Part shown: in pieces, positions 1 to 64,000 of the stretch
Position numbering within the stretch: position 1 is the first letter of the stretch
How the letters are laid out: each line of letters starts with the position of its first letter
NCBI GenBank assembly: GCA_030295235.1
Contig: AP026123.1
Span: 1,860,001-1,924,000 of the forward strand
Reading direction: 5' to 3'
Length of the DNA stretch: 64,000 bases
Origin: Fistulifera solaris
Lineage: Eukaryota
Notes under the pieces: model-generated
The model's database searches: none
What the model was told of the DNA's origin: nothing
Seen by the model: the letters and a program-made list of their open reading frames with translations, nothing else
Made by a program: the position numbers and the translations under genes

Positions 1-1
1 G

Positions 2-566
2 TTGTCGTCGGAACGAAACTCGATCCGCTTCGAAACACTCCTACCCGATCGCATTTGGATCCTCCACAATTTTTTTGACGCACGAGGAATGTCAAGCCTG
101 GATTCAATACATTGAACAAGATATTACAATGTATTTGACACAACAACGCGGCAATAAGTACTATGCGCAGCGGGAATGTTACCGCTTTCAACGAAACGAT
201 GAGAGTATGTCGCATCGTATCTATGAACGCCTTCGAGATCACTGTCAAGTGTTGCCGCTCGGACCCCCCATCATGTGCAACCCCAATTTACGATTGTACA
301 AATATACCAAAGGCATGTCATTTGGAAAACATGTCGATGAAAGTCAGGTGATACCGGGATGGGGAAAGACGCGTGTGACCGTCTTGATTTACTTGTCCGA
401 GTGTCAAGGAGGAGCTACTTCCTTCGAGTCGAATGTAGCGTTTTTGCCAAAAGAAGGAGCCATGTTATTGCACGTACACGGCGATGATTGTCTCGAGCAT
501 GAGGGGAAACCAGTGAAAGGAGGAATCAAATACATACTACGGACGGATTTGGTGTATGCGAATTGA
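2..566 (+). CDS. 2OG-Fe(II) oxygenase (prolyl 4-hydroxylase-like), 5'-truncated by the window edge
   Basis: Motifs LRLYKY..G..FGKHVD (HxD), HEG (distal His) and KYILRTD. The upstream IWILHNF is in another frame and joins LTHEEC across the T run at ~70-76. Confidence 0.8.
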   Translation, partial: CRRNETRSASKHSYPIAFGSSTIFLTHEECQAWIQYIEQDITMYLTQQRGNKYYAQRECYRFQRNDESMSHRIYERLRDHCQVLPLGPPIMCNPNLRLYKYTKGMSFGKHVDESQVIPGWGKTRVTVLIYLSECQGGATSFESNVAFLPKEGAMLLHVHGDDCLEHEGKPVKGGIKYILRTDLVYAN

Positions 567-638
567 AAGAACTTGAAGCACTGCCGTTCGATTTAACAGC
601 AATTTTGTGGTTCAAATTTATAAAAATATAGAAATGTT

Positions 639-1605
639 TTACTGACGAGCACCTCGCTCGCGCCCAGAACCGAAATCGAGCGACTTGTACACAAATTTCA
701 ACCATTCCGGTGTGTTCGAATCGTCGTCACTGTCGTCCGAATCGACCAGATACGCAAAAGCATAGGCGCTCGCCACTACCACGAAATTCGCTGCCCAAAT
801 GAGTCCAGTGTCTTTCGTGGCCACGGGGGCCAATAAACTAATGGCCGGAGAGGCCAGAAACGCAATGTCCAGTGCCTTCTTTTCGGCACCCTTCGGGCGA
901 CGACTGCGCAGAGAAGGAATGACAAAGAGCCACCACCACCAGTAACCCAGTACTTGAATCGACACATCCATGTTGTAGACTCCGTACCATCCGTAGCCAC
1001 CAAAAAGTGATGCCGGATTGGTGGCCATGACATAGCTGAGACCAAACGAGAGGATCGCTTGCGCTAAAAATATATTTTTAAGCCATCCCCGAAAGACAGA
1101 CCGACGTTCAATAATGAGATCCTTTTTCTTTTTTCGTAATTTTTTGACGCAACGCTTCGGCATCCTCCCCTCCGCCACCACCATCGCATTCGGCCGTCGT
1201 CAACAGGGTCTTATCGTCTCCTACTAGAATATCCGCGCGACCCGTCAAAGTCGCCAGTTCCATACGTAAATTGTACAAATCACGTTCCAAATTGACGACT
1301 TTGGCCGGATTCAACAACGCATCCAAGGGTACTCCGACATCCCGCTGAATCCCCGCATCAATGGCCTGGACGAACGGATCATCCGAGGTCAAGTCACCTT
1401 CGGCCGGCATGGACCAACCGACATTGTTGAGTGCATCTTGCGCTTCGGCGCGGACTTCGCTCGTGGTGGTTTCTTTCTCCCGTAATAACGTGATCGATGG
1501 TAGGGCCGCCCGACGCGATGGACCTACAAAGGCTCGACTCGGCGAGGACCACGATGCGGCCAAGACCAGTGTTATTGCGATGCTATTTATTCGAATCGGA
1601 GCCAT
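639..1605 (-). CDS. Plastid-targeted multi-pass membrane protein, resembles plant RPH1 (resistance to Phytophthora 1)-like proteins
   Basis: Signal peptide plus SRA-F presequence. ORFs 1108-1605 and 639-1184 join as KITKKEK-DLIIERR with a one-base correction in the A/T run at ~1122-1134. Four hydrophobic segments and a WWWWLFVIPSLRSRRP..EK.AL motif. Confidence 0.6.
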
Positions 1606-2104
1606 TGTGATGCACTGCGAGCTAAAACTTTAGTTTGTTGCGAAATGGGATGACGGCAAACAACAAAAGCTTCTTCAAGGTGGTCGATCGGTCGATCGGT
1701 GTTTTTCGTTCATTCTTGGCTGGCTGGCCGGATGACGTACTCGTGACTGAGACTGGTACCGGTACGATATATGAACGTCGTACGTGTCCAGTGTACCACG
1801 CAGGACTTCAATTTGACGACTGTCCCAAAAAGGACTCATTCATCTACTGTTTGACACGAGGACTTTGGTACTCTTTTTCGTATGGTCAAGCCTCCTACGT
1901 AACACTTGCAGAAAAAATTCGGAGGAAAAAAGAAGCGCTCATCCTCCACTCACCGTGTGTTGTGAAAGAGAGAGTGCTGCTCTCCTCCTCATCCGTCGTT
2001 GATAACGTAGACGACTACCCCGAGAAATCGACGACTCTGTTTCGAGTCTCTCCGTGTCAAAGGAGAAAGAAAGCTGTCTTGTATTCGAAAGCGAAGGAAC
2101 ATTC

Positions 2105-2981
2105 ATGCGGTGCTTTTTCTCTCCACTTTTGCTTTTCGCCAGCAGTGTGCGGGCCTTTCAAGTTCCTTTGGGGCAACGAAGTTTGATGCGAGCGCCCATG
2201 ACGGCGACCGTGGCAGAAACCGTTCCTTTCTCCAAGCCGGAACGTGTCATTCCCGAAGTTTTACCCAATGTTTACGTGTACGATCATTGTCCTTTCTGTG
2301 TGCGAGTACGTTTCGCGCTGGGCGTGAAGAATATCAAGCACAACATCCGCTTCATGGCAAATGACGATGTTCCGACTCCGACAGCGCTGGTGGGAAAGAA
2401 AATTGCCCCTATATTTGAATGGCCGTCGGCGGATATCTGTATGGCCGAGTCGTTGGATATCATCAGCTTGGTGGATTCGGATGAACGATTCGGTCCTACC
2501 GGAGTGATTCTTCCGGCGACGGACCGTGCTGACATTAAAGCGTGGCAGAAGTCCGTACAAGGTCTGCTTCGGATTTTGCAACGTCCCCGCTACGTTGCGA
2601 CCGGTCTACTTCCCGAGTTTCAACAATTGGATGGCCGCCAAGCGTTCATCATGAATCACCCACTGCCTCCCCTACGAAAAGGCGGAGTGGAAGGAAATGG
2701 GCGCCGAAGAGCGCCTCAGTATTTACGCCGAGACCATGGCGAAGGATCCGGCCGACGAAATTGAAGAATTGAACCGAAAATTGGTGGAACTCGATGATAT
2801 TATCTTTTCGCAGTATCATTGCTCTCCGGGTGGATTGTCGTACGATGATATCGATTTGTTTGCGCGCTTGCGATCCATTACCATCATTAAGGACGTCATT
2901 TGGCCATCGAAACTGCGAGCCTACATGGATGGCATGTCCGAGCTAGGAGACATCCCTTTGTACGATGAAATGGCACTCTAA
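2105..2981 (+). CDS. Glutaredoxin 2 (GrxB-type, GST-fold), probably plastid-targeted
   Basis: YVYDHCPFCVRVR...KNI...NDD..TPT..VGKK..PI and MAESLDI match the bacterial GrxB pattern; C-terminal LSYDDIDLFARLRSIT. Frameshift in the C run at ~2668-2672. VRA-F presequence. Confidence 0.85.
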
Positions 2982-3353
2982 GCTGTTGCCGCACTTCCCG
3001 ACTGGCGAAACCTATACACATACCAGCAAGACTATTGTAACGCACCTCTATATCAGCCGTTAGTTTCGTAAATAACAACCTTTTTTCTCCGACTTGTAGT
3101 CTTCGACTTTTAGTTACATTATCTAATGTGATTTGTCTTAGCTAGACTAGGTGCATCGATGCTGCCCTAGCCCTAGCTAGTGGTGAGCTTAGATCCCCAG
3201 TTTCTACAGCTACGTAATCTTTCATTCAAGAAACCCAAGTTCCTACGCTTGTCATGGTCCTCACAAACTACGGAGTACTAGAAAGTATTGTAGTTCTAGA
3301 AACTATGAGGCGAAAAAGGTGTCAACATTACAGTTTACCTGCATTCAAATAGC

Positions 3354-4130
3354 TTAGATGTAAGGAAAGCCGTGGCCCGTAAGCTCACTCTGTGTGGCGA
3401 TACCACCGAGGGCAAACATAGCCAGACGTCCGTTCTGTGACACGAAGAGAGTTGGTGAGTACTCGGGTGTTGGAGGAAAGAATCGCCTGCACCAGGATGT
3501 TGTATACTACTTACCAAAAGCTCACTGTTGACCTTCTTGTCGTAGGCGGCCTTGTCCTTGGGTGCGAACTGAGTCCAGCCAAAGTCTGAGAGCGTGAAAG
3601 AAGGAAGAGGAAAAGAAGGAAACAAAGGATTATGTTAGAATAAAAAACGAAGAGAAAATAGTCTAATACACGCAATTCATTCATTACTCACCACCCGGTT
3701 CACGCTCTCCCTTCATGGAAGCACTGACACCCGGTCCCGTGGCCGTCAAATCAAAGAGACCCACGGCCATCAACAAGAAGACCATCGGTCCACGCAACAA
3801 AAGATCGTGCGCATCGTGCGACGAAGGCACATTGGCGACGGAGAACTGTTCGCCGGGCAAACGAACGCCCAAATCGGCCACAATCCATCCCGTCACGGCG
3901 AGCATGGCGGTTCGGCAGTGCTTGAGTTCGGCTTCGCGGAAGAAGGGCATGAGGGGTGCGTATGTTTCACTCAAACCGAGGGGATCGAATTTGAATTCTT
4001 TCGCGGCAAAGTTGATGGAGCCGGGGTATTTGTCCATGGTGGCGGCGAGCGCTGAGGAGCTCTTGCTGTTGCTGCTAGGAGCAAAGGCAGCCGCCGAGGC
4101 AACGAACGAAGCGAAGAGAGTAGACTTCAT
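3354..4130 (-). CDS. Light-harvesting fucoxanthin-chlorophyll a/c protein (Lhcr-like), 3 exons (4130-3692, 3585-3515, 3434-3354)
   Basis: AAA-FAP presequence, FDPLG, REAELKHCRTAMLA and terminal NGRLAMFA..G motifs; GT-AG introns. Confidence 0.92.
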
Positions 4131-4506
4131 GGTGTTAGTGATGAAGAAAGAACTTTGGAAGCAAGTTGTCAAAGCCGTAGTAGACTATCGAAGGATCGCG
4201 ATGGGCGGATGCTTCGTCGTCGGCATCAACGTTGCTTATTTCTTGCGACGAAAGCGAGAAAACGGACGAGAGAAATGTTCGTGTAGACTCACGTAGGTAA
4301 ATCTACTGATGACGTAGGAAAGGTCCTTTTTCCGTGTCCCTGTACCATCTGGTACTTCTTGAACTCGAAAGATACCCTGTAGAGTTTTGAACGGATGACA
4401 CTCGTAGACGGAGGTTGAAGGCAAATCCTGAGAAAAAACGAGAGCGACCAAGGTGTGTGTGTCTTCGCTCCCCCGTATTTCAACTTTCTCGATGCACAAA
4501 AGAACC

Positions 4507-5262
4507 ATGAAGGCTGTTGTCATTGCTTCCCTCATCACTTCGGTGGCTGCCTTTGCCCCGGCTCAACAACAGAGCCGATCCGCGACAGAACTCAATGAGT
4601 TCGCGAAAGGATACGTCGGTGGGGAAGGTCCGGAACCCATGTTCATTGGAGACACTGGATCCAAGAACTTTGATCCTTTGGGCTTTGCGACGGTAAGATG
4701 ATTAATAGTAGTCTATGTTTCTAATTTTATTCTATTTTCTCACATTATTTGTCGTAGAAAACCCCGGAATGGCTTCCGTGGTACCGCGAGGCCGAATTGA
4801 AGCACGGCCGGGCCGCCATGTTGGCGGTCGCCGGTTTCGTCGTTCCCGAATTTGTCCGTGTTCCGGGCGAACAATTCTCCTTCGAATCCATCCCCAAGGT
4901 CATTCAAGCACACGATGCGCTTCCGGAATCGATGATTCAAATTTTTGGATGGATTTCCTTCCTCGAGGCTTCTTCGTTTGCCGCCTTGGCCAACATGAAT
5001 GAGTTTGATCGCGTACCCGGAGACTTTGGATTCGATCCCCTGAACTTGTATCCCAAAGAAGCGGCCAAGCGAAAGGAAATGCAACTGAAGGAATTGAAGG
5101 TACGTCGGTATTCTGTATGATCGTGTTGTTTGTTGATAGTCGGCTTGATACTGACTTTAATGTTTCTTGCGCTTCCAGAACGGTCGCCTTGCGATGGTGG
5201 CTATCGGTGGAATGGTAGCTCAATCCGCTATTACTGGAAATGGCTTCCCCTACCTTGCTTAA
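4507..5262 (+). CDS. Light-harvesting fucoxanthin-chlorophyll a/c protein (Lhcr-like), 3 exons (introns ~4693-4757 and ~5100-5178)
   Basis: VAA-FAP presequence, FDPLG, EAELKHGRAAMLA, PGDFGFDPL and ELK/NGRLAM motifs. Confidence 0.93.
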
Positions 5263-6923
5263 AAATTCGACGAGCTTGGACGTTTTTCACCTTGCGCGCG
5301 AGTGCGACGAAGGCTGTAGCGGACAGCTTTTTAACCTCTCTTTAGACACTACAATTTATCGTGGCTAGTATCCTCCGTTCTCCTAGAATAGCAGTTCTTT
5401 GTTTCATATTCGTCGCAACGTTTTTCTAGTGCTGCCGTCAGTCGATCACAGCGTTCGTTCAAAAAAACTATGTTAGCCAAAAACTTGACCTGAAGCGTCT
5501 CAGCCTTTCGTTCATAGAGGCTACCAAAATTATACTGGGCATGTCCATTTGTACTAATGCTTCTACTACGAATGCAAGTACGAGGTCATGGGGCGGCTAT
5601 TGAGCTTTTTCGACGTGTGAAAAAGTCGGAGGGGAAACTTTGTATGCAGCCCTTAGTCTAATCGAAAGAGTCCGTGTAGAAAGTAGGCCTAGCTATTGTT
5701 GTGAACATTTCGTCAGCTTCCTAGGCATGAGACCTATAACTTCTCGAGATCAGATCGACCGTGCTTGAGAAACTAACACAGGCAATAGCTTGCTGTGCTT
5801 TTGATACGCATGTGGCATGCAAATGGGCTCGTCTATCCCCACAGGAGGACTGGCATCGCAGAACTGCAACAACGAGCAAATTCTATGATGTAACAGTGCG
5901 AAAAAGCTCTGAAATGAGAATGAATATGAAATATATATGAATATGCAACTACGATACGACAGGATACTCTTCTAGAGGATTCCCTTTGAGACTAAATCCG
6001 CCTCCATCATTGCCGCAAACATCACCTTCGCCGGGATTGGAAGCTCATCAATCAATCGATCAAGAGTAAAGTCAGGCGGTGCTAAATGATTGTCATTCAC
6101 ATCCTGGAGGAACTCGCACACCACACCTGTATGGTGCGATAGCAAAAGCCCCATGTATGCGAACCTTGCCGCAATATCGTTTGTCAGAGCCGCTGCCACC
6201 AGTGACATTCGCGAGGGCATTGCCTCTGCTGCAAGCTTTTCTGATTGGTCGTAGATCTTGTTGACCAAAAGGAGCTTGTCAATCGGGTACCCATTGGAGA
6301 TCACATTGCCCGAAGGATTCTCGACTCGGATTTTGCGGTTGCGAGCAAGCAAGCGTTCAAGCCATGCGAGTTCAGGCGATGGGAAGAAGTAAGCAAAATC
6401 GTCGTCGTCATTTGGATCATCGCCGAGCACAACAAAAGTGCGTAGCCCTTTGTGATCTTCCATAGCCCTGGCAATAGTCGGTAGATGAGGTGCCCAGTCC
6501 AGATACTGGCGAGGCGTAGGGCTCAAATCCAAATGCGCTAGCATTGGATTACCATTGATTGCACGAACCACAGCTTCCGCAACACGTGTCACCTTGTCGA
6601 ACTCAAAAGGCTCACAATCGCGATAAGCATCGATTCCGAACCGTTCATACAAATGACGTACTGAAAGACAAAGTCGCTCAAAATGGCCCAGCTGAGCCAC
6701 TCGACTCAGAAATGAGACAAGAAGCTTCTCCCAATCGATACAAGATTCCAGGGAGCTTGACGGAAATTACTCACTCCGAGCGGTTCCGATTATCTACGGT
6801 TTCGATGTCGTATCGATTCCTAAATATTTATGAACGAAACTTGGTTTCAACGATAAATATTATCTTAAGCAACCGAAACGGTATGTTCGCTCGTAACGCA
6901 AAACAAGTAATGTGTTTTTTGCC

Positions 6924-7083
6924 AGAGAGAAAAATTCTCTCTGAAGTGAGAAAATTTCTCTCTTTAGAGAGAGATTTTCTCTCGATTTCTCTCTTAGAGA
7001 GAAATTTTCTCCCTTAAAGAGTATATTTCTCCCTATTTCTCTCTTTAGAGAGAAAGTTCTCTGTAGAGAGATATTTTTTCTAT
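6924..7083. repeat. Repeat block A: array of imperfect palindromic AGAGAGAAA(A)TTTCTCTCT-type units
   Basis: Direct reading; near-identical direct copy at ~7779-7934. Confidence 0.9.
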
Positions 7084-7778
7084 GCTTTCGTTCACGTCTT
7101 TGTGTAATTAAGGTTAAAAATCGACGATGAAGAGACCTCAACACACGACGAACAACCGTTATCGCACAAAACAACCAACGCAAAAACAAAAGACGGTTCA
7201 GCGAGACAAGCATTTCTAATTACTAAAATGTAATTTGTCCCCGACAGCTAGTCATCAATTGACCTCGTCAACAGGAACAATGGGGCTTAGCTTTGGAAAG
7301 ACGAATGGCGGGTGTGCAGGCCGAGTGCCATTTTTGGCTCGGCGTCGTGCTGTTTGGTGCGTTCCATTTTCAATTTCCCTTTTGTTTTTACTGTGAAAAC
7401 ATATTTGATCCGCGGCTCATTGGACACAGTTTGTCTTTTCCATGCTGACTGAAGAGTCTGGCAAATTTCCGCGGTCTGGGGCTGCTTCGTTTTCCCGGGC
7501 TTGTTGAGTTTCCAGCACGCCATGGCCGCATCTCAGTTCATTCAGAGATTTCCCTCTTAATCCTTTGGTCTCTCATTCTTGCCATTAATCAAAAGCGTTA
7601 GATAATAGGTTTTGAGTTGATATGAATTACTCTTTTGCAAAAGAAACCTCTTCGATACTTGTCAAGCGCGAGAAAAGTAATGCACCGACGCAACGACGCC
7701 CGACGCCCACATTGCACAGTACATAAAATTCGTTCAACAGAGGAAAACTCTAAACAGAAATCGTCTTACTCCATAATG

Positions 7779-7934
7779 AAAATTTCTCGCTGAAGTGAGA
7801 AAATTTCTCTCTTAGAGAGAGATTTTCTCTCGATTTCTCCCTTAGAGAGAAATTTTCTCCCTTAAAGAGAAATTTTCTCCCTATTTCTCTCTACAGAGAG
7901 AATTTCTCTCTATAGAGAGAAAATTTCTCTCTAT
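7779..7934. repeat. Repeat block B: direct copy of block A
   Basis: ctgaagtgagaaaatttctctct(t)tagagagagattttctctcgatttctc...cccttaaagag...tttctccctatttctctct is shared with 6941-7045. Confidence 0.9.
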
Positions 7935-9705
7935 AATGACAAAAAATTACTTAGAGACAAACGGCATTTAAGCTCGTAGCATAAAACGTGTATCGGAATT
8001 TATCGGGAAATGTTGTACAATTGAGTAGAGTACAAATGTTTCCGTTGAAATAATTACTATATAAGCGTAAACTGTATAGTATGTTACGGAGAGACTTCCG
8101 ACAAGCACCCAGAAAGAACGTCACCGATAAGTCGCCCGGCGCAATAGCAAGAGTATCAAAAACCTCCGGTTGGACATGTCTCGCATCAATTAAGTACTCT
8201 AACGAACGGGTCTTAGCTGAAAAGGAATCAATACGCGTTCCGCGTCCAGGGAGAAAAACGAACAACTGGTCAAAAATATCAAGCTGAACTAGGCGTCGTA
8301 GATGTCCAGGACTGAAGAAGGTCCCGCAAACCATAGAATGGAGGTAGAGCAAACCAAAGTGAGCTTCGCGTTATTCGAGCGCTTCGATGAAAGCCACACC
8401 GTCGTCCTTGAACGCAAAACCATCTCCCACTAATTCCAGTCGCAATGAGTAAGGCCTCGTGGCTACAAAACGGATTGCTCGGCATTCAAGACACCCGTTG
8501 GTATCGCATAATGCCGTTCTTGGTTCGAATCCAAGATGGATGCAAGCTGCGGTAGACGGAAGGCTCCGAAGTCGAAATTGCGTCCCTCGTCGATTCGCAG
8601 TGCGTATTTCGTTTCGACGGAATGCTCCAGTGACCAGAAAAACGTCGCGGTCTGAGCGATGGCAGCACTTGTCTGACCATAGATGGCGCAATGTAGAAAA
8701 CACAAGTCCCGGCCGACGTTGTGCAGTAAAAAGGAAACGTGGCGCTGGTTCATCGGTTCAAAAATTTCGTCGCTAACGAAAATGACGGTGCGGTTCTCCC
8801 TCCAAATCGCTAGGGTGCCGAGATTCTTCCAGTCGAACTCATTGTGATCCGTAGGTTCGCGTAGAAGCTTGTAGATGGGCAGCGATCTTTCTCGAGGAAG
8901 TAAAGCCTTTTGTTGACGCGACAGCCGGTCCCGTGGAATGAGTTGCAAGAGCGGGCCTGGCTCGTTCATTCTTTCGCTGCGGGCAAACGGATGCAAAGAA
9001 TACTTGAGAGAGTGATTGCAAATCAGTAGAATGAACTTCGTTTCGCGAGATCTTTCAGCAAGTGCGGTCAGCGTCCTTCTTGCTCGAAAACGTTTTTATG
9101 ATCACTGAACGCACGCGCTGCGAATGCATCTTTCATGTTCGAGCATCATTGAAGTGCTTACGTGTCCATCATCTCGGTCGGAGCGGAGGTCCCGCCAGCG
9201 CTGACGTTGATCAAAGACACCGGGCAACCATGAAGTTTGTTACAAAAGAACGAAGAAAGAATAAACTGTGATTGTTCTTCGGTATGGTTTTAACTTCAAA
9301 AACAAAAATGAAGCTCGCAATACGTGTTGCTGTTGCTGTGAGGATGAAAAGACGAACGCGTTCCGCACCTTAAAACGTAAAACACAAAGTCTGTCGGTAC
9401 GGTACCTAAACTTCGCGGTAAGACACACGACTGACTGCGACATCCAGCTTCTGTACCGCTGTGCTTCTTTGAATCCTGTAAAGAGTACATTCAGTACCGC
9501 ATCTGCCACCCGAATTGCGTTGCCGTCAAAAGTGCGGTAAAACGAGCTAAAAGAACGACAACGAGGAACTCCGCAGTCGTCGCATTCCTGTTGTTTGTTC
9601 AACGCACTGATTGTTGTTTGAAAGGATAAACAGGATTAATTTGATTACGTTGCATAAAAAAGCTACTAATTGAAGGGAACTAGTCAACGAAAATTAGATC
9701 GCAAA

Positions 9706-10586
9706 ATGAATTGGTTCGGAAAAAAGAAACCAACCGCGCCTACAACGGTTTCGGCCACTTCGACGGCACGACCCACGGATCCGCAAACAACGATCGTTAC
9801 ATTACGCGAGACGATTGCGAATCAAGAAAAACGGTATGTTATGATTAGGGGTAACTTTGGCTTTCTCGTTTTGCGCAACCAGTGAAATTGAGGTTGATGT
9901 AAAACAACAACACGGCTCATGCCTTTTCCCTTTTTATTTATTTCTACCGTTGTTGTTCAGGGAGGAACATATTGCTCGCAAAATGGAGCAGATGGTGCAA
10001 GAGGCAAAAGCTAAAATGGCGAAAGGAGACAAAAGGGTAAGTCGTGCGTCAAAGACTTTGAGGATGCATGAGAAATTAATTTATCGACTCATGCCCTTTT
10101 GCTTTTTTTAAGGCGCTTTATTTGCAATGAAACGAAAGAAATTGTTTGAAGCCGAAATTGATAAGATCCAAAATGTAAAAATGACGCTGGAAACGCAGGT
10201 AATTAGTTTGGAATCTGCTGCGCAAAACGCGCAGACATTTAAAGCCATGGAGGCCGGTTCGAAGACAATGAAGAAAATACGTACTGAGGTGGGAATTGAA
10301 ATGGTGGATGATATTATGGACGAAATAAAGGAAGAAATGGAAATGGCAAATGAAATCAATGAGGCAATTTCTCAACCAGTAGATCCTCTCATGGCAGACG
10401 AAGACGAACTGTTGGAAGAGCTCAATGCCTTGGAGTCAGCAGACTTGGAGGCCGAATTGCTGGCGCCTCCCACAAAAGTCAGCGACTTTTCATTACCCAC
10501 GGTTCCAGACTCCAAGCTCCCCGCCTTGGAACAAAAAAGAAGCAGACGATCTCAAAGCACTGGAAGCGGAACTTGCGGGCCTATAA
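9706..10586 (+). CDS. SNF7: ESCRT-III subunit Snf7/Vps32 (CHMP4-like), 3 exons
   Basis: MNWFGKKK start; AL.AMKRKKLFE..I..., TLETQVISLESA, VDDIMDEI.E and DEDELLEELNALE motifs. Introns ~9833-9960 and 10036-10112. Frameshift in the A run at ~10532 before the terminal DDLKALEAELAGL*. Confidence 0.9.
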
Positions 10587-10756
10587 AAATTATCAACAAC
10601 TTAGTCAAATAAAAACTTATAAAACTTTTGTGAATTTAGTTCTGCATCTTCATCTTATCGCTTTTCGATCTCTTGTGAGAATACTTAAGCAAAGCAAAAT
10701 CGATGCTTTCTCCGGTTCAAGATGCGTAGCTTAAAGTCGTCTGTGTCGCTCATCGA

Positions 10757-11893
10757 TCATATTCTCAATTTAGTCACAACGATTGACATATCATCGCGAT
10801 AGGTACCCATCATCTTGAGACTCCAGCTCCGTTCAGCTTCATCGAGTAGTTGTTTCACTACCTTGGATAGTCCCACTCCTTTCTTTAGTGCGTTTCCGAG
10901 CTTTGTCAAAAGTACGCCTTGGGCTATTTCGTCAACGAGCCCATCGGATGCTACCACAAGGTAATAAAAGGATTTACCATCACCCAACGTAGGACTTAGG
11001 TCTTTCGCAACAACACTTGGTTCAGCGATCAAATAACCAGGACCTTTCCCATCAAAGTCACCAATGCATCGTGACATTGCCAGAGCCATCTCACCTAACC
11101 TGGTGTTATATAGAACCCGACTGGTTAATTCAGCATCTTCCGGTATTAACACTGTTCCACCCGCTGCTTCAATACGTGCCCGCTCCAACGGATCCGCTGG
11201 TTTATGTTTGATGGCCTCTAAAACTACCTGTGACGTTCCGTCTTGATAGTGCACCAGCATCCCGGTCGAGTCGCCAGTCGAGGCCAGATATACTCTTGTT
11301 CCTATTCTCCAAGCAATGACAGCTGAAGTCCCTCCATCCGTCACCGTTTTTATTTCTGGAGACGCATCGGTCTCCAGAAACGATTCGCGTATTGTTGATT
11401 CTACTTTATTTGTAGTGGATTTCAGCAATCGAAAGGGCAAGTCGCGCACGGCACGGTCGGCTACCACGTGACCATTCTCACCGTGACCATCAAAGAGTGC
11501 CACCAGGGTCAATTGATCTGATTCCATCATCAAGCATCGATCTTGATTGGGGAGACCCATTTTGAAGCCTTTCTGCGTGACAATATGAGAGAGTGCTGAC
11601 GAACGAATGTACCGATCGGTGTCTTTTTCTTGAGGGAAAGAGAGCCGGCATGGACTTGCTGGTGTACAGAAAGGTCCTTTAGAATACTGATATTCAGGAA
11701 GAAATGATGGATCTGAATTTTCGTCATTATAACTCAAAGGAGAATGACTCCATGTCGAGTAACGATTCGTCTCGGTCGACAGTAACGACCACCACCAAAG
11801 ATATGACAGTATAAGCCACAAACTAAAAACAGAGAACCGAAAAACTGGAGCCACCCATTTCTTATGCTTCGCTCTTGATGATATTGATGTCAT
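10757..11893 (-). CDS. PP2C-family protein phosphatase with an N-terminal membrane anchor
   Basis: NQD, LFDGHG, GDS, LAMSRCIGD, VASDGL and DDMSIVV motifs. Confidence 0.9.
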   Translation of the reverse strand: MTSISSRAKHKKWVAPVFRFSVFSLWLILSYLWWWSLLSTETNRYSTWSHSPLSYNDENSDPSFLPEYQYSKGPFCTPASPCRLSFPQEKDTDRYIRSSALSHIVTQKGFKMGLPNQDRCLMMESDQLTLVALFDGHGENGHVVADRAVRDLPFRLLKSTTNKVESTIRESFLETDASPEIKTVTDGGTSAVIAWRIGTRVYLASTGDSTGMLVHYQDGTSQVVLEAIKHKPADPLERARIEAAGGTVLIPEDAELTSRVLYNTRLGEMALAMSRCIGDFDGKGPGYLIAEPSVVAKDLSPTLGDGKSFYYLVVASDGLVDEIAQGVLLTKLGNALKKGVGLSKVVKQLLDEAERSWSLKMMGTYRDDMSIVVTKLRI

Positions 11894-12188
11894 TGGATAA
11901 TTCTTGGTCCGAAGATGAACATTTGATTGATTCGAAAGCGTTTGAAGAATAAAATGAAGCCGTTTTGCGTGTGACGATTGACGATGGCCTAATATTTGTC
12001 TTCGTTTATTGACAGAATGACGTACCGGTACTAAGCTAAACCTTTGATTTCGACGTGTTCAAATCTAGATTGAGTTGATGTTAATAAGTTTTATACATAC
12101 ACCGCGCTGTAGCATAAGCAAAGTAAGGAGACGAAAGGTAGCTAAGCAAGTCTGCAGGGTTGTGCGGCAAGCTGCAATCTCCTCAATC

Positions 12189-13040
12189 TTAAGCTTTACA
12201 GAGTTCGATTGTTTTGAAAGTGCCGCGCATACAACACAGTTCGGAGCCTACCAATTTGGTGATAACATTTCCCGCCGCTACCTCGAATGCCATCGAGGAC
12301 GGAATATTTTGCGAGTCTACTAATTCGAACCCGAAATTTTGTTGGTACCATCTGGATGTTGTCTTCAAAGTCAATAAAAAGACTGATGATGGGAGAGAAG
12401 GAGAGCTAGTTTCTATAAGCCGTCTCTTTAGGACGCGCTTCACAAGCTCTCTTCCAATCCCTTGTCTCCGATACGCAGGATCGACATACACAGACGACAA
12501 TTCATAGAGTTGCAACCCTTTCCGATCCTTTTCTCGTACTGACCGAATCTGTTCCCTACGTTTCTCCCTATCGCGAGCCGCATTTTGCATCTGCCGATAC
12601 TCTTTGGTCCATGGAAGTGACGCTAGACCGTTGGGAATTCGGATGGAGTTATCTCGCTCGAATTCATCCCACATGGCATCGTCGATTTCTTGTTCGAAAT
12701 CATACGAACCAGGGCGCGCATCGTAACGCGCAGGATCTTGCATCATCAGACTTTTCATCGGCTTGAGTTGCGCCCAACCAGCAAGCTCATCATTCTCAGT
12801 AGTGGCTACAATAAAGCGATCAGTCTGGATATTGAGAGGATTCATTAGTTGCCTGGCGAGTGTAGTAGCGATTTGCAGCCGGTGCCTTGTTTGACCTGGC
12901 TGATAACGTATGCGTGACGATAAGCCATTGGTATGCGATGTGTAGCCAAAGAGTAAGATCAGTAATTGTATTTTGCAAATTATAGACAGATTGCGAGCTG
13001 ATTTCAACCTTTTTTTGTTACTCTTTATCGACAACATCAT
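12189..13040 (-). CDS. GNAT-family acetyltransferase
   Basis: LSSVYVDPAYRRQGIGRELV (acetyl-CoA motif A) and WY...FGF. Confidence 0.85.
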   Translation of the reverse strand: MMLSIKSNKKRLKSARNLSIICKIQLLILLFGYTSHTNGLSSRIRYQPGQTRHRLQIATTLARQLMNPLNIQTDRFIVATTENDELAGWAQLKPMKSLMMQDPARYDARPGSYDFEQEIDDAMWDEFERDNSIRIPNGLASLPWTKEYRQMQNAARDREKRREQIRSVREKDRKGLQLYELSSVYVDPAYRRQGIGRELVKRVLKRRLIETSSPSLPSSVFLLTLKTTSRWYQQNFGFELVDSQNIPSSMAFEVAAGNVITKLVGSELCCMRGTFKTIELCKA

Positions 13041-13604
13041 TTGCGAAAAAAAATTAATGAAGGAAACAGAAAAAATGGAAGCGGCGCCTCGTGAATCGAC
13101 ACTAGAGTATTCGAGTCACGAGTAATGAGGCGGTTCAACAGTCGTGGCTGTTGACGGCAAGACGCTCGTCATTTCCAGCTTTCAACTGTGAGTGTCTATA
13201 GTACTTCAGAAAGAGGCATGCCGGCGCGATAACCGCCGCTGATCTTAAACCAGGTTGGACAAGACTGGCTCTCTCCATACAGGATTGTACATCGTTTGCT
13301 TTACTTAAAGGAAAACGACAATTTTCATAGAGCAATTATTCTAAACAATTGTAGGCTGACGTGCAACCGCCAAATTTCCAATGCCATTTAGCAGATCGGG
13401 CAACTCTTTTCGCAGTTTTCCATCGCTCTTCGGTATTTTGTTTCAACCGAGAGAGCAAGAGCAGCTTGTATTGTGCAAGTTGAACGATCCAAGCTATAAC
13501 ACAGCTGTGTAAATGCCAATTAGTCCCTTGTTATAGTGAGCATTATTACTTTCGCGTCATTGAACGAGCCACAATCGCAAGAGGAACAAACCGTTATACA
13601 AATT

Positions 13605-15340
13605 ATGAGAGACATCTTACAATCTGCACTGCTAATATCATTGCTCATCCTTCCAATTGAGGCGACTGTGATAAATAATAACACTATGGACATTTCAATC
13701 GATGGAGAGATGACAGAGAGGGATTTCTCAAATCCATTTGAGCGACTCGAACACTTTCGAGAGTACACGAGGGAAGAAACACCTCGTCGCAAAGACAGAA
13801 TGAAAGAGAGGCGGCTGCGCGCGGAGGAAGCGTTCCGAAGATTGCCACAACCTTCTCTTGACAAACTGGAACGCTTGACGGAAGAAGAAGTTTCCAATCT
13901 ACGAAAAAGAATCGTGATTTGAGCTGGTTTAGTTCCAATGCCGATGCGGATCCGTACGCGACAAGTGTTCTGGCCGATCCTTCGCAAGAGTATGACAAAT
14001 GGGCACAAGCATACCGTATGCTTGGTGGCTTCATCGATTGCGATCACAAAAAGACAGGCAACAATCATCACAGTCAAGATAACAACAAAAACAATGATGA
14101 CAAATCCTGTTCAAGGTGGATGATGTGGGCAGCAGTAAGTACACCCTCACATGAACAATTTGGCTTTCGAATCGTTTATACTAACCGATGTTCGCGCACA
14201 GTACGTCAACCCTAACTATCAAGGAAACGAATACGATGAGTACTATGGTGATAATCCTACAAGTGTATTGGACTGTCATAGCCCCGATACGGAATGGAAG
14301 TTGTTGGGTGTTTACCGGCAGGAGTTCTACCAGTACATCGAACAGATCTCGAAGCATCTTTGGGCGATTGACGAGTACGAATACATTGTAGCGTTGGCAG
14401 GCCTATCGTACATGACAAATGCCGATTGCTTTCAAGTAGGAAAGGACTCGAGTGGAAACGCAATTTACGCCGGTGTGGCGCCTCAGCCCTATGGCAAGTT
14501 CCAAATGGCTCTGTATACCGACGTGTACTGCTTGACGCCAAATAACAATCTGGGCAAGACATACGACGATTACAACTTGCAAACAAACATCGATCTAGGC
14601 TCGAAAGACAAAACGGACGATGACACTTACGCCTGGGCCTACGACGATTGGTACAGCACCCAGGAATATACCCTGACAAACCTCAATAACGTGTACGAAG
14701 AGTACAAGTATTGTACATCGTGTGTGGATTATCCCACGTACCAGGATGGATACTTCATTGGTGACAAGGGAACCGATGACGACGACCTTATCAACCAGTG
14801 TTGGAAGTTTTATTCTCACAATTCGTACACATGTGAAGCTGAATGCATTGCCATGGCACATGCTCAAGGAACTATCCTGTCGTTGAAGTATGGTGATACC
14901 ACGTTCGGGAGGGCGACACAGGGTTTCTACCAGCATGTGAGCGAATCGGTGAAGAGGTCACCAGAAGAGTCGCCGGTGGCTCGATTACTGGCGAACGCAT
15001 TTTTGACGTTCTCCTTCTTGCTGTTTATCGCAACATTCCTTGCCTTTGCGGTAGCGAGGCGATCAAGGTACCGAGAGAGCAGAAGCGCACGATCTCGTCG
15101 TCTACTGGATGATGACGACGGTGCTCGCAGCCGCCGGTCGAGACGCTCCAAGTCTCGAGCCGAAGAGGGTGATGGACTCTTCAAAAGTTCATCGAGTCGA
15201 AAGAGTAGCAGCAGAACGCGAAAGAGCAGTAGCAGAAGTACCTCGAAGAGCAAAAGAGGTTATCGACGCCGAAATCGTCATACGAGCCGCCATCCTACGG
15301 CGGTAGACCCGACCCTTCAGCAGGTGAAAGCTATATTTAG
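13605..15340 (+). CDS. Type I membrane protein: signal peptide, RxL motifs, Cys/Tyr/Asp-rich luminal domain, one TM helix, Ser/Arg-rich basic cytosolic tail
   Basis: Signal MRDILQSALLISLLILPIEA; intron ~14135-14201; TM AFLTFSFLLFIATFLAFAVA. Apparent homopolymer frameshifts at ~13904-13908 and ~15252-15255; the corrected C-terminus is SYEPPSYGG...SYI*. Confidence 0.7.
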
Positions 15341-15622
15341 TTCTAGGGAGGCGCTAACAAAGCTGCTACTCTTCTTCTGTCTGTATTTACTTCCTTACCC
15401 TCTAATAATATCTAAGATTTTCAACCTGTAAATACCTGTGTTGCTCTTGCTTCATGAGCATGACTGTATTCATGTAGTAAAAGTGCAAAATTACAAAATT
15501 GACTCAAAACCATAGCGAAGCATCACCACCAAGGAAACCACCCTAATCGAACTGAGGTCGCAGGGCTTATTTGATTGATACGGAATAACTAAACTACAAA
15601 GGATGACTAGATCATTGCCTTA

Positions 15623-16158
15623 CTATGATGACGATGTTTGTGTAGCCGGGCCTCTTCCACCGGAACGCCCTCGTCCAGCAGAAGTTCTACCACGTCCCGC
15701 TCCGCCTCCTCTACCAGTACTAGGACCAGATCGTCCTCGACCCCGTCCACCACGGCCAGCACTGTTGTCAAAGCGCCCTCGACCGCGTCCGCCACCACGG
15801 CCAGCCGGAGAGCGCTGGGCTAGTTCTTTCTCGTCCTCGACGGCCTTTTCTAGCGCTGCATCCGATAGACGTAAATATTTGATTGCCGATCCTCGAATGT
15901 AGCATGAAGGTAACTTCCAGAATCGTTCACCGGTGGCAGAAGTGCAGATCACATCGGTAAGATTCATATTCATCCACGCATCACATGTCCCCAATCTTCC
16001 ATTGTAGGTCGTTCCGTCCTTTAATTCCACTAAAAGAGGGGATCCTGTAGCGGCACGAAGAAGTGACAGCGGAAGCTAAAGGATGGAAAGGGCATAAATA
16101 GTGAGTCAATAAAAGATGTGAATCTTTTGCGCTCCATTTTGGCTTTGTCGCGTACCAT
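15623..16158 (-). CDS. LSM4: U6 snRNA-associated Sm-like protein LSm4
   Basis: M|LPLSLLRAA.GSPLLVELKDGTTYNG.L..CD.WMN, CYIRGSAIKYLR and an RGG-rich tail. The first coding exon is only the ATG (16156-16158); intron 16076-16155. Confidence 0.93.
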
Positions 16159-16829
16159 AATTAGCCGATTACAAACAAAGATCCACTAATCGATCTTTCA
16201 CTACGACGCGAAACTGCTCCTTTCTCTTCTCGAGTAAGCGTTGTGAGAATACAACTTCGGGTGAGTACGTAACGTAATCAAGTAAGTAACGTGCGATTGT
16301 AGGGAAATGTCATGGTCGAAGAGAGAGATTTGCTGCGCTTGTTTCGTCCGTGTCCTCTCGGTCTTCGGCCACAATCCAGTCGGATAAATTCGTGTTTCGC
16401 CAACCCGATAGTGAACAGTACTCACCGAATACTTAGGGGGTATGTCATCTATCTAACCAAGTCCATCGATGTCTGAATTTTTAAGTAAGTAGTGCCGAAT
16501 GATCATTTACTTAAGAGAGTCATCAGAGAGTCCCACAAATACATAGACAATGTCGTTTTGCTTTATCAGTCCGAAAAATGAAAAATGTACTTCATACAAT
16601 CGCCACTCGCTGACTGGGGGCGCCCTTGCGTTCAAAGAAAATCTCCATCATGGGCATCTTTCGCCGGGCCTTCCACGCTTTACACGCTTTGCGCATTCTT
16701 CCATAGAGTGTTTTTGATAGTTATTCTGAACGTTGACGTAGTCTCAAGTCATTCCTTGCGAGAACAGGCATGTCCGAGTGCTTGTCAATTTTTCAGTGTC
16801 AGTCTTGTTGTTTTTTTGAAGAGACCATC

Positions 16830-17932
16830 ATGCATCCAAGGGCTTCTGCTTCTCGGCGATCGCTGGACAACACTTCGGACGTGGCCTTGCGTTCCAGGTC
16901 CGTGGAACGTTTCTCGGGCCAAGAGAGTGCGGACGGAACAAGTAACATGCACCCGACCGTCGAGAAAATGCCCATTCAGAGGTCTATGAGCGATCCTTTT
17001 GATACACAAGAAGATGCGGCAACGGTGGGAATCAGCGAGGAATCGGATGAAAGCAGTCTTGCTGCTTCTCGTTCTCGGACCATGTCAAAAGATATGAATC
17101 TTGCCACGATGCCGCGCTATCCGCACCACGAATCGAAGGACCGGAACACTTTCAGTGAACCTCCTATTTCCATATTCACGGTCCGTGGTCCTCATTACTT
17201 TCAAGATAAGAAGAAAGTATCAAGCGGGCCCTATTTACTACCTGCCAGAGGTTGCGATTTGCTACTGGTGGACGAAAACCAACATGTCGATCTCCGAGAG
17301 CGGTGAGTTCAATATATTTGTTACTTTGGATTGATTGCTCCCTTTCATTTACTAACACAATTTATCTTTACATCAACAGAACTCGCAATATCATGGGAGG
17401 GCAGCTCCGGAAGCGTCCTACATTGGCGATCAATTTTAAATTTCCTTGGGGTTACATGAATCTTTATTTCGAAGTACCGGATCGTTTGGCACCTTACATG
17501 AGTCCCTCTGTCACGCTGGCGAGCGGTTCGTCTTTTAATCCAGCGGAAAAATCACTGATAGCGTGGTTCCAAGGCGACCAGGAATATCGAAACGAACGAC
17601 TGAAATTGATTCCTTTTGTAGCCGAGGGACCTTGGGTGGTGCGGAATATGGTGACGGGGCGTCCTGCCATTATTGGTAAAAAGTTGCCTGTCACATATGA
17701 CTTGATGGTGGGCACCGAGACAGAAGCCCCGCTTCTCATGGCAACACTGGATATTGGGAGCAGCAGCGCGACAGCGAAACGAATTGTCTCCGTGTGTCGT
17801 CGCTACATGAGTTCGCTGACGGTTGATATTGGTTTTGTGATTCAAGCCGAAGAAGTATCGCAGCTACCGGAACAAATGATGGGATCCATCCGCGTGCATC
17901 ATGCGGATCCACTCAAGGCGCCTAAACTATAA
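16830..17932 (+). CDS. EDR2 C-terminal (DUF1336)-domain protein
   Basis: F.VRGP.YF.DKKKV, RNERLKLIP.V.EGPWVV, PAIIGKK, DIGSS and DIGFVIQ....LPE motifs; intron ~17303-17379. Confidence 0.88.
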
Positions 17933-18223
17933 ATACAAGTAATTATAATGAACATACTTTGACTATGTAATTGTTCATGATTGAACATTACTTCCTGTTA
18001 TATAGCTAGCTATACTCTACGAAGTCGACCAATACTATTCAGCGAATGAATCTGGAGTGACACTGTCGAATCAAAAGCATGATCTTCGGGGCAAGCAATG
18101 GCAACGACGATTGGCAACGTTGCTTGTCTACTAGGTCGAGAACGCGATTGAACACCAAACAAAAAGCTAGGGAGCGCATTTAGGACCTTGATGGCAATTA
18201 AAAAGATCGAAAAAGAGAGTTAA

Positions 18224-18275
18224 TGCACCGTCCGAGAATCGAACTCGGAGCTCGACGATGGCAACGTCGAATTTT
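18224..18275 (-). pseudogene. 3' part (52 nt) of the interrupted host tRNA-Gly(GCC) gene
   Basis: Minus strand AAAATTCGACGTTGCCATCGTCGAGCTCCGAGTTCGATTCTCGGACGGTGCA contains the anticodon arm (GCC), T arm and 3' acceptor strand, followed by a T-run terminator. The 5' part is missing here. Confidence 0.92.
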
Positions 18276-18307
18276 TTGTCTGAAAAAATTCAAAAAAAGA
18301 AACGCAG

Positions 18308-18378
18308 TGCAGCATCCGAGAATCGAACTCGGGGCACGACGATGGCAACGTCGTATGTTACCATTACACCAATGCTGC
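18308..18378 (-). tRNA. tRNA-Gly (GCC), intact, inside the element
   Basis: GCAGCAT TG GTGT AATGGTA ACAT A CGACG TTGCCAT CGTCG TGCC CCGAG TTCGATT CTCGG ATGCTGC A forms a complete 71-nt cloverleaf, with downstream T runs (Pol III terminator). Confidence 0.96.
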
Positions 18379-18470
18379 GTTTTTCAAAGAGTGTTCGAAA
18401 CAACTGAAGTACAATAAGTAAAAGGTACGGTAGTGGTAGGTCTCTAAGGTTATGAAGGCTTACAAATCGA

Positions 18471-21400
18471 TCAATCATTAATCGCCAAGTCATCTAGCGC
18501 TTCAGTGCGCTTTCGCTTCCGAGATCCACCTTCAACCGATTTGTCACCCGACAGCGAGTAATCTTTAAAATCCGCATTATCCAGTCCCTCAGGAATGGCT
18601 GCATCGTCCAAATCTAGCATGGCTGCATCGTCCAGATCATTGCTTTCCTCTTCGCGTTTCTGAAGTAATTCGAATAATTGCTGATCTGTCGCGATTTTTC
18701 CTTTATGGAGTCGATATTTTTCAAGTGCAGCGTCCACTTTCTCAGGCTTGACACTTTTCCGGAGGTACTCTTCTTGAAAGTGCGTCAAATCAGGGAATCT
18801 TGCACACTCCTCAGCTGTGTAAACGCCTTCAATACGCGCAACCTTCATCTTGTCACAGATCCTGTTCAACCTTTTACGCTGATTTTTCAACACTGCAGCT
18901 TGTTCTTTCTTTTCCTGCTCAGTTTGGGGATCTAACATTGCCTGCTTTCGCTTTGAAGAGTCGTAATGGCGCTTGATAGGCTTGTGCGGCACACCATTTT
19001 CATCTCGTCCTCGATGCTTGAGACTGTGCTTCTTTCGGTATTCGGCGTTCTCTTGCATCTTTTTCTCGCGAAACCATTCAGCTGCAATGCGTGCATTGGT
19101 GCAATTGCCATACTCAGTGTAGGTGAAGTACTTCTTTTTATGAGAAGCGCGTAACTTCTTTTCAAACACTTCATAGTCAGAATATATTGCATACCAGAGC
19201 TCTCCTTCTCGGTGAAAGACACCGGTCATTGTTCCGTCTTCACGATACCGTCGCGTAGTACGCTTGTTATTTGCACTTTCCAGGGGAGAAACAACAGCAA
19301 GATTGTCGAACGAGTTGTTTTCTCTGTTTCGATCGACGTGATCCACAATTTCAAGGTCTGTCAGCAATTCACCAGTAAAGCACTCCACTGCTAATCGATA
19401 GAAGCAATATCTTTTCCCGCCGATTGACACAGTGACGTGGACAATGGGGAGATTGGGTCCCTTGGGCTTGTAAGTTATGATCGTAATGTCATAGAAAAGT
19501 TTAGCGCGTGTATCATAAATAAGGGTACCGTCTGCGTTGATTTTGATCGGTAGGCTTGGATCCGGATAGTCATACCAGACTTCTTTCGGGTCGCAATCGG
19601 CAAACGTCTTATACTCGCTCTTCAGTATCTTGGTAGACTCTCGGCGTGCCAGTTCATTCCTGGAGTGCAAATGACATTGACGACAAAGTGAGCTTCTCGT
19701 GAATCATCTGAAACGACACATCAATATCCACTCACCCTCGTACACGATTCGATAATTGCAAGTTTTCACTCTGTGGAATCCAACGTAAGTATTCTGAATC
19801 ATTGTTGCACTGCTTTGACTTGTGGTGGATGACGTGTTTGGGAGTTGGTCGTGGTCCAATGAAAGTGGCTGCAATCAATCCAGCCAGGGAACACTCGTAT
19901 CCTGTGCTACTGCAGTCTTCGTCACAAAGATGGACATGACGATAGCCGAAAGCATCAGGGGTCGACTTAAGTAGTTTGTAACTTCGCACCAAATATCTCT
20001 TTTTCTTCCGTGCCGTCCTGTAGGTTCTCCGACCAATGATCTCACCTATCCCTTCTGCTAAATATCTCTTTGCAGTTTTCGGTTTCAGCCAATGACGGTG
20101 GCAGGCTATGGCAAATCCTAACGGACTGGCATAGTAAACGACCGGGAGTTGACCTGCTCCGTTACCCGACAGAAGCACCTGCGTGCTATTTTCTATATCA
20201 CCATAAATTTTTGGGGTTTGCTCGTCCGGAAAAGGAACAAATTCTGGAAACTGGGCAACTTTTACGCATTGCTCAGGCGTCAGCGCTGTTTTATCGGTAG
20301 CAAGAGCAGCTTGTATGTGGCGTGGTACCATCTTCAACTCTTTTTTCTCAAGTAAGGAATTCGCAATCTTTGCAGGAATAAAGTAGCCTTCCTCGTCCAT
20401 TTCAAAACCCGTGCTTTCTATATTCGACTCTACGGTCATGAGCAAGAAATCCAGCAATTCGTCGTCTGATGCATACTGTAAAGGCACGTTCTCAAACTTG
20501 ACGCCGCGTGGTTGATGCGTTCCAGTTCCGTCACTTTTGAAAGTTTCTGGATATGGGACCGACGGATACGATGGGACCGTGGGATCGTCGCTCGGAGAGA
20601 CAATGTTCCTTTCTGGGATCGGAACTTCGCTAGCATCGGCGTTGTCAGCTCTGTTTGAAATAAGGCGATAATGAATGAGTGCACGAGTGCAGCTATCTCT
20701 TACAAACATCTCCCAAACTTACCTTTCAAGGACAACATCACTATCCATTGCAGGTGCGCCGTTTTCTAAGACTACGTCCTTCGGTTCGTTGATATCCTCA
20801 AGTTCTGTCTCATCGGACGAAGTGGTCTTTTGGTCATCACTATGGGTGTCGTGTTCAACTTCACTTTGATCTGTAACAATATTGCTGTCTTGTGGCTTTG
20901 TACCTCCACGAAGACGCAGCAGCAGGTACAAAGTTGATTCCTTCTCAATGTTGTAGTCGCTTAAAGTTTTGGCGTCCTCGAGTTGCTTGCCGTTGTACAG
21001 CAAACGCTGTTGATCAGGTGGAATACATTCCCTGTCCTGGATTTTGGTTTTGACCTTGTAAACAAGATCCAAGGAATTTGCGTCGATGGTAATAGTACGC
21101 CCGGCCACAGTCTTCACGAAGATCTGCATGGTCGCTATTTGAGAAGCCGACTCCTGCTCCGTATTGGGGTCGCTAACAAAATTCTCGTTTTCGATGACAG
21201 ACGAAATACCTGGAGTGCCAATGACGTCCTTTGGTATGAGATTCCTGTACGGATAGAATCGTGCATTTCGGAGACGAAGTGGGAAGGACCTATGCACTAG
21301 ATTGCGGTAGGATTTAGTCCGAAGTTGGAGCTTCTGCTGATGTTTCTCCTCCTTTTTCTCCCGACGAGCGTCCGCTCTCCGCTGACGTCGCGACATAACT

Positions 21401-22560
21401 GGGGCTGCTGGAGTAGCAACAACCAGAGGAGTTGGCAAATCCGCTCTTCCAGGTTGGTCGGGGAAGTAGTTTAGCTGCAAATGGATCGACGTTAAACTCA
21501 CAGCGCCAACGGACTTTGACAGCCACAAGACGAATCCGACGAAGGCATAAAACAAAGTCGTTCTCGCCAAACCGAGCAAGAAAGTACTCGACCACGAGGG
21601 TCCTTTCGAACCAAGCGACGCTTGATGAATGATCTCGTCATTGTCACTATGTTTCGATTTAGAATGACTCTTCACGCGACTTTTCTCGCCTTTGCAGAAC
21701 CGCCGAGGGGGAGTAATGACGTTCTCAGCCGGGACAGCGCCAAAAACATTTATTTCTTCTATCGTATCAACTGAAACCTCATCGCTTTGTTGTGTCGTGT
21801 GATAATTAAGAGTCGTAGCGCGTCGTCCGGTATTGCTCCTAACACGACGCCAAGTGTTGCGTCTAAAACGTTGACAACGTCGCTGAGACCCAGCCTTTTT
21901 CTTGCGTTTGAACCGACTCTTTTTCCTTCGTCTACGCCGAGCGCGACTGATTTCAACCCGCTGAGCAAGATTCTGATCGTGATCGTTTCCATCCGATCCC
22001 GAGCTCGAGTCTGCAATCGAATCTACCACGACGAAGTCTTTCTGTCCGGCGCAATTGGTTTTCCGACTATTCGCGCCCACACCTTTCTTTGTCTCACCTA
22101 CCGGTGCGGGACCGTCGCCAATCTTGCTTTCCGCGGTGGACTCGTTCAAGCCAGTATCCGTCTTTGCAGCAGGGCTAACGTTAGACGAAGGAAGCCATTC
22201 ATCGCGAAGCACCGTGAGAAAAGCAACGCCATTCACTTTTGCCCCCAAGAGCTCCTCTGGTCCGTCGTCCTCATCGTCCGCGTCGAGACAAGCGAAGCGA
22301 TTCTCGTTGACACCGACAGAGAGATTCGCGGTCGTCCCCAAAAGATCCTCTGGTCCGTCGTCCTCGTCGTCCTCTTCGAGACAAGCAAAGCGATTCTTAG
22401 TGACAATGACAAATGAGCGATTCGCATTTTGAACTTCGAAGTCTGTTTGTCCATTGACACCACCGGCTGCCGAGCAACCATTGCCTTGCACGGTAATGAA
22501 GCCTTCCAAGTCAATATCAGGCGGGCCCGAACGCGACTCGCGTCTTCTCTTCGATCCCAT
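18471..22560 (-). CDS. ~1313-aa multidomain protein: low-complexity/basic N-terminus, ubiquitin, HNH, HNH plus AP2-like domain; exons 22560-20723, 20650-19736, 19659-18471
   Basis: Three ORFs are joined in frame by GT-AG introns 20651-20722 (GTAAGT..AACAG) and 19660-19735 (GTGAGT..TCCAG). Ubiquitin MQIFVKT...LRLRGG at 21129-20902. HNH-like [11 protein letters not shown]...VIHH....NN....LRW....EN and YRLAVECF.G....[19 protein letters not shown]2-like TGVF......WYA.....KKKYF...YG...ARIAA..FR. Confidence 0.85.
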
Positions 22561-23799
22561 ATTTACCGCGATTCGGGAAATATTATTGTTGAATCAAGTG
22601 GAGAGCAAAGAAAATTTAAAAGTCGTGTCTGCTGTGCTTTTTTGTTTCGCCACAAATGACGGCAAAGAAAGACAAATGAAGGCAAGAACAGGCAAGCCGG
22701 CCGTGAAAACGCAAGATACGCATGGCCAAAAGCTGGGCGGGAAATTATTCTTCTCTGGAATAGAAAGTACCCTCTATGATTGGAAATGTACACCAAGATA
22801 CTTTTCTCCGGGACCAACAACCGAAGTGTAACTCGTAACCTTACTTTGGGCAATATCAATGAAAATATCGTCGAAGCACGCTGATGCATATTATTTTCAC
22901 AATCGAGAGCGACGAGCAATAGATGACAAACACACGAATCAGTATTCGGTCGAGCAGCTGTCAAAACGTTTTTCAAAAGCAACCGTCGCTTCCTTTGCCC
23001 AGCGTCAGTCCTGCTCAAAAGCCGAGATTATGACGAGATTCCGTTCCGCGTCGTAGAAACTCACCATCGTTGTTTTACCCGCTCGTTTCTCCAAATGCAA
23101 TGCCTTAATCATCGGCTGCTCCACTAACGTAGCTAATTACAAAGATGTTGGGCATGTTCGCGATGTTGATCGAAAAGTTGTTACTTGATTCATAAACGCT
23201 AGAAAGCTCGATGGCTAGGCCGAGCAAATTAGGTCTCAAGCGCGTAATTGACTTCCCAAAATAAAGCTTGCGCGGTGTGATGCAATGACTCGACTTTTCT
23301 AAGTCGTCATTAGTAACTCGGACAGTATTTTCCATGTCACGGTAATGCGGAGAATCACTGTGAATGCCAGCGCTCACCATAACTTCTAGACCCACTAAAG
23401 TCTGGAAAGAGCCTCGTGGCTTCTCTTTCGAAAAGTAGCGCGAGTACATCAGCTGATGGGTCCGGTAGCCGTCGAATTTGATCAACAGATGGTTAAAGGT
23501 TCTCTGTATCTATCCACAAGTCACGTAGATCAAATGACTCTTGAAGAGTCGCATTTTCCACTGTTTGCGGTGCGTTGGGTTTATTCGAAGATGAAAGTAG
23601 TGTCGAGCAGAAAACATTGTAGCGGTATTCCAAACCGTGTTCCGTTGACGCCAATTGAAATTTAAGCATTTCGCCGTCGATGTGCTCCACCCTTTGAAAT
23701 TCGTATAACAAATTGAAAAGTCTCTACGGGCCTTTTAACACCGACAGATGCATTCGATAGTTTCATTGTTGCACAAGCAGAAGTCCGGAAAGGTGCAAA

Positions 23800-23841
23800 G
23801 CGAGGGCTCTGGAATCGAACGCGAGGGCTCTGGAATCGAAC
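23800..23841. repeat. Perfect 21-bp tandem duplication containing a B-box-like GTTCGATTCC on the minus strand
   Basis: gcgagggctctggaatcgaac occurs twice in tandem. Confidence 0.85.
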
Positions 23842-24111
23842 GCGTCAGCTCAATTGCAATAATTTTCATTTTTAGCCGCGAGTTGTAGTTCACAAAAACA
23901 CAAACTGCATGAGGAAAGGATGAACGCAATTTTGTGGCATAAAGAATGTGGGCAATAAACGTGGTGGAGCTCTTTTCGACTTTCGACAAACAGCTCATTC
24001 TGTCGGTTTCCATCAAAACAATTTTAGTTTCGATGACGGCGAAAGAGACGGAAACAAAGACCCGTACAAACAAACTTCGTGTCGCAAAGGGTTTAAGTAC
24101 AGTAACACGAA

Positions 24112-24128
24112 CATTAAACCAACGGTGC
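24112..24128 (-). pseudogene. 5' part (17 nt) of the interrupted host tRNA-Gly(GCC) gene
   Basis: Minus strand GCACCGTTGGTTTAATG. GCACCGT pairs perfectly with ACGGTGC of the 3' part at 18225-18231, and GTTT pairs with its AAAT D-stem strand. Confidence 0.85.
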
Positions 24129-24542
24129 AGATGCATCGAAGACGAGGAATTGGAGTTCTTGACTTAATTCTGATTCCGATGGTGGTGTTGGGGTGTTTGA
24201 ATTCAACGGCAGCCCGGAGAAATGGATGGTTGAAAATGAGTAACCCTTAACCTTATAGTGGTTAGGAACAGAGAAGTTGTGTACACTTAGAGATATGCTT
24301 CGAATCGCGGACGGACATAAGTAAAGATAGCCGTCTAACGGACAGACCGGGATCGCATTCGCATGAAAACTGGACACTGGACTCTCTTTGCGCGGCGTGA
24401 TGGTTGACGGTTGACACCTCTTTTCTTGGACGCGTCACCTCGGACCGATGTCAATCGACCGATCTCCAGAAGCGAAAGAATAATTGCAACCGTTCACAAA
24501 CCCTCCAAAAACACGCTGTAGCAACCATTTCAACACAAGTTC

Positions 24543-26495
24543 ATGTCTCGCGTTATATATAACATGAGGATTGTTCATTCGACTACAAGTAGCCCCGCTC
24601 CGGTTGCGGATAACACCAAGGATTTGGCCACTCCGAAAGTCCCCCGTGGGCTTCGCGGTTTGTCGGTGGCCTCGGGCGTTGCTCGGTCATCGGGTGATAT
24701 GTCGGACCTTCAGCAAGATGTTGCCGCGATTGAGCAGTGGTGGCAGGATCCTCGATGGAAGCACACGAAGCGTACTTACTCGGGTGAGTAGTTTGTTATC
24801 GAAAGGTTTTATAGAAGATCATTCCCGTGTCTCACCTCTAACCCGTTCTTGTTTCTGCCGTTTCAGCCATGGATGTTGCGTGCCTTCGGCCCTCTCACCA
24901 AGCTCGTGGTGGTTCCTTGGAGGCCCCGGGTACCTCCTTTTCATCGCAACAGTCCATGAAGCTTTGGGATCTGTTGACAAAGTTGCATGAGGTTGGAGGT
25001 TACTCTCATACCTTCGGAGCGCTCGACCCTGTTCAGGTAACGCAGATGGCCCCTCACTTGTCGTCAATTTATGTCTCCGGCTGGCAATGCAGTTCCACGG
25101 CTAGTACAACAAATGAACCTGGGCCCGACTTTGCGGATTATCCCAGCAACACTGTACCCAACAAAGTCGATCAGCTCGTCAAGGCTCAACTTCATCACGA
25201 CCGTCGTCAGCAACAAGAGCGCTCTCAGGCTCTTCTTGCCGGACAGGATCCGGGTACGAAACTGGACTACCTAAAACCCATTGTTGCCGATGGAGATACC
25301 GGTCATGGTGGTCTAAGCGCCGTCATGAAACTGACAAAACTCATGATCGAGGCGGGGGCAGCCGGTATGCACTTGGAGGACCAAAAACCGGGAACCAAAA
25401 AGTGTGGACACATGGGTGGAAAAGTGCTTGTTTCGACTCAAGAGCATATTGATCGCTTGGTGGCGGCCCGCTTGGCGGCGGACATTATGGGTGCCAATTT
25501 GATCCTCGTGGCCCGCACCGACGCCGAGGCGGCAACTTTGTTGGATAGCAACATTGACGGTCGTGACCATCCTTTCATTTTGGGTGTGACGGATCCTTCT
25601 CTGCCTTCTTTGCAAGAAGTGCTGGCGAGTGCGCCGCCGGAACAAGCCGCTCAAGTGAGTGCGGAATGGAAGGCCAAGGCAAATTTGATGACTTTCTCGG
25701 AGGCGGTGTTGTCCGAAATTGAGCGTTCGGCAGCACCCGCTTATCGCAAGCGGCAAATGAAAGATCAGTGGATGTCCGCTGATCCTGATATATTGAGTAA
25801 TGCCGCGGCACGACGTATCGCAGATCAAATCTTGGGGCGCAAGAATGCAGTAAGTACCTTTCGGTTGTGCTTTGTTGGCGAGGTCAATTTGCATCTCATA
25901 CATTTGTACTCAATATTCTCACTTCATGTTGCAGGTCTACTTCGACTGGGAAAAGTGCCGCGTGCGTGAGGGTTACTACCAGTTAAAGGCTGGAATCGAT
26001 TATTGCGTTCAGCGCGCTAGAGCCTACTCGCCTTACGCCGATCTCATCTGGATGGAGACGGCAATTCCTGCCGTGAGCGATGCCGCAAAATTCAGTCACG
26101 GTGTCCGATCGGCTTGCCCGCACCAAATGTTGGCTTACAACTTGAGTCCTTCTTTCAACTGGGATGCATCAGGTATGAGTGACGCAGAAATCAGTCGTTT
26201 CAATGACGATTTAGGCCGTCTTGGATACGTTTGGCAGTTTATCACTCTCGCCGGTTTCCACAGTAACGGTTTGATTATCACTGAACTTGCTAGAGCATAC
26301 GCCGACCGTGGAATGATCGCATACTGTGAACTTATTCAACGACAGGAGCGAAAGAAGCAGATTGAACTTTTGAAGCATCAAAAGTGGTCTGGGGCTGAAT
26401 TGATTGATCAGCAAGTGATTGTGGCATCTGGAGGTGTCTCTTCTACTGCTGCAATGGGATCAGGAGTCACCGAATCGCAGTTTGGAACGCACTAG
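24543..26495 (+). CDS. ICL: Isocitrate lyase, 3 exons (introns 24784-24866 and 25850-25934)
   Basis: Catalytic KKCGH motif, [36 protein letters not shown] and QFITLAG. Confidence 0.97.
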
Positions 26496-26787
26496 TTGAA
26501 TACAACATTGCTCGATAAGATACTACCTGGTAACATACGTTAGGAATCTACATTTTTCGATAGCAATGGCTCCTTTTCAAAAGAGAATTGCTTGATTAAG
26601 CAAAGATTAATCACTCCCTATTCCATTCAACAAATCTACGAAGCACTACATTTTTATGAATTCGTGTTTCTATGATGTGAATCAGTTTGAACAATCACTA
26701 CTCGAGTGATGTTGGGCAGCGGTATAGAATCAATCCCGCGCTATTTCTAAATTCTAACAACAGTATCATGCGTTGTTCCTGAACTGG

Positions 26788-28576
26788 CTAGTCGGTAATG
26801 CGACATTTCTTGGACGGAGAAGCGAGATCGGGTGAGCTCGGTGCTTCAGCAGAATCTTTGCTGCTATTCTCGCAGTTCTCCTTTGACCCAATATCAGTAG
26901 CGTTATCTTCTTTCGAATCGTTGCTGTTTGATTTGGGGGTTGAATCACAATTCGGGTGAACGAAAGTCGGAAGTTCGCTACTCGTGATGTGCTTCAAGCT
27001 AAGGTCCATCCCAGCGACGCGATTGCTCCATGAGTTGACGCTATGAAGAAATGCAGAGGGTGCAAAACGCATATCGATTGTATCGACTCCGTCTGCAAAA
27101 CGAAGCGCAATGAAAAAGAGAGATTCGTGGATTGCATTTTCGTCTTTCGTCTTTCCCTGCCCCAAACAATTGCCGTCGCTATCGTAGCTGCGATCAAAGA
27201 AGCGGGCAAACGGCCAAGCGTGAACTTGCTCGGTCTCCAGATCTGTGATCAGCACACGAAGACGTGATTCCACGAGACGGAACCACTCAACGAAATCCTG
27301 TCTGCTCGTGGCGCGAATTGTTACTTGAAGAAAATGTTCGTGTCGACTAAAGAAATCAGACGGTTTGAACAAGGCCGCAAAATCATTCTTGTGCTTTCGC
27401 AAGTGGTTGCATGCAAGAATCATCTCGTTCTGAATGCTGCGTAGCTGCGGAAAACCCACATTGTACGACGAATTCATGCTAGGATAAGCAGGAGTAATGA
27501 TAGGCATTATATGGAGCCCATCACGAGGGTTCACATCAGGGTTCCATGCAGGCAGTTCGACAACGCCGTCTGGTGGGGTCTCTTGAATCGGCTGGAGCAG
27601 TACAGGGTTCGCCCATTTCCAAGACGCGAATACTCGAAAGAAAATCTCCAAAAGATTCGATGTGCTAGCACGAGGATGGTTTTTGCATACCCAGGCAACA
27701 AGAATTGCCCAATTTATACCACCAAGAAAGCCTGTGAAAAATTAATAGCAACACAACGTTAGACGAGGAACATCTTTCGAAGAATGAGAACAATCGCAAC
27801 GTACCTAGCACGTTCGAATAAATCCCAGATTGATGCGCCCATTCTTTGACTGCTTTAAGCACCGTCATATAAGCTTTGTAGTCAGGGACCATCTCTTGAA
27901 GCATCTGACAAACACGAGCTCCATTCATCGATCGAACTCCCGCTTCGTCGAGACCCACAAGATCACGGTCATCGATAATGTACTCGACTCGCGGCGTTGA
28001 AGAGACTAATTGAGTCGTCACCAGGGGACTCACACGTTGTCGTTGAAAGGCTAAAAGCTTCGAAGGATTATCAACTCTCGCAAATAGCATATCAATCTGA
28101 TATCCTTTCAACAGAAACTTGATCACCGGTGTATAAGCAGTTGGGATTGGATGAACTTGGTCAATAAGGGGATCGCTTTTCAGCATGTCCACAAGGGACG
28201 TGAAAAAGTCTTTACGTGTGCAAGAAGGAGGAGCAATCGCGAGAACATCAAGATCAGACGACTTTCGATGTACCCCGAGGCGAAAGGAACCGATACTGAC
28301 AAGTGTCACGCGAGGTGTCTGCCATGGATTTTCGGGAAACGAATGAGCATTGCTGTTGATTGTACGCGCGGCCATCGCCCATCGCGCGAGGATCTTTTCC
28401 AGATAGTCCAATGCTAATCGTCTACTATGGTAATCACTACCCTTGTATGTCTCGATTTCCGCAACAGCCTCTTCTAGCACCCCGGGTCTATCACTCGCTC
28501 CGGCCTTTTGTCTTCGGCGTGTCTGTTTGTTTTGCTTGTTTGCCGCAAAGGGCGTACTCGATGAGAGGGATGTCAT
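26788..28576 (-). CDS. PAP: Canonical poly(A) polymerase (start codon uncertain), intron ~27733-27805
   Basis: GSFRLGVH...SDLD, AYTPVIKF, RSMNGARV, GIYSNVLG|FLGGINWA, HIMPIITPAYPSMNSSYNV and VESRLR motifs. Confidence 0.92.
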
Positions 28577-29410
28577 GGCTTTCGATTGCAAGGTCACGTG
28601 TGTCTGTATCCTTTGTAGGTTATCGTATAATGTTTATAACGTGAACAATCGAGTGCTAATCGATTCTTTGGGATTGCTGAAAGTGATCGCTCCTTTTCGG
28701 GACAGCTCCACACTATTCATCAAAACGCAATCCGATGCGGCGACGTCGCGATGTTTTTGCAGTCTTGCGACTTTCATCCCTTTGCAACCAAAAATTCCCA
28801 GTACAATTTCTACGTACGAAAGACAACGAAGCATTCGGAGTCTCGATGGAATTCATGTTTGAAAGTGTTCCCAAAAATATCGAACTCGCCGAAAACTGAA
28901 AAATTCCAGTGTTTTCTTCTTATTCGGTCTCGTAGAAGATATATACAGATACTATTATTTTATAAGTACTAAAATCAGAAATAAGTGTTTTCCTACTTAA
29001 TAAATGCTTTGCGTATGATGTTTCATTGCACGCGAACATCTCATTTTAGAAAGTCACAACGTTACAACGAAGTGAGTGGGAGGAACGGCGATAAGACATG
29101 ATTGTTTGTCGTCGTCCACGTTCTTCGTCACACGTCACACGGAGCTTTCCTTATTGATCCATTGCACTATGAAAGAAACAGTGGTGTCAGCTGTCCGCGA
29201 CGGATCTTTCGGTCATCAGGAAAAATGCGACTATAGCAGTAGTTTGTACCATTGAGAAAAGGTCATGGTCATCTCGTTTGGCAGAACAAGCGGTCTTTTC
29301 GATCCAACAAAAAGCGGACCAAAAAGGATCGTCTCGTTGACATTCAACAGGAAGTCATCTCGCTGATCTCGTTGAAAAGCTATTTGCCATAGTTCATAGA
29401 ATAATCGACC

Positions 29411-29683
29411 ATGGAGGCCCCACGAAAATCGAAGAAAAAGGGAATGAGCAAATCTGGTGTTCGCACCAAGTTCTTGATCGAATCTCTCCGAAATGAGTAT
29501 TACGAATTGCGCAAGGAGAACGAGAAACTCCGCGCTATGGTCTCTGACAACCTTCCTGGAAGTGTTTCCCGCGAGATATTGGCCGATTGTTTCGATAACA
29601 AGGCTACCAAGGCTGTGGTCACTAATATTGATGAGTTGGCGGGAGGCATGAATCTCGACGATGATGAGGATGAAGAGGCCTAA
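29411..29683 (+). CDS. Small protein with a bZIP-like leucine zipper and an acidic tail
   Basis: KFLIESLRNEYYELRKENEKLRAMV heptad pattern after a Lys-rich stretch. Confidence 0.55.
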   Translation: MEAPRKSKKKGMSKSGVRTKFLIESLRNEYYELRKENEKLRAMVSDNLPGSVSREILADCFDNKATKAVVTNIDELAGGMNLDDDEDEEA

Positions 29684-30770
29684 GTGACGGCTATGAGGCT
29701 ACGGATGAGGTGCCTTTCAGCTCGCAAAACACTATTGACAGGGGCACCGCTGTGAAAGTTATACTTTGCGATGAAGTTTGTAGTAAGACAAGAAATTATT
29801 AATGCATTTTATAACTATTTTGTTGTCGACTTGTTCCTACTCTTTACAACAATAGATCGCCAGCAGAAATCCATTATCGGCGTTTAATCTTAGAGGAGAT
29901 CTGCAGCCTATTTAATGCCATTGGGAGTGGGAAAACGCTTAGGACGAACAGGAACTGCTGCAACTTGCCTTTTAAAAATGGGATTCGCGTCGGGCTTCTT
30001 CTTGATTCCGTGTTTTCGCCTCTTGATGAAATCGCTGTCCCTCTGGATCCATCGAGAAACACTCTCCTACTTATCTAAAGTTGTTTGGGATAATTACTCA
30101 CCATGGTGAAGTTGGGCACTTTCTAGTATGTCGACAAGCTTGAATGCGGATCTATTGCGGATCCATAGGATAGGTAGACACGGGCGGTTGATGCACAGAC
30201 CAGACTACGACTGGTTCATTCACGAGAGAAGAATAATCACGCACCTGCCACACCTGCGCCACTTTCGCGTCCGCACCGCAATTTTTCACAGCGACGCCTC
30301 GAGACAATTGTATTGTATGTAAACATTGACATTGCCTGTCTTTTTGAAGAAAGCTTTCAGAAGGGTTGCCAGAGGTCAAGCCCTGATAGCTGAGAGTGGA
30401 AGTATTGAAGCACAATAACTAAAAGCCGCACGAAAAGCATCATCATAAAGTTGAGACCTGACTCATTCCTCCTCGGCCTCCATTCTTCGTGGACAGAAAC
30501 TTGGCAGTTCCTTTGTTTCGTCGTGAAACCTTCACTTTGGTTAACCTCCTTCTTCTGTTTTCGGTATCGGCTGGAAGCGCTTGTCAGAGTTGAGCACGGA
30601 TCTTTCTTGAGGGTTAACCACTCAGCTTTTCTTCTTTTCCTTCGAAAATCAATAGGTGAAGCTAATTGAAACCACGAAACGCTCTTTTCTACCGAAAATA
30701 TATCGAAATAGTTAGCTAAATCGAGGCTCATACTGATTATATTGCGAGAATGCGTCAAACAACGGCAGCC

Positions 30771-33700
30771 ATGTTTTTAAGCTCTTTGACGTTTTGCTTG
30801 TGTCTTGCGAGTTCTGACTCGTTCGCCTTTTCACCGATCGGCTCAGAAAGCTTCGGCGAGACACGTAAGCTTCACTTCCCCGGAAACAACGCAGTCACCA
30901 GCTGTGAATGACGGTCCTTTGCGTAAGAATGATTCTGGAAAAACGATCATATTGGCCAGTGAAGAAGAGTTTATTAAGCCGGACCGTGATCGTTACAACT
31001 ATCGAATGATCTTGCTACCCAACAACTTACAAGTCTTGCTGGTGTCGAACGGAATGAAGGAAGGCGACGTAGGAGTCGAAGCAGCATCGGTCCATGTCCA
31101 AGCGGGGCACTTTGATGACAGTCTTTCGGGCCTCGCCCATTTCCATGAACATATGCTTTTTCTTGGCACGAAGCGCTATCCTGACGAGGATGAATATGAA
31201 CGCTTCCTCAACACGCATTCAGGCTTCAGTAATGCCTACACCGATATGGAAGATACCAACTATTACTTTTCGGTAACAACAGAAGCTGGATCTCCCAATG
31301 AGCCTTCAGAAGCGTTGACGGGTGCTCTGGACCGATTCGCACAATTCTTTATTGCTCCACTCTTCTCTCCAGACGCTGTTGACAGAGAACTGAAAGCTAT
31401 TGATTCGGAATATTCCATGTCAAAAACAAGCGATTCCTGGAGAAATTTTCAACTGATGAAATCGGCTTGCAATCGTGATCATCGGTTTTCTAAGTTTGGG
31501 TGCGGCAATTATGAAACCTTGTCGGAGCGCGGATCCGATTTTCTTTTGTCGGAATTGAAACGATTTTGGGACACTTATTATCAATCCTTCAACTTGCGCC
31601 TTGCTGTTGTCGGTCATGCATCCTTAGATACCTTGCAAAAGACAGTGGAAGATACTTTTGGGAACCTACCGCAATCGGAAGGGTTTCATAGATATGCGAA
31701 ATCCCTGCCGGGGCAAATATTTTCAAGGGAGCATGTGAGTGGTGTTGTCGCATTTGGACCTGATCAACTCGGTTTAGTTCGAAAGGTCATTCCGTACGCG
31801 GAGACTCGTGTTATCAAGCTGTACTTCGCTACTCCACCGTTGGATGATCCTGCGGTGAAGAAATCCAGACCAGACCGTGTCTTGGCCCACATTCTAGGTC
31901 ATGAATCACCTGGATCACTCTACCACTTGTTGAACGGAGAGGGCTTTATACAATCCTTATCAGCGGGGAGTGCTATCGATACCTCTGATTTTTTCTCTTT
32001 TGCCGTAACCGTGTCATTAACACCCAAAGGGATGCAGGAAAGGGAAAAGGTGCTTGATTACGTATTTCAATGGATTGCGCTCTTCAAAAGAAGTCAAGAA
32101 AAACTACCGTACTACCACAACGAGTTACGGCAAATTTCAGAAGTAAATTTCAAATTCAGAGAGAACGGTGATCCGACCGACTTTGCGTCATCAGCCGCAG
32201 AACTTCTATTTGATGACCTTCTTGAACCAAAGATGCTCATTAAAGGCAGCTCCGCCGTCTCCGACTACGATCCCGACATCGCAAATGCATTCTTCGACAG
32301 AATTTCGCCTACAAATTGCATGATTACAATCACAAGCTCAGATTTTGACAGTTCGCAAGGCGAATGGGAGACAGAAAAGTGGTATGGGGCGAAGTATCAA
32401 ACAGAACGTATCGCCGAAGCGTCAATTGCTGTATGGACCAACCCTACGATCGACGAGCGTCTCCATCTACCTGCGATGAACAAATACATCCCCACAGACT
32501 TTTCCCTTAAATGCGACTCTGCCAAGGACAAGGACGAAGTAGACTCTGCGGATACGGAAAGCGTTCCTCCGGAACTCATCATCAATCAGCCGTATCTTAG
32601 GTTGTGGCACAAGATGGATCGCTTTTGGCGCGTCCCTAAAACATACGTCAGATTTGCGTTGAACTCACCCCACATTTACTCCTCTCCGCGAAGTATGACA
32701 TTGAACCGCTTGTTTCAGAGAGTACTTAACGACGACTTGAATAGCTTCGTGTATGATGCTTCCCTAGCTGGTTGTGGATACAGGGTGTCTTGCGCCCCAA
32801 GAGGGTATCGAATATCCGTCAGTGGGTATTCAGAAAAGGTACCATTTCTTTTAGAGACTTTGACTAGCCGAATCATAAGTCTGATTGAGGAGATGAAAAC
32901 CGGCAACGCCGTTCTCGAGCGGAGGTTTAAGAAAGCAAAAGAAAGCCTTTTGAGGGAAACGAAGAACTATCGCCTCGATACGCCTCATGAGGTTAACAAC
33001 TACAACTCGCGTCTTTTGATTGAAGAGAGCGTTTGGTATCTAGACGATTACTTGAACGAGTTAGAAGGAGAGTGGGGAATGCGCGATCCGCTTACTATGG
33101 AGGAGTGTGCTAAATCGGCAGAGCAGTGCTTCACTGGACGTCTACGATGTGAGGCCTTGTGCATGGGAAGTATTGATGAAGATGGTGCAAGAGCAGTCGC
33201 CAAAGTGGTGGAAGATCGCTTCCTCAATCGTGTGCGTCCTATGTCGGAAGCTGAAAATCCCGTTTTTCGTTCCTTTAAGCTGCCAACTAGAGACGAAGCT
33301 GTCAAAATTTTCGGCGCCGGAGTCTCGGAACGTCAGTTCCCGCTTGTTCACCAAAATCTCGCATTCAGCGCAACGGAAGAAAATCATGCCGTCGAGATAA
33401 TTCTTCAAGTCGGGAGCGAATTTGATTTAGGGTATGAGGGCATGGCAATGTTAGATCTGATGACACATATGTCATATCTTAGTGCCTTCAACCAGCTACG
33501 CACGAAAGAGCAGCTTGGGTATTACGTCAGTTCCTTTGCCCGTAAAACGGCGGGAGGGTCCTGGTCTATGGTAGTGTTGGTTCAAAGCGCTGCATATTTA
33601 CCCGAGAAGCTAGAAGAACGTTGCGAAGCTTGGTTGGTACAATTTCGAAAGGAACTAGACGAAATGGACCCCAAAGACATAGTTCAAGAGGCTTCTTCTG

Positions 33701-34119
33701 TTGCCGCTCAACTATTAGAAGTTGAGACGAAACTGTCTCAGGAAGTCAGCCGTGTATGGGGTGAAATCTTGAACACAGAAGGCTTAGCAGATGCTTCGAG
33801 AACGCCCGCTTTTGATCGTCTTGAAAAGTTAGCTGACATACTCACAGTTGACGAGGACGAAGGCGAGTCGTACATGACTGGGGAAGAGTTGAAGCGTCGA
33901 TTGCTCGATCTTTATGATCGCTCGATTTCAGCCAATTCTCCGACCAGAAGAGCTCTTTCAGCTCGCGTATACGGTCACAAGGCTAAAGCCGAATATGAAG
34001 CGTCTCTCAAACAACCAGGTGTTCTGTCAACTTATTCGGACATGATACATTTGAAGCAGCATCTGTCAACATGGCCTATTATTCCTTACTGGACCCGCAA
34101 CGAAGTTTCCTCTGATTGA
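30771..34119 (+). CDS. Insulysin-like M16A metallopeptidase, probably plastid-targeted
   Basis: GLAHFHEHMLFLGT (HxxEH), NAYT, ALDRFAQFF and FNQLRTKEQLGY motifs. The signal peptide from ATG 30771 (MFLSSLTFCLCLASSDSFAF) is in a different frame, implying an early frameshift. Confidence 0.93.
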
Positions 34120-34210
34120 TCACCATAAATTATGACCAAGCAAGTTCTTAGACTCCACTAAATGAACATAAAATGGGGTCAAATATCGTTAATATAGACT
34201 TTAAACATCC

Positions 34211-35203
34211 TTACAACTGGGTATCGGTCTGCTTGTTGTACTCCAAGACACGATCGATCAAACCGTATTCGAGAGCTTCCTGCGCGCTCATGAAGTTATC
34301 ACGATCCAAATCCTTTATGATTTGATCCTGCGTTTGCCCGGTCATCATGCTGTACATCTTGACCAGGTTGTCGCGAATTCGCATGATCTGTCCTGCCTCG
34401 ACTTTAATGTCTTCGGCCTGTCCTCGAGCCCCTCCCATAGGTTGATGAATCATGATGCGCGACGAAGGGAGAGCCAAGCGCTTGCCTTTGCTTCCAGCAG
34501 CCAAAATGAAAGATCCCATACTAGCTGCCAGACCCAGATTGATTGTGATCACTTCACTTTTGATGTGTTGCATGCAATCGTAAATGGCTAGACCAGCAAT
34601 AACGGAACCACCAGGAGAGTTGATGTATAGGTAAATGGGTTTATCCGAGTCTTCCGAGTCTAAGTACAACATGACACCAATCACCTGATTAGCCAATTCA
34701 TCGTCAATCTCCGCACCCAAAAAGATGATACGCTCTCGATAAAGACGGTTGTAAATGTCGACCCTGTTCGATCATCAGGAAGAAAAAGTTAGACAAATAT
34801 CGGTTGCTGAAGGCACAAAACAAGAAAGGACTCTTACCAATCGGCACTTTGACTTCCGGGGACGCGGTAAGCGACTTTTGGTACACCAATCGGCATCATC
34901 TTGATATCATTTCTTCGCGAGGGAAGATGCACTACTTCTTCCATAGGTATTCATGACACTCTTGACCGGAGTTGAGACGACGCCGTAGTCTCGAGGCACG
35001 AATGAAGAAGCTGTAAAGGGGGGAAATGACACAGGAGAAATGAGAGATGCAGATTTTATGACTTAAAGGCTCACGCGTAATGATTTTCACGTGTTGTCGT
35101 CGAAAAAGTCTTGGTGCACACTTAACGTACCATACGCATCAGCACCCAAAATTTGCGAGCCCAAACACAGCAGAGCAGTCAACGATGTTACGAAAGAAAT
35201 CAT
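34211..35203 (-). CDS. clpP: ATP-dependent Clp protease proteolytic subunit, nuclear-encoded and plastid-targeted; introns ~35011-35130 and ~34764-34837
   Basis: [39 protein letters not shown] (catalytic Ser), RIMIHQP (His) and DRD.FMSA.EA..YGLID. Probable one-base frameshift at ~34921. Confidence 0.93.
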
Positions 35204-35673
35204 ATTGAGTATTAATATATCAAAAGACGGAAGTACAACGAGGTATCGTTGAATTATAGAGAAGTTGAAAGCACGGTTAATGTCGTGGGGTCGACGAAAG
35301 GTCGATGTTGTTGTTGCGTTCGGTTCGTCGCTCGTCGCCAGCCCCGTGGAGGTGAAGAAGTACAAAAACAGTGTTAGGGTTGAAGATGAATTATGTGTGT
35401 CTTTTGTACAGTACACAGATTTGTCTTATCATCACAGATCAGCACAGTATCGAGTAACGGTGCGCTAGAGAGCTTTCATGCCACCGCACTCATTCTTCTC
35501 GCTTACGTCACTTACAGTAACAGACTGCTCTCAAGGAAATAAATACCAGGGTTATTTCCTTGACTGCTCTCTTAGTTCTTCAGAAAAAGCTAAGGGGCGT
35601 CCGATGATATTTAGAGACTTTAATCAGGAGTAGCTACGTTAATTCGGTGCTTATATCATAATAAGTTTATTCT

Positions 35674-36846
35674 TTAGCGAAGTGCTTCAGTCAAATAAGC
35701 TAAGAATGAAGTTGCAATACCCAGTTCTGAGGGATCATTGGGCGGGTTCTTTTGACTCCATTGAGCGAATTGCCGACGTATTCGCTTTAATTCGGCAGTA
35801 GGAATCATTCGTCCGGAAGGTGTTTGCCAAGTTATAGTCTGTGACTGGTCGATGGATGAGGGGACCTCTATTTTCGTCATTTGTAGACTTTGTGCTGTTG
35901 CAATGGCGGAACATATCCGTTGAGTCAACGCATCTAGATTCTGAAGGACGTTCGCATCTGTAGCTATTTGCTGTCGAGTCGACATGCCTTCTTCTAATGG
36001 TTTGACATATGACAAAAATTGATCCAATATTTCGTCGATGCGCTCCTCCAAACATTGTGATCGATCAGGAACTCCTTGTGCTTTTTTGCTGTCACAACTG
36101 GTTTCAGCGATTGGAGACGCGGCTCTATCGCCATCTTGTAATGACTTTTCTGTGTCTTTACTGGCTGAGGAACTGCTGGTACGTCGAAAAGTGGATCGCT
36201 TTTTAAAGGTAGATGGCTTTGCACTCGCTGTCTGTGGGGATGCTTTCGGAGCGCCAGAATTGACATCGTCTGGTTTCGACAAAGCATCACTCAGGTTGTG
36301 CATATTGTAAACGGATCTTTGCAACGCGTCGACATCACTAGAGGTAGCAGATACACTTTGTCGCATATCGATTCGGTACAATGGCTGATCCCACCGATTT
36401 CGGGCGTCCGGGGGCTCATAGCGCATAATGAGCTCTTCCATCTGAGGTTCCGTGTAGGCTGCTGCTTCGTCTCGCTCGCTGTTCCACTTGTGTATGGTTG
36501 CAGTATCGTTCAAAATCCAGATAATGCCATGCCGTTCATTGGCAGATTTGCTGATGCAGTACAGTTCGTAACGAAATCCTTTGATGTAATTGAGTGAATC
36601 CAGAATGATCAAAGTCGAGCCATCGGAGGCTGCGACTGTTCTATCGAAAGTCGATTTCAGAGCAGCGCGCGTTTTCTTCTCAATGTACGAGTCTTTGTAG
36701 CAGGCTGATTTCGAGTGATCTGGACAAGCGCTTTCTTCGTTGATGAGTACGACGCGATCAAACTTTGAGGTGGCTCGGTCGCGAAACAACTTGGCGACGG
36801 TTGTTTTCCCGGAACTCGGGTGACCCGTAAGGATCAAGCACGGCAT
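35674..36846 (-). CDS. KTI12: KTI12-like P-loop protein (Elongator cofactor)
   Basis: MP...LTGHPSSGKTT, D.LNYIKGFRYELYC and RYEPPD.RNRWD.PL motifs. Confidence 0.93.
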   Translation of the reverse strand: MPCLILTGHPSSGKTTVAKLFRDRATSKFDRVVLINEESACPDHSKSACYKDSYIEKKTRAALKSTFDRTVAASDGSTLIILDSLNYIKGFRYELYCISKSANERHGIIWILNDTATIHKWNSERDEAAAYTEPQMEELIMRYEPPDARNRWDQPLYRIDMRQSVSATSSDVDALQRSVYNMHNLSDALSKPDDVNSGAPKASPQTASAKPSTFKKRSTFRRTSSSSASKDTEKSLQDGDRAASPIAETSCDSKKAQGVPDRSQCLEERIDEILDQFLSYVKPLEEGMSTRQQIATDANVLQNLDALTQRICSAIATAQSLQMTKIEVPSSIDQSQTITWQTPSGRMIPTAELKRIRRQFAQWSQKNPPNDPSELGIATSFLAYLTEALR

Positions 36847-37443
36847 GCTCTTGGCTTAAAACGGGGATGTTTGAATGTGTATTTGATCGCTTCCGATGCT
36901 TGTAGCATGTAGCAAGTGAACTCTAGTCTGACAATGAGAAGAAAATGGGCACATAAAGAAACCAGCATGCATTTTTTTCTGGCCGGGGAGGATCGACGAA
37001 CGGACAACGGACCAGCGTACTTCTAACCTTACTGTAGTATAGTCTAGTGGACATCAATTTTAGAAAACTTCTCTAGCTTCACCATGATTTTCTTGCTCAT
37101 TTGACCTTTTGAAGTAGCCAAGTCCTCGACATAGCGATATTAATAGCGCGTTTTGTTTGTTCTGCATTGCTGAGTGTGTTGGAGCGATCGTTTCATTTTT
37201 TTTATCGCAACGAAAACGACGACGACGACGACGACTCACTCGTGTATGGATGAGTCATGGGTGTTGATTTGATCTTGCCAAAAAAATAATACCAGGTACC
37301 GGTAACGGACGACGCGCAGCGTGCAGAAAGCCAACCTTTTCACTCGTCGCCTTTCGCAAGGTTGCGATGATAATTGCAACATTTCCGTTTTTCTTTTCTT
37401 GTTTCTGTACTAAAGTTCTTATCATTACATTTGATACATCATA

Positions 37444-39477
37444 ATGATGGTAGACGACGAACTGAAACAGGAAAATGATTGTAACGATCAGCAGCACAAT
37501 GATCGCATGGTGCCCACCAACGGCGATGATGATCAGGATACAGCTAAACCGGTCGACCCCATGCTATTCGTTAAAGGCAGCGAGGATACCGCTCAACTCA
37601 TCGACAGCGCTGCGGCCACCCCGCTTCATTCGAGCATAGGCGATGCCACATTGGAAAAGCAGCAAATCAAACGGCTGGGTGCGACAGTCTACGGTCAAGC
37701 CATTCAAGTGACAGAGAAAGGCGTATTCCCCGCTGTCGGGTCGATCCTCGGGCCGTACTTTTGTTTAGGGAAACTCGGCATGGGCACTTTTAGTAGCATC
37801 CACAAATGTGTCAGCTTTCAAAAGGAGAATAGGCTCGCGGCGGCGAAAGTGGAATTGGGGGATTATCAACAATCGGGTGTTCTGGAGTCGGAAGCCACCG
37901 TTCTCGATTTTTTGTATCGAAGTCTGCCCAAAGGGACGGTGCCGACGTATATTGGTCATTACAAGAGTTCGAAGGGTGCCGCTTTACTCATGGAGTATCT
38001 ACCTGGAAAAGATATGCATTACATGAGGGAAGAGATTATGGCAACCAACAAAGATTCGAGTCGACGAATTGCCGTCAAGGACGCGGTCTATTTGACAGCA
38101 GACGTTATGCTGCCTCTTCTGAAAGAAATGCATCAGGTCGGAATCGTCCATCGCGATGTGAAACCCAGTAACTGTGTGAGAAGACAAGGCAAGGAATTCT
38201 GTATGGTTGATTTTGGTTTGAGTAAAAGTATTGTAGTGGCTGCGGATGCGGAAGTGGCCGACAAGGACCACGCTTGGCCCGATAGTCGATGGCTGAAGCC
38301 TCTCAATTACAACGGCCCTGGATGCTATAGAAAAGAACGAGCAAAGGCCGAATTTCGGGGAACTTCCATGTATGCCTCTCCTCGGGTGCATCAAGGTAGA
38401 GATTATTGTCCTCGAGATGACGTTTGGAGCTTACTCTACGTCTTTTGTGACCTGGTTAGTGGCGGTCTTCCTTGGATGTCTTACGCCGCTGGTCGAGAAA
38501 GGGAAAGTTGTCAAGCTTTCAAAGAACGTATCCATGCGAATGATGGTGAAGAATCATCTCTATTGTTAATGGGTGATCACTATCATGTCGCTGCCTTTAA
38601 AAGAGAGAAACAGCTAGCTGCACAATCACAAAGCTCCGATGGCAGAAGTACTATACCACTACCAGAGCCACATCCGATGTCTAAAGACGAGCATAAAGTG
38701 AATCTCTTGCGAAAAGCCTTTCGCCACCTATCTGAATTGCAGTTTTACGACACTCCAGATTACACTTTGATTCAGGAATCCATTTGGGGTTTCTTGGAAC
38801 TAAATGACGCGTGTAAAGAACTGTCAATTGAAGAGATGCAATGGGAAAGCACATCAAGTACATCCGAAGCAGATGCTGTTAAAACAAGACCGGTTAATCA
38901 CCCGACCTGGGAGTTGATTGTTAGTGCAGACGGAGAGAGTGCCATTGATGATACGGTCTTTCAGGACCTAGAGGTTCGAGGCGGTTCCGCTTACGGCGGT
39001 TTACCTCTAGAATTTCAGTTTAAAGTAGGGCAGATGGAATACAACCAAACGCACGGAGTGGAAATTCATCGCACTCTAAATGATTGGATGCAGGTTGCTC
39101 TCCCTTTGCTTTACAAAGAATGGGATGCCAAGAAATTCGAGGACGGGGGACATCGCACCTCAACTGATGGGTTTCGAAGAGATCGATATTTGTCTTTGTT
39201 GCAATCCTGCTTGGCTTGTGCTAAGAAAGAAGACTGTTTTCAATCACGAAATTGCTATTATTATATTGATGATCGAGAGGAGGACCCTACACCAAAGAAA
39301 CGAAAGGTGGAGATTCAAGTCAATCATGAGTCCGATAAGCACTCTCCTCTGGTTTTCGTCTCCCGTGTGCTCGTTGGGCTCGAACGAGCCATTGAACTTG
39401 AGAAGGCCAAAAATCTCCTCCACCCGTCCGCATTTCGTTTTCGTAGGCCAAGGACGAACACAAAGAAGCGACAATAG
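37444..39477 (+). CDS. Ser/Thr protein kinase, CK1/tau-tubulin kinase-like
   Basis: LGMGTFS, VHRDVKPSN, DFGLSK, FRGTSMYAS and RDDVWSL motifs. The true stop may be ~39446 if the A run at ~39409 is mis-called. Confidence 0.9.
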   Translation: MMVDDELKQENDCNDQQHNDRMVPTNGDDDQDTAKPVDPMLFVKGSEDTAQLIDSAAATPLHSSIGDATLEKQQIKRLGATVYGQAIQVTEKGVFPAVGSILGPYFCLGKLGMGTFSSIHKCVSFQKENRLAAAKVELGDYQQSGVLESEATVLDFLYRSLPKGTVPTYIGHYKSSKGAALLMEYLPGKDMHYMREEIMATNKDSSRRIAVKDAVYLTADVMLPLLKEMHQVGIVHRDVKPSNCVRRQGKEFCMVDFGLSKSIVVAADAEVADKDHAWPDSRWLKPLNYNGPGCYRKERAKAEFRGTSMYASPRVHQGRDYCPRDDVWSLLYVFCDLVSGGLPWMSYAAGRERESCQAFKERIHANDGEESSLLLMGDHYHVAAFKREKQLAAQSQSSDGRSTIPLPEPHPMSKDEHKVNLLRKAFRHLSELQFYDTPDYTLIQESIWGFLELNDACKELSIEEMQWESTSSTSEADAVKTRPVNHPTWELIVSADGESAIDDTVFQDLEVRGGSAYGGLPLEFQFKVGQMEYNQTHGVEIHRTLNDWMQVALPLLYKEWDAKKFEDGGHRTSTDGFRRDRYLSLLQSCLACAKKEDCFQSRNCYYYIDDREEDPTPKKRKVEIQVNHESDKHSPLVFVSRVLVGLERAIELEKAKNLLHPSAFRFRRPRTNTKKRQ

Positions 39478-39485
39478 TGATGCGA

Positions 39486-41485
39486 TTAAGAACTGCACTT
39501 TCTCTCCTTCTCCAATTCGTTTCTTCGCCGAATCTCATCGTTGCTTGTCAGTGCGTCTAAAAGAGCCATTTCTTCGGCGGTGAGTCGAGATGATCCAAGA
39601 GACCGATTCTCTTTCATTCGCTCTAGATGCGACGTTTTAGTCGCCAATATTAAATTCTTTTGCAAACCCCATTTTAGCATTAGTTGGGCGCAAGTGACAG
39701 AATGAGTCAAAGCAAGCTTTTCAATAACCGGATTATCGAAAGATGTCGCGCGGTGAAGGGCTTTGTGGGCGAATACAAGAACGCCTCTTTCTTGAAAGAA
39801 GTCTACGTAGTCTTTCCTGTACATAACCGGTGAAGCTTCAATTTGATTCACGCAGGGCGGTATACTAATATCACTTCTCATCAACTCCTCGTACTCTTCT
39901 GGAGTGAAATTGGATAGACCGATCGCCTTTAACTTTCCTTCTTGGTGAAGCAACTCTAATTCTTTGTAAGCGGCGACAAAATGGCCAGGAACAGGCCAAT
40001 GCACGAGAAACAAATCGAAGTACGTGCTGCCAATATCACGCAAGCTCCTCTCGACGCTAGCTCGTACAGCCGTTCGACCTTCTCTGACAGCATCGTTCCA
40101 CACTTTTCCAGTGATGAAAACTTCTGATCGATGAAGGGCGGTTGCTTTCAGTGCAATCCCAAGGGTGCGCTCATTACCGTAAACGGAAGCTGAGTCAAAA
40201 TGACGATAGCCGGATGCTATGGCATTAATGATTATTTTTTCACCTTCCGAGTTATCTGGAACATTATACAGTCCAAAGGCTAATTGAGGAATTCGTTTCC
40301 CTGTATTTAAAGTCAAACATGGCTCATTTTCGAAACCTGATTTTGCCGAACCCCGCAGCGGCTTCGCAAGCGATCCAGGTGGTGGGAGTTTTCCGACCCG
40401 GCGCAGTTCCTGCAACAAAAACAATGCACTGGATATTACCGGGAGCAAATCAAACATTCTGTTAAGCACTACCGAATGTCAACACCAAGTTGCAATCTTC
40501 CACTTACATCATTGCTTTTGCGTCTCCTGATACTTGCCATAGCTGATCCATTGGAACGACCCGCAAGGATATGAACTCGCCGTGCTCACGCAGACCCGTC
40601 AATCTCCCACGCATTTCCTCTAGTTCCGCTTTTGTGACGGATATTTCGAGGTACATGTATCGAACGGACTCGTCGCATCCTCCTGGTGAGGGCGGAATCG
40701 ATGATGCAGGTAACGACCCGCTGTTAAAAGCACTTTCACAGGCTAAAGCAGTAAGATCGACTAAATCATCCGCATGAATTTCAATTTCACATTCCTCTTT
40801 CATTTCCTGAGCTGCTATTCCAGTCACAGTCTCGGAATGGTCATCTAACATGCCAGCCGGTATCTCAAGGGTCGAAACTTGGCCAAGAGGCACACGCGGT
40901 TGATCGACAAGCAAAGAATGAACGCTACTGTCTTCGAAACAATGAAGAGCGACTAGAATTGCAACAGCGTCACCTCGCAGAAAGCAAATGCCTGGAATAC
41001 GCTGGTGGTTTTGTACGTCGCTCAAGTCGTTTTCTAAAGTGCAATCCGATTTGATTTTAATGAATCCAACGCCTCTGAAAAGGAACAGTTTCCTGTGAAT
41101 CAAGCTAAAATAATGAACAATCAACCAGCCAGTTACTCACCTCGCACCAAATATATCAACACTTTGGATTTCAACGCCGTGGATTTGTATGTAGTTTCCA
41201 TTCTTGTCGTGCTGCTTTTCACAGCGGCGATGCCAGCGAGTAAATATTTCCGACTCGAGGGCCTTGATTGCATCAGCCTGGGCTACACCGGGTGAAACCG
41301 TGACAGGGACTTTCTTCCCTTTGTACTCGAAAAAGAGAGCCTCGCGTTGATCACTCATGCCAACTGGTTCGTTTGACAAGAAGAAAGCAAGGAAAGGTCT
41401 TAGTTATGGTATTGTTATTTAAACTTTATGCCAAAGTATACTCACTCGTCGACATTTTTTGCTCAGCATTTATCTTGCGACGCAT
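39486..41485 (-). CDS. Fusion of a Nudix hydrolase (plant NUDT14/ADP-sugar pyrophosphatase-like) and an aldo-keto reductase; start uncertain (41485 or 41358)
   Basis: IQSVDIFG.R|GVGFIK, LEIPAGMLD....A.QEMKEEC, PSPGGCDE and GLREHGE.I motifs. Intron 40429-40507 joins in frame to an AKR with GYRHFDSASVYGNE, DLFLVHWP, IGLSNF and VNQIE. Confidence 0.85.
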
Positions 41486-41658
41486 TTTCTTTCGATCCCT
41501 TCTTGGGAATCTTGAGGCTTACCGTATTAGGGTTCGCACTCTTACGACGCCTAAAGCTGTTACCAGGTACCATTAAGATTCAAGCTTATAGATACAGGAT
41601 AAGCCTTTAGCTTTAGCATCCAGCAAGCGACCCCACTATAGGGATAGAAAAGGCAAAC

Positions 41659-42850
41659 TCAAACTCTCTTTGTTATTGTTACAGTCTTCGTGGTACGAAG
41701 CAGCGATTGTACAAGTTGGATGACGCACACGAAGGCGACGATCAGCAATGCCAGCTCCAGCCCAATGACCGCTTCTCGACAGTGATCCTTGAGCACTCGA
41801 GATAGGAGTACAATGCTTGTTGGTGCAGCTTGGAGCTTACAAAATATGTAGACGAGATCAAAAGTCTCGCAAGTACCCATCGTGAGCTGATTCTGGTAAA
41901 AAAGGACGTCGGGTGACAGGATGTCGATCAGAAAGATCTTGCAGCGATGGATAAGGGATTGCCACAAAGGTGGAACACTCGTTCTCAAAAGATCCAACAT
42001 AGAGTGCAGCCAGTCAATTGGAACCCTTTCTCGCACATAATCGTTCAATCTGTCAAAAGATACCAAGATGCGTGACAGCAAAACGCTTGCGTACTCCTTG
42101 TAACGATTGTGCTCCAGACCGCGAAGACGTTCCTTCGCATTTAAAAAGATCGTATCTGGTGATGAGTAGCTCAGTTTTCGTTTGCTCGAGTTCATTCTCT
42201 CTTTCGGTGATATAATTTTCAAGCTGTGCCTTTGTCGAAGCTAGATCCCAGTTGCGCTGTTCCTGCCAGCGAAATTTTCTACTGTATTCAGTCTCGATTT
42301 CGCGGCGTGATTTTTCCACAAATATTGTGGACGCCTCCTTTTCTTCAATTATTTTACGCTCCAGCAGAATGATTTGTTCTTCCAACGCATCCTTTGCTTG
42401 TCCGACGTGGAAAACTTCAGCCTGCGCATTCCTGAACTCTTCTCGCAACATCTCCATCTCGGTCTGTGATTCCAGCCACTTCGCGTGAGCAGCCTCTAGA
42501 AGCTTCTGAGTTTCAGAATATAAACGTCGTACACGGATTAGCTCACTTGCTGTCTTCAGATTTTCGGTGCAAATTATTTCATTTTCGCTGTCAATTGGAG
42601 CTTGTTCGAGGATTGTGGTCTCCAAGGCTGCTACCAATGACTGGCAATCGGCAAGCTCGTCTTTTGTTTTCTGGTGCAAATCAGGCAATGTGTCATTCTT
42701 ATCCGCGGAACGGTCATCCGGTTCCGTGTGTTGTGGTTTCGCCTTGAAGTAGCTTTCGTAGGGAGGCATGAACGCCCGTGTTAATGACGAGAAAACAAGG
42801 AGCAAGAGCATTGATGCGGTTTGATGCCGGGAAATATAAGAAGCAGCCAT
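41659..42850 (-). CDS. Coiled-coil protein with N-terminal signal/plastid presequence and C-terminal TM helix
   Basis: LLLLVFSSLTRA-F presequence and an E/K-rich heptad region. The two ORFs join as TRYDL-LNAKERL with one base removed from the run at ~42141-42147. Confidence 0.6.
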
Positions 42851-43319
42851 GATTTCTTACGCGTCGAAGAACGGGGTACGAGCAAAGTATAGAACGAATA
42901 GTTGATTGTGGTACGACTTTCTGGATGAAGAGCAATGTGTATGATGTTTAGGTTGAATAATGAATGATGGTTGTGTCGGGTGACTTCGAAAACAACAAAC
43001 GAGAAAAGCCAGGAGGTGGAACACGTCTAAGGTTAAGGCTATCTATGTGCATTTGCTCTTGACGGTTGACGGTTCAACGTTCGTTCATGGATGAGGTTAG
43101 GATCTCTATCTAAGTCCTCTAGCTCTCGACCCTGCACCTTTACCAGTAAGAGTGCAGCAACTCATAATAACTACGACAGGTCGAAGGACAACAAACTGTG
43201 TTATTGAGAACTGTGCAGAGGGACCATTTGAAATGAAGAGGGATCCAAGTTCGATAATACGAAATCCTAATGAATGACCAAGAACATCATCACGCAAAAA
43301 TTTGTCTATAGATGAATAG

Positions 43320-44463
43320 CTATAAAACAATTTGGGTCCAACTGTTGGAGCGGCCAAGACGCGTGTAGACAACCGGTCTATCGCATCGGTCACCAAATAT
43401 TTGGCTGCAGGGAACGTCGCGCATCAGATGAAGAGTTGCGCGAAGAGAATCGCAAAAACTGTCTTCTTCGCAATTTGGTGATGTACTCGTGTACTGAAGC
43501 AGAAGGTCGTCGGGCATATTCAAAAATGACTCCATTCCTCGAAACGGACTGTAGGCGAAGGGTTCAATGATAGTGTAACACGACTTCTCGCAATGAATTT
43601 GTGTCAGACGGGGAGCAGCGGTGTTTCGAGTAAACAAGCGCGCCGATCGAAGCACAGGTAAAGGGCCCGAAACGTCTTCGTCGCATCGAGCCAAGAAGGC
43701 ATCGCCCGATACTAGGTCGACAGCAAGTCCCCTACCAATTGGTGAGCCATTCCCAGAGTCGTTTAAACAGGAAATGGAGCAAGTTTTGATAATGAGACAG
43801 AGACTATCTTGTTCCTCGTCCGCGATATCAGCCAGTAAGTGAATCATCCAGTTCGAGATGTTCTGAGAAGTGCCGTCCATGTCATTGAAGCCACCCACTA
43901 CGTGAACGGATATCTCAACCTTCTTCTCTCCCCCTCCAGTGGTGATTGCGATGACGGAAGACCATAGAGCGAATGCATTTCTCGTAGTTCGTTGAGTCAA
44001 TGTGACTAAGACTTACAAGAGGGGCATTGTCGTCGGAGCAACTGCGCAGTGCTAGAACATGACATGTCGTTGCCTTATCACTCATAATGACATCGCATTG
44101 AGCAGGAACAGCGTGTGCTACTTCTCCTTGTCCTACATATAGAATGCGGTCCTTCGAGAAACGCGTAAAATGGGCGGGGTCTACAGAGAGGAGCGAATCG
44201 CGCGCATCCAGAATTTGCGGCAAACATTGCAGACATTCATCTACATCTAAGCTTGAGCCCGATTTTGGCAAGTAAATTGGCACGTCTTGACCCTCAGAGG
44301 TATCGTCTGTGCATTCCGAATATCCGGAAACACGAAGGTTTGTTTGTCGTAAAATTACTTCCTCGGATCGGTTGCCTTGGAGCGCTTCTAAGGATGACAC
44401 GCGCTTTAACGCGCTTTCGAGGCTTACGAGCGTTCCTGTTGAATCCGAGTTGGCAATTACCAT
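43320..44463 (-). CDS. NTAN1: Protein N-terminal asparagine amidohydrolase
   Basis: ILYVGQGE, SDKATTCH, LSHID, VHVVGGFND, LRSAR and STSP..E motifs. Frameshift in the G/C run at ~43930. Confidence 0.85.
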
Positions 44464-44988
44464 GGTTACTTATCAAGAAATGCTAGCGAATAAAGTCTTT
44501 TTGTAATGACGGAAAATGCGGCGAATGGCGAATGCGTGGGACGCGATCAGAATTTAGAACATTCTCCATCCTCCAGAACAACGGCAGGAGCTTGAGAATC
44601 ATTGAGATTCATGGCCGTGGATTTAGTACCACGAATACGTAGCAATTGCAACGTCAGTCGTACACCTCTCGAACAATTCATTCAGTCAAAGCGGTACTGT
44701 CACTAACTGTGGCTTTGATAGTTCACTGTTTCGGAGTTTCCGCACCCTTTTTTACTGTCACTCTCAGAGTAAAAGGAATCTGGACTCGGGACTGATTAGT
44801 CCTGGATCATGAACCAAAAGACCGTACGTCGTACGTGCCCTTCGATCTTCGATCCCCCGCATTTTTCCGCGTTTCAGAACGAAGATTGCTTCCGTTCTTC
44901 ATGTTATTATTCGAAATTCGTCCAAAATTGTGGTTGACTGCTCGAACTACGTGCACCCACTTTATCGTGTTGTCAATGATGCTACGGT

Positions 44989-47900
44989 ATGGTCGGGTTT
45001 GGATCTTCGCTACGAATGGCCCGTCGTCCGGGATGGGAGGGTGCATATTTGGACTATGAAACATTAAAACTTCTTCTTTCTCAAATTGAATCCATTTACG
45101 AAGAAGAAGCCCAACGACCACGAGATGATGGCGCATTTTTGCGCGACGGCAGTCGGAAGGAACGAACCGAAAGAGATTTCCGTGTTGACCTTTTTCTGGA
45201 ATCAGATTCAGATAATGCTTATCCATCAGCGGATGAGGAGCGACCGGAGGTGTCTCGTAACTTGAAAGTAATAGCTGAGCGACAGCCTGGTGCCTTTATC
45301 GGTACTCCCGGTCGTTCGTTTGCAGTGTCGTACTCGGACGACATAAATAGCTCGTCAGATGATGACGAACGGGTTCAAGATGCGGGCTGTGGAGGCACTT
45401 TGGCGTCTTGGATGATGAGCACTAAGGCAGAGCGAAATACAAAAGAAGGTCAACATACAATGCAACGAAAAAATCTCGGTAATGCAGTTGCTTCCTCCTC
45501 TTATGATTCTGAGGACTATTACGTCAGCAACCCCAAGCAAGCAAATGGCGATGCTTTCATTCTTGAGGGACGTGAAGAAGATAATCCTGAATCTTCTATT
45601 CTGAGCGCACCTGTAAGGCGAACACACGTCGATGAGCGTAGTTCTCTTCTCGCAGCATCTTCGATAGCACATTCTGGCCAAAAACTTTTGCACCTGCCAC
45701 TTTTTCAAGTGAAGAAAGCAACGACAGGTCTTTTTCTCCGGTACTCTCTCCTGTCCCTCTTTACTACACTACGGGCCCAACAATAATTCCTCTCACGCCA
45801 AATGATCCTCGTCAAAAACTCGCTTCTCAGATGCCGAACAATAATCCGAACACCAATCGAAAACTTCAAGAGGAAAAGGAACGCGAACGTCGCGCTCGCC
45901 GGGAGCGGCGTAAGCGAACTCGCGAGGATAAAGTACCTCGGCGTCTTCGTAGAGCCCATGCAAAGGCACGCGCTATCACTGAACGATTCATCGGTCTTCT
46001 CAACGCTGAGTGTGAGAAAGTTGAACTCTTTGTTTTGGTATGTTGTGTTTGTGAGTCGTTATTCGTTTTGTCCCTTTTGGCTTACAATTAATTATCATGT
46101 AGGCACGGTTAGGGGAACTGGTCGAAACTGCGGGTAGTCTGCGCTTTCCGTCTTTTGATGATGAATATGGATCTTTCCAGCACAACGGTGCAAGTAATGG
46201 AGAAAATGTCCATTATCTTGCGGATCGAGGGTTGCACCCATCCGATTCGTCGTCGTCCGACGAAAGGCTTAATAGTGACGGACAGGGTATTTTTCCTTGG
46301 TCAGATAGCTCCGACGGAGACGCAAACAGCCATGGCAGTGAACGTGCTGCATTACCGAGTAGTTTCTCTGGTGACAGTGTGGGTCTCAAAATTTCACCGC
46401 GTTCGCGATTGCCCACTGTTCCGGATATTTCAGTTAGTTCGGCTGGTAAAAAAGTGGTCGAAAGCAGTGATACCGTTCGACAACAGATCGCTCACTTCAC
46501 AGCATTGAGACAAAAAAGACCAATATTTCAGCGGAATGAACTTATTTTGGGGGAAGATATGCTTTTCTTGTCAGCCGGTGAAGAGGTAGATGGGTATACC
46601 TCTGTCGGTGTCGAGCTTCTACACGTACTTCGCTTTATTTGTGTGAATCTTGTCGCTGTCAGGAAGATCTGTAGAAAGCACGACCGACTGCTACTTAATC
46701 GTATGCTCGGTGGTTATTATCAACGTCTTGGAGTCCAGTCGAATGCAGGAGGGCGACTGGACACATTAGGCGAATCAGTAAGTCGCGCTTCGCAGAAAAG
46801 TAAGAAAGATCGTCTCGGTCTTTTTGGAAATACCTACAAACTTGTTGGAAAGCTTGACCATAGAATACAACATCTGGCGAACAGCCAGACTGTTGAAGTC
46901 ATTTCATCTTGCTTATCATCAGCCTTGTCTGAGTATGAGATATCAAGATCAAGAGCCGATGCGATGACTAAGTTAAATTCAGGGACCCTTGCGGCGGTTA
47001 CACCGCTTAGGGCTGGCGGGGTTTCGAAGGCGTCGTTAGCACGAGGAAACGATTCGCTTAGGACAGAATTTGAGAAAACTGACGATGCTCACACTAGTGA
47101 TGCTCCTTCGACATCTTCGAGTATTGCGCTGACGCGATTGGAGTATGCAGTTACAGCCATACATGCCTTGCGAGAAGCCGCACGGGAGAATCAAGATTAT
47201 TTTTCAAACTATGTTTCTCGATCATGTCTGTCTTTCTCTGGCTATTATCCTCCCTGTGAAGGGCTAGATGGTTGTTCAAGAGAGACTTTGGATTTCTTGG
47301 TGGCTTATAATCCTGACTTAGCATTGCTACATAATGTAGACGTCTTATTTGAGGGCCTGACGCGGGGTAAATGGAGAGCGGTTCATGTGGAGAAGCTTTT
47401 CGCCACTACTATTGTAGCGAGTTTGATCCCCGAAGAAACTCCTTTGCTGACAGCGAAATCAATGATGGCTCAAGAATGCGATCGCGTAGCACAAGGGCTG
47501 GGATCGATATTGGTTTTTTCTGATGAGCCTTTCAACGAATGTGCAAAGGGGCGTGAAGGGAATGTTTTAACACGGCGGCATATAAGTTCGCTGCCTCGTG
47601 AGGCTTTCATCCTTAGTAGATGGGCTTCATTCCTCTATATGGTACGTCTGCTGCGCCTTGTTACCCAATTGCAACGCTAAATGCTAATTCTCTTTACAGA
47701 TGAATTACTTCATCGCTCATGCGACCTCGAATATATTTGTCATGTCTACTGGGTCTTCATCGGCGCTTGCGGCAACAGTTATTGGAGTTCCAAACATTGC
47801 AGCAATGTTGATAACATTTATCCACTGTCTCATTTTATCTGGTCAGCCAAATTTGCATCGTCAACACAACAATGTCCCTTTGTTGAGACTTCTGTTTGCT

Positions 47901-49284
47901 TTGGCGAGTTCTTTTGCCATAATTGGCAATGTGGTAAATGCCCATGCCATCAATATTGGATCAATTCGCTTGGCTATATTAGGCCGTTTTGTCTATGGTC
48001 TTTCTGCTACTGAGATACTTCAGCGACACATTCTGTCTATGAGTGGCCATCGCTTCATTGTCAGCGAATCGGCAAGCTTGGTTTTTCAAGGATCGCCGGT
48101 ACAGCAACGGGTCTCTTTTTAGGAGCTTGCATTGAAGCACTACCACTTCTTGTAAACGCACTTGATGTGCGGTTCCTTCGGGCAGCGAATTGGTTGCTGA
48201 TTTTGACATGGCTAATCCTTCTTATCGCTATTTGTATGAGGTTTCGGGAGCTGGAGTACGTCGCCTTGAAGGCCGATAGTCACAGACAAGGAGCGGTTGA
48301 TGCGGCTGTTCAGGGAATGAGTGATGGGAGCTCTAGCGAATCAGACTCTCCTAATCCTACGCGCATGTTATATGGTGCTGAGAGAGCCGACCTGAACGAT
48401 GATCTTCTAACCGCATTGGACAAGGCAAAACATCCCAGTGTTCCGAGCAGCCACGATAGTTACCAATCCAAACGTAATCGAGCACCCGGAACACCCATAA
48501 AGAAACGCTCTAGAAACTGGAGAAACTTTGTCGTGCGAATCCGCAAGCTTCTTGATTTCCACATCGGCATCCCTGTTTCACTCTTCATTCTTTTTGTCGC
48601 TTCTTTTTGCGTGGAGGCCTTCTTTACAGGCACCCCCCTCGTTACGAACGAATACTTCGGCTGGAATGGTGCACAAGCATCCAGCTTTCTCGGCTTACTT
48701 ACGTGCACGACATTCCTCATTCATTGGATCTGTGAGCGCGTCTCTCGCGGCTTTGAGGACAGAAGTGTGATCAAGGTAAGCATCCAATCTTTTTATTCGT
48801 TGTTTATTGAGAACGATTCCTTACATCTGGATGCTTTCAGCGCTCTATTGTGCTAGTTGCGATCGGTTTATTTGTGACAATTAACTGGGCATCGATCATT
48901 TATTTAGCAACGCGCTACTCAGTATTATTGGAGGAGACGGAGCAGGGCCAGCCCCATGAATACGACTGGAAGTTCGGTGTTTTTCAGTATATCATCGGGC
49001 TTTGTCTTATTTACGCGGGTGGAAAAGCTCTTGAAAGCGCTTCAATGTCGATGTTGTCCAAGTTTTCTCCCGTCAACATTCGCAGTGTTGTTCTCAATGT
49101 TGGGACAATTGCTACTTTTCTAACGTCGCTAGCTCGCCTCCTTGCTGATCTTCAAGTGTCGATGATTGGTTTGTCCAACAAGCTTATCAACACCGACATG
49201 GTGAACTCCTTGTCGATACCTTTATTGCTGGCATGCTTTGTTGTCATGCTTGTTGTCCGGCGCCATTTCTTTTCTTTGCTATAA
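44989..49284 (+). CDS. SPX-domain MFS transporter (vacuolar phosphate transporter-like), multi-exon
   Basis: MVGFG..L......W...YLDYETLK and F...NLVAVRKI.RKHDR (SPX). The C-terminal half has many TM helices (FLYM|MNYFI, LGRFVYGL). Introns ~46038-46101, 47642-47699 and 48775-48840, plus apparent frameshifts. Confidence 0.85.
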
Positions 49285-49788
49285 AGAATGTTTGAGCGGC
49301 TTGTCATGGGTCTATTCATTTTTATAAATGTAGTACGGAGTAATAAATACAAAGTACGGAGTACTGTAGTAGTAGTAGGGTAGTAGTCTACGGAGTTATA
49401 AAAACAACTACCCGGGACTGACTCCTCGAGGGCAAGTTAGTTGAGTACCGTTACGATTTAAAGACAATGATTAGCTATGAGCTATGAAACACGTAAGCCT
49501 TAACCTTATTGACTGTTATGCTCCTGCATGAATGCGCACCGCCGCAAAAAATCCCACCGAGCGGGACCGCGTACAAGTAGAATAAGTGTAGCACTCGTTA
49601 TAACACATTCGCATCCATTATTTTTTCATTGATCTTCACCATTATTTGTGTTTGATGCGAAAGGAACGATTCATTTAATGTATTTTGAAAAGAATGTCAA
49701 GTGACAAGTAGATCTTTCATATCATTTAGCAGCAGAATTACCTTACAAACAATCAACGCAAAACTGATTCCCCCAAAACCGCCGCATC

Positions 49789-52700
49789 ATGTCGCCACCT
49801 CCAGCACTGGTCGAAGGGCGCAATGAAACATCGTTGCTAGTACAAATTTCTGAATCGTGTGCTCGTCACCGTTTGAGACATGAGAAGCAACAAAGTCATC
49901 ACGGGGCTGGCGAAGAGAATATGTCGACGTTTTGTCAGGAGAGCATTAAAACGTTACGAAAGATCGTGCCTAAAATCGAGCGACAGTATCATGCTTCAAC
50001 AAATCCGCAAGCAGAAGACATCGGTCATATCTGCGACTTTTACGAGCAACTGATTGAAGGAGACTTTTGTCCACATGCTCCTGATGCACTCCGACAAGAA
50101 AATGGGCCATTGAACGGTACGTTGAATGCTTTCAATTTTTACTGTTTGAAACTCGGCTGCCCTTTCTCATGTTCTTGCCACTCAGTGTTGCCGCGAATAT
50201 ATTTTTTATTTGAGAACCTCCTTTCTTTTTCTGTCATGGAAGATACAATGACGAGTAGTAGGACCGCAACATCGAGTAGGGTGTTTGAGAAGATCTGTCA
50301 AACGGTTGCACAATTGCTGGCAATGATGGCGGACTGCGCCGTGGTGCATGACATATTTCAGGATTGGTTCGAGCTAGCATTGGATTTGTCGTTACTCAGC
50401 CAGTCGACTCTTACGGACGATTATATGGATCAGGTCGAACTTTCGCTTTACGACCGGGTGTTGATGCAAAGCACGGCGATCATTGACGATAGAGACGAGT
50501 ACGTCTTGATTTTAAAGACAAAAGAGCACCTTTATATGATACAATCTGCTGTGACGACGGTGTTGTACCATTTGATTCATTTACTTCAGGAAAAAAGGCT
50601 GTTGGATGCAATGATGGTGGACATGGTGCAAAGCAACGGCTATGGCGATTCATACTTTATTGATTTGATCACCGAACGGCCAGATCTCTTCGAAGAGCTT
50701 TTAACAATGTCGCGACCAATACTATTATCGCCTGAATCTGAATCATTAAAGAAGAACGCGCTTAGAGTTCGTTCAAAGATGGCCACTCTTCGTCTTCTAC
50801 AAATGATGGATTCCGATTTGCGTGATATCGGAGTTGTGTCGCCGTTGGCCTCCCTTCGACTTCATCTGCACATTTTGATTGCTGAGGCAATCGGAAATGT
50901 TCTACAAACCAAACAAAGCTTTTCATTATCGAAGCTAGAGGCGTCCTACATCAGAAAGCTAGCACAATGTTTGACTGGAACCGTACACCGTTTTGGAGAA
51001 TGCCCTTCAGACCGTACAACCTATCTTGCACTGCTTTGGAATAGAATACAAAGCATACAAAGCTGCTTGAAAGTAAATCCAGCTAGACGAGCACTTGAAG
51101 TCGCGGTACTTCGTTCCATTCACATGTTGCTGGTGAAAGTCGGGAAATGTGGACACGCCGAAGCTCAAGTCTCGGACCATGACACGCTGACGCACGTCTT
51201 AGGCTTGGTCGAAGATCCTGACTTCCATGAGTATGCAATCTGGATAATTTCGGCTATTTTGGCAATGAACGGATACGATAATTTAGAGGATATTTGCGGT
51301 GAAGCGATACGCCACGACGAAACGGAATTTGTCGACGAAAAGGTAGTTTCGGGGACAAAGAGGACGCTTCCTACCCGTGAGCTTGCGAGTTTCACTAAAC
51401 GTCAGAAATATGATGAAGTGGGCAGTACTTTGCGGCCGGACGAACGTCGCGAAAACATGGTTAGGGCTGTGGCCGAGGATCTGCTGCAATTGCTTATCTA
51501 TGAAAGGCAATCAAATCAGGCAACATCTGCAAGCTCAATCAAAGTCCTTGGTGGGATCAGGATTGTTCTTGCTCTCGCGGAAGCCACTACTTCTTTAGGG
51601 CAGGTCGCCGAGATGTGGTTTAGTCGAGTGTTGTTAGATGTCGCGTTGCAGCTGGCTCGAAACGTTCAAGATTCGGACGTGTCGAGCGAAAGCCGAGTAG
51701 TGCTGCGAAGCCTAGTATGCTGTGGACTTCATGTGTTTCAAGTTCGTAGCCACTGTCCAGACCTGTTTGCAAACGCACTCGCAGCGGCTCTACCGGTAGA
51801 CGACTTCGTAGAGACTTGCGAAAGTTTATTTTTGCTTTTGCTAAATGAAGGTCAAATTGAAAAGCATCCCTGGGTTCTTGACAGTGTCTTTCACCATTGT
51901 CTCCATTTGCAATTCACGGCAAGATCAAGACCATCAAATCCCTTAGCTTCGTTTGATATTGAGGTCTTCACTTTCTTCCTCGTTCGGGTATCCTTCGACG
52001 GAGTTAAAGTGACGTCACAGAAATTTGAAAAGGTCAATGCTGAGGGGTCGCACGATACACAAGATAAAAGACTTTCCTTCCTTGCTTCATCGGTCAAGTT
52101 AGTACTCCCAGAATCCAATCTGACAACTCAGCAAAAGACTTGTCGTTTGTTGGCGTTGATAGACTTCAAAATTCTGAATTCTTGGTCCAAAAAAACATGT
52201 TTGCTTTCGATTCAATGGCTTCTACGCGAATCATCTCTGCACGACCTTCGACGCATGATGAACCGATATAACCGAGAGAGACCTTTAAGCGGATCCGACC
52301 TTTGGCGTTTCGTAATTGACTGCTGCTTTGCCGACGACGATGCGAGTATACGAAAAATTTCTGCGGAAATTATCCAACTCGTTTTCAATGATGGATCAAC
52401 GGGGTTAATTCCTTGTCTACTTTCAACAGACGACGAGTGGATAGCCCTGAATTCAGGAGCACAAAGTACCCACGACTTATCACAAGTGCAAATTTTGGAT
52501 CAGCTTGTTATTCGGTTTTTTCGGAATGTCGATGAGTTGCTGCACAGGCGCTGCTGCGTGCCCCAATCTCAGCTGTCATTGACCATTGGGTCAGTCTCCA
52601 GCTCCAGCAGTGAAAAATCATTGAAAAGAGACAGGAATTTTGAACAACTGATTTTTCAATGTCGACGTGCAACTAAGGTTCTTTTGTCATTTTGCGTGGA

Positions 52701-55700
52701 CAAAGATGATTATTTAATGAAAAGGGTTTTACACTCTTCTCTCACTCGAGTTGTTCGGCTTTGGTCCGGACCAGGGACTCTTCGTAACGAGACTCACTGG
52801 ATTTCTTTCGTCGAACTGTCTCGCTGGATTTACGGTTCCGTGGTATCGAGGGTGTTTGACGACGAAAACATTAAACGTTTTGTTCCCAACCTCTTCAGAG
52901 AAGTGCTGGTGCCCAGTTCCACTATATTGATGGCTGACGGTCGCACGGGTATCGATAATATTCGAGATGGGACGAAGGAACGACATTGTCTCTTACTATC
53001 AACTTTTATTGGTGTTTTTATTTTGAGCGGTTCAGCCGACGCAGAGGGGGACGTCAATCGCTGCCAGAAATCACGGATGTGTTAATGACATCGAAAGGTT
53101 TCTTGGAACTTACCTTCCTTATATTTTCTCTCAGTTTGTTCTTGAGAGAGACTATGACGCTCTCAGACTTACGACGTGCTTTAAGTTTTTCATTCTCGGA
53201 CAAAAACTTTTTGAGTCAAAGCAAAAGATGAGAGTTTCAAACGACGGATTAAAGATGAACTATGTTTTTGATCTTTCCCTTGGAAGCCCAAAGTCTACTT
53301 TTGTCACGTCCTCCATGCTTTCGAGAGTCTGGCGACATGATTTGGAGGAACAAACAGGTTCCTTATGCTCCTCGACGGATGTTTTTGCCACACTGCTGCC
53401 GTTGGTGTTTACACGAGCAGGTGAATCGGAGATTATCTTCCTTATGCAAACTGTTTTGAAAAACAGGCTGATTTCTCTTACCAAAACGATCCAGACTAAC
53501 GAGAGAATTATTTTAAGGAACATATTGCTCGAGATAGGGGACAATTATTACAGTTATGATCCGGTCTTCAGAGCCTTCAAACTCATCGACTACTTCCGCA
53601 CTCTCAGTGATGAGGCATCTTCAAGACCTTTGTCTACTCTTTATCGCAACTTCAAAGATCATGATGAAAGTCATTCCGAATGGATTACGATGCATTTCAT
53701 GTACCTGGTCGTGCAAATAGTGCAATTCCGATGGAGTACAAAGACTGATAAAGAGAGAACCCAGTCTTTGAGATCATTACTGTTTGCAGTACGCTTACTC
53801 GACCCGAAGGAATCCTGCCAATACTTCCCTCAGATCATCGCTACACTCAACGCTGCTGTTGCTTTGTGCGAAGAAAGGGCTACCCATGATACAGAGGAAG
53901 TGATGTTGGTGGCCGTCCAAATCTTGTCTGAATTCATCAAGTTAGCAGGGGAAAGCAACACAGAACTGTTGGGCCAAAATCTCAAGATTGTTGTTGTATC
54001 ACTAGTTCCAGTATTGAGCGAAAGCGAGTACTCTCATGAGTCATCAGCGCGATCGGCCTCTCGAAATGTTGGGATTGAAATTATCCAGGGACTTGTCCAA
54101 GGTGACATCGGCAGGCGTCTTGCTCCATATTTTTCTGATATTCCCTTTCTTCCGTCTAATGAAGCTCTCCACAGTGTTAAAGAGTCGCTCCGTTCTTTGG
54201 GCGTTGACAACGATACTGTCCTCTCAACACAGGGCACTCAAGACGGAGCTAGCACTGATCAATCGCATAACGACACGTCGAAACAAGAAGCTTTGCGTCA
54301 GCGTTTGGCGACTGTCTGTCCTCTAATAGCACACGAGAACGCAGGAGTTAGGCGGATCGCTCTCAAGCATATCATTGATCTGCTGAAAGCGAATAGATAT
54401 CTTTTCCATGCACTTGTCGAGAACGAAGGAGACACATCCATGAAACATTACCTTACGGTAATTAAGCCGGAGACTTCAGGTACGTAAAGCATCGCGATGC
54501 CTACTAAGATTTTCGGGAAAATAGTCTCACAATAATATCTGCACTGACAAGGTTCGTCCTATGGTACCGTCACTGAGCTTCTCGAAGCCGTGATGAGTCG
54601 ATGCCTGGTGGAGACTGATGAGAAAACGAGAATTCTGCTTGCAACATGTATTGGTGAGGTTGGCGCCATTGCTGTAGATAGACTGGAAGAAAACTCCGAC
54701 AAAAATAGTTGTGTAAAAATGGAGAACGGTCCATGGAAATCACGTGCGGCGCGACACCAGCTCAAGCTTGTGACAGAACATTTAGTGACTTCCCTAAAGG
54801 CAGCACATACCACATCAGATCAACATAAAATCATGTTCACAATCCAGCAAGTTCTTCAAATTCTTGACAAATCTGTGAGCAAACGCAAAGTACACGACGA
54901 CACTTCGAATTCTGAGAAGAGTGAAATGAGCGGCTGGCTTTCAGCGCAGCTCTCAAATGCGGGGGTCCTTGATATTGTCGAGCCTTTCTGGTGGACAGAA
55001 TTTTGCGAGGTAAGTTCGAATTCGTCAATCGATAACGTTTCTTACATTAATCTCACCAGCTTCCTTCGAAAGTCTGAAGCGGCTGTAACATGGAAAAATC
55101 CTCCCTTTTTTAATGAGTCGCCATCTTATTTTGCCTGGATGTCTAATTGGTGCTCATATCTGGCTCGTCGAGCTTACGATAAAAGGGAGACCGAGTGGAG
55201 TGAACTATTTTATGCATGCAGAACTGCCCTACGGACTCCAGTCGGGCTAGAGATCGCAGAGTACTTACTACCTATACTGATCCTTGATAGGATATGTTTT
55301 GGAGACGCCCATGACGAAAAGGTCATTTTGGACGAGATTCGATCAGCTCTGACTTTTCGAAACGACTTTTATCCAAAGATGATTCACACGGAAAGACAAA
55401 AGTGGTGAACACGCTTCTTGACCTCATAGAGACAATGCAGCGGTGGCACGAACAAGAGACCGAGTCAAAACTGACAGGTTCTGTCAAAGCAGTAGAGTCC
55501 CGTGAGTGTAAAGACAATAATCATAACTTCGAGCCTCCGATCAATCGCGCTGCTTTCAACTGGACAGTCGAAGACGCCACGATGCGAATAGATGACATTC
55601 TAACCAATATTCCACTTTCGTTGCGGGCACGAGCTGCCTCTTGCGTGGGGATGCATTCACGAGCTTTGCGACTGTTTGAAATGGTGGCTCGACAACGCAC

Positions 55701-58700
55701 CGTGAAAGCTGTTTTTGAGAATACAAAAACAAAGTATGTATGCGATAAACAAACTCGATCTAGAGCTGCTGGGACTTGTTATGGTTCTGAACTGGAATAT
55801 TTCATGGAGACACTGTGCTCATTAGACGATTATGAGACGCTATCGTGCCTATTAGAAGACGAGAGTACGAAAAACGGGGCTTCTTTTTCTTGGGGCGCTA
55901 CTAAGAAGAAGGAGATTTCTGGTGATTGGGAAGGTGCTCTACAAGACTACGAGAGAGCACTACAGTTACAACGGACTGACAAAAGTGAGTTCATTCATTT
56001 GCAAAAAGGAGCTTTGCGTTGTTTACTGGAGCTTGGCCACTTCGAAAGTGTGATAAATCAAGTGTCAGGACTGATGAGCGAGTCATCCAACGCCAATAAC
56101 GACTGTTCTATTTATGATGAGTACCTCCCAGCTTCAGTCGAAGCCTCGTGGCGTCTTGGTGACTGGAATTCGCTTGAGAGTTTGTCTAAATCTGAGACTA
56201 GACAGAAATGCAGTCGCGAATGTTCTGGATTAACTCAGGGAGACATTATACTTGAGCTGCGAAAAGGAAATTTTGACATGGCGATGACACACTTGGCGAA
56301 TGCCCGCAGATTGATCATGAATGCTCTATCTATAACGGCAAGTGAGGGCTATGCTCGTGCATTTCGTGACGTTATCAGCTTGCATGCCTTACGCGAGATT
56401 GAAGACGTCGCAAGCATTATCTGTGATGATGATGCATCAAAAAATTTGGGAGACTTACTTGCGAAAGCTGATCTCTCTTGGGATCGACGTCTTTCTTTTG
56501 TCGGCCCAGTTGGGGCTTCACACATTTTGGATACCCGCCTTGCATTATCAAGGTTAGCGGGTGACTCTATTTTGGAAGGATCGATGTTTTTGCAAATGGG
56601 AAAGATGGCTCGTAAGGACAAACTATTAGGCACCGCAGCAAATGCGCTTAGTCAAGCGCAAGCTGTGTTTTGCAAAGTGAAAGCGGGCAATTGGAACGGA
56701 CATGGTATTACTCGGAGCTCCATGCATTTCCAATTCGCGAAACTAAAGCACGACAGCGGCGACTGCACTTCAGCTCTCCGCATGCTTGATATAGGCGATC
56801 TTGATACCTTGGTTCATTTATCTGATTCAGATCTTCGCCTGCAAGTTTCTGAAAGGGTAAAATTCTTTCTTGGATCAGAATGCCACGGAATGACGAGCGA
56901 AGAGACGGTTTCCGTTTTTGCTAAAAGCGTACTTCAGTCTACGCGTTGGATGATCGATGGGGGACTGAAGGGCGGTTCTGAAATAATGTCTCGCTTTCGA
57001 ATCTTACATCAAGTAGCACCACGGCTTGAAAAAGGTAGGCCATGTTTCAGTGGCAAATAAAATTCTCTTGCAGCTTGACTGACAGCATTTCAGGGCATTT
57101 TTATTTTGCAAAGTACGTAGATGCAATTTTGCGGTCCAGAATCATTGCGATACTGAGGAAATCTCCTGAAGGACGTTCACGCGAAAGCGATGATATTCTT
57201 GATGGTTTTGTAGTTGCTCATGACAGAGCATGCCAGCGCTACATCTTACTAGCCATAAAGCATTACGTCGAAGCTCTAATCATTGACATTCGCCACGTTT
57301 ATCAGGCTCTCCCACGATTGCTTTCTTTATGGTTTGAATTTACCAGCATTGGGAGCACTGAACAGTCCAAATACAGGGTGTATGAAGAACCGACAGCTCA
57401 AGGTAAGATTGTTCTTGGTCTGCTGCGTATTTTCGCAATCACATCTAATCCGAATGCAATAGTTTTAACGCAGAACCAAGAAGAGGCGAATGCCGTGATA
57501 GCCACAAAATACAAGCAAATACCTGTTCCAGCTTTCTACACCGCACTCCCTCAACTCATTTCTCGGGTAAAGCACCCAAATAGCGACACAACCACCGTGG
57601 TACACGGCATCGTTCGCCGCGTATTGACCAAATATCCAGCACAGGCTATGTGGCCACTAGCCTGGCTGCGCCAATCACGGCAGCATGATCGTCAAAAAGC
57701 AGGCAATGAAATTTTTCGCGAAGCTGAGTTACGTCTCGCGGAGACTTCGAACAGACTTCATTTGCTTTTAGTCGAATCCAAGAGTCTCTTCGAGTGGCTT
57801 CAAAAACTCGCTAAATTTGAGCCAAAAAGGCGCGATGCACCGAGATAAAAGTCACTCCATGGAAAGGACAGATAGGCCTTGAAGAGTTCATTCCACCCGT
57901 CAAAGCTGCTTTGTCTGCCTCTTTTTCTATTGGAGATAGCGAGCGGTCAAGGGATTTATTTCCTCGCCATGTTCCTCGAATGAGAGCATTTTCCTCCACG
58001 ATCAAAGTCATGCAGTCGAAAGCTCGACCGAAGATTCTCAAGGCCCACGTTGTTTCTGCTGATTCTTTGACAAAAATAAAGGAAAGAACGAGCAGTGGCT
58101 GTTTTGACATAGGTGAAATTCATTTCTTGGTGAAGCAGGAAGCCAAGGGTGATCTCCGGAAAGATGCTAGGGTACAAGAACTTAACAACGTAGTGAATCG
58201 TCTACTAGTATCAACGGCCGGCCGAACAATGAATCAGAGACGCCCATTACGTATTCGGACTTTTGCGGTAACCTGTTTATCTGAGGACACGGGCATTCTT
58301 GAGTGGGTTCCAGATACATCGTCATTTCGATCCTTGATTGGTAAGGCATTCAACCCACAAGTGAATACATACACCGCACAGCGCAGAGGGGCCAGACTGG
58401 CAAATCTCGGCGATCCTGTGATGAGGAAGGATTATGAAAGATGCCAGGAAATGTTTTTCGTGTCGAAAAATTTAAAGGCTGCAACAAAGATGTTTGAGGA
58501 GCTCTGTTTAAGTACTAATCCACCCCTTCTATTTTGGTGGTTCGTGCATGCCTTTGAAAACTCGAATGCGTGGTACGAAGCTCGAACCCGCTTCACTCGA
58601 AGTTCCGCTGCTTGGGCCGCAATTGGACACGTACTGGGAGTCGGTGATAGGCATGCTGAGAACATACTGGTGGATACGTCAAACGGCGAATGCGTACATG

Positions 58701-59282
58701 TCGACTTTGACTGGTAAGTCGTCTTGTTGGCTTTGTGTTTAGCTGAATAGAGAGGTGAGTAATCCTAACCTACGATTGATCAGTATCTTTGATAAGGGCC
58801 TTCACCTACCGAAGCCAGAAGTTGTTCCTTTTCGGCTCACGCAGAACATGCTGGATGCGTTTGGACCAACGGGTGCGGATGGTATTTTTAGTGATATTCT
58901 GTACAAAGCGATGCACACTCTACGAGACAACCGTGACACTCTATTATCGGTTCTCGAGCCCTTTCTAAAAGATCCTGTCATTGATTGGAAACGTTCACGT
59001 AGTCAGCAACAAGACAAAAATTCGTCCGGAGAAGACCACAACACCAAAGAGGCCAAGAGATCCATTAACGTGATTGATGAAAGGTTGCGTGGAATTTACA
59101 ACTTGCGGAATCCGAATTACAAACGCATTCGTCGAAATGATACTTTCGTCGACCAAGAAGATGAAGAGCTGACGCACATGCTTCCCCTTTCGGTGGAAGG
59201 TCAAGTGCACAAGATGATCGCCGAGGCGACGAGCAACGAGAACTTGGTCCAAATGTACATAGGTTGGATGGCTTGGCTGTAG
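49789..59282 (+). CDS. ATR: ATR/Mec1 PIKK-family checkpoint kinase, multi-exon with several apparent frameshifts
   Basis: FAT region (YQALPRLLSLW, LPQLISR..H), kinase motifs (DLRKDAR, GILEWV, LGVGDRHAENIL, HVDFD, PEVVPFRLTQNM) and FATC LSVEGQV..MI.EAT...NL..MYIGW. Confidence 0.93.
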
Positions 59283-59334
59283 ATGAATCAGTAAACAGAC
59301 TTAAGGATAGATCAATGAATACTGTGCATTACAA

Positions 59335-60396
59335 TTATCGCATATCGAACGAAAGCTCGCGCTCACGCATAAGAAGCTCCGGTGGCTTTCGGTACCGTTG
59401 ATTCGCGTCCATGGCAACAACCAAGGCCGCGATCAGTCCAAAATACGATCCTGTGATGGCTACTCGCTGCGTGGGAGTGATGCGGTAATAGTTAGGCGGT
59501 ATATGGTGGGGATTATAAAAACGCTGGAACGTTTCGTATCCTCCCGACAGCAAAACTAGATAGAAGATCGGGTTGCCGATTGCTCCGGAATAGGCAAGCA
59601 TTCCTCCGATTCCCAACCCCGCCACATTGGCATACGGCGAGAGTGCCCCAGCAATGCGTCCTCCATCGAGCGAGCCAATGGGCAGTAAATTGAAAAGATT
59701 GATCATGAAACCAAAGTCCGCCAGGGCAAAAAGTAATTGCGAATTCATTGAATGGGCCGCGAGCGCCACAGCTCCGGCACCCGCAGAACCCAAGGCCGGA
59801 CCGCCCAAAGCAACTAACGCGTCCTCCCACGCATCACGGGGACGCTGATTCATGGCGACGACGGCCCCGACAAAAGGAACGAATACCATAGGAGAAAAAG
59901 GGATTCCGCGCGAATGCATCACCCAAGCATGGCCTGTTTCGTGCACCAACAACAATCCCACCATCCCGACGGCGTACGGGAAACCGAAAAACATGGTATA
60001 CGTACCCACCGACAAAACCATCGAGCCCAGCGAGGCCATTTTAGTCAGCTTGAGCGCCCCGAGAAGATACTTGCCTTTTCCAAGAAACATGGAAGCTGCT
60101 CCTATGAGACCTGCTCCTTGCGCAAGGCGATTGCCATTCGGACGGCGACCTCCGAAGAAGGATGAAAAATGCGTGGCCGCTCCTAGCGACGAATTCACTA
60201 TGATGTGCTGCTTGAATTTCTGATTCGCAATAAAGCTACGATGTCCTCGCGGAAAAGGAGAACTGGAAAGGGCGCGAATCGAACGATTCATTGAAAAGGT
60301 TCTCTGGAAAGCTCCGTAAGAACCGCTTCGATACGTTTGCTGCATCAGCAGGTCGTGTTTTGCCAATAATGTTGAGCGCGTGACTCGTAGCAACAT
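59335..60396 (-). CDS. Peptidase M50 (site-2 protease family) with a probable organellar transit peptide
   Basis: LLVHETGH (HExxH), ALGGP and NLFNLLPIGSLDGGRI motifs; Arg/Ser-rich N-terminus. Confidence 0.9.
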   Translation of the reverse strand: MLLRVTRSTLLAKHDLLMQQTYRSGSYGAFQRTFSMNRSIRALSSSPFPRGHRSFIANQKFKQHIIVNSSLGAATHFSSFFGGRRPNGNRLAQGAGLIGAASMFLGKGKYLLGALKLTKMASLGSMVLSVGTYTMFFGFPYAVGMVGLLLVHETGHAWVMHSRGIPFSPMVFVPFVGAVVAMNQRPRDAWEDALVALGGPALGSAGAGAVALAAHSMNSQLLFALADFGFMINLFNLLPIGSLDGGRIAGALSPYANVAGLGIGGMLAYSGAIGNPIFYLVLLSGGYETFQRFYNPHHIPPNYYRITPTQRVAITGSYFGLIAALVVAMDANQRYRKPPELLMRERELSFDMR

Positions 60397-60795
60397 TGTT
60401 ACTCTCAATTTGGCAAATAAAGGGAAGACAAGATGTTCAGAGCTTCCTTCAATGATGATATTACCGGGCAATTAGTCTTAAAGATTCAAATGCAATAACG
60501 CAACTAAATTCTTCGTCGCTTCGACTTTTCGTCTGCTGCTGCTCCGTTGACGTGAAAGTTTTCTCTCTTCTATAGCTTAAGGTTAACGCTAATATATTAT
60601 GCTTCACCGAAAACTCTTAAGTATCACACCGGTACCGTCTAAGATGCCGACCCCGATCGACCGATCGACGACATTTTATTCCTTCGCATGAGGTTGCTAT
60701 GTTGATCTATCCGCTTTGCGGTGTGTATATGTGGACTTTACGATTGTGTCTACAGAATCCGCGTATCTCACAACAAGCTCGTTTAACTAGCGTTA

Positions 60796-62007
60796 CTAAC
60801 GGATTGCTGGGCCAACTTTCTCCATGTTTCTTTCTACCAATCGCTGTATCGGTTTCATCACGTCTTTCTTCTCTCTTTGTGCCCACAGCTGCAAATCTCT
60901 ACTGTACTTCATGCGACCGAGAGCTGACATCTTTTCGTACATTTGCAAGCGACCCGGATCGATTCGTTTCCAGCGTGCCGCTATAATGCGTGCTAGTTCT
61001 TGAAATCCGGCCTTGCGGTGGGGTTGTTTGCGACGTGACTCTTTGATTCCCAAGGACGTGTGCTGATCCTCTAAAAAGAACCGCTCTGTAACATTGCCTT
61101 CTCTTCCTCAGAAAGCTCTCCAGCGATTATTTTGGCACGTTCGTCTCGAAAGAAAATGTTGTACGCAGAAAGAGGGCGCTTCGGTTTCGAATTTGTGATT
61201 TCGCCCTCCTGATACGAATCTGATGCGGAAAACGGCACAATGGAAGGGGTGTATGCCTGCGTGATGCCAGGTCCAGTATTTAGTAGATTTGTGTGAGATG
61301 GATTCGGGATTGATGACGCCGCAGCTAGCAATTCAAGAGGATTCTGCTTTGCCGTTTCAACGCAATGAAGGCGACCCATTATCTTGCTGCCCCATTACTG
61401 GAAGAGAGGATTTCGTTTTCTCGGGAATAGCGTCGCCGACTTGGTTTGCTGGACTATTTTGACTTATACCAGGGGCAAAGTTCTGCAGTCCTAAATATGG
61501 TTGATGGAGCAAGTTATTTCAGCGGCATTACGAAATGCTGGGGTTGCATACCCAAGACTTGTGGGATCGCAAACGGCTGTCCGGTGGCTTGTAGCTGGAG
61601 CGGTAAGGAAGGCAAAATGATAATGGGAGAAGCAGTTGCTACAACCGGATTGATAAGCCTTGATAAGTCCGCTGGCATTAATGACAACCAGCCGGCGAAA
61701 AGCCATGACTCAAAGGATTGGCCATTCCAGGGTGCATTCCGTGAATAGCCGCTTCAATCTGACCATTTTGTTTTGCTATAGGCTGCTGCAATGCCGCTAA
61801 AGGGCCTGCTTGATTAGACGCCAATCCAAAGGTATTCGGTGGTGAAGCGCCGATAGCGGCAAACTGAGATAGCTGCGCTTCAGGAACATTCTGACCAACC
61901 GAGCCACCGGCTGTAATGCCTTTAACTTGATTACGAATAGAATGCATGTCGTTGTTCGATTGGAGCCTCGCTTGCACCTCCATCCGCTGCCGCGTCAATG
62001 GGTCCAT
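60796..62007 (-). CDS. HMG-box transcription factor (fragmented by apparent frameshifts)
   Basis: KPKRPLSAYNIFFRDERAKI and PHRKAGFQELARIIAARWK.ID; Q/A/P-rich N-terminal region. Confidence 0.8.
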
Positions 62008-62743
62008 CGTGTGCTGAGTAATACTTAGGATGTGTACTACGGAGTAATGGTTATAGCTGTATCGTGAAGTGGAGAGAAGGGAAACAAGCCAACACAGTTA
62101 GTTGTTTCTCATAATCTTTCCTCAAAGAGCAAGAAGTAAGATGAACAATTGGATTATAAGCTGTAAATTACCTTGTACCCGAGATACAGCAGCATGCAGC
62201 ACGCGTTGTGTTTTGCGTGATAATTATTGATGATGTTGCTTGTTGGTGGAATACGGAAAAAAGTTTATGGTTTATGGCCATTTTCGCGTTTTTTGAACTG
62301 ACACTCGTACATTCGTTGTGTAGGCAGATCGCCCAATCATAATCACTGATTTCAATTATGGATATACTCTGTACATAATTGTATCCGATAAGTGTTCTGT
62401 TTTTGACGAATCCGTAGTAATGACGCAAACATGAAGTCAGAAATTTAACTATGGACATTATAGTATCATACTTCCTACTTATTACTATTTGCTAAAGACT
62501 CCTCGTTCCTCGTCACTCGCAACTCGGGACTGTGTCAAGAGTCAAGAGTCGTCGTCAAGTTTGATTGATCGAGTGATAAATATTTTCATTGCATTACAAT
62601 GCGATGCTCGATGCGATGCGATTGATCGATGATTATTGATTACTCCGGACAAGCACAGCTTCGTACTTCCTATAAATTATAGCTGCTCTTTTGTTTCAAA
62701 TAGAAATTTCAAGATACCGGTACCAGGTATCAATCAACTGATC

Positions 62744-63448
62744 ATGTTTATTCGACAATCTTTCTCTCTGTTGTACCTCGTGTTGCCCACCCTCGCCCTC
62801 ACGAATCTTCACTTTAAAATAAAGCGTTCCTGTTCACTTGCCGCTACTCTTATTTCGACGCGGAACGAGCTGGTTTGTGATATTGACAAAGCATTGTTTC
62901 GCAACCAGAACCCTGATTCTCTCTTGCAGCGTCTTGAAAATCTAAATAAACTGGACGCCCCGAATCGATCCCCCCAACACGCTGGGTTATGGTATGTGTG
63001 GTACACCGATTGCCCGCCACCGTCGAACGGAAAGCTCGGTCCTTTCTCCGGATCCTCCCAACAATTTATTTCCTCAGAAGGAAATGGCTACCAGAACTTA
63101 CTAGATGTCAATGGCTGGTTGACAGCCACATTAGACGGAAAATGGGAAGAATGGGACGGGCGGCTACTTGAAGAAAGTCCAATGGATGCAGAAAGTGACA
63201 CAAAAGAATCTCGGGACTGGGGTGCCAATCACTGGAAAGTGACATTCATCAGGCTGCAAATCGCTTTGTTTGGCTTGCCAATATTTACACAAACGTTTCC
63301 ACCGAAAACTTCTCGGATCTGGCGAACTACGTTTCTCGACGACGACATCCGGATTGTTCGAGCCGGAAGAACAGGCCGTCGCGAAGATGAATCCGTCTTT
63401 TATACCAAACGCACACCACCACCCGGCGGAAAGGTAGCATCGCCGTAA
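62744..63448 (+). CDS. PAP/fibrillin-like plastid lipid-associated protein
   Basis: Signal peptide, G.W.VWYT and W.TTFLDDDIRIVRAG motifs. Confidence 0.7.
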   Translation: MFIRQSFSLLYLVLPTLALTNLHFKIKRSCSLAATLISTRNELVCDIDKALFRNQNPDSLLQRLENLNKLDAPNRSPQHAGLWYVWYTDCPPPSNGKLGPFSGSSQQFISSEGNGYQNLLDVNGWLTATLDGKWEEWDGRLLEESPMDAESDTKESRDWGANHWKVTFIRLQIALFGLPIFTQTFPPKTSRIWRTTFLDDDIRIVRAGRTGRREDESVFYTKRTPPPGGKVASP

Positions 63449-63506
63449 ATAAATAGCATTCGAATGTTATATCTATTTTTAGCTTGCAAAAACTTCCCCT
63501 CACGTG

Positions 63507-64000
63507 TCATGTGGCGCGAAGATCAATAGGTCTTGAAGGATTGATTAGGTCATTTCGCACCTGAACGACAATCAGGCCTCGTCGTTCCCAATCTCCTGCC
63601 GTGCTTTCTGTATCCTGGGGACTCACAAATATGCGGAGATCGGAATCACCGTACAGTACGCGTAGCACCGATGATCCCTGAATGGGTAATTTCAAAGCGA
63701 ACGACCCCAGATGCAGCGACACTTGTGTCACCGTTACGATGTAATCGTCAGGGCACTCTTTTCGTAGCGACGATGGCTGTCCAAAACTCAACCAAGGAAA
63801 AGGCCCTCTGTTTTTCTTTTGCGCGACTGTTGCCTGAAAGGTTCCTTCCGCACGTAAATGTACGCTGGGTCCAAGCAGTTCACTGTAATTGACAACTCGC
63901 AGTGCTTCTCCGTCCTCAAAATACTGCTGACCCGCAACGGTTTGTTCCGGAACGAACGAAAGACGTTTCCAAAGCGGTGGTGATTGATTCGGGAGTACAA
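63507..64000 (-). CDS. C-terminal part of a PAP/fibrillin-like protein, truncated by the window edge
   Basis: LPIQGSSVLRVLYGDSDLRIF resembles the fibrillin C-terminal strand motif. Confidence 0.5.
   Translation of the reverse strand, partial: VLPNQSPPLWKRLSFVPEQTVAGQQYFEDGEALRVVNYSELLGPSVHLRAEGTFQATVAQKKNRGPFPWLSFGQPSSLRKECPDDYIVTVTQVSLHLGSFALKLPIQGSSVLRVLYGDSDLRIFVSPQDTESTAGDWERRGLIVVQVRNDLINPSRPIDLRAT

Follow-up and report, generated by a model that had tools for sequence, protein, structure and literature searches.

The stretch of Fistulifera solaris DNA analysed here (64,000 nt; hereafter the window) contains a glycine tRNA gene, tRNA-Gly(GCC) 'A', that is truly cut in two by a 5.8-kb block of DNA. 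The two pieces of the tRNA are separated by 1.55 kb of non-coding DNA, a single gene for a 1313-aa protein and an intact variant tRNA-Gly(GCC), tRNA B (Table 1). The host is a raphid pennate diatom, and the gene is of the phage I-HmuI / HNH_3-AP2 kind, here free-standing and nuclear. Judged from its sequence, the block resembles a homing-endonuclease insertion of a kind rare in nuclei, and we give a probability of about one half to its being an old insertion that was driven by an endonuclease and has since adapted to the host.

Table 1 Features of the interrupted tRNA locus (positions in the window)
Feature	Position	Strand	Remarks
5' 17 nt of tRNA A	24112..24128	-	acceptor 5' strand, D-stem 5' strand and start of D loop; unique; folds with the 3' piece
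Region between 5' tRNA piece and ATG	22561..24111	-	1.55 kb; coding content not recognisable; all frames without a notable Pfam family
Predicted exon 1	20723..22560	-	low-complexity N-terminal region with 93-nt tandem repeat, then ubiquitin domain (about 20902-21129)
Putative intron 1	20651..20722	-	72 nt, GTAAGT...CAG, in frame, stop codon inside
Predicted exon 2	19736..20650	-	family-specific domain and first HNH module (HNH core about 19759-19878)
Putative intron 2	19660..19735	-	76 nt, GTGAGT...CAG, restores the frame
Predicted exon 3	18474..19659	-	I-HmuI-like N-terminal sheet, second HNH module (core 19278-19397), AP2-like domain (19014-19232), tail
tRNA B	18308..18378	-	intact variant tRNA-Gly(GCC); ARAGORN, Rfam (61 bits); inside the insert, 92 nt past the stop codon
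Spacer	18276..18307	-	tRNA B trailer with T7 run, up to the 3' junction
3' 52 nt of tRNA A	18224..18275	-	followed by T5 trailer
Stretch absent from second haplotype	18467..24152	.	58 other letters instead, known by their number; X1, depth 15.9, shorter side 114 letters

The divided tRNA gene and the intact tRNA beside it

Both pieces of tRNA A are on the minus strand and in the correct order, 5.8 kb apart, where the first-pass annotation had placed them (24128-24112 and 18275-18224). The 17-mer of the 5' piece occurs once in the 64 kb. We also predicted this 17-mer as the complement of the acceptor and D-stem strands of the 3' piece, completed with the loop letters of tRNA B; the prediction has one match in the window and was matched in 0 of 100 shuffles. 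When up to three mismatches are allowed, the sole further match in the window is the 5' end of tRNA B. After the two pieces had been joined by script, ARAGORN folded a canonical tRNA-Gly(GCC), 69 nt long on direct joining and 71 nt long with two D-loop letters added, in agreement with the normal 71-nt tRNA that had been proposed. The missing letters had been given as GT; a public contig that continues from 18275 into an intact D arm as a loose end reads GC instead. Relative to the uninterrupted copy, 2 nt were lost at the insertion, and the break points are complementary. The Rfam search (E ≤ 1) did not detect the fragments of tRNA A and reported only tRNA B.

According to both ARAGORN and Rfam, tRNA B is the sole whole tRNA in the window. 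Paired changes in both the acceptor and the D stem distinguish the two tRNAs, and three of the positions that differ between tRNA B and the target lie no more than 6 bases from the break. The stretch 18210-18275, which comprises the 3' piece of tRNA A and its trailer, repeats the 3' part and trailer of tRNA B in direct orientation (83%; repeat family D2). Neither the tRNA A nor the tRNA B pattern was present in the viral contigs.

A predicted ubiquitin-HNH-HNH-AP2-like protein

The gene has an open 3.9-kb frame, the domain order ubiquitin, HNH, HNH and AP2-like, and a GC, GC3 and RSCU similar to those of the neighbouring genes. Two introns and a spliced gene are suggested by the reading frame, and the F. 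solaris protein P0003, which is 48% identical to the product of exon 2, reads through the same junction at the putative intron 2. The ubiquitin domain in exon 1 (PF00240, E 3.2e-23) retains its C-terminal RGG, and an Atlas search with the N-terminal 488 aa gave no match. The tail of exon 3 is basic/acidic and has an RKRKR motif. Upstream of the gene, the first four letters of the 1.55-kb stretch (24111-24108) repeat the tRNA's own 18271-18268. From the first-pass description of a large spliced ubiquitin-HNH-HNH-AP2 gene with a second tRNA inside the element, ubiquitin, HNH and tRNA B were recovered, AP2 was seen by fold and missed by Pfam, and splicing stays a prediction.

The second HNH module matches HNH_3 (PF13392) with 31.2 bits against a cut-off of 24.8 and PHROG 59 with E 4.6e-12, while the first reaches 17.3 bits for HNH_3, under the Pfam cut-off of 24.8, and matches PHROG 959 with E 2.1e-9. 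The PHROG HNH families matched by the protein are 59, 99 and 959. Compared pairwise, the two modules are not significantly alike (E 0.31). In VIA-align, the AF2 model of exon 3 (pLDDT 89.9) superposes on I-HmuI (1u3e) with Z 10.6 and an rmsd of 2.7 over 99 aligned residues, and it contains the beta-beta-alpha-metal fold of the second module together with an N-terminal sheet of the I-HmuI type; the model of the first module is unusable (pLDDT 36). The fold assignment is based on VIA-align and not on Foldseek, in which I-HmuI is the best match at E 2.9e-3 and nothing lies at E ≤ 1e-3. I-PpoI is a weak fold match (Z 5.0). The D-H...N...NN core, consisting of D106, H107, N119, N130 and N131, is invariant in 6/6 family sequences, and we assume for each of these residues the catalytic role taken from I-HmuI.

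After the HNH module, residues 143-215 of the model form a three-stranded sheet and a helix that match AP2 folds (Z 8.4-4.9). The matches include the AP2 domain of PfSIP2 (6sy0, Z 5.6), the GCC-box domain of AtERF1 (2gcc, Z 4.9), WRI1 (7wq5, Z 4.1) and chains of the T. gondii mitoribosome (Z 7.9-8.4), which we take to be AP2-type. Pfam gave no match to AP2 (PF00847) at E ≤ 0.01-0.05, a sequence-profile search of the PDB gave 0 matches, and relatives that have Pfam AP2 matches align across this stretch. In summary, the HNH-AP2 part models like an I-HmuI homing endonuclease followed by an AP2 fold.

Haplotypes, junctions and relatives

The insert is a single copy in one of two haplotypes, that is, hemizygous. 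The haplotypes are ~10% divergent, and the second has 58 nt in place of 5686 nt. The depth over the insert is flat throughout, at 19 in the run X1, which equals one haplotype, compared with 30-47 in the flanks, and at 10.3 in the run X2, again a single-haplotype value. No second copy was found in X1 at ≥ 85% or in the window. Despite its tentative 'RNA?' label, X1 was treated as DNA because its contigs run unspliced across both putative introns and the 1.55 kb of non-coding sequence. The X2 joint 18508->24405 (side 22) and the joint 18882->19801 (side 33) were too weak for use.

A chimeric join in the assembly could also have placed tRNA pieces around a gene. The 3' junction 18275/18276 is not bridged by any of the public contigs listed, and X1 may be the source data of the window assembly, both of which would fit such an artefact. 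Against it, the 5' junction is bridged with 0 differences by contigs in X1 (19641-24615, 4975 nt) and X2 (19932-24438, 4507 nt), an X1 contig connects tRNA B to the gene, the depth across the block is flat, and pieces identical to the block are present in X3 and X4. Since 5.7 kb of the insert is missing from the second haplotype, the locus has a presence/absence polymorphism and misassembly is not the cause; we consider an artefact very improbable.

The gene-less haplotype retains tRNA B together with the 88 nt upstream of it and has a local tandem duplication of the tRNA 3' part and trailer; therefore, it is not a clean empty site and probably not an allele with an intact target. An empty site had been suggested as a check by the first-pass annotation, and the outcome is divided, with the 5.7 kb missing as expected and tRNA B and the 88 nt still in place. 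The locus is prone to rearrangement. In the genome, an uninterrupted A-type tRNA persists (X1; a 13-letter loose end at 18275).

Relatives of the protein are few and low-copy, with 4 close matches (E ≤ 1e-30) among 1.84 billion representatives, and the F. solaris annotation lists one of them as an ordinary nuclear gene. In P0006, P0010, P0012 and P0015 the HNH is immediately followed by an AP2-type domain, and a homologous-protein search with exon 3 returned P0001 only. Scanning metagenomes with the family alignment yielded 376 pattern matches in at least 9 loci, all of them short, distant HNH matches with no close relative among them; a tRNA adjoins the HNH match in 0 of the 9 loci listed, and in one locus two tRNAs lie at a distance of about 4 kb. 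A viral scan yielded 32 distant loci. Protein searches with ICL and DUF1336 showed no F. solaris entry among the 120 matches listed for each. In the limited collection of literature searched, we found no report of a nuclear tRNA gene that holds a free-standing HNH gene, nor of the diatom family.

Origin of the insertion and known systems

If an endonuclease drove the insertion, the 5.8-kb block (1.55 kb of upstream DNA, the gene and tRNA B) would have arrived in the D loop through one site-specific event, started by the nuclease of the block or its ancestor. The protein would be produced as a ubiquitin fusion and cleaved after the RGG, and the freed HNH-HNH-AP2 part would go into the nucleus, where the AP2-like domain and the N-terminal sheet may recognise a long site in the tRNA gene and each of the two HNH modules may cut one strand. 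The break would be repaired from a block-carrying copy, leaving no target-site duplication and, here, removing two bases. In place of the lost tRNA the cell would use the spare tRNA B, which could resist cutting. The event would be old because the gene has (predicted) introns, a host-like composition and an open 3.9-kb frame, and the gene-less haplotype would most simply represent loss of the gene by deletion.

tRNA genes are a tiny share of the genome, and homing-endonuclease-type genes are, to our knowledge, very rare in diatom nuclei. On this established background, target and cargo would both be unlikely by random insertion and are both expected if the insertion was endonuclease-driven. 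Counting against the endonuclease are the single copy, the persisting uninterrupted tRNA of the target type, the probable lack of an intact target in the gene-less haplotype, the rearrangement-prone locus, the few low-copy relatives with one annotated in F. solaris as an ordinary nuclear gene, and the first HNH module, with its score under the Pfam cut-off and its model at pLDDT 36. The idea of a tRNA-targeting element that spreads by homing, put forward in the first-pass annotation, agrees with the split gene, the HNH-HNH-AP2 architecture and the lack of a transposase; spread does not follow, the insert being single-copy (depth 19). More specifically, the block might belong to a first-seen class, namely a nuclear, intron-bearing, ubiquitin-fused tandem-HNH/AP2 cassette that targets the D loop of tRNA-Gly(GCC), spreads by transposase-free break repair and carries a cleavage-resistant tRNA-Gly, with the gene-less haplotype as an internally deleted relic; we regard this full proposal as unlikely.

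The main rival, which we hold to be somewhat unlikely yet serious, starts from a tandem tRNA-Gly array in which a break in one tRNA gene was repaired by capturing 5.8 kb of host DNA; by chance this DNA would have carried a tRNA-Gly next to an ordinary, domesticated gene of the HNH family, and the nuclease would have been uninvolved. tRNA genes are fragile, replication-blocking sites, and this locus is unstable in the second haplotype (tandem duplication of the trailer and the tRNA 3' part; 5686 nt against 58 nt). The gene is host-like, intron-bearing as predicted and single-copy, F. solaris has a relative with the annotation of a normal nuclear gene, and no sign of spread was found. Chance capture requires two independent coincidences, however, a 71-nt tRNA gene as the site and a very rare homing-endonuclease-type gene as the cargo, and the donor copy would have to be gone, as the depth equals one haplotype. 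The tRNA halves, on the same strand and in order, could also belong to a working split gene or flank a giant tRNA intron, to be joined as RNA as in Nanoarchaeum and Cyanidioschyzon. This is exceedingly improbable here: no leader/trailer complementarity was found within 400 nt either side of the junctions, many T runs including the terminator of tRNA B lie between the halves, the 5' piece has no B box and the 3' piece no A box, two D-loop bases are missing, and an intact copy and the spare tRNA are both present.

A non-autonomous or decayed tRNA-targeting DNA transposon (Dada-like or other), its transposase elsewhere or lost and the HNH gene a passenger or accessory, is quite improbable as well. 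According to PMC3706591, Dada elements have a DDE transposase with zinc fingers, 6-7-bp target-site duplications, subterminal inverted repeats and many copies; the families have introns, and their insertion sites within tRNA genes are fixed, with tRNA-Gly among these genes in Perkinsus. KolobokP is a transposon able to carry a His-Me homing endonuclease (PMC9587614). The diatom insert resembles Dada in being eukaryotic, apparently intron-bearing and inside a tRNA gene, with tRNA/snRNA genes including tRNA-Gly among the Dada targets, and it differs in showing no DDE transposase, no 6-7-bp target-site duplication, no subterminal inverted repeats and no multiple copies. Among the 79 six-frame ORFs of the insert (≥ 40 aa), none encodes a transposase, integrase or RT, or a DDE, tyrosine-recombinase or HUH domain, as the first-pass annotation had noted for transposases, and the block showed no protein domains other than ubiquitin and the two HNH_3 modules. 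The junctions show a 2-nt loss and no target-site duplication of 6-7 bp or otherwise, the insert has no terminal or subterminal inverted repeats and no terminal direct repeats, and it is single-copy. Nothing points to a Dada-type or other transposase encoded elsewhere.

The endonuclease-driven reading places the block beside I-HmuI and the phage HNH_3(-AP2) homing endonucleases, with which it shares the catalytic fold, the N-terminal DNA-binding sheet, the order of HNH and AP2-type domain, a conserved gene as the insertion site, and the lack of a transposase and a target-site duplication. Unlike these enzymes, the diatom gene is nuclear and eukaryotic with two putative introns of spliceosomal type, and its protein has two HNH modules in 1313 aa and an internal ubiquitin fusion. 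The target is also different, being a nuclear tRNA gene without a self-splicing intron or intein around the insertion, which was destroyed and apparently replaced by the spare. Wuitschick and colleagues reportedly described, in 2004, HNH-AP2 homing-endonuclease-like genes in the germline-limited Tlr elements of Tetrahymena, and Magnani and colleagues are said to have proposed in the same year an HNH-AP2 ancestry of plant AP2. The Tlr genes are likewise nuclear genes for HNH and AP2 proteins linked to mobile DNA; they ride large virus-like elements with their own integrase, whereas the HNH gene encodes the only enzyme in the diatom block.

Prokaryotic integrative islands and phages that insert at tRNA genes do so with tyrosine or serine integrases, and an att repeat restores the same tRNA. 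The diatom block likewise uses a tRNA gene as its insertion site and carries tRNA sequence that would keep up the supply, but it has no integrase, tRNA A is not rebuilt, and the tRNA it brings is a separate, complete variant. Among eukaryotic nuclear homing elements are the I-PpoI-type endonucleases of rDNA group I introns and that of the VMA1 intein; as far as we know, eukaryotic nuclear homing endonuclease genes are almost confined to rDNA group I introns and one intein, where the insertion is spliced out and the target survives. With these elements and with KolobokP, the diatom block would share a mode of copying that is driven by an endonuclease and targets a conserved nuclear gene, either multicopy or essential. 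I-PpoI and VMA1 are hidden in self-splicing introns or inteins and KolobokP is paired with a transposase (PMC9587614), whereas the diatom gene is free-standing and disrupts its target.

If the chance capture holds, the locus is merely an unusual rearrangement beside a domesticated nuclease gene. If the endonuclease-driven insertion is true, it would represent a second nuclear lifestyle for homing genes, in which one member of a multicopy RNA gene is destroyed and a replacement is brought along. AP2 transcription factors have been proposed to descend from an HNH-AP2 stage, of which the diatom gene would then be a living case. It could further yield a natural nuclease that has a long site and, in diatom genomes, a place to insert without harm.

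Two pieces of one tRNA-Gly(GCC) gene lie 5.8 kb apart

The split of the tRNA-Gly gene is genuine and not a chance resemblance. The first 17 nt of the split gene (A) occur once in the window. The 17-mer predicted from the complement of the acceptor and D-stem strands of the 3' piece, with the loop letters of the intact variant gene (B), matched the window exactly once, at the 5' piece of A, and had no match in any of 100 shuffles. When up to three mismatches were allowed, the only further match in the window was the 5' end of B, which is the sole complete tRNA on the window's minus strand according to ARAGORN and Rfam. Between A and B, the acceptor and D stems show paired changes, and the pieces of A, when joined by a script, gave a canonical tRNA-Gly(GCC) fold in ARAGORN. 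The first-pass annotation, which had read the pieces as a split tRNA-Gly(GCC) on the same strand and in the right order, is thus borne out. The 3' piece and its trailer form an 83% direct repeat of the corresponding part of B (repeat family D2).

Features of the split tRNA gene and the interrupting block
Feature	Position	Strand	Basis or remark
tRNA-Gly(GCC) B, complete	18308-18378	minus	ARAGORN; Rfam 61 bits
A 3' piece, last 52 nt	18224-18275	minus	32 bases 3' of B
A 5' piece, first 17 nt	24112-24128	minus	5.8 kb upstream of the 3' piece
Inferred intron 1	20651-20722	minus	72 nt, standard ends, sequence
Inferred intron 2	19660-19735	minus	76 nt, standard ends, sequence

One contig continues past 18275 with 13 letters, which read as the D arm of A in reverse complement plus two more letters. 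The genome therefore also holds an uninterrupted A-type gene, and the split removed the letters GC, not the GT proposed before. The four letters directly after the 5' piece (24108-24111) equal tRNA letters 18268-18271, six bases past the break; this could be a matter of chance (about 1 in 256) or a trace of microhomology used in repair.

The block between the pieces opens with 1.55 kb that had no protein-family match in any frame; this non-coding stretch holds a 21-nt unit twice in tandem, 95% identical, at 23797-23838 (D4). The gene follows, and then 92 bases after its stop codon, B, a T-rich spacer and the 3' piece of A. A six-frame scan of 18276-24111 gave 79 ORFs of 40 aa or longer; ubiquitin and HNH_3 were the only families found in them, and none encoded a DDE transposase, a tyrosine or serine recombinase, a HUH protein or a reverse transcriptase. 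We found no inverted or direct repeats common to the block ends and no target-site duplication at the junctions. GC, GC3 and codon preference of the block's gene match those of its neighbours, and the wider window is typical gene-rich nuclear DNA that includes genes for PP2C, GNAT, DUF1336/EDR2_C, isocitrate lyase, poly(A) polymerase, M16 peptidase, ClpP, KTI12, kinases and ATR. Among the matches listed, the best named relatives of the isocitrate lyase were from Epithemia (76%) and Nitzschia (72-73%), which places the organism among the raphid pennate diatoms. The earlier description of an insert that carries one large HNH gene and a second tRNA, lacks a visible transposase and is flanked by host genes therefore holds.

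The ubiquitin-HNH gene and its relatives

The minus-strand gene consists of three large open frames that two short putative introns would join into a single frame of 1313 codons, with its ATG at 22560. The second join is probably correct, as the F. solaris relative P0003 is continuous across the junction, while the first, which attaches the ubiquitin exon, is predicted from the sequence alone. Pfam assigned ubiquitin (E 3.2e-23, with the C-terminal RGG retained) and HNH_3, weakly in exon 2 and clearly in exon 3, and PHROGs gave HNH endonuclease families for both exons. The ubiquitin domain (20902-21129) lies within the protein, some 490 aa in from the start; it has clearly diverged from canonical ubiquitin with LRLRGG kept, so deubiquitinases may release the HNH part. 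The F. solaris relative, as annotated, begins downstream of this domain. The N-terminal 488 aa matched no family in Pfam or Atlas; exon 1 contains two 88-nt copies (22231-22411; 93-nt period, 82% identical) encoding an acidic motif twice, and the acidic C-terminal tail contains a 24-nt tandem repeat at 18595-18638 (D6).

We modeled residues 1-215 of exon 3 with AlphaFold from 34 aligned sequences (mean pLDDT 89.9). In a comparison with about 48,000 solved chains, residues 26-135 matched I-HmuI (1u3e; Z 10.6, rmsd 2.7, 99 residues), which was likewise the best Foldseek match (E 2.9e-3). Residues 143-215 matched AP2 domains of P. falciparum SIP2 (Z 5.6), AtERF1 (GCC-box domain, Z 4.9) and WRINKLED1 (Z 4.1), as well as three chains of the T. 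gondii mitoribosome (Z 7.9-8.4), which we take to be AP2-type. The Pfam AP2 model did not match the diatom protein, but shorter relatives that align over the AP2-like stretch have a Pfam AP2 match immediately behind HNH_3. All six family members share an invariant D-H...N...NN core. By profile, predicted fold and core residues, the protein is a member of the HNH_3/I-HmuI-like endonucleases. The HNH-HNH-AP2 order proposed earlier is correct, with the caveat that the first HNH, in exon 2, is weak in Pfam and its structure model reached a pLDDT of 36.

A HMMER search over 1.84 billion representatives returned 428 matches at E <= 1e-3, with only 4 at E <= 1e-30. The close family comprises a few proteins from metagenomes and draft genomes (42-61% identity) together with a single annotated protein of F. 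solaris, which has the same exon-2 and exon-3 architecture at 46-48% identity; the remaining matches are HNH_3 proteins of phage type, some with AP2 and some lacking it. A metagenome scan with the family gave nine loci, all distant. The 89-aa ORF P0046, from a public contig of 13.5 kb, shares 82% identity with the gene's final 59 residues (its C-terminal tail) and may be a close relative or a decayed copy in another diatom.

Two divergent haplotypes at the locus

We compared 16500-26000 with contigs of four public runs (X1-X4), of which X1 (one organism, 2015) may be the source data of the window itself and X2 is a wetland metagenome (2020). Contigs without a single difference covered 18353-19670 and 19641-24615 in X1 and 19932-24438 in X2, so that the 5' junction (24111/24112) is bridged in two data sets; among the contigs listed, none bridged the 3' junction. 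Block-identical pieces also occurred in X3 and X4. In X2, a variant of 18613-19027 (16 differences, 6 gaps, depth 16.6) has another repeat arrangement, which shows that the gene also occurs in nature as a slightly altered allele or strain form.

A second contig set, with a depth similar to that of the window's own, diverges by ~10% in the flanks (16500-18260 and 24153-26000; 41 of 405 letters in X1, 51 of 491 in X2), indicating two strongly divergent haplotypes or homoeologous chromosomes. The depth over the block is flat, 19 in X1 and 10.3 in X2, compared with 30-47 and 19-29 in the respective flanks. Together with the second flank contigs, this assigns the block, in X1 as in X2, to one of the two. 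A contig of the second haplotype from X1 (depth 15.9) links diverged copies of 18353-18466 and 24153-24316 across 58 other letters, indicating that this haplotype does not have 18467-24152. The first-pass annotation had called for an empty site; the second haplotype is not a clean one, since the 5' part of B and 88 nt upstream, which are the 3' flank of the HNH gene in the window, are retained. Another such contig (window 18112-18264) reaches 18264 and then returns to 18167; this tandem duplication of the trailer and the tRNA 3' part marks the tRNA-Gly locus as a small unstable array.

Possible origin of the block

A single insertion in the D loop of A would be the simplest route to complementary pieces 5.8 kb apart. 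We favor an insertion driven by the endonuclease, at a probability of about one half, because the block has no recombinase, terminal repeats or target-site duplication and its sole enzyme is of the homing type, a family that moves by cleaving a conserved site, into which it is copied during repair. I-HmuI is a nicking enzyme; two HNH modules in one chain might allow a double-strand cut. B and A differ at three positions that lie no more than six bases from the break, and B would maintain the tRNA supply and possibly resist cutting.

The main rival, a single event in which a broken tRNA gene took up host DNA, is possible but less likely, as it needs two chance coincidences, a tRNA gene as target and a cargo of the homing-endonuclease type that is very rare in diatoms. 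A transposon mobilized by a transposase elsewhere is improbable. Dada elements, as described in PMC3706591, have a DDE transposase, a 6-7-bp target-site duplication and many copies; each of these was looked for here and none was found, so the block is not a Dada element. An assembly artefact is still less probable given the 5' junction bridged in X1 and X2, and a working split tRNA, contradicted by specific tests, is scarcely credible. Nor is the block an integrase island: the 79 ORFs contained no tyrosine or serine recombinase.

In its putative manner of working, the gene resembles a free-standing homing endonuclease gene, and it is a candidate member of that class in the functional sense. 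Nuclear HNH-AP2 genes are reportedly on record in Tetrahymena Tlr elements. According to PMC12220804, HNH_3-AP2 genes also occur in polinton-like viruses, where they lie within larger elements with their own integrases. In the literature searched, a limited collection, no account was found of a tRNA gene split by a free-standing endonuclease gene of the nucleus.

Ongoing homing is opposed by the single-copy block, the persisting uninvaded A-type gene and the rearrangement-prone locus. The simplest account of the second haplotype would be that the block was once present and a 5.7-kb deletion removed the gene. In that case the insertion would predate the ~10% divergence, and the open 3.9-kb frame would then imply selection on the protein. 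The split tRNA gene is a real and unusual observation, and its reading as a mobile element, resting on one locus, is plausible.

Follow-up and report, generated by a model that had tools for sequence, protein, structure and literature searches.

How does an intact tRNA-Gly(GCC) gene come to lie between the two halves of a broken tRNA-Gly(GCC) gene, beside a nuclease gene carried by only one of two versions of the locus? A first interpretation made from the letters of the DNA (the sequence-only reading) took the intact gene for replacement cargo, carried about 30 bp from the end of an inserted element in a cut-and-rescue design. Our window, that is, the whole 64-kb stretch of DNA analysed, contains a single tRNA detectable by ARAGORN, with anticodon gcc, at 18307 to 18378 on the minus strand. 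This gene, hereafter T2, scored 61 bits against the Rfam tRNA family RF00005 (gathering threshold, 29; E 9.6e-11; 18308 to 18378), which together with its GCC anticodon makes it a member of the tRNA-Gly(GCC) class. A 31-nt spacer (18276 to 18306, minus strand) follows as the T2 3′ trailer, with a T7 run resembling a Pol III terminator about 10 nt past the 3′ end of T2, and abuts the 3′ fragment of the broken gene. The 88 nt upstream of T2 (18379 to 18466, minus strand) are common to an insert-free version of the locus, represented by record 4 of public data set X1.

The broken gene, T1, is also a tRNA-Gly(GCC). Its 3′ fragment of 52 nt (18224 to 18275, minus strand; repeat D2, 83%) extends from the 3′ strand of the D stem to the 3′ end of the gene. 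The 5′ fragment of 17 nt (24112 to 24128, minus strand), which was the sole exact match to a 13-nt pattern in the window, consists of the 5′ strand of the acceptor stem, the 5′ strand of the D stem, and the start of the D loop. The two fragments are 5.8 kb apart, and T2 lies inside the interval that parts them, as cargo of an insert would. The window has two copies of the anticodon-arm 17-mer (18253 to 18269 and 18337 to 18353, 84 nt apart), against 0 expected from shuffles. ARAGORN, Rfam, and comparison with the T1 fragments confirmed the basic observation of the sequence-only reading, namely, an intact tRNA-Gly(GCC) between the halves of a disrupted gene.

T2 and T1 differ at 9 of 69 comparable positions (3 of 17 in the 5′ fragment and 6 of 52 in the 3′ fragment). 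Six of these nine differences make up three fully compensated stem pairs (4-69, 6-67, and 12-23), so that pairing is kept in the acceptor stem (GCAGCAT/ATGCTGC in T2 versus GCACCGT/ACGGTGC in T1) and in the D stem (GTGT/ACAT versus GTTT/AAAT). The variable loops read TGCC and AGCT, respectively, and the anticodon and T arms of the two genes are the same. All these features had been described correctly from the outset. Judged by its sequence, T2 is thus a structurally sound and distinct tRNA-Gly(GCC) isodecoder. The further claim that the differences flank the insertion site holds in part: positions 12, 23, and 26 are within about 9 nt of the T1 break, and D-loop position 19 of T2 probably differs as well, the T1 letter being taken from a loose contig end in X1.

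The T1 halves are exactly complementary in extent, covering nucleotides 1 to 17 and then the 3′ D-stem strand onward; they do not overlap, and two D-loop nucleotides are missing. They also pair perfectly, with 7 + 4 pairs between the fragments and 5 + 5 pairs inside the 3′ fragment. At roughly 7% change per lineage, an old split would be expected to have left about five changes in the 69 nt of T1. No decay was found at any of the 42 pairing positions (22 inter-fragment and 20 internal), and the break therefore looks recent. A search for a T1 3′ remnant beside the left end of the insert returned nothing above shuffles (score, 15; shuffle mean, 13.8; shuffle maximum, 22).

The interval between the T1 halves holds, besides T2 and its flanks, an insert (X; 18467 to 24111, minus strand) found in one of the two locus versions in data sets X1 and X2. 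It was delimited by the joint of 18466 to 24153 in X1 record 4 (side, 114) and by single-version contig depth. Exon joining and BLASTP revealed in it one gene of 1,313 codons (18471 to 22560, minus strand) with three exons, 22560 to 20723, 20650 to 19736, and 19659 to 18471, the last including the stop codon. These derive from three long open reading frames (ORFs) upon removal of two GT-AG introns, and the joined exons amount to 3,942 nt devoid of internal stops. Predicted intron 1 (20651 to 20722, minus strand; 72 nt, GTAAGT...CAG) was deduced from its letters at a junction that no relative spans; the apparent TAA stop after the first ORF falls within its GTAAGT donor. The second junction is spanned by an alignment of residues 635 to 1147 of the spliced protein to residues 30 to 553 of P0006 (45.8% identity; E 7.8e-150), a 1,013-residue single-ORF relative annotated by its source as hypothetical and assigned there to the diatom Fistulifera solaris. 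With predicted intron 2 (19660 to 19735, minus strand; 76 nt, GTGAGT...CAG), the spliced junction is colinear with P0006 and equal in length. Two other introns starting at 19735 were discarded; one of 28 nt yields a stop, and one of 40 nt leaves 12 extra residues relative to P0006, versus 0 with the 76-nt intron.

The remaining 1.55 kb of the insert (22561 to 24111, minus strand) has no recognisable gene, with Pfam matches at an E value of ≤0.01 in 0 of 8 stop-to-stop ORFs, and is presumed to be promoter/leader or decayed DNA. No recombinase, integrase, or reverse transcriptase was found among the insert ORFs scanned. Likewise, the search for terminal repeats, long terminal repeats (LTRs), or an att-like duplicated tRNA end revealed none, the sole long direct repeat being that between the T1 fragment and T2 (83%). 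The hexamer TACAAA, present at 18461 to 18466 and at about 24065 to 24070, was dismissed as a target-site duplication because it is too short, and no convincing duplication of this kind surrounds the insert. The pairing of recombinase and att repeats that marks integrase-type tRNA-targeting islands was therefore not found here. Two kinds of internal repeats were observed in the coding sequence. Two 88-nt direct repeats, 82% alike and 93 nt apart, lie in the N-terminal coding part (22231 to 22411, minus strand) and encode a repeated acidic motif, and a 24-nt tandem unit of variable copy number occurs in the C-terminal coding part (18595 to 18638). X2 record 11 (96% alike) has a joint of 18644 to 18613 with 10 extra letters at this tandem unit, and P0047, an 89-residue ORF on another contig with 82% identity to the C terminus of the nuclease, has extra copies of it. 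The locus is flanked on the plus strand by a gene with an EDR2_C domain (17393 to 17932; 126 bits) and by an isocitrate lyase gene (24543 to 25969; 402 bits), the latter with a short intron and an apparent N-terminal exon (24543 to 24791). Within this isocitrate lyase gene, 71 nt (24789 to 24859) are absent from an X2 contig.

The protein encoded by the insert is of the homing-endonuclease type, as judged from its domains and its predicted fold. Its N-terminal 477 residues are without known relatives, and the Protein Atlas gave no usable match for them. They are followed, in frame and upstream of the nuclease part, by a ubiquitin domain ending in LRLRGG (20902 to 21129, minus strand; PF00240, 81.7 bits, E 3.1e-23, residues 480 to 551 of P0003). 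Deubiquitinase cleavage after the GG would free the HNH-HNH-AP2 part from the N-terminal 553 residues. Two HNH motifs come next. The first (19759 to 19878, minus strand) is HNH_3-like, with a PF13392 score of 17.2 bits, under the cutoff of 24.8, and a match to phrog_959 (E 2.1e-9). The second (19278 to 19397, minus strand) belongs to HNH_3 (PF13392, 31.2 bits versus the same cutoff; phrog_59, E 3.6e-12) and has a fold match to I-HmuI. Its histidine H122 is invariant in 41 aligned sequences, with D121, N130, N134, and N146 nearly so. Downstream of it, a putative AP2-like DNA-binding domain (19029 to 19241, minus strand) was assigned by fold matches and by relatives with PF00847; Pfam AP2 had no match in the protein itself at an E value of ≤1. 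Among the 41 aligned relatives, HNH_3 is present in 34, AP2 (PF00847) in 20, and NUMOD4 in 2; NUMOD4 was not found in the nuclease protein.

A model of the C-terminal 410 residues reached a mean pLDDT of 81. The predicted fold matched I-HmuI (1u3e) with a Z score of 9.2 and a root mean square deviation of 2.9 over 101 aligned residues, and model residues 151 to 247 matched AP2 domains with Z scores of 8.0, 7.7, 7.3, 5.2, and 4.9. These Z scores come from a second structural comparison, Foldseek having returned no match for the C-terminal model at an E value of ≤0.001; by sequence, the only PDB hit was a chance coiled-coil match (E 0.032). The C-terminal part of the protein is long and helical. 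HMMER collected 419 proteins at an E value of ≤0.001, 4 of them at ≤1e-30, while alignment-based scans for HNH-AP2 yielded 68 metagenome and 26 viral pattern matches, none of which was confirmed. The relatives P0004/P0154, P0005, P0007, and P0008/P0155 make up a small family (42 to 70% identity) encoded on short contigs from metagenomes and from other assemblies; P0154 is without the AP2 segment and has its C-terminal helical module duplicated. HNH_3-AP2 homing endonucleases, often with the order NUMOD4-HNH_3-AP2, are described from phages and have also been reported in eukaryotic viral elements (PMC12220804). The protein resembles I-HmuI and HNH_3-AP2 enzymes in its HNH_3 domain with the conserved His, its modelled match to the I-HmuI fold, and the AP2-type domain predicted after the nuclease. 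Unlike the I-HmuI types, it is about four times longer, has a duplicated HNH, a ubiquitin fusion, and a long helical C terminus, and lacks NUMOD4; its gene, moreover, lies outside introns and virus-like elements.

Public contigs revealed a second version of the locus. Contigs of four runs were aligned to 14000 to 28000: X1 (single organism, perhaps the source data set of the window assembly), X2 (wetland metagenome), X3 (sediment metagenome), and X4 (freshwater metagenome). In X1 and in X2, the flanks occur in two versions of similar depth that differ by a few to about 15%; the two are either alleles that have diverged or, in a hybrid genome, homoeologues. Between 20071 and 23806, a single contig version was found, at a depth of 19.0 versus 20 to 48 in the flank bins of X1 and of 10.3 versus 11 to 31 in those of X2. 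In both data sets, the nuclease gene is thus present in one of two homologous regions and absent from the other. The critical contig is X1 record 4 (826 nt; depth, 15.9), which matches 18353 to 18466 with 13 other letters, continues with 58 unmatched letters, and then matches 24153 to 24316 with 23 other letters and 1 gap. This joint indicates a second version without 18467 to 24152 that retains the 5′ part of T2 and its 88-nt upstream flank. A further joint, 18508 to 24405 in X2, was set aside, having only 22 letters on one side. Pieces of the insert were also observed in X3 records 16 to 18 (20373 to 23487, at or near 100% identity) and in X4, where record 26 matches without differences and record 27 has 16 other letters and 8 gaps; the insert-bearing version is thus present in environmental samples of other studies.

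The T2 flank is 11 to 15% diverged between the two versions and the right flank 14%. The flank of T2 is thus as diverged as ordinary flank, which indicates that T2 already occupied the locus when the versions separated. Homology between them stops 5 nt past the stop codon of the nuclease gene (18471 to 18473), which puts the indel boundary there and not 30 bp beyond T2; an indel end hugging the stop codon is what would be expected of a compact inserted gene. T2 itself is probably identical in both versions, as deduced from contig boundaries: X1 records 4 and 5 both start at 18353, and adjacent contigs share 30 letters (19641 to 19670 in records 5 and 6), which suggests that 18353 to 18382 are exactly alike. 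These results divide the original placement of T2 inside the element, about 30 bp from its end. T2 does lie between the T1 halves, but the break in homology falls next to the nuclease stop codon. They also weaken its interpretation as replacement cargo in a cut-and-rescue design, for X1 record 4 keeps T2 without the nuclease gene and a T1-type D arm is intact elsewhere. Occurrence of the isodecoder at the empty orthologous site, which the sequence-only reading had itself named as evidence against the idea, is largely what was found, with the 5′ part of T2 at a nuclease-free locus. Where the insert is absent, T2 is not. That the insert brought T2 as a replacement finds no support in the one comparison available, and we consider it unlikely.

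The same data could be accommodated if the whole 5.84-kb block, insert and T2 cassette together, had entered a single T1 before the versions diverged and one version had later lost the nuclease gene by internal deletion. One insertion and one deletion would then explain both the complementary halves and the occurrence of T2 with a diverged flank in each version. However, such an old insertion should have left some five changes in T1, and none is seen at the pairing positions; in addition, the deletion would have had to end by chance 5 to 60 nt from the stop codon in a block of 5.8 kb. We regard this history as very improbable.

The junctions bear on another, almost equally improbable account, in which nothing was targeted and an ordinary host gene came to lie between tRNA pieces because a tRNA cluster rich in repeats underwent an unrelated rearrangement or was wrongly assembled. 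The left junction, formed by the T1 fragment, the spacer, and T2, is in no contig among the rows listed; another X1 contig runs rightward from 18294, preceded by 21 letters that correspond to a diverged T2 trailer (18273 to 18293). The right junction is real, because X1 record 6 spans it with 0 differences (19641 to 24615). An ordinary host gene would suit the short, host-like GT-AG introns, the lack of transposition machinery, and the several diverged members of the HNH-AP2 family in related genomes, and the second version is rearranged too. In X1 record 3, which represents that version, a diverged T1 3′ piece is followed 47 letters later by a repeat of the flank and the T1 3′ end, and 73 letters are replaced over 18033 to 18111. 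Against this account, the encoded protein is of a homing-endonuclease type, and exact T1 pieces of 17 and 52 nt meeting at one D-loop position would be very unlikely without a site-specific break.

The region replaced in record 3 overlaps further tRNA-Gly sequence. Gapped local alignment placed the decayed remains of a T2-like tRNA-Gly gene, interrupted by insertions, at 18053 to 18158 (minus strand), 65 nt beyond the T1 fragment on its downstream side. The support for this pseudogene is modest: the score against T2 was 53, just modestly above the best of 1,944 other 130-nt window chunks (48), and 0 of 1,000 shuffles reached it. The pseudogene and the tandem repeat of record 3 fit an old local tandem cluster of tRNA-Gly genes, as far as their sequences can tell. 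Other contexts of both isodecoders were found in the contigs. In one X1 contig, the loose end behind 18275 extends T1-type sequence across an intact D arm, T1 3′ ends occur with another downstream flank in X1 and X2 (loose end before 18224), and an X3 contig running rightward from 18289 is preceded by 183 unrelated letters, giving a third downstream context of the T2-like stretch. Because T1-type sequence with an intact D arm persists, rescue is not obviously needed; the removal of other functional target copies that defines cleave-and-rescue is not observed.

These contexts also bear on a broader version of the cargo idea, in which T2 would be conserved cargo of a family of elements inserting in T1 D loops, the window holding an autonomous member and the other version a non-autonomous one (the T2 cassette with short ends) in the orthologous T1. 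A single insertion would directly give complementary T1 halves with two nucleotides lost, and the 17-nt T1 piece could be accommodated in the 58 unmatched letters of the insert-free version, together with flank (about 24 nt) and the end of an element (about 17 nt). An apparently unchanged T2 amid diverged flanks is as expected for a selected core, and the partial clustering of T2-T1 differences around the break agrees with it. In spurious ORFs over tRNA-Gly genes of other organisms, three of three D arms were T1-like and none T2-like, a sample far too small to call T2 rare. Other observations argue against such a family. Neither a second copy of the insert nor a further T2 flanked by T1 halves was found in X1 among the matches listed. 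The pseudogene is too near the T1 fragment to leave room for a T1 5′ piece and the 88-nt flank, which implies that T2-like genes are also plain cluster members. In X3, homology to the T2 trailer ends at 18289 and not at the supposed element end, 18276. Persistence of intact T1-type sequence would leave little benefit from rescue, and recombinase and terminal repeats are missing from what was scanned. We consider this family of elements an unlikely, though not a negligible, alternative. In additional scans, the shared tRNA core (39 nt, 2 N) had 0 matches in metagenomes, a result of little weight given a pattern whose last base may be missing in the tRNAs of other species; in viral scans, both the tRNA core and the T2 5′ half had 0 matches. 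Searching for second-version DNA by way of spurious tRNA ORFs recovered none of the locus (the 3 foreign ORFs above in one frame and nothing in the other).

We thus favour, at about half of our belief, invasion of an old tRNA-Gly cluster by a free-standing gene of the homing-endonuclease type, T2 being a resident of that cluster and its T1-type members having suffered D-loop breaks. On this view, tRNA-Gly(GCC) genes of both isodecoder types, T1 and T2, would have been clustered at the locus for a long time, with T2 as a selected member that may predate the divergence of the two versions. One version would later have gained the 5.6-kb insert, a single-gene element ending 5 nt after its stop codon and about 90 nt upstream of T2, which we propose entered at a D-loop break of a T1 located upstream of T2. 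This upstream T1 would have kept nucleotides 1 to 17, now joined to the insert. A second T1, downstream, may have been broken at the same site, and a small deletion reaching up to the T2 terminator may have removed its 5′ part and the spacer. T2, a D-arm variant, would survive between the broken T1 genes and may be refractory to the enzyme. That T2 is the resident and the nuclease gene the later arrival is favoured by the indel boundary next to the stop codon, the old divergence of the T2 flank, the recent look of the T1 break, and the nearby pseudogene.

Several elements of this reading are conjectural. We infer that the nuclease made the T1 breaks, by analogy with T4 SegB, and that two T1 genes were originally present. 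Resistance of T2 to cutting is likewise presumed; T2 may go unrecognised because it differs from T1 at positions 12, 23, and 26, and at 19 if the loose end is representative. Immunity of T2 to the nuclease, as proposed in the sequence-only reading, would be plausible whether T2 is resident or cargo. Cluster invasion also has its costs. It needs two same-site breaks plus deletions, and one insertion into a single T1 is simpler. The insert-free version does not provide a clean empty target, since an entire upstream T1 would take 71 nt and a spacer, and only 58 letters separate the right flank from the T2 upstream flank. Finally, the T1 fragments could be old and yet look undamaged if gene conversion with other T1 copies repaired them.

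Integrase-type islands and prophages insert into tRNA genes and restore the 3′ end of the gene. The present locus is similar in that the insertion is at a tRNA gene and tRNA function would be retained close by; it differs from such islands in having neither integrase or recombinase nor an att-like tRNA duplication, and in containing a eukaryotic nuclear gene with introns. Pol III-directed retrotransposons (Ty3 and the Dictyostelium TRE/DGLT-A) land just upstream of tRNA genes. The indel boundary about 90 nt upstream of an intact tRNA gene is reminiscent of them, but no reverse transcriptase, integrase, LTRs, or target-site duplication was found. To our knowledge, phages but not eukaryotic nuclei have yielded free-standing homing endonucleases that target tRNA genes and take adjacent tRNA genes with them. 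Our literature search returned no description of HNH-AP2 genes in diatom tRNA genes, nor of broken tRNA genes next to a nuclear double-HNH gene with introns and a ubiquitin fusion.

Among the closest known parallels is SegB of phage T4, a free-standing homing endonuclease encoded in a tRNA cluster. It recognises a tRNA motif, and neighbouring tRNA genes spread along with it (PMC2330249). As with SegB, the nuclease gene lies among tRNA genes in some genomes and is absent from the homologous regions of others. By the same analogy, we propose that the target here would also be tRNA-gene sequence and that neighbouring tRNA genes would be inherited along. The differences are considerable: SegB is a GIY-YIG enzyme of a phage that recognises a T-loop motif, whereas here we have a nuclear gene with two predicted introns, a ubiquitin fusion, two HNH_3 motifs and an AP2-like domain, and D-loop breaks. 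In synthetic Cleave-and-Rescue (ClvR) systems (PMC6442612), the target must be essential and all its other copies destroyed. The locus may resemble ClvR in concept only, as a target-destroying nuclease linked to an uncuttable gene version. Unlike in ClvR, intact T1-type sequence remains, and the putative rescue copy, T2, also exists without the nuclease. The full proposition, that a ubiquitin-fused double-HNH/AP2 protein encoded by a spliced nuclear gene of a diatom-like alga breaks T1 in the D loop and is inherited with an uncuttable T2, whether resident or cargo, is tentative, and we would not expect all of it to hold.

If T2 is a mere cluster member and the insert a passive gene, the locus is an ordinary rearranged tRNA cluster. 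Even so, a hemizygous gene of the homing-endonuclease type in a tRNA-Gly cluster whose T1 genes are broken in the D loop is worth follow-up. If the nuclease breaks T1 but spares T2, a selfish nuclease gene would be acting in an alga on a family of Pol III genes present in many copies, and a natural enzyme with a defined tRNA-gene target would become available. Eukaryotes would then have their own natural parallel to the homing of SegB-type enzymes in tRNA clusters, perhaps even to a cleave-and-rescue drive, and isodecoder diversity of the kind observed here, with compensated stem changes, could be driven by nuclease escape.

Follow-up and report, generated by a model that had tools for sequence, protein, structure and literature searches.

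Tandem HNH modules and an AP2-type domain in an intron-bearing nuclear gene of Fistulifera solaris

We analysed a 64,000-nucleotide stretch of the Fistulifera solaris genome (contig AP026123.1, positions 1,860,001 to 1,924,000), referred to here as the window. On its minus strand three ORFs (20719-22560, 19732-20709 and 18471-19670) are joined by two GT-AG introns, 72 and 76 nt long, to give a single frame of 1313 codons, and the spliced coding sequence of 3942 nt contains no internal stop. The predicted gene and its parts are as follows (^ marks a splice junction).

22560-18471, minus strand: gene of three exons and two introns, 1313 codons
20723..22560, minus strand: exon 1, aa 1-613 of the model (ORF of 613 aa), with ATG at 22560 and an in-frame TAA just 5'
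21481..21585, minus strand: hydrophobic segment at about aa 326-360, where the 19-residue Kyte-Doolittle mean reaches 1.8; it may be a membrane helix
20902..21129, minus strand: ubiquitin-like domain of 76 aa, MQIFVKT...LRLRGG (Pfam ubiquitin)
20651..20722, minus strand: putative intron 1, 72 nt, phase 2, AAG^GTAAGT ... TTTCAAACAG^A, acceptor AAACAG; the ORF's TAA is intron bases +2 to +4
19736..20650, minus strand: exon 2, a segment of about 190 aa followed by HNH module 1
19736..20094, minus strand: HNH module 1, exon-2 ORF aa 206-325, beta-rich N-domain and beta-beta-alpha core
19660..19735, minus strand: intron 2, 76 nt, phase 2, AGG^GTGAGT ... TTGCACTCCAG^G, acceptor CTCCAG; the ORF's TGA is intron bases +2 to +4
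18471..19659, minus strand: exon 3, including the stop codon
19230..19586, minus strand: HNH module 2, exon-3 ORF aa 29-147, NUMOD4-like beta-domain and a core starting YRLAVECF
19014..19229, minus strand: AP2-type domain, exon-3 ORF aa 148-219, with three strands followed by a long helix
18690..18926, minus strand: C-terminal conserved motif, aa 249-327, shared with P0001, P0002 and P0005, and in two copies in P0039
18507..18521, minus strand: basic cluster RKRKR near the C-terminus, putatively nuclear-localisation-like

The introns were read by hand and then checked computationally for frame. That the frame stays open after splicing counts for little by itself: at the intron-1 junction 28 GT-AG pairs, and at the intron-2 junction 35, would likewise keep it. 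The stop codons of the two upstream ORFs fall within consensus donors (AG^GT(A/G)AGT), and short GTAAGT introns of a similar kind occur in other genes of the window. A homologue of 1013 aa, P0003, crosses the intron-2 junction collinearly and without a gap: its residues 30-315 align with exon-2 ORF aa 42-325 (48% identical) and its residues 317-553 with exon-3 ORF aa 6-233. At sequence level, frame continuity and family conservation both extend across this second junction. Three further relatives (P0001, P0002 and P0004) begin at most about 22 aa upstream of the intron-2 point with translations resembling a pyrimidine tract, and we read these starts as the same intron, which is probably present in those genes also. 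A preliminary description of this DNA had joined the three ORFs through the two introns into one nuclear gene; the 1313-codon frame, the donor-embedded stops and the collinearity of P0003 at intron 2 bear this out, with intron 1 standing as a predicted intron.

P0003 lacks the ubiquitin part and hence gives no homologue backing for intron 1, and the ATG at 20709 could open a separate protein. The locus might accordingly hold two genes, a ubiquitin-like ORF (20719-22560) ending at its TAA and an HNH-HNH-AP2 gene starting at ATG 20709, with only intron 2 real. Such a division would suit P0003, which starts 29 aa before a homology that itself begins only at exon-2 ORF aa 42, and would also suit exon 1, which is matched by none of the 150 best relatives; with 28 frame-keeping pairs at the junction, the open frame proves little against it. 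Most of these relatives, however, are single-ORF fragments that could not reveal an upstream exon, and the TAA and the ATG are just 10 nt apart, too close for a 3' end and a promoter to fit between them. Furthermore, the TAA lies within a full AAG^GTAAGT donor in the same layout as in the homologue-backed intron 2, and a pyrimidine run and CAG mark the acceptor. We consider the two-gene arrangement unlikely and use the single three-exon gene as the model below. An Rfam scan of 17900-23000 returned nothing except one tRNA.

The peptides singled out in the preliminary description were found in place. The 33-residue HNH peptide is aa 278-310 of ORF 19732-20709 (19780-19878), the second HNH peptide pair is aa 91-124 of ORF 18471-19670 (19299-19400), and the AP2-like piece is exon-3 ORF aa 148-207 (19050-19229), all on the minus strand. 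Its claim of two HNH domains also holds: Pfam HNH_3 recognises module 2, phrog_959 recognises both modules, and I-HmuI is the first PDB fold match of both models; these HNH matches are well above what chance would give. Module 2 scored 31.2 bits against HNH_3 (cut-off 24.8, E 1.7e-7), the exon-3 ORF matched phrog_59 (E 8e-12), and phrog_959 covered its aa 29-147. Module 1 scored 17.2 bits against HNH_3, under the 24.8 cut-off, and matched phrog_959 over aa 206-322 (E 2e-9); a protein-atlas search brought the exon-2 ORF to HNH_3 clusters (score 0.91). The HNH ORFs had no match in NCBIfam, and phmmer of the two against PDB sequences gave chance-level PadR matches or none.

The predicted structures of both modules have the beta-beta-alpha-metal fold with an I-HmuI-type N-domain. 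For module 1 (region pLDDT about 90; N-terminal part of exon 2 below 50), I-HmuI was the sole PDB match at E<=0.001 (Foldseek E 2.9e-5, rmsd 3.6 A, 123 columns). For module 2 (AlphaFold, pLDDT 91.5), I-HmuI ranked first in Foldseek (E 0.012, probability 1.00). This model also gave 109 BFVD matches at E<=0.001, and among the 50 matches listed all named ones except one are HNH or homing endonucleases. A1, the profile of a 52-sequence family alignment, matched I-HmuI at E 8.8e-13, and homing endonucleases of phages and giant viruses are among the fold and sequence relatives. The BFVD matches and the A1 profile, along with what excerpts of PMC4778941 and PMC2248197 state, uphold the earlier suggestion of a link to phage-type HNH-AP2 endonucleases.

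At least two HNH cores are present in 91 of the 150 best relatives, so the tandem arrangement is not special to this gene. The preliminary description proposed that two HNH domains could make a double-strand break, which is a conjecture. A recent internal duplication of the module was considered and ruled out, as modules 1 and 2 align at E 2 only and an HMM of the module-2-type core misses module 1 at 1e-3. Literature searches on tandem or double HNH yielded no such protein; among the matches listed, reports of 'two HNH' concern separate genes or oligomers.

HNH-AP2 endonucleases have been proposed as the ancestors of AP2 factors, an idea that rests chiefly on phage, bacterial and ciliate genes. 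When the protein itself was searched with Pfam AP2 (PF00847, cut-off 33.3 bits), no match was obtained at E<=1. In the AlphaFold model of this region (pLDDT 91.5), strands at aa 151-154, 158-165 and 176-183 are followed by a helix at 190-219. Foldseek placed T. gondii AP2-factor chains at ranks 2, 3 and 13, with weak E values (0.12-1.3). The A1 profile, which is dominated by other family members, matched AP2IX-6 (E 9.9e-6), AP2IV-1 (0.0023) and 6sy0 (0.0029), chains for which the Foldseek probabilities were 1.00, 0.28 and 0.80. An HMM seeded with the AP2-like stretch of the four closest sequences reached P0006, P0007, P0012 and P0014 at Pfam-AP2 coordinates and missed P0010 and P0015. Pfam AP2 was matched by 6 of the 36 scanned relatives, above the cut-off only in P0010 and P0015; the pair of HNH_3 core and AP2 occurs in P0010, P0012 and P0015, and no AP2 stretch is present in P0001, the closest relative. 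By model and profile the segment is a predicted three-stranded sheet plus helix homologous to solved AP2 domains, and the AP2-like segment reported beside the second HNH stands on these fold and profile-to-structure matches, despite the Pfam AP2 null.

According to an excerpt of PMC12724721, the catalytic residues of I-HmuI are D74, H75 and N96. The preliminary description took the first His of each HNH motif to be substituted (YRL, GLI). This was mistaken in its consequence, as that column corresponds to the non-catalytic H56 of I-HmuI, and neither module has lost the catalytic His. Module 2 has D110, H111 and S132 at the D74/H75/N96 positions, with Ser replacing N96, and module 1 has H295, H296 and N316 (placed by hand), with His replacing D74. 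Each module therefore departs from the triad at one position, and both departures are rare (His at D74 in 5 and Ser at N96 in 6 of 259 HNH cores). Module 2 retains D110, H111, N119, N123, L124 and N135; module 1 retains H296, N303 and N316, in common with P0003. Given one triad change each, DNA cleavage by the modules may be weak or lost.

It is possible, if somewhat doubtful, that both modules are catalytically dead and serve as DNA-binding folds beside AP2, in a transcription-factor-like regulator between endonuclease and AP2 factor. The substitution in each triad points this way, as do the Ser at the N96 position in four of the five closest module-2 sequences, the fused Myb-like domain of the relative P0037 and HA domain of the relative P0032, the basic NLS-like clusters, and the nuclear intron-bearing setting. 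The published hypothesis that AP2 factors descend from HNH-AP2 endonucleases (in an excerpt of PMC4778941) is of the same tenor. The conservation of the active site, however, would be unexpected if the chemistry were dispensable: all 52 rows of A1 have H111, 257 of the 259 cores carry His in this column, and N119, N123 and L124 are kept. The N96 column, moreover, is often Gln (56 of 259) or His (13 of 259), so this position tolerates change in the family. If the protein only binds DNA, the HNH fold would have been reused as a DNA reader.

The gene appears to have been domesticated by the host and not to be mobile. It is single-copy in the window, its GC content agrees with that of its surroundings with no composition shift, it is flanked by ordinary eukaryotic genes, relatives at 41-70% identity share its order of parts, and other relatives have Myb or HA domains. 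A third copy of the HNH module elsewhere in the window was considered and rejected, as none is present. Mobile homing-endonuclease genes lie within a self-splicing intron or intein, or stand free at a polymorphic site beside their target, often as many copies; the present gene, with its spliceosomal GT-AG introns and one copy in 64 kb, does not resemble these. A close-relative scan of 185,579 bacterial and archaeal genomes with a single protein returned no relative, tblastn against phages gave only two weak matches (30-34% identity), and word-index protein searches with the exon-2 and exon-3 ORFs gave no match. A selfish homing-endonuclease gene that is or was recently active, or a remnant of a viral insertion, in either case without host function, would agree with the phage and giant-virus homing endonucleases among the relatives and with the multiplication and decay of HNH-AP2 genes in phage genomes described in excerpts of PMC2248197. 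The spliceosomal introns, the intact 1313-codon frame, the lack of a second copy or composition shift in 64 kb, the ordinary genes on both sides and the kept order of parts among relatives all argue against a selfish element or remnant, which we regard as highly improbable.

Known systems resemble parts of this protein. I-HmuI and I-BasI, phage intron-encoded HNH ('HNN') nicking homing endonucleases (PDB 1u3e), share the beta-rich N-domain, the beta-beta-alpha-metal core, the general-base His and the NN and NL boxes; I-HmuI nicks one strand, as stated in an excerpt of PMC3017599. In contrast to these enzymes, which sit inside a group I intron, the present gene is nuclear with spliceosomal introns, carries two modules per chain with one triad position altered in each, and has AP2 in place of the NUMOD/helix-turn-helix C-terminal DNA-binding part. 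Free-standing HNH(HNN)-AP2 endonucleases likewise have an HNH_3-type core directly before AP2. Magnani et al. are said to have described them, in 2004, from phages, cyanobacteria and ciliates. PMC2248197 has examples from Xanthomonas phages. They are proteins of about 150-250 aa from mobile genes, whereas the present multi-exon gene of 1313 codons has a further HNH module and a ubiquitin-like domain, its N- and C-terminal regions are lineage-specific, and its AP2 part is too diverged for Pfam. The AP2/ApiAP2 factors of plants, Apicomplexa and diatoms share the three-strand-plus-helix form, and the T. gondii AP2IX-6 and AP2IV-1 chains and 6sy0 are matched by profile; they have lost the nuclease, whereas here there are two HNH modules with the catalytic His intact. 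An excerpt of PMC1702500 describes AP2 factors as prevalent in plants, apicomplexans and diatom algae. Literature searches on HNH/AP2 in diatoms or stramenopiles found no report of such a gene.

The gene appears to be a host-kept relative of homing endonucleases; it is neither a one-off oddity nor a new kind of system, and tandem HNH is the majority state among its relatives. Our preferred reading, at a probability of roughly 0.5, is that one three-exon nuclear gene encodes a large DNA-targeting protein from a phage/giant-virus-type HNH-AP2 homing-endonuclease module, kept by the host and not self-moving. The product is probably a sequence-specific DNA-binding and nicking protein, both activities being predicted from sequence and model. 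It would consist, in order, of a disordered N-terminus with the hydrophobic segment, the ubiquitin-like domain with its terminal RGG, an acidic linker, a stretch of about 190 aa, the I-HmuI-like HNH modules 1 and 2, the AP2-type domain, the C-terminal motif and the basic cluster; a protein-atlas search with the C-terminal 164 aa gave no usable match. The AP2 domain and the beta-rich N-domains of both HNH modules would read a long asymmetric DNA site, and at least one His-Me finger would still cut one strand, like I-HmuI. For this, module 1 would offer its general-base His and metal-ligand Asn, and module 2 its Asp-His with Ser at the Asn position. An HNH-AP2 module is placed here within an ordinary intron-bearing nuclear gene, its nuclease modules both keeping the catalytic His and joined to host-type parts, a ubiquitin-like domain in this gene and Myb or HA in relatives. 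Should it both bind and nick DNA, the protein would offer a concrete intermediate for testing the transition from endonuclease to factor.

Nothing else in the architecture is as unusual as exon 1, with its ubiquitin-like domain and hydrophobic segment, which had received little weight in the preliminary description. The ubiquitin-like domain is absent from all of the 150 best relatives. The ubiquitin family was the sole Pfam match on this exon (PF00240, 81.7 bits against a cut-off of 25.4, E 3e-23), and the domain has the C-terminal Gly-Gly. It aligns to ubiquitin chains without gaps, with 52 of 76 residues identical as counted from the match line. Natural ubiquitin fusions (ubiquitin-ribosomal protein, polyubiquitin) similarly carry a 76-aa ubiquitin-type domain ending RGG in frame with a downstream protein. 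The present domain differs from them in its 52/76 identity and its internal position, with 477 aa before it and a 60-aa acidic linker and an intron between it and the cargo, and cleavage after GG is only putative. One quite improbable scheme is a tethered precursor, in which the hydrophobic segment would anchor the protein at a membrane, a deubiquitinase would cut after the internal RGG, and the freed HNH-HNH-AP2 nuclease or regulator would enter the nucleus by its basic clusters. Were this so, the release of a domesticated homing endonuclease would be ubiquitin-gated, and the gene would stand as a living intermediate on the way from endonuclease to AP2 transcription factor. The N-terminal region of exon 1 is mostly low-complexity; it contains two copies of an NRFACL-acidic repeat, and basic clusters lie at aa 208-222.

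The gene under study lies on the minus strand of the window (22560-18471) and spans three head-to-tail open reading frames (ORFs), which a preliminary description had merged into one frame through two short introns. The peptides quoted in that description were found in the sequence where it had placed them. The parts of the gene are as follows.

20719-22560, minus strand: exon-1 ORF, 613 aa, first of the three head-to-tail ORFs
20722..20651, minus strand: intron 1, 72 nt, AAG/GTAAGT...TTTCAAACAG, phase 2, junction read base by base
19732-20709, minus strand: exon-2 ORF, 325 aa, second of the three
19735..19660, minus strand: intron 2, 76 nt, AGG/GTGAGT...GCACTCCAG, phase 2, junction read base by base
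18471-19670, minus strand: exon-3 ORF, 399 aa, third of the three

Joining 22560-20723, 20650-19736 and 19659-18471 by script gave 3942 nt and 1313 codons with a single terminal stop, so the proposed merger was reproduced by computation. Both introns are phase 2, and removal of either restores the downstream frame. The stop codons of the interrupted ORFs (TAA at intron 1, TGA at intron 2) are intron bases +2 to +4, as expected for an ORF running into a real donor. Frame continuity alone is weak evidence, because the same script found 28 (intron 1) and 35 (intron 2) alternative GT-AG pairs of 30-300 nt that also keep the frame. For intron 2 there is homologue support. Residues 30-315 of P0003, a retrieved relative of 1013 aa, align with exon-2 ORF aa 42-325 (48% identity, E 9e-91) and its residues 317-553 with exon-3 ORF aa 6-233 (44% identity, E 9e-56); in P0003 these pieces abut precisely at the splice point of the 76-nt intron, with zero residues gained or lost. 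Three other relatives (P0001, P0002 and P0004) begin no more than about 22 aa upstream of the intron-2 point with leading translations that resemble pyrimidine tracts, and several relatives of roughly 200 aa begin likewise; we take these entries to be ORF-level calls from eukaryotic contigs that would have the intron-2 position in common. Nearby genes also contain short GT-AG introns with GTAAGT-type donors. The examples came from six same-strand ORFs in a row (49789-58717, plus strand), one with a FAT domain, which look like one large TOR/PIKK-type kinase gene interrupted by short introns.

Intron 1 does not have the homologue support of intron 2: none of the 150 retrieved relatives matched exon 1, and P0003 is without the upstream ubiquitin part. 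The proposed intron contains an ATG (20709) from which a separate protein could be translated; there would then be two genes. However, the gap from TAA to ATG is only 10 nt, and the intron-1 donor is a full AAG/GTAAGT. We give the single-gene model a probability of roughly four in five.

Relatives were retrieved by a library search with the exon-3 ORF as query (425 proteins at E<=0.001, 12 at <=1e-10 and 4 at <=1e-30). Exon-3 ORF aa 92-131 matched Pfam HNH_3 at 31.2 bits, above the curated cut-off of 24.8, and the ORF matched seven PHROG HNH families (best 8e-12). The exon-2 ORF scored only 17.2 bits against HNH_3; phrog_959 covers its aa 206-322 (E 2e-9) and also exon-3 ORF aa 29-147. AlphaFold models, for which the retrieved relatives supplied the alignments, reached pLDDT 91.5 and pTM 0.84 for exon-3 aa 1-240, and for exon 2 (304 aa) pLDDT 56.7 overall, with about 90 at residues 190-304 and values under 50 across most of the first 185. 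The top PDB chain for both was I-HmuI (1u3e), a phage intron-encoded HNH homing endonuclease, at E 0.012, probability 1.00 and 110 columns for the exon-3 module (module 2) and at E 2.9e-5 and rmsd 3.6 Å over 123 columns for the exon-2 module (module 1), where it was the sole match at E<=0.001. The earlier call of two HNH modules therefore holds, by HNH_3 above cut-off in exon 3 and by phrog_959 and the I-HmuI fold in exon 2. A comparison of the module-2 model with predicted viral structures gave 109 matches at E<=0.001; among the 50 listed, all named entries were phage or giant-virus HNH, NUMOD4 or homing endonucleases except one giant-virus RNA polymerase subunit. A recent duplication does not explain the pair of modules (BLASTP E 2 between them).

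A local HNH-core HMM found at least one core in 148 of the 150 best relatives and at least two in 91 (maximum six), and Pfam gave two to five HNH_3 stretches in 18 of 36 scanned relatives. Tandem HNH is thus the norm in this sequence neighbourhood, with a share inflated by a list of relatives that favours multi-domain proteins. We found no report of tandem HNH_3 chains in the literature. I-HmuI nicks one strand, according to a passage of PMC3017599, and the abstract of PMC12141522 describes two HNH domains of the Cap5 tetramer in the active state for cleaving DNA strands. The suggestion that two HNH domains could make a double-strand break is a reasonable one.

The profile of A1, the 52-sequence family alignment, matched I-HmuI at E 8.8e-13. 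The positions compared, in I-HmuI numbering from the printed A1 alignment, are D74, H75, N83, N87, N96 and N99; D74, H75 and N96 are named as conserved catalytic residues in a passage of PMC12724721. Module 2 aligns with D110, H111, N119, N123, S132 and N135. S132 occupies the metal-ligand Asn position, and thus Ser replaces Asn there, as in four of the five closest module-2 sequences; P0003 has Asn. Module 1 residues, placed by hand from the LRW...EN spacing and the Pfam match, are H295, H296, N303, Y307, N316 and L319, an Asp-to-His change with the general base and Asn ligand retained, and P0003 has the identical pattern. The 150 relatives contain 259 HNH cores, of which 257 have His at the H75 column; the D74 column holds D in 197, N in 27, E in 7 and H in 5, and the N96 column N in 149, Q in 56, H in 13 and S in 6, with 32 gaps. 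By these placements each module carries one rare triad substitution, with the predicted general base strictly retained. The substituted first His (Y in YRL, G in GLI), raised previously as an activity concern, falls in the I-HmuI H56 column, which is His in 210 of 259 cores and lies outside the named catalytic residues.

A Pfam AP2 search of the protein gave nothing at E<=1. The model has strands at exon-3 ORF aa 151-154, 158-165 and 176-183 followed by a long helix (190-219), immediately after the HNH core, and in A1 this stretch aligns with the relatives' GV...W.A...F...G...A..A..WR pattern. Pfam AP2 matched six of the 36 scanned relatives, two of them above cut-off. An HMM of the stretch, seeded from the four closest sequences only and iterated on the 150 relatives (to which its E-values refer), reached P0006, P0007, P0012 and P0014 at their Pfam-AP2 coordinates; in this set it did not reach P0010 and P0015, the two strongest AP2 carriers. 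The A1 profile matched solved AP2 proteins, namely T. gondii AP2IX-6 (E 9.9e-6 and 1.9e-5), AP2IV-1 (0.0023), 6sy0 (0.0029) and AP2VIIb-2 (0.0072), and Foldseek with the window's own model placed AP2 chains at ranks 2, 3 and 13 with weak E-values (0.12-1.3). We accept the stretch as a strongly diverged AP2-type domain; the previous AP2-like assignment stands on fold and profile, although not on a direct Pfam match. P0001, the closest relative, is 70% identical over aa 4-147 and lacks aa 148-246 entirely, so at least one relative or isoform can do without the AP2-type domain. P0001 skips the AP2-like and basic stretch (window 18930-19229) and retains the C-terminal motif; the two explanations are a natural orthologue without AP2 and an extra intron or isoform.

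Exon 1 encodes a ubiquitin-type domain of 76 aa (Pfam 81.7 bits) that aligns with ubiquitin without gaps (52/76 identical, counted manually) and ends in LRLRGG. Upstream are 477 aa with basic clusters and one hydrophobic segment (aa 326-360); after it comes an acidic linker of 60 aa. An NRFACL(E/D)-acidic-DDGPE(D/E)LLG motif occurs twice, about 35 aa apart, at exon 1 aa ~55-135 (window 22150-22400, minus strand) and had no family match. The first ~190 aa of exon 2 are common to P0003 only. A conserved C-terminal motif of exon 3, ...(Y/F)(T/K)AEECA..P.L.H..EEYL... (window 18690-18926, minus strand), is present once here, also in P0001, P0002 and P0005, and twice in P0039, without a match in Pfam or the protein atlas. 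A basic RKRKR cluster lies downstream of it.

The window is eukaryotic nuclear DNA with even GC (0.43-0.51), and its long ORFs matched a FAT-domain kinase, KTI12, poly(A) polymerase, insulinase, isocitrate lyase, PP2C and others. Domestication is supported by the spliceosomal introns, the intact 1313-codon frame and the single copy in 64 kb, by the ordinary neighbours, even composition and collinear relatives (41-70% identity), and by a phage search with only two matches, both weak, and a scan of bacterial and archaeal genomes that found no close relative. It is further supported by fusions of the HNH-AP2 module to a Myb-like DNA-binding domain in P0037 and a helicase-associated HA domain in P0032, which suggest a eukaryotic family shuffling this module with host regulatory domains. 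The preliminary finding is real, and it assigned the domains correctly. On the best reading, the gene belongs to the HNH-AP2 endonuclease lineage and is kept by the host; it carries a second HNH module and, unusually, an N-terminal exon with a ubiquitin-like domain, and it is not a new system. Its product is probably a sequence-specific DNA-binding protein and may still nick DNA. The gene is of value chiefly as an intermediate on which the endonuclease-to-AP2-factor hypothesis (passages of PMC4778941 and PMC1702500) can be tested.

A tRNA-Gly(GCC) gene (18307-18378, minus strand; ARAGORN, Rfam 61 bits) lies 93 nt past the stop codon. A partial copy of it at 18210-18275 (66 nt, 83% identical, 84 nt from the tRNA gene), which gave no tRNA call, may be a tRNA fragment or pseudogene.
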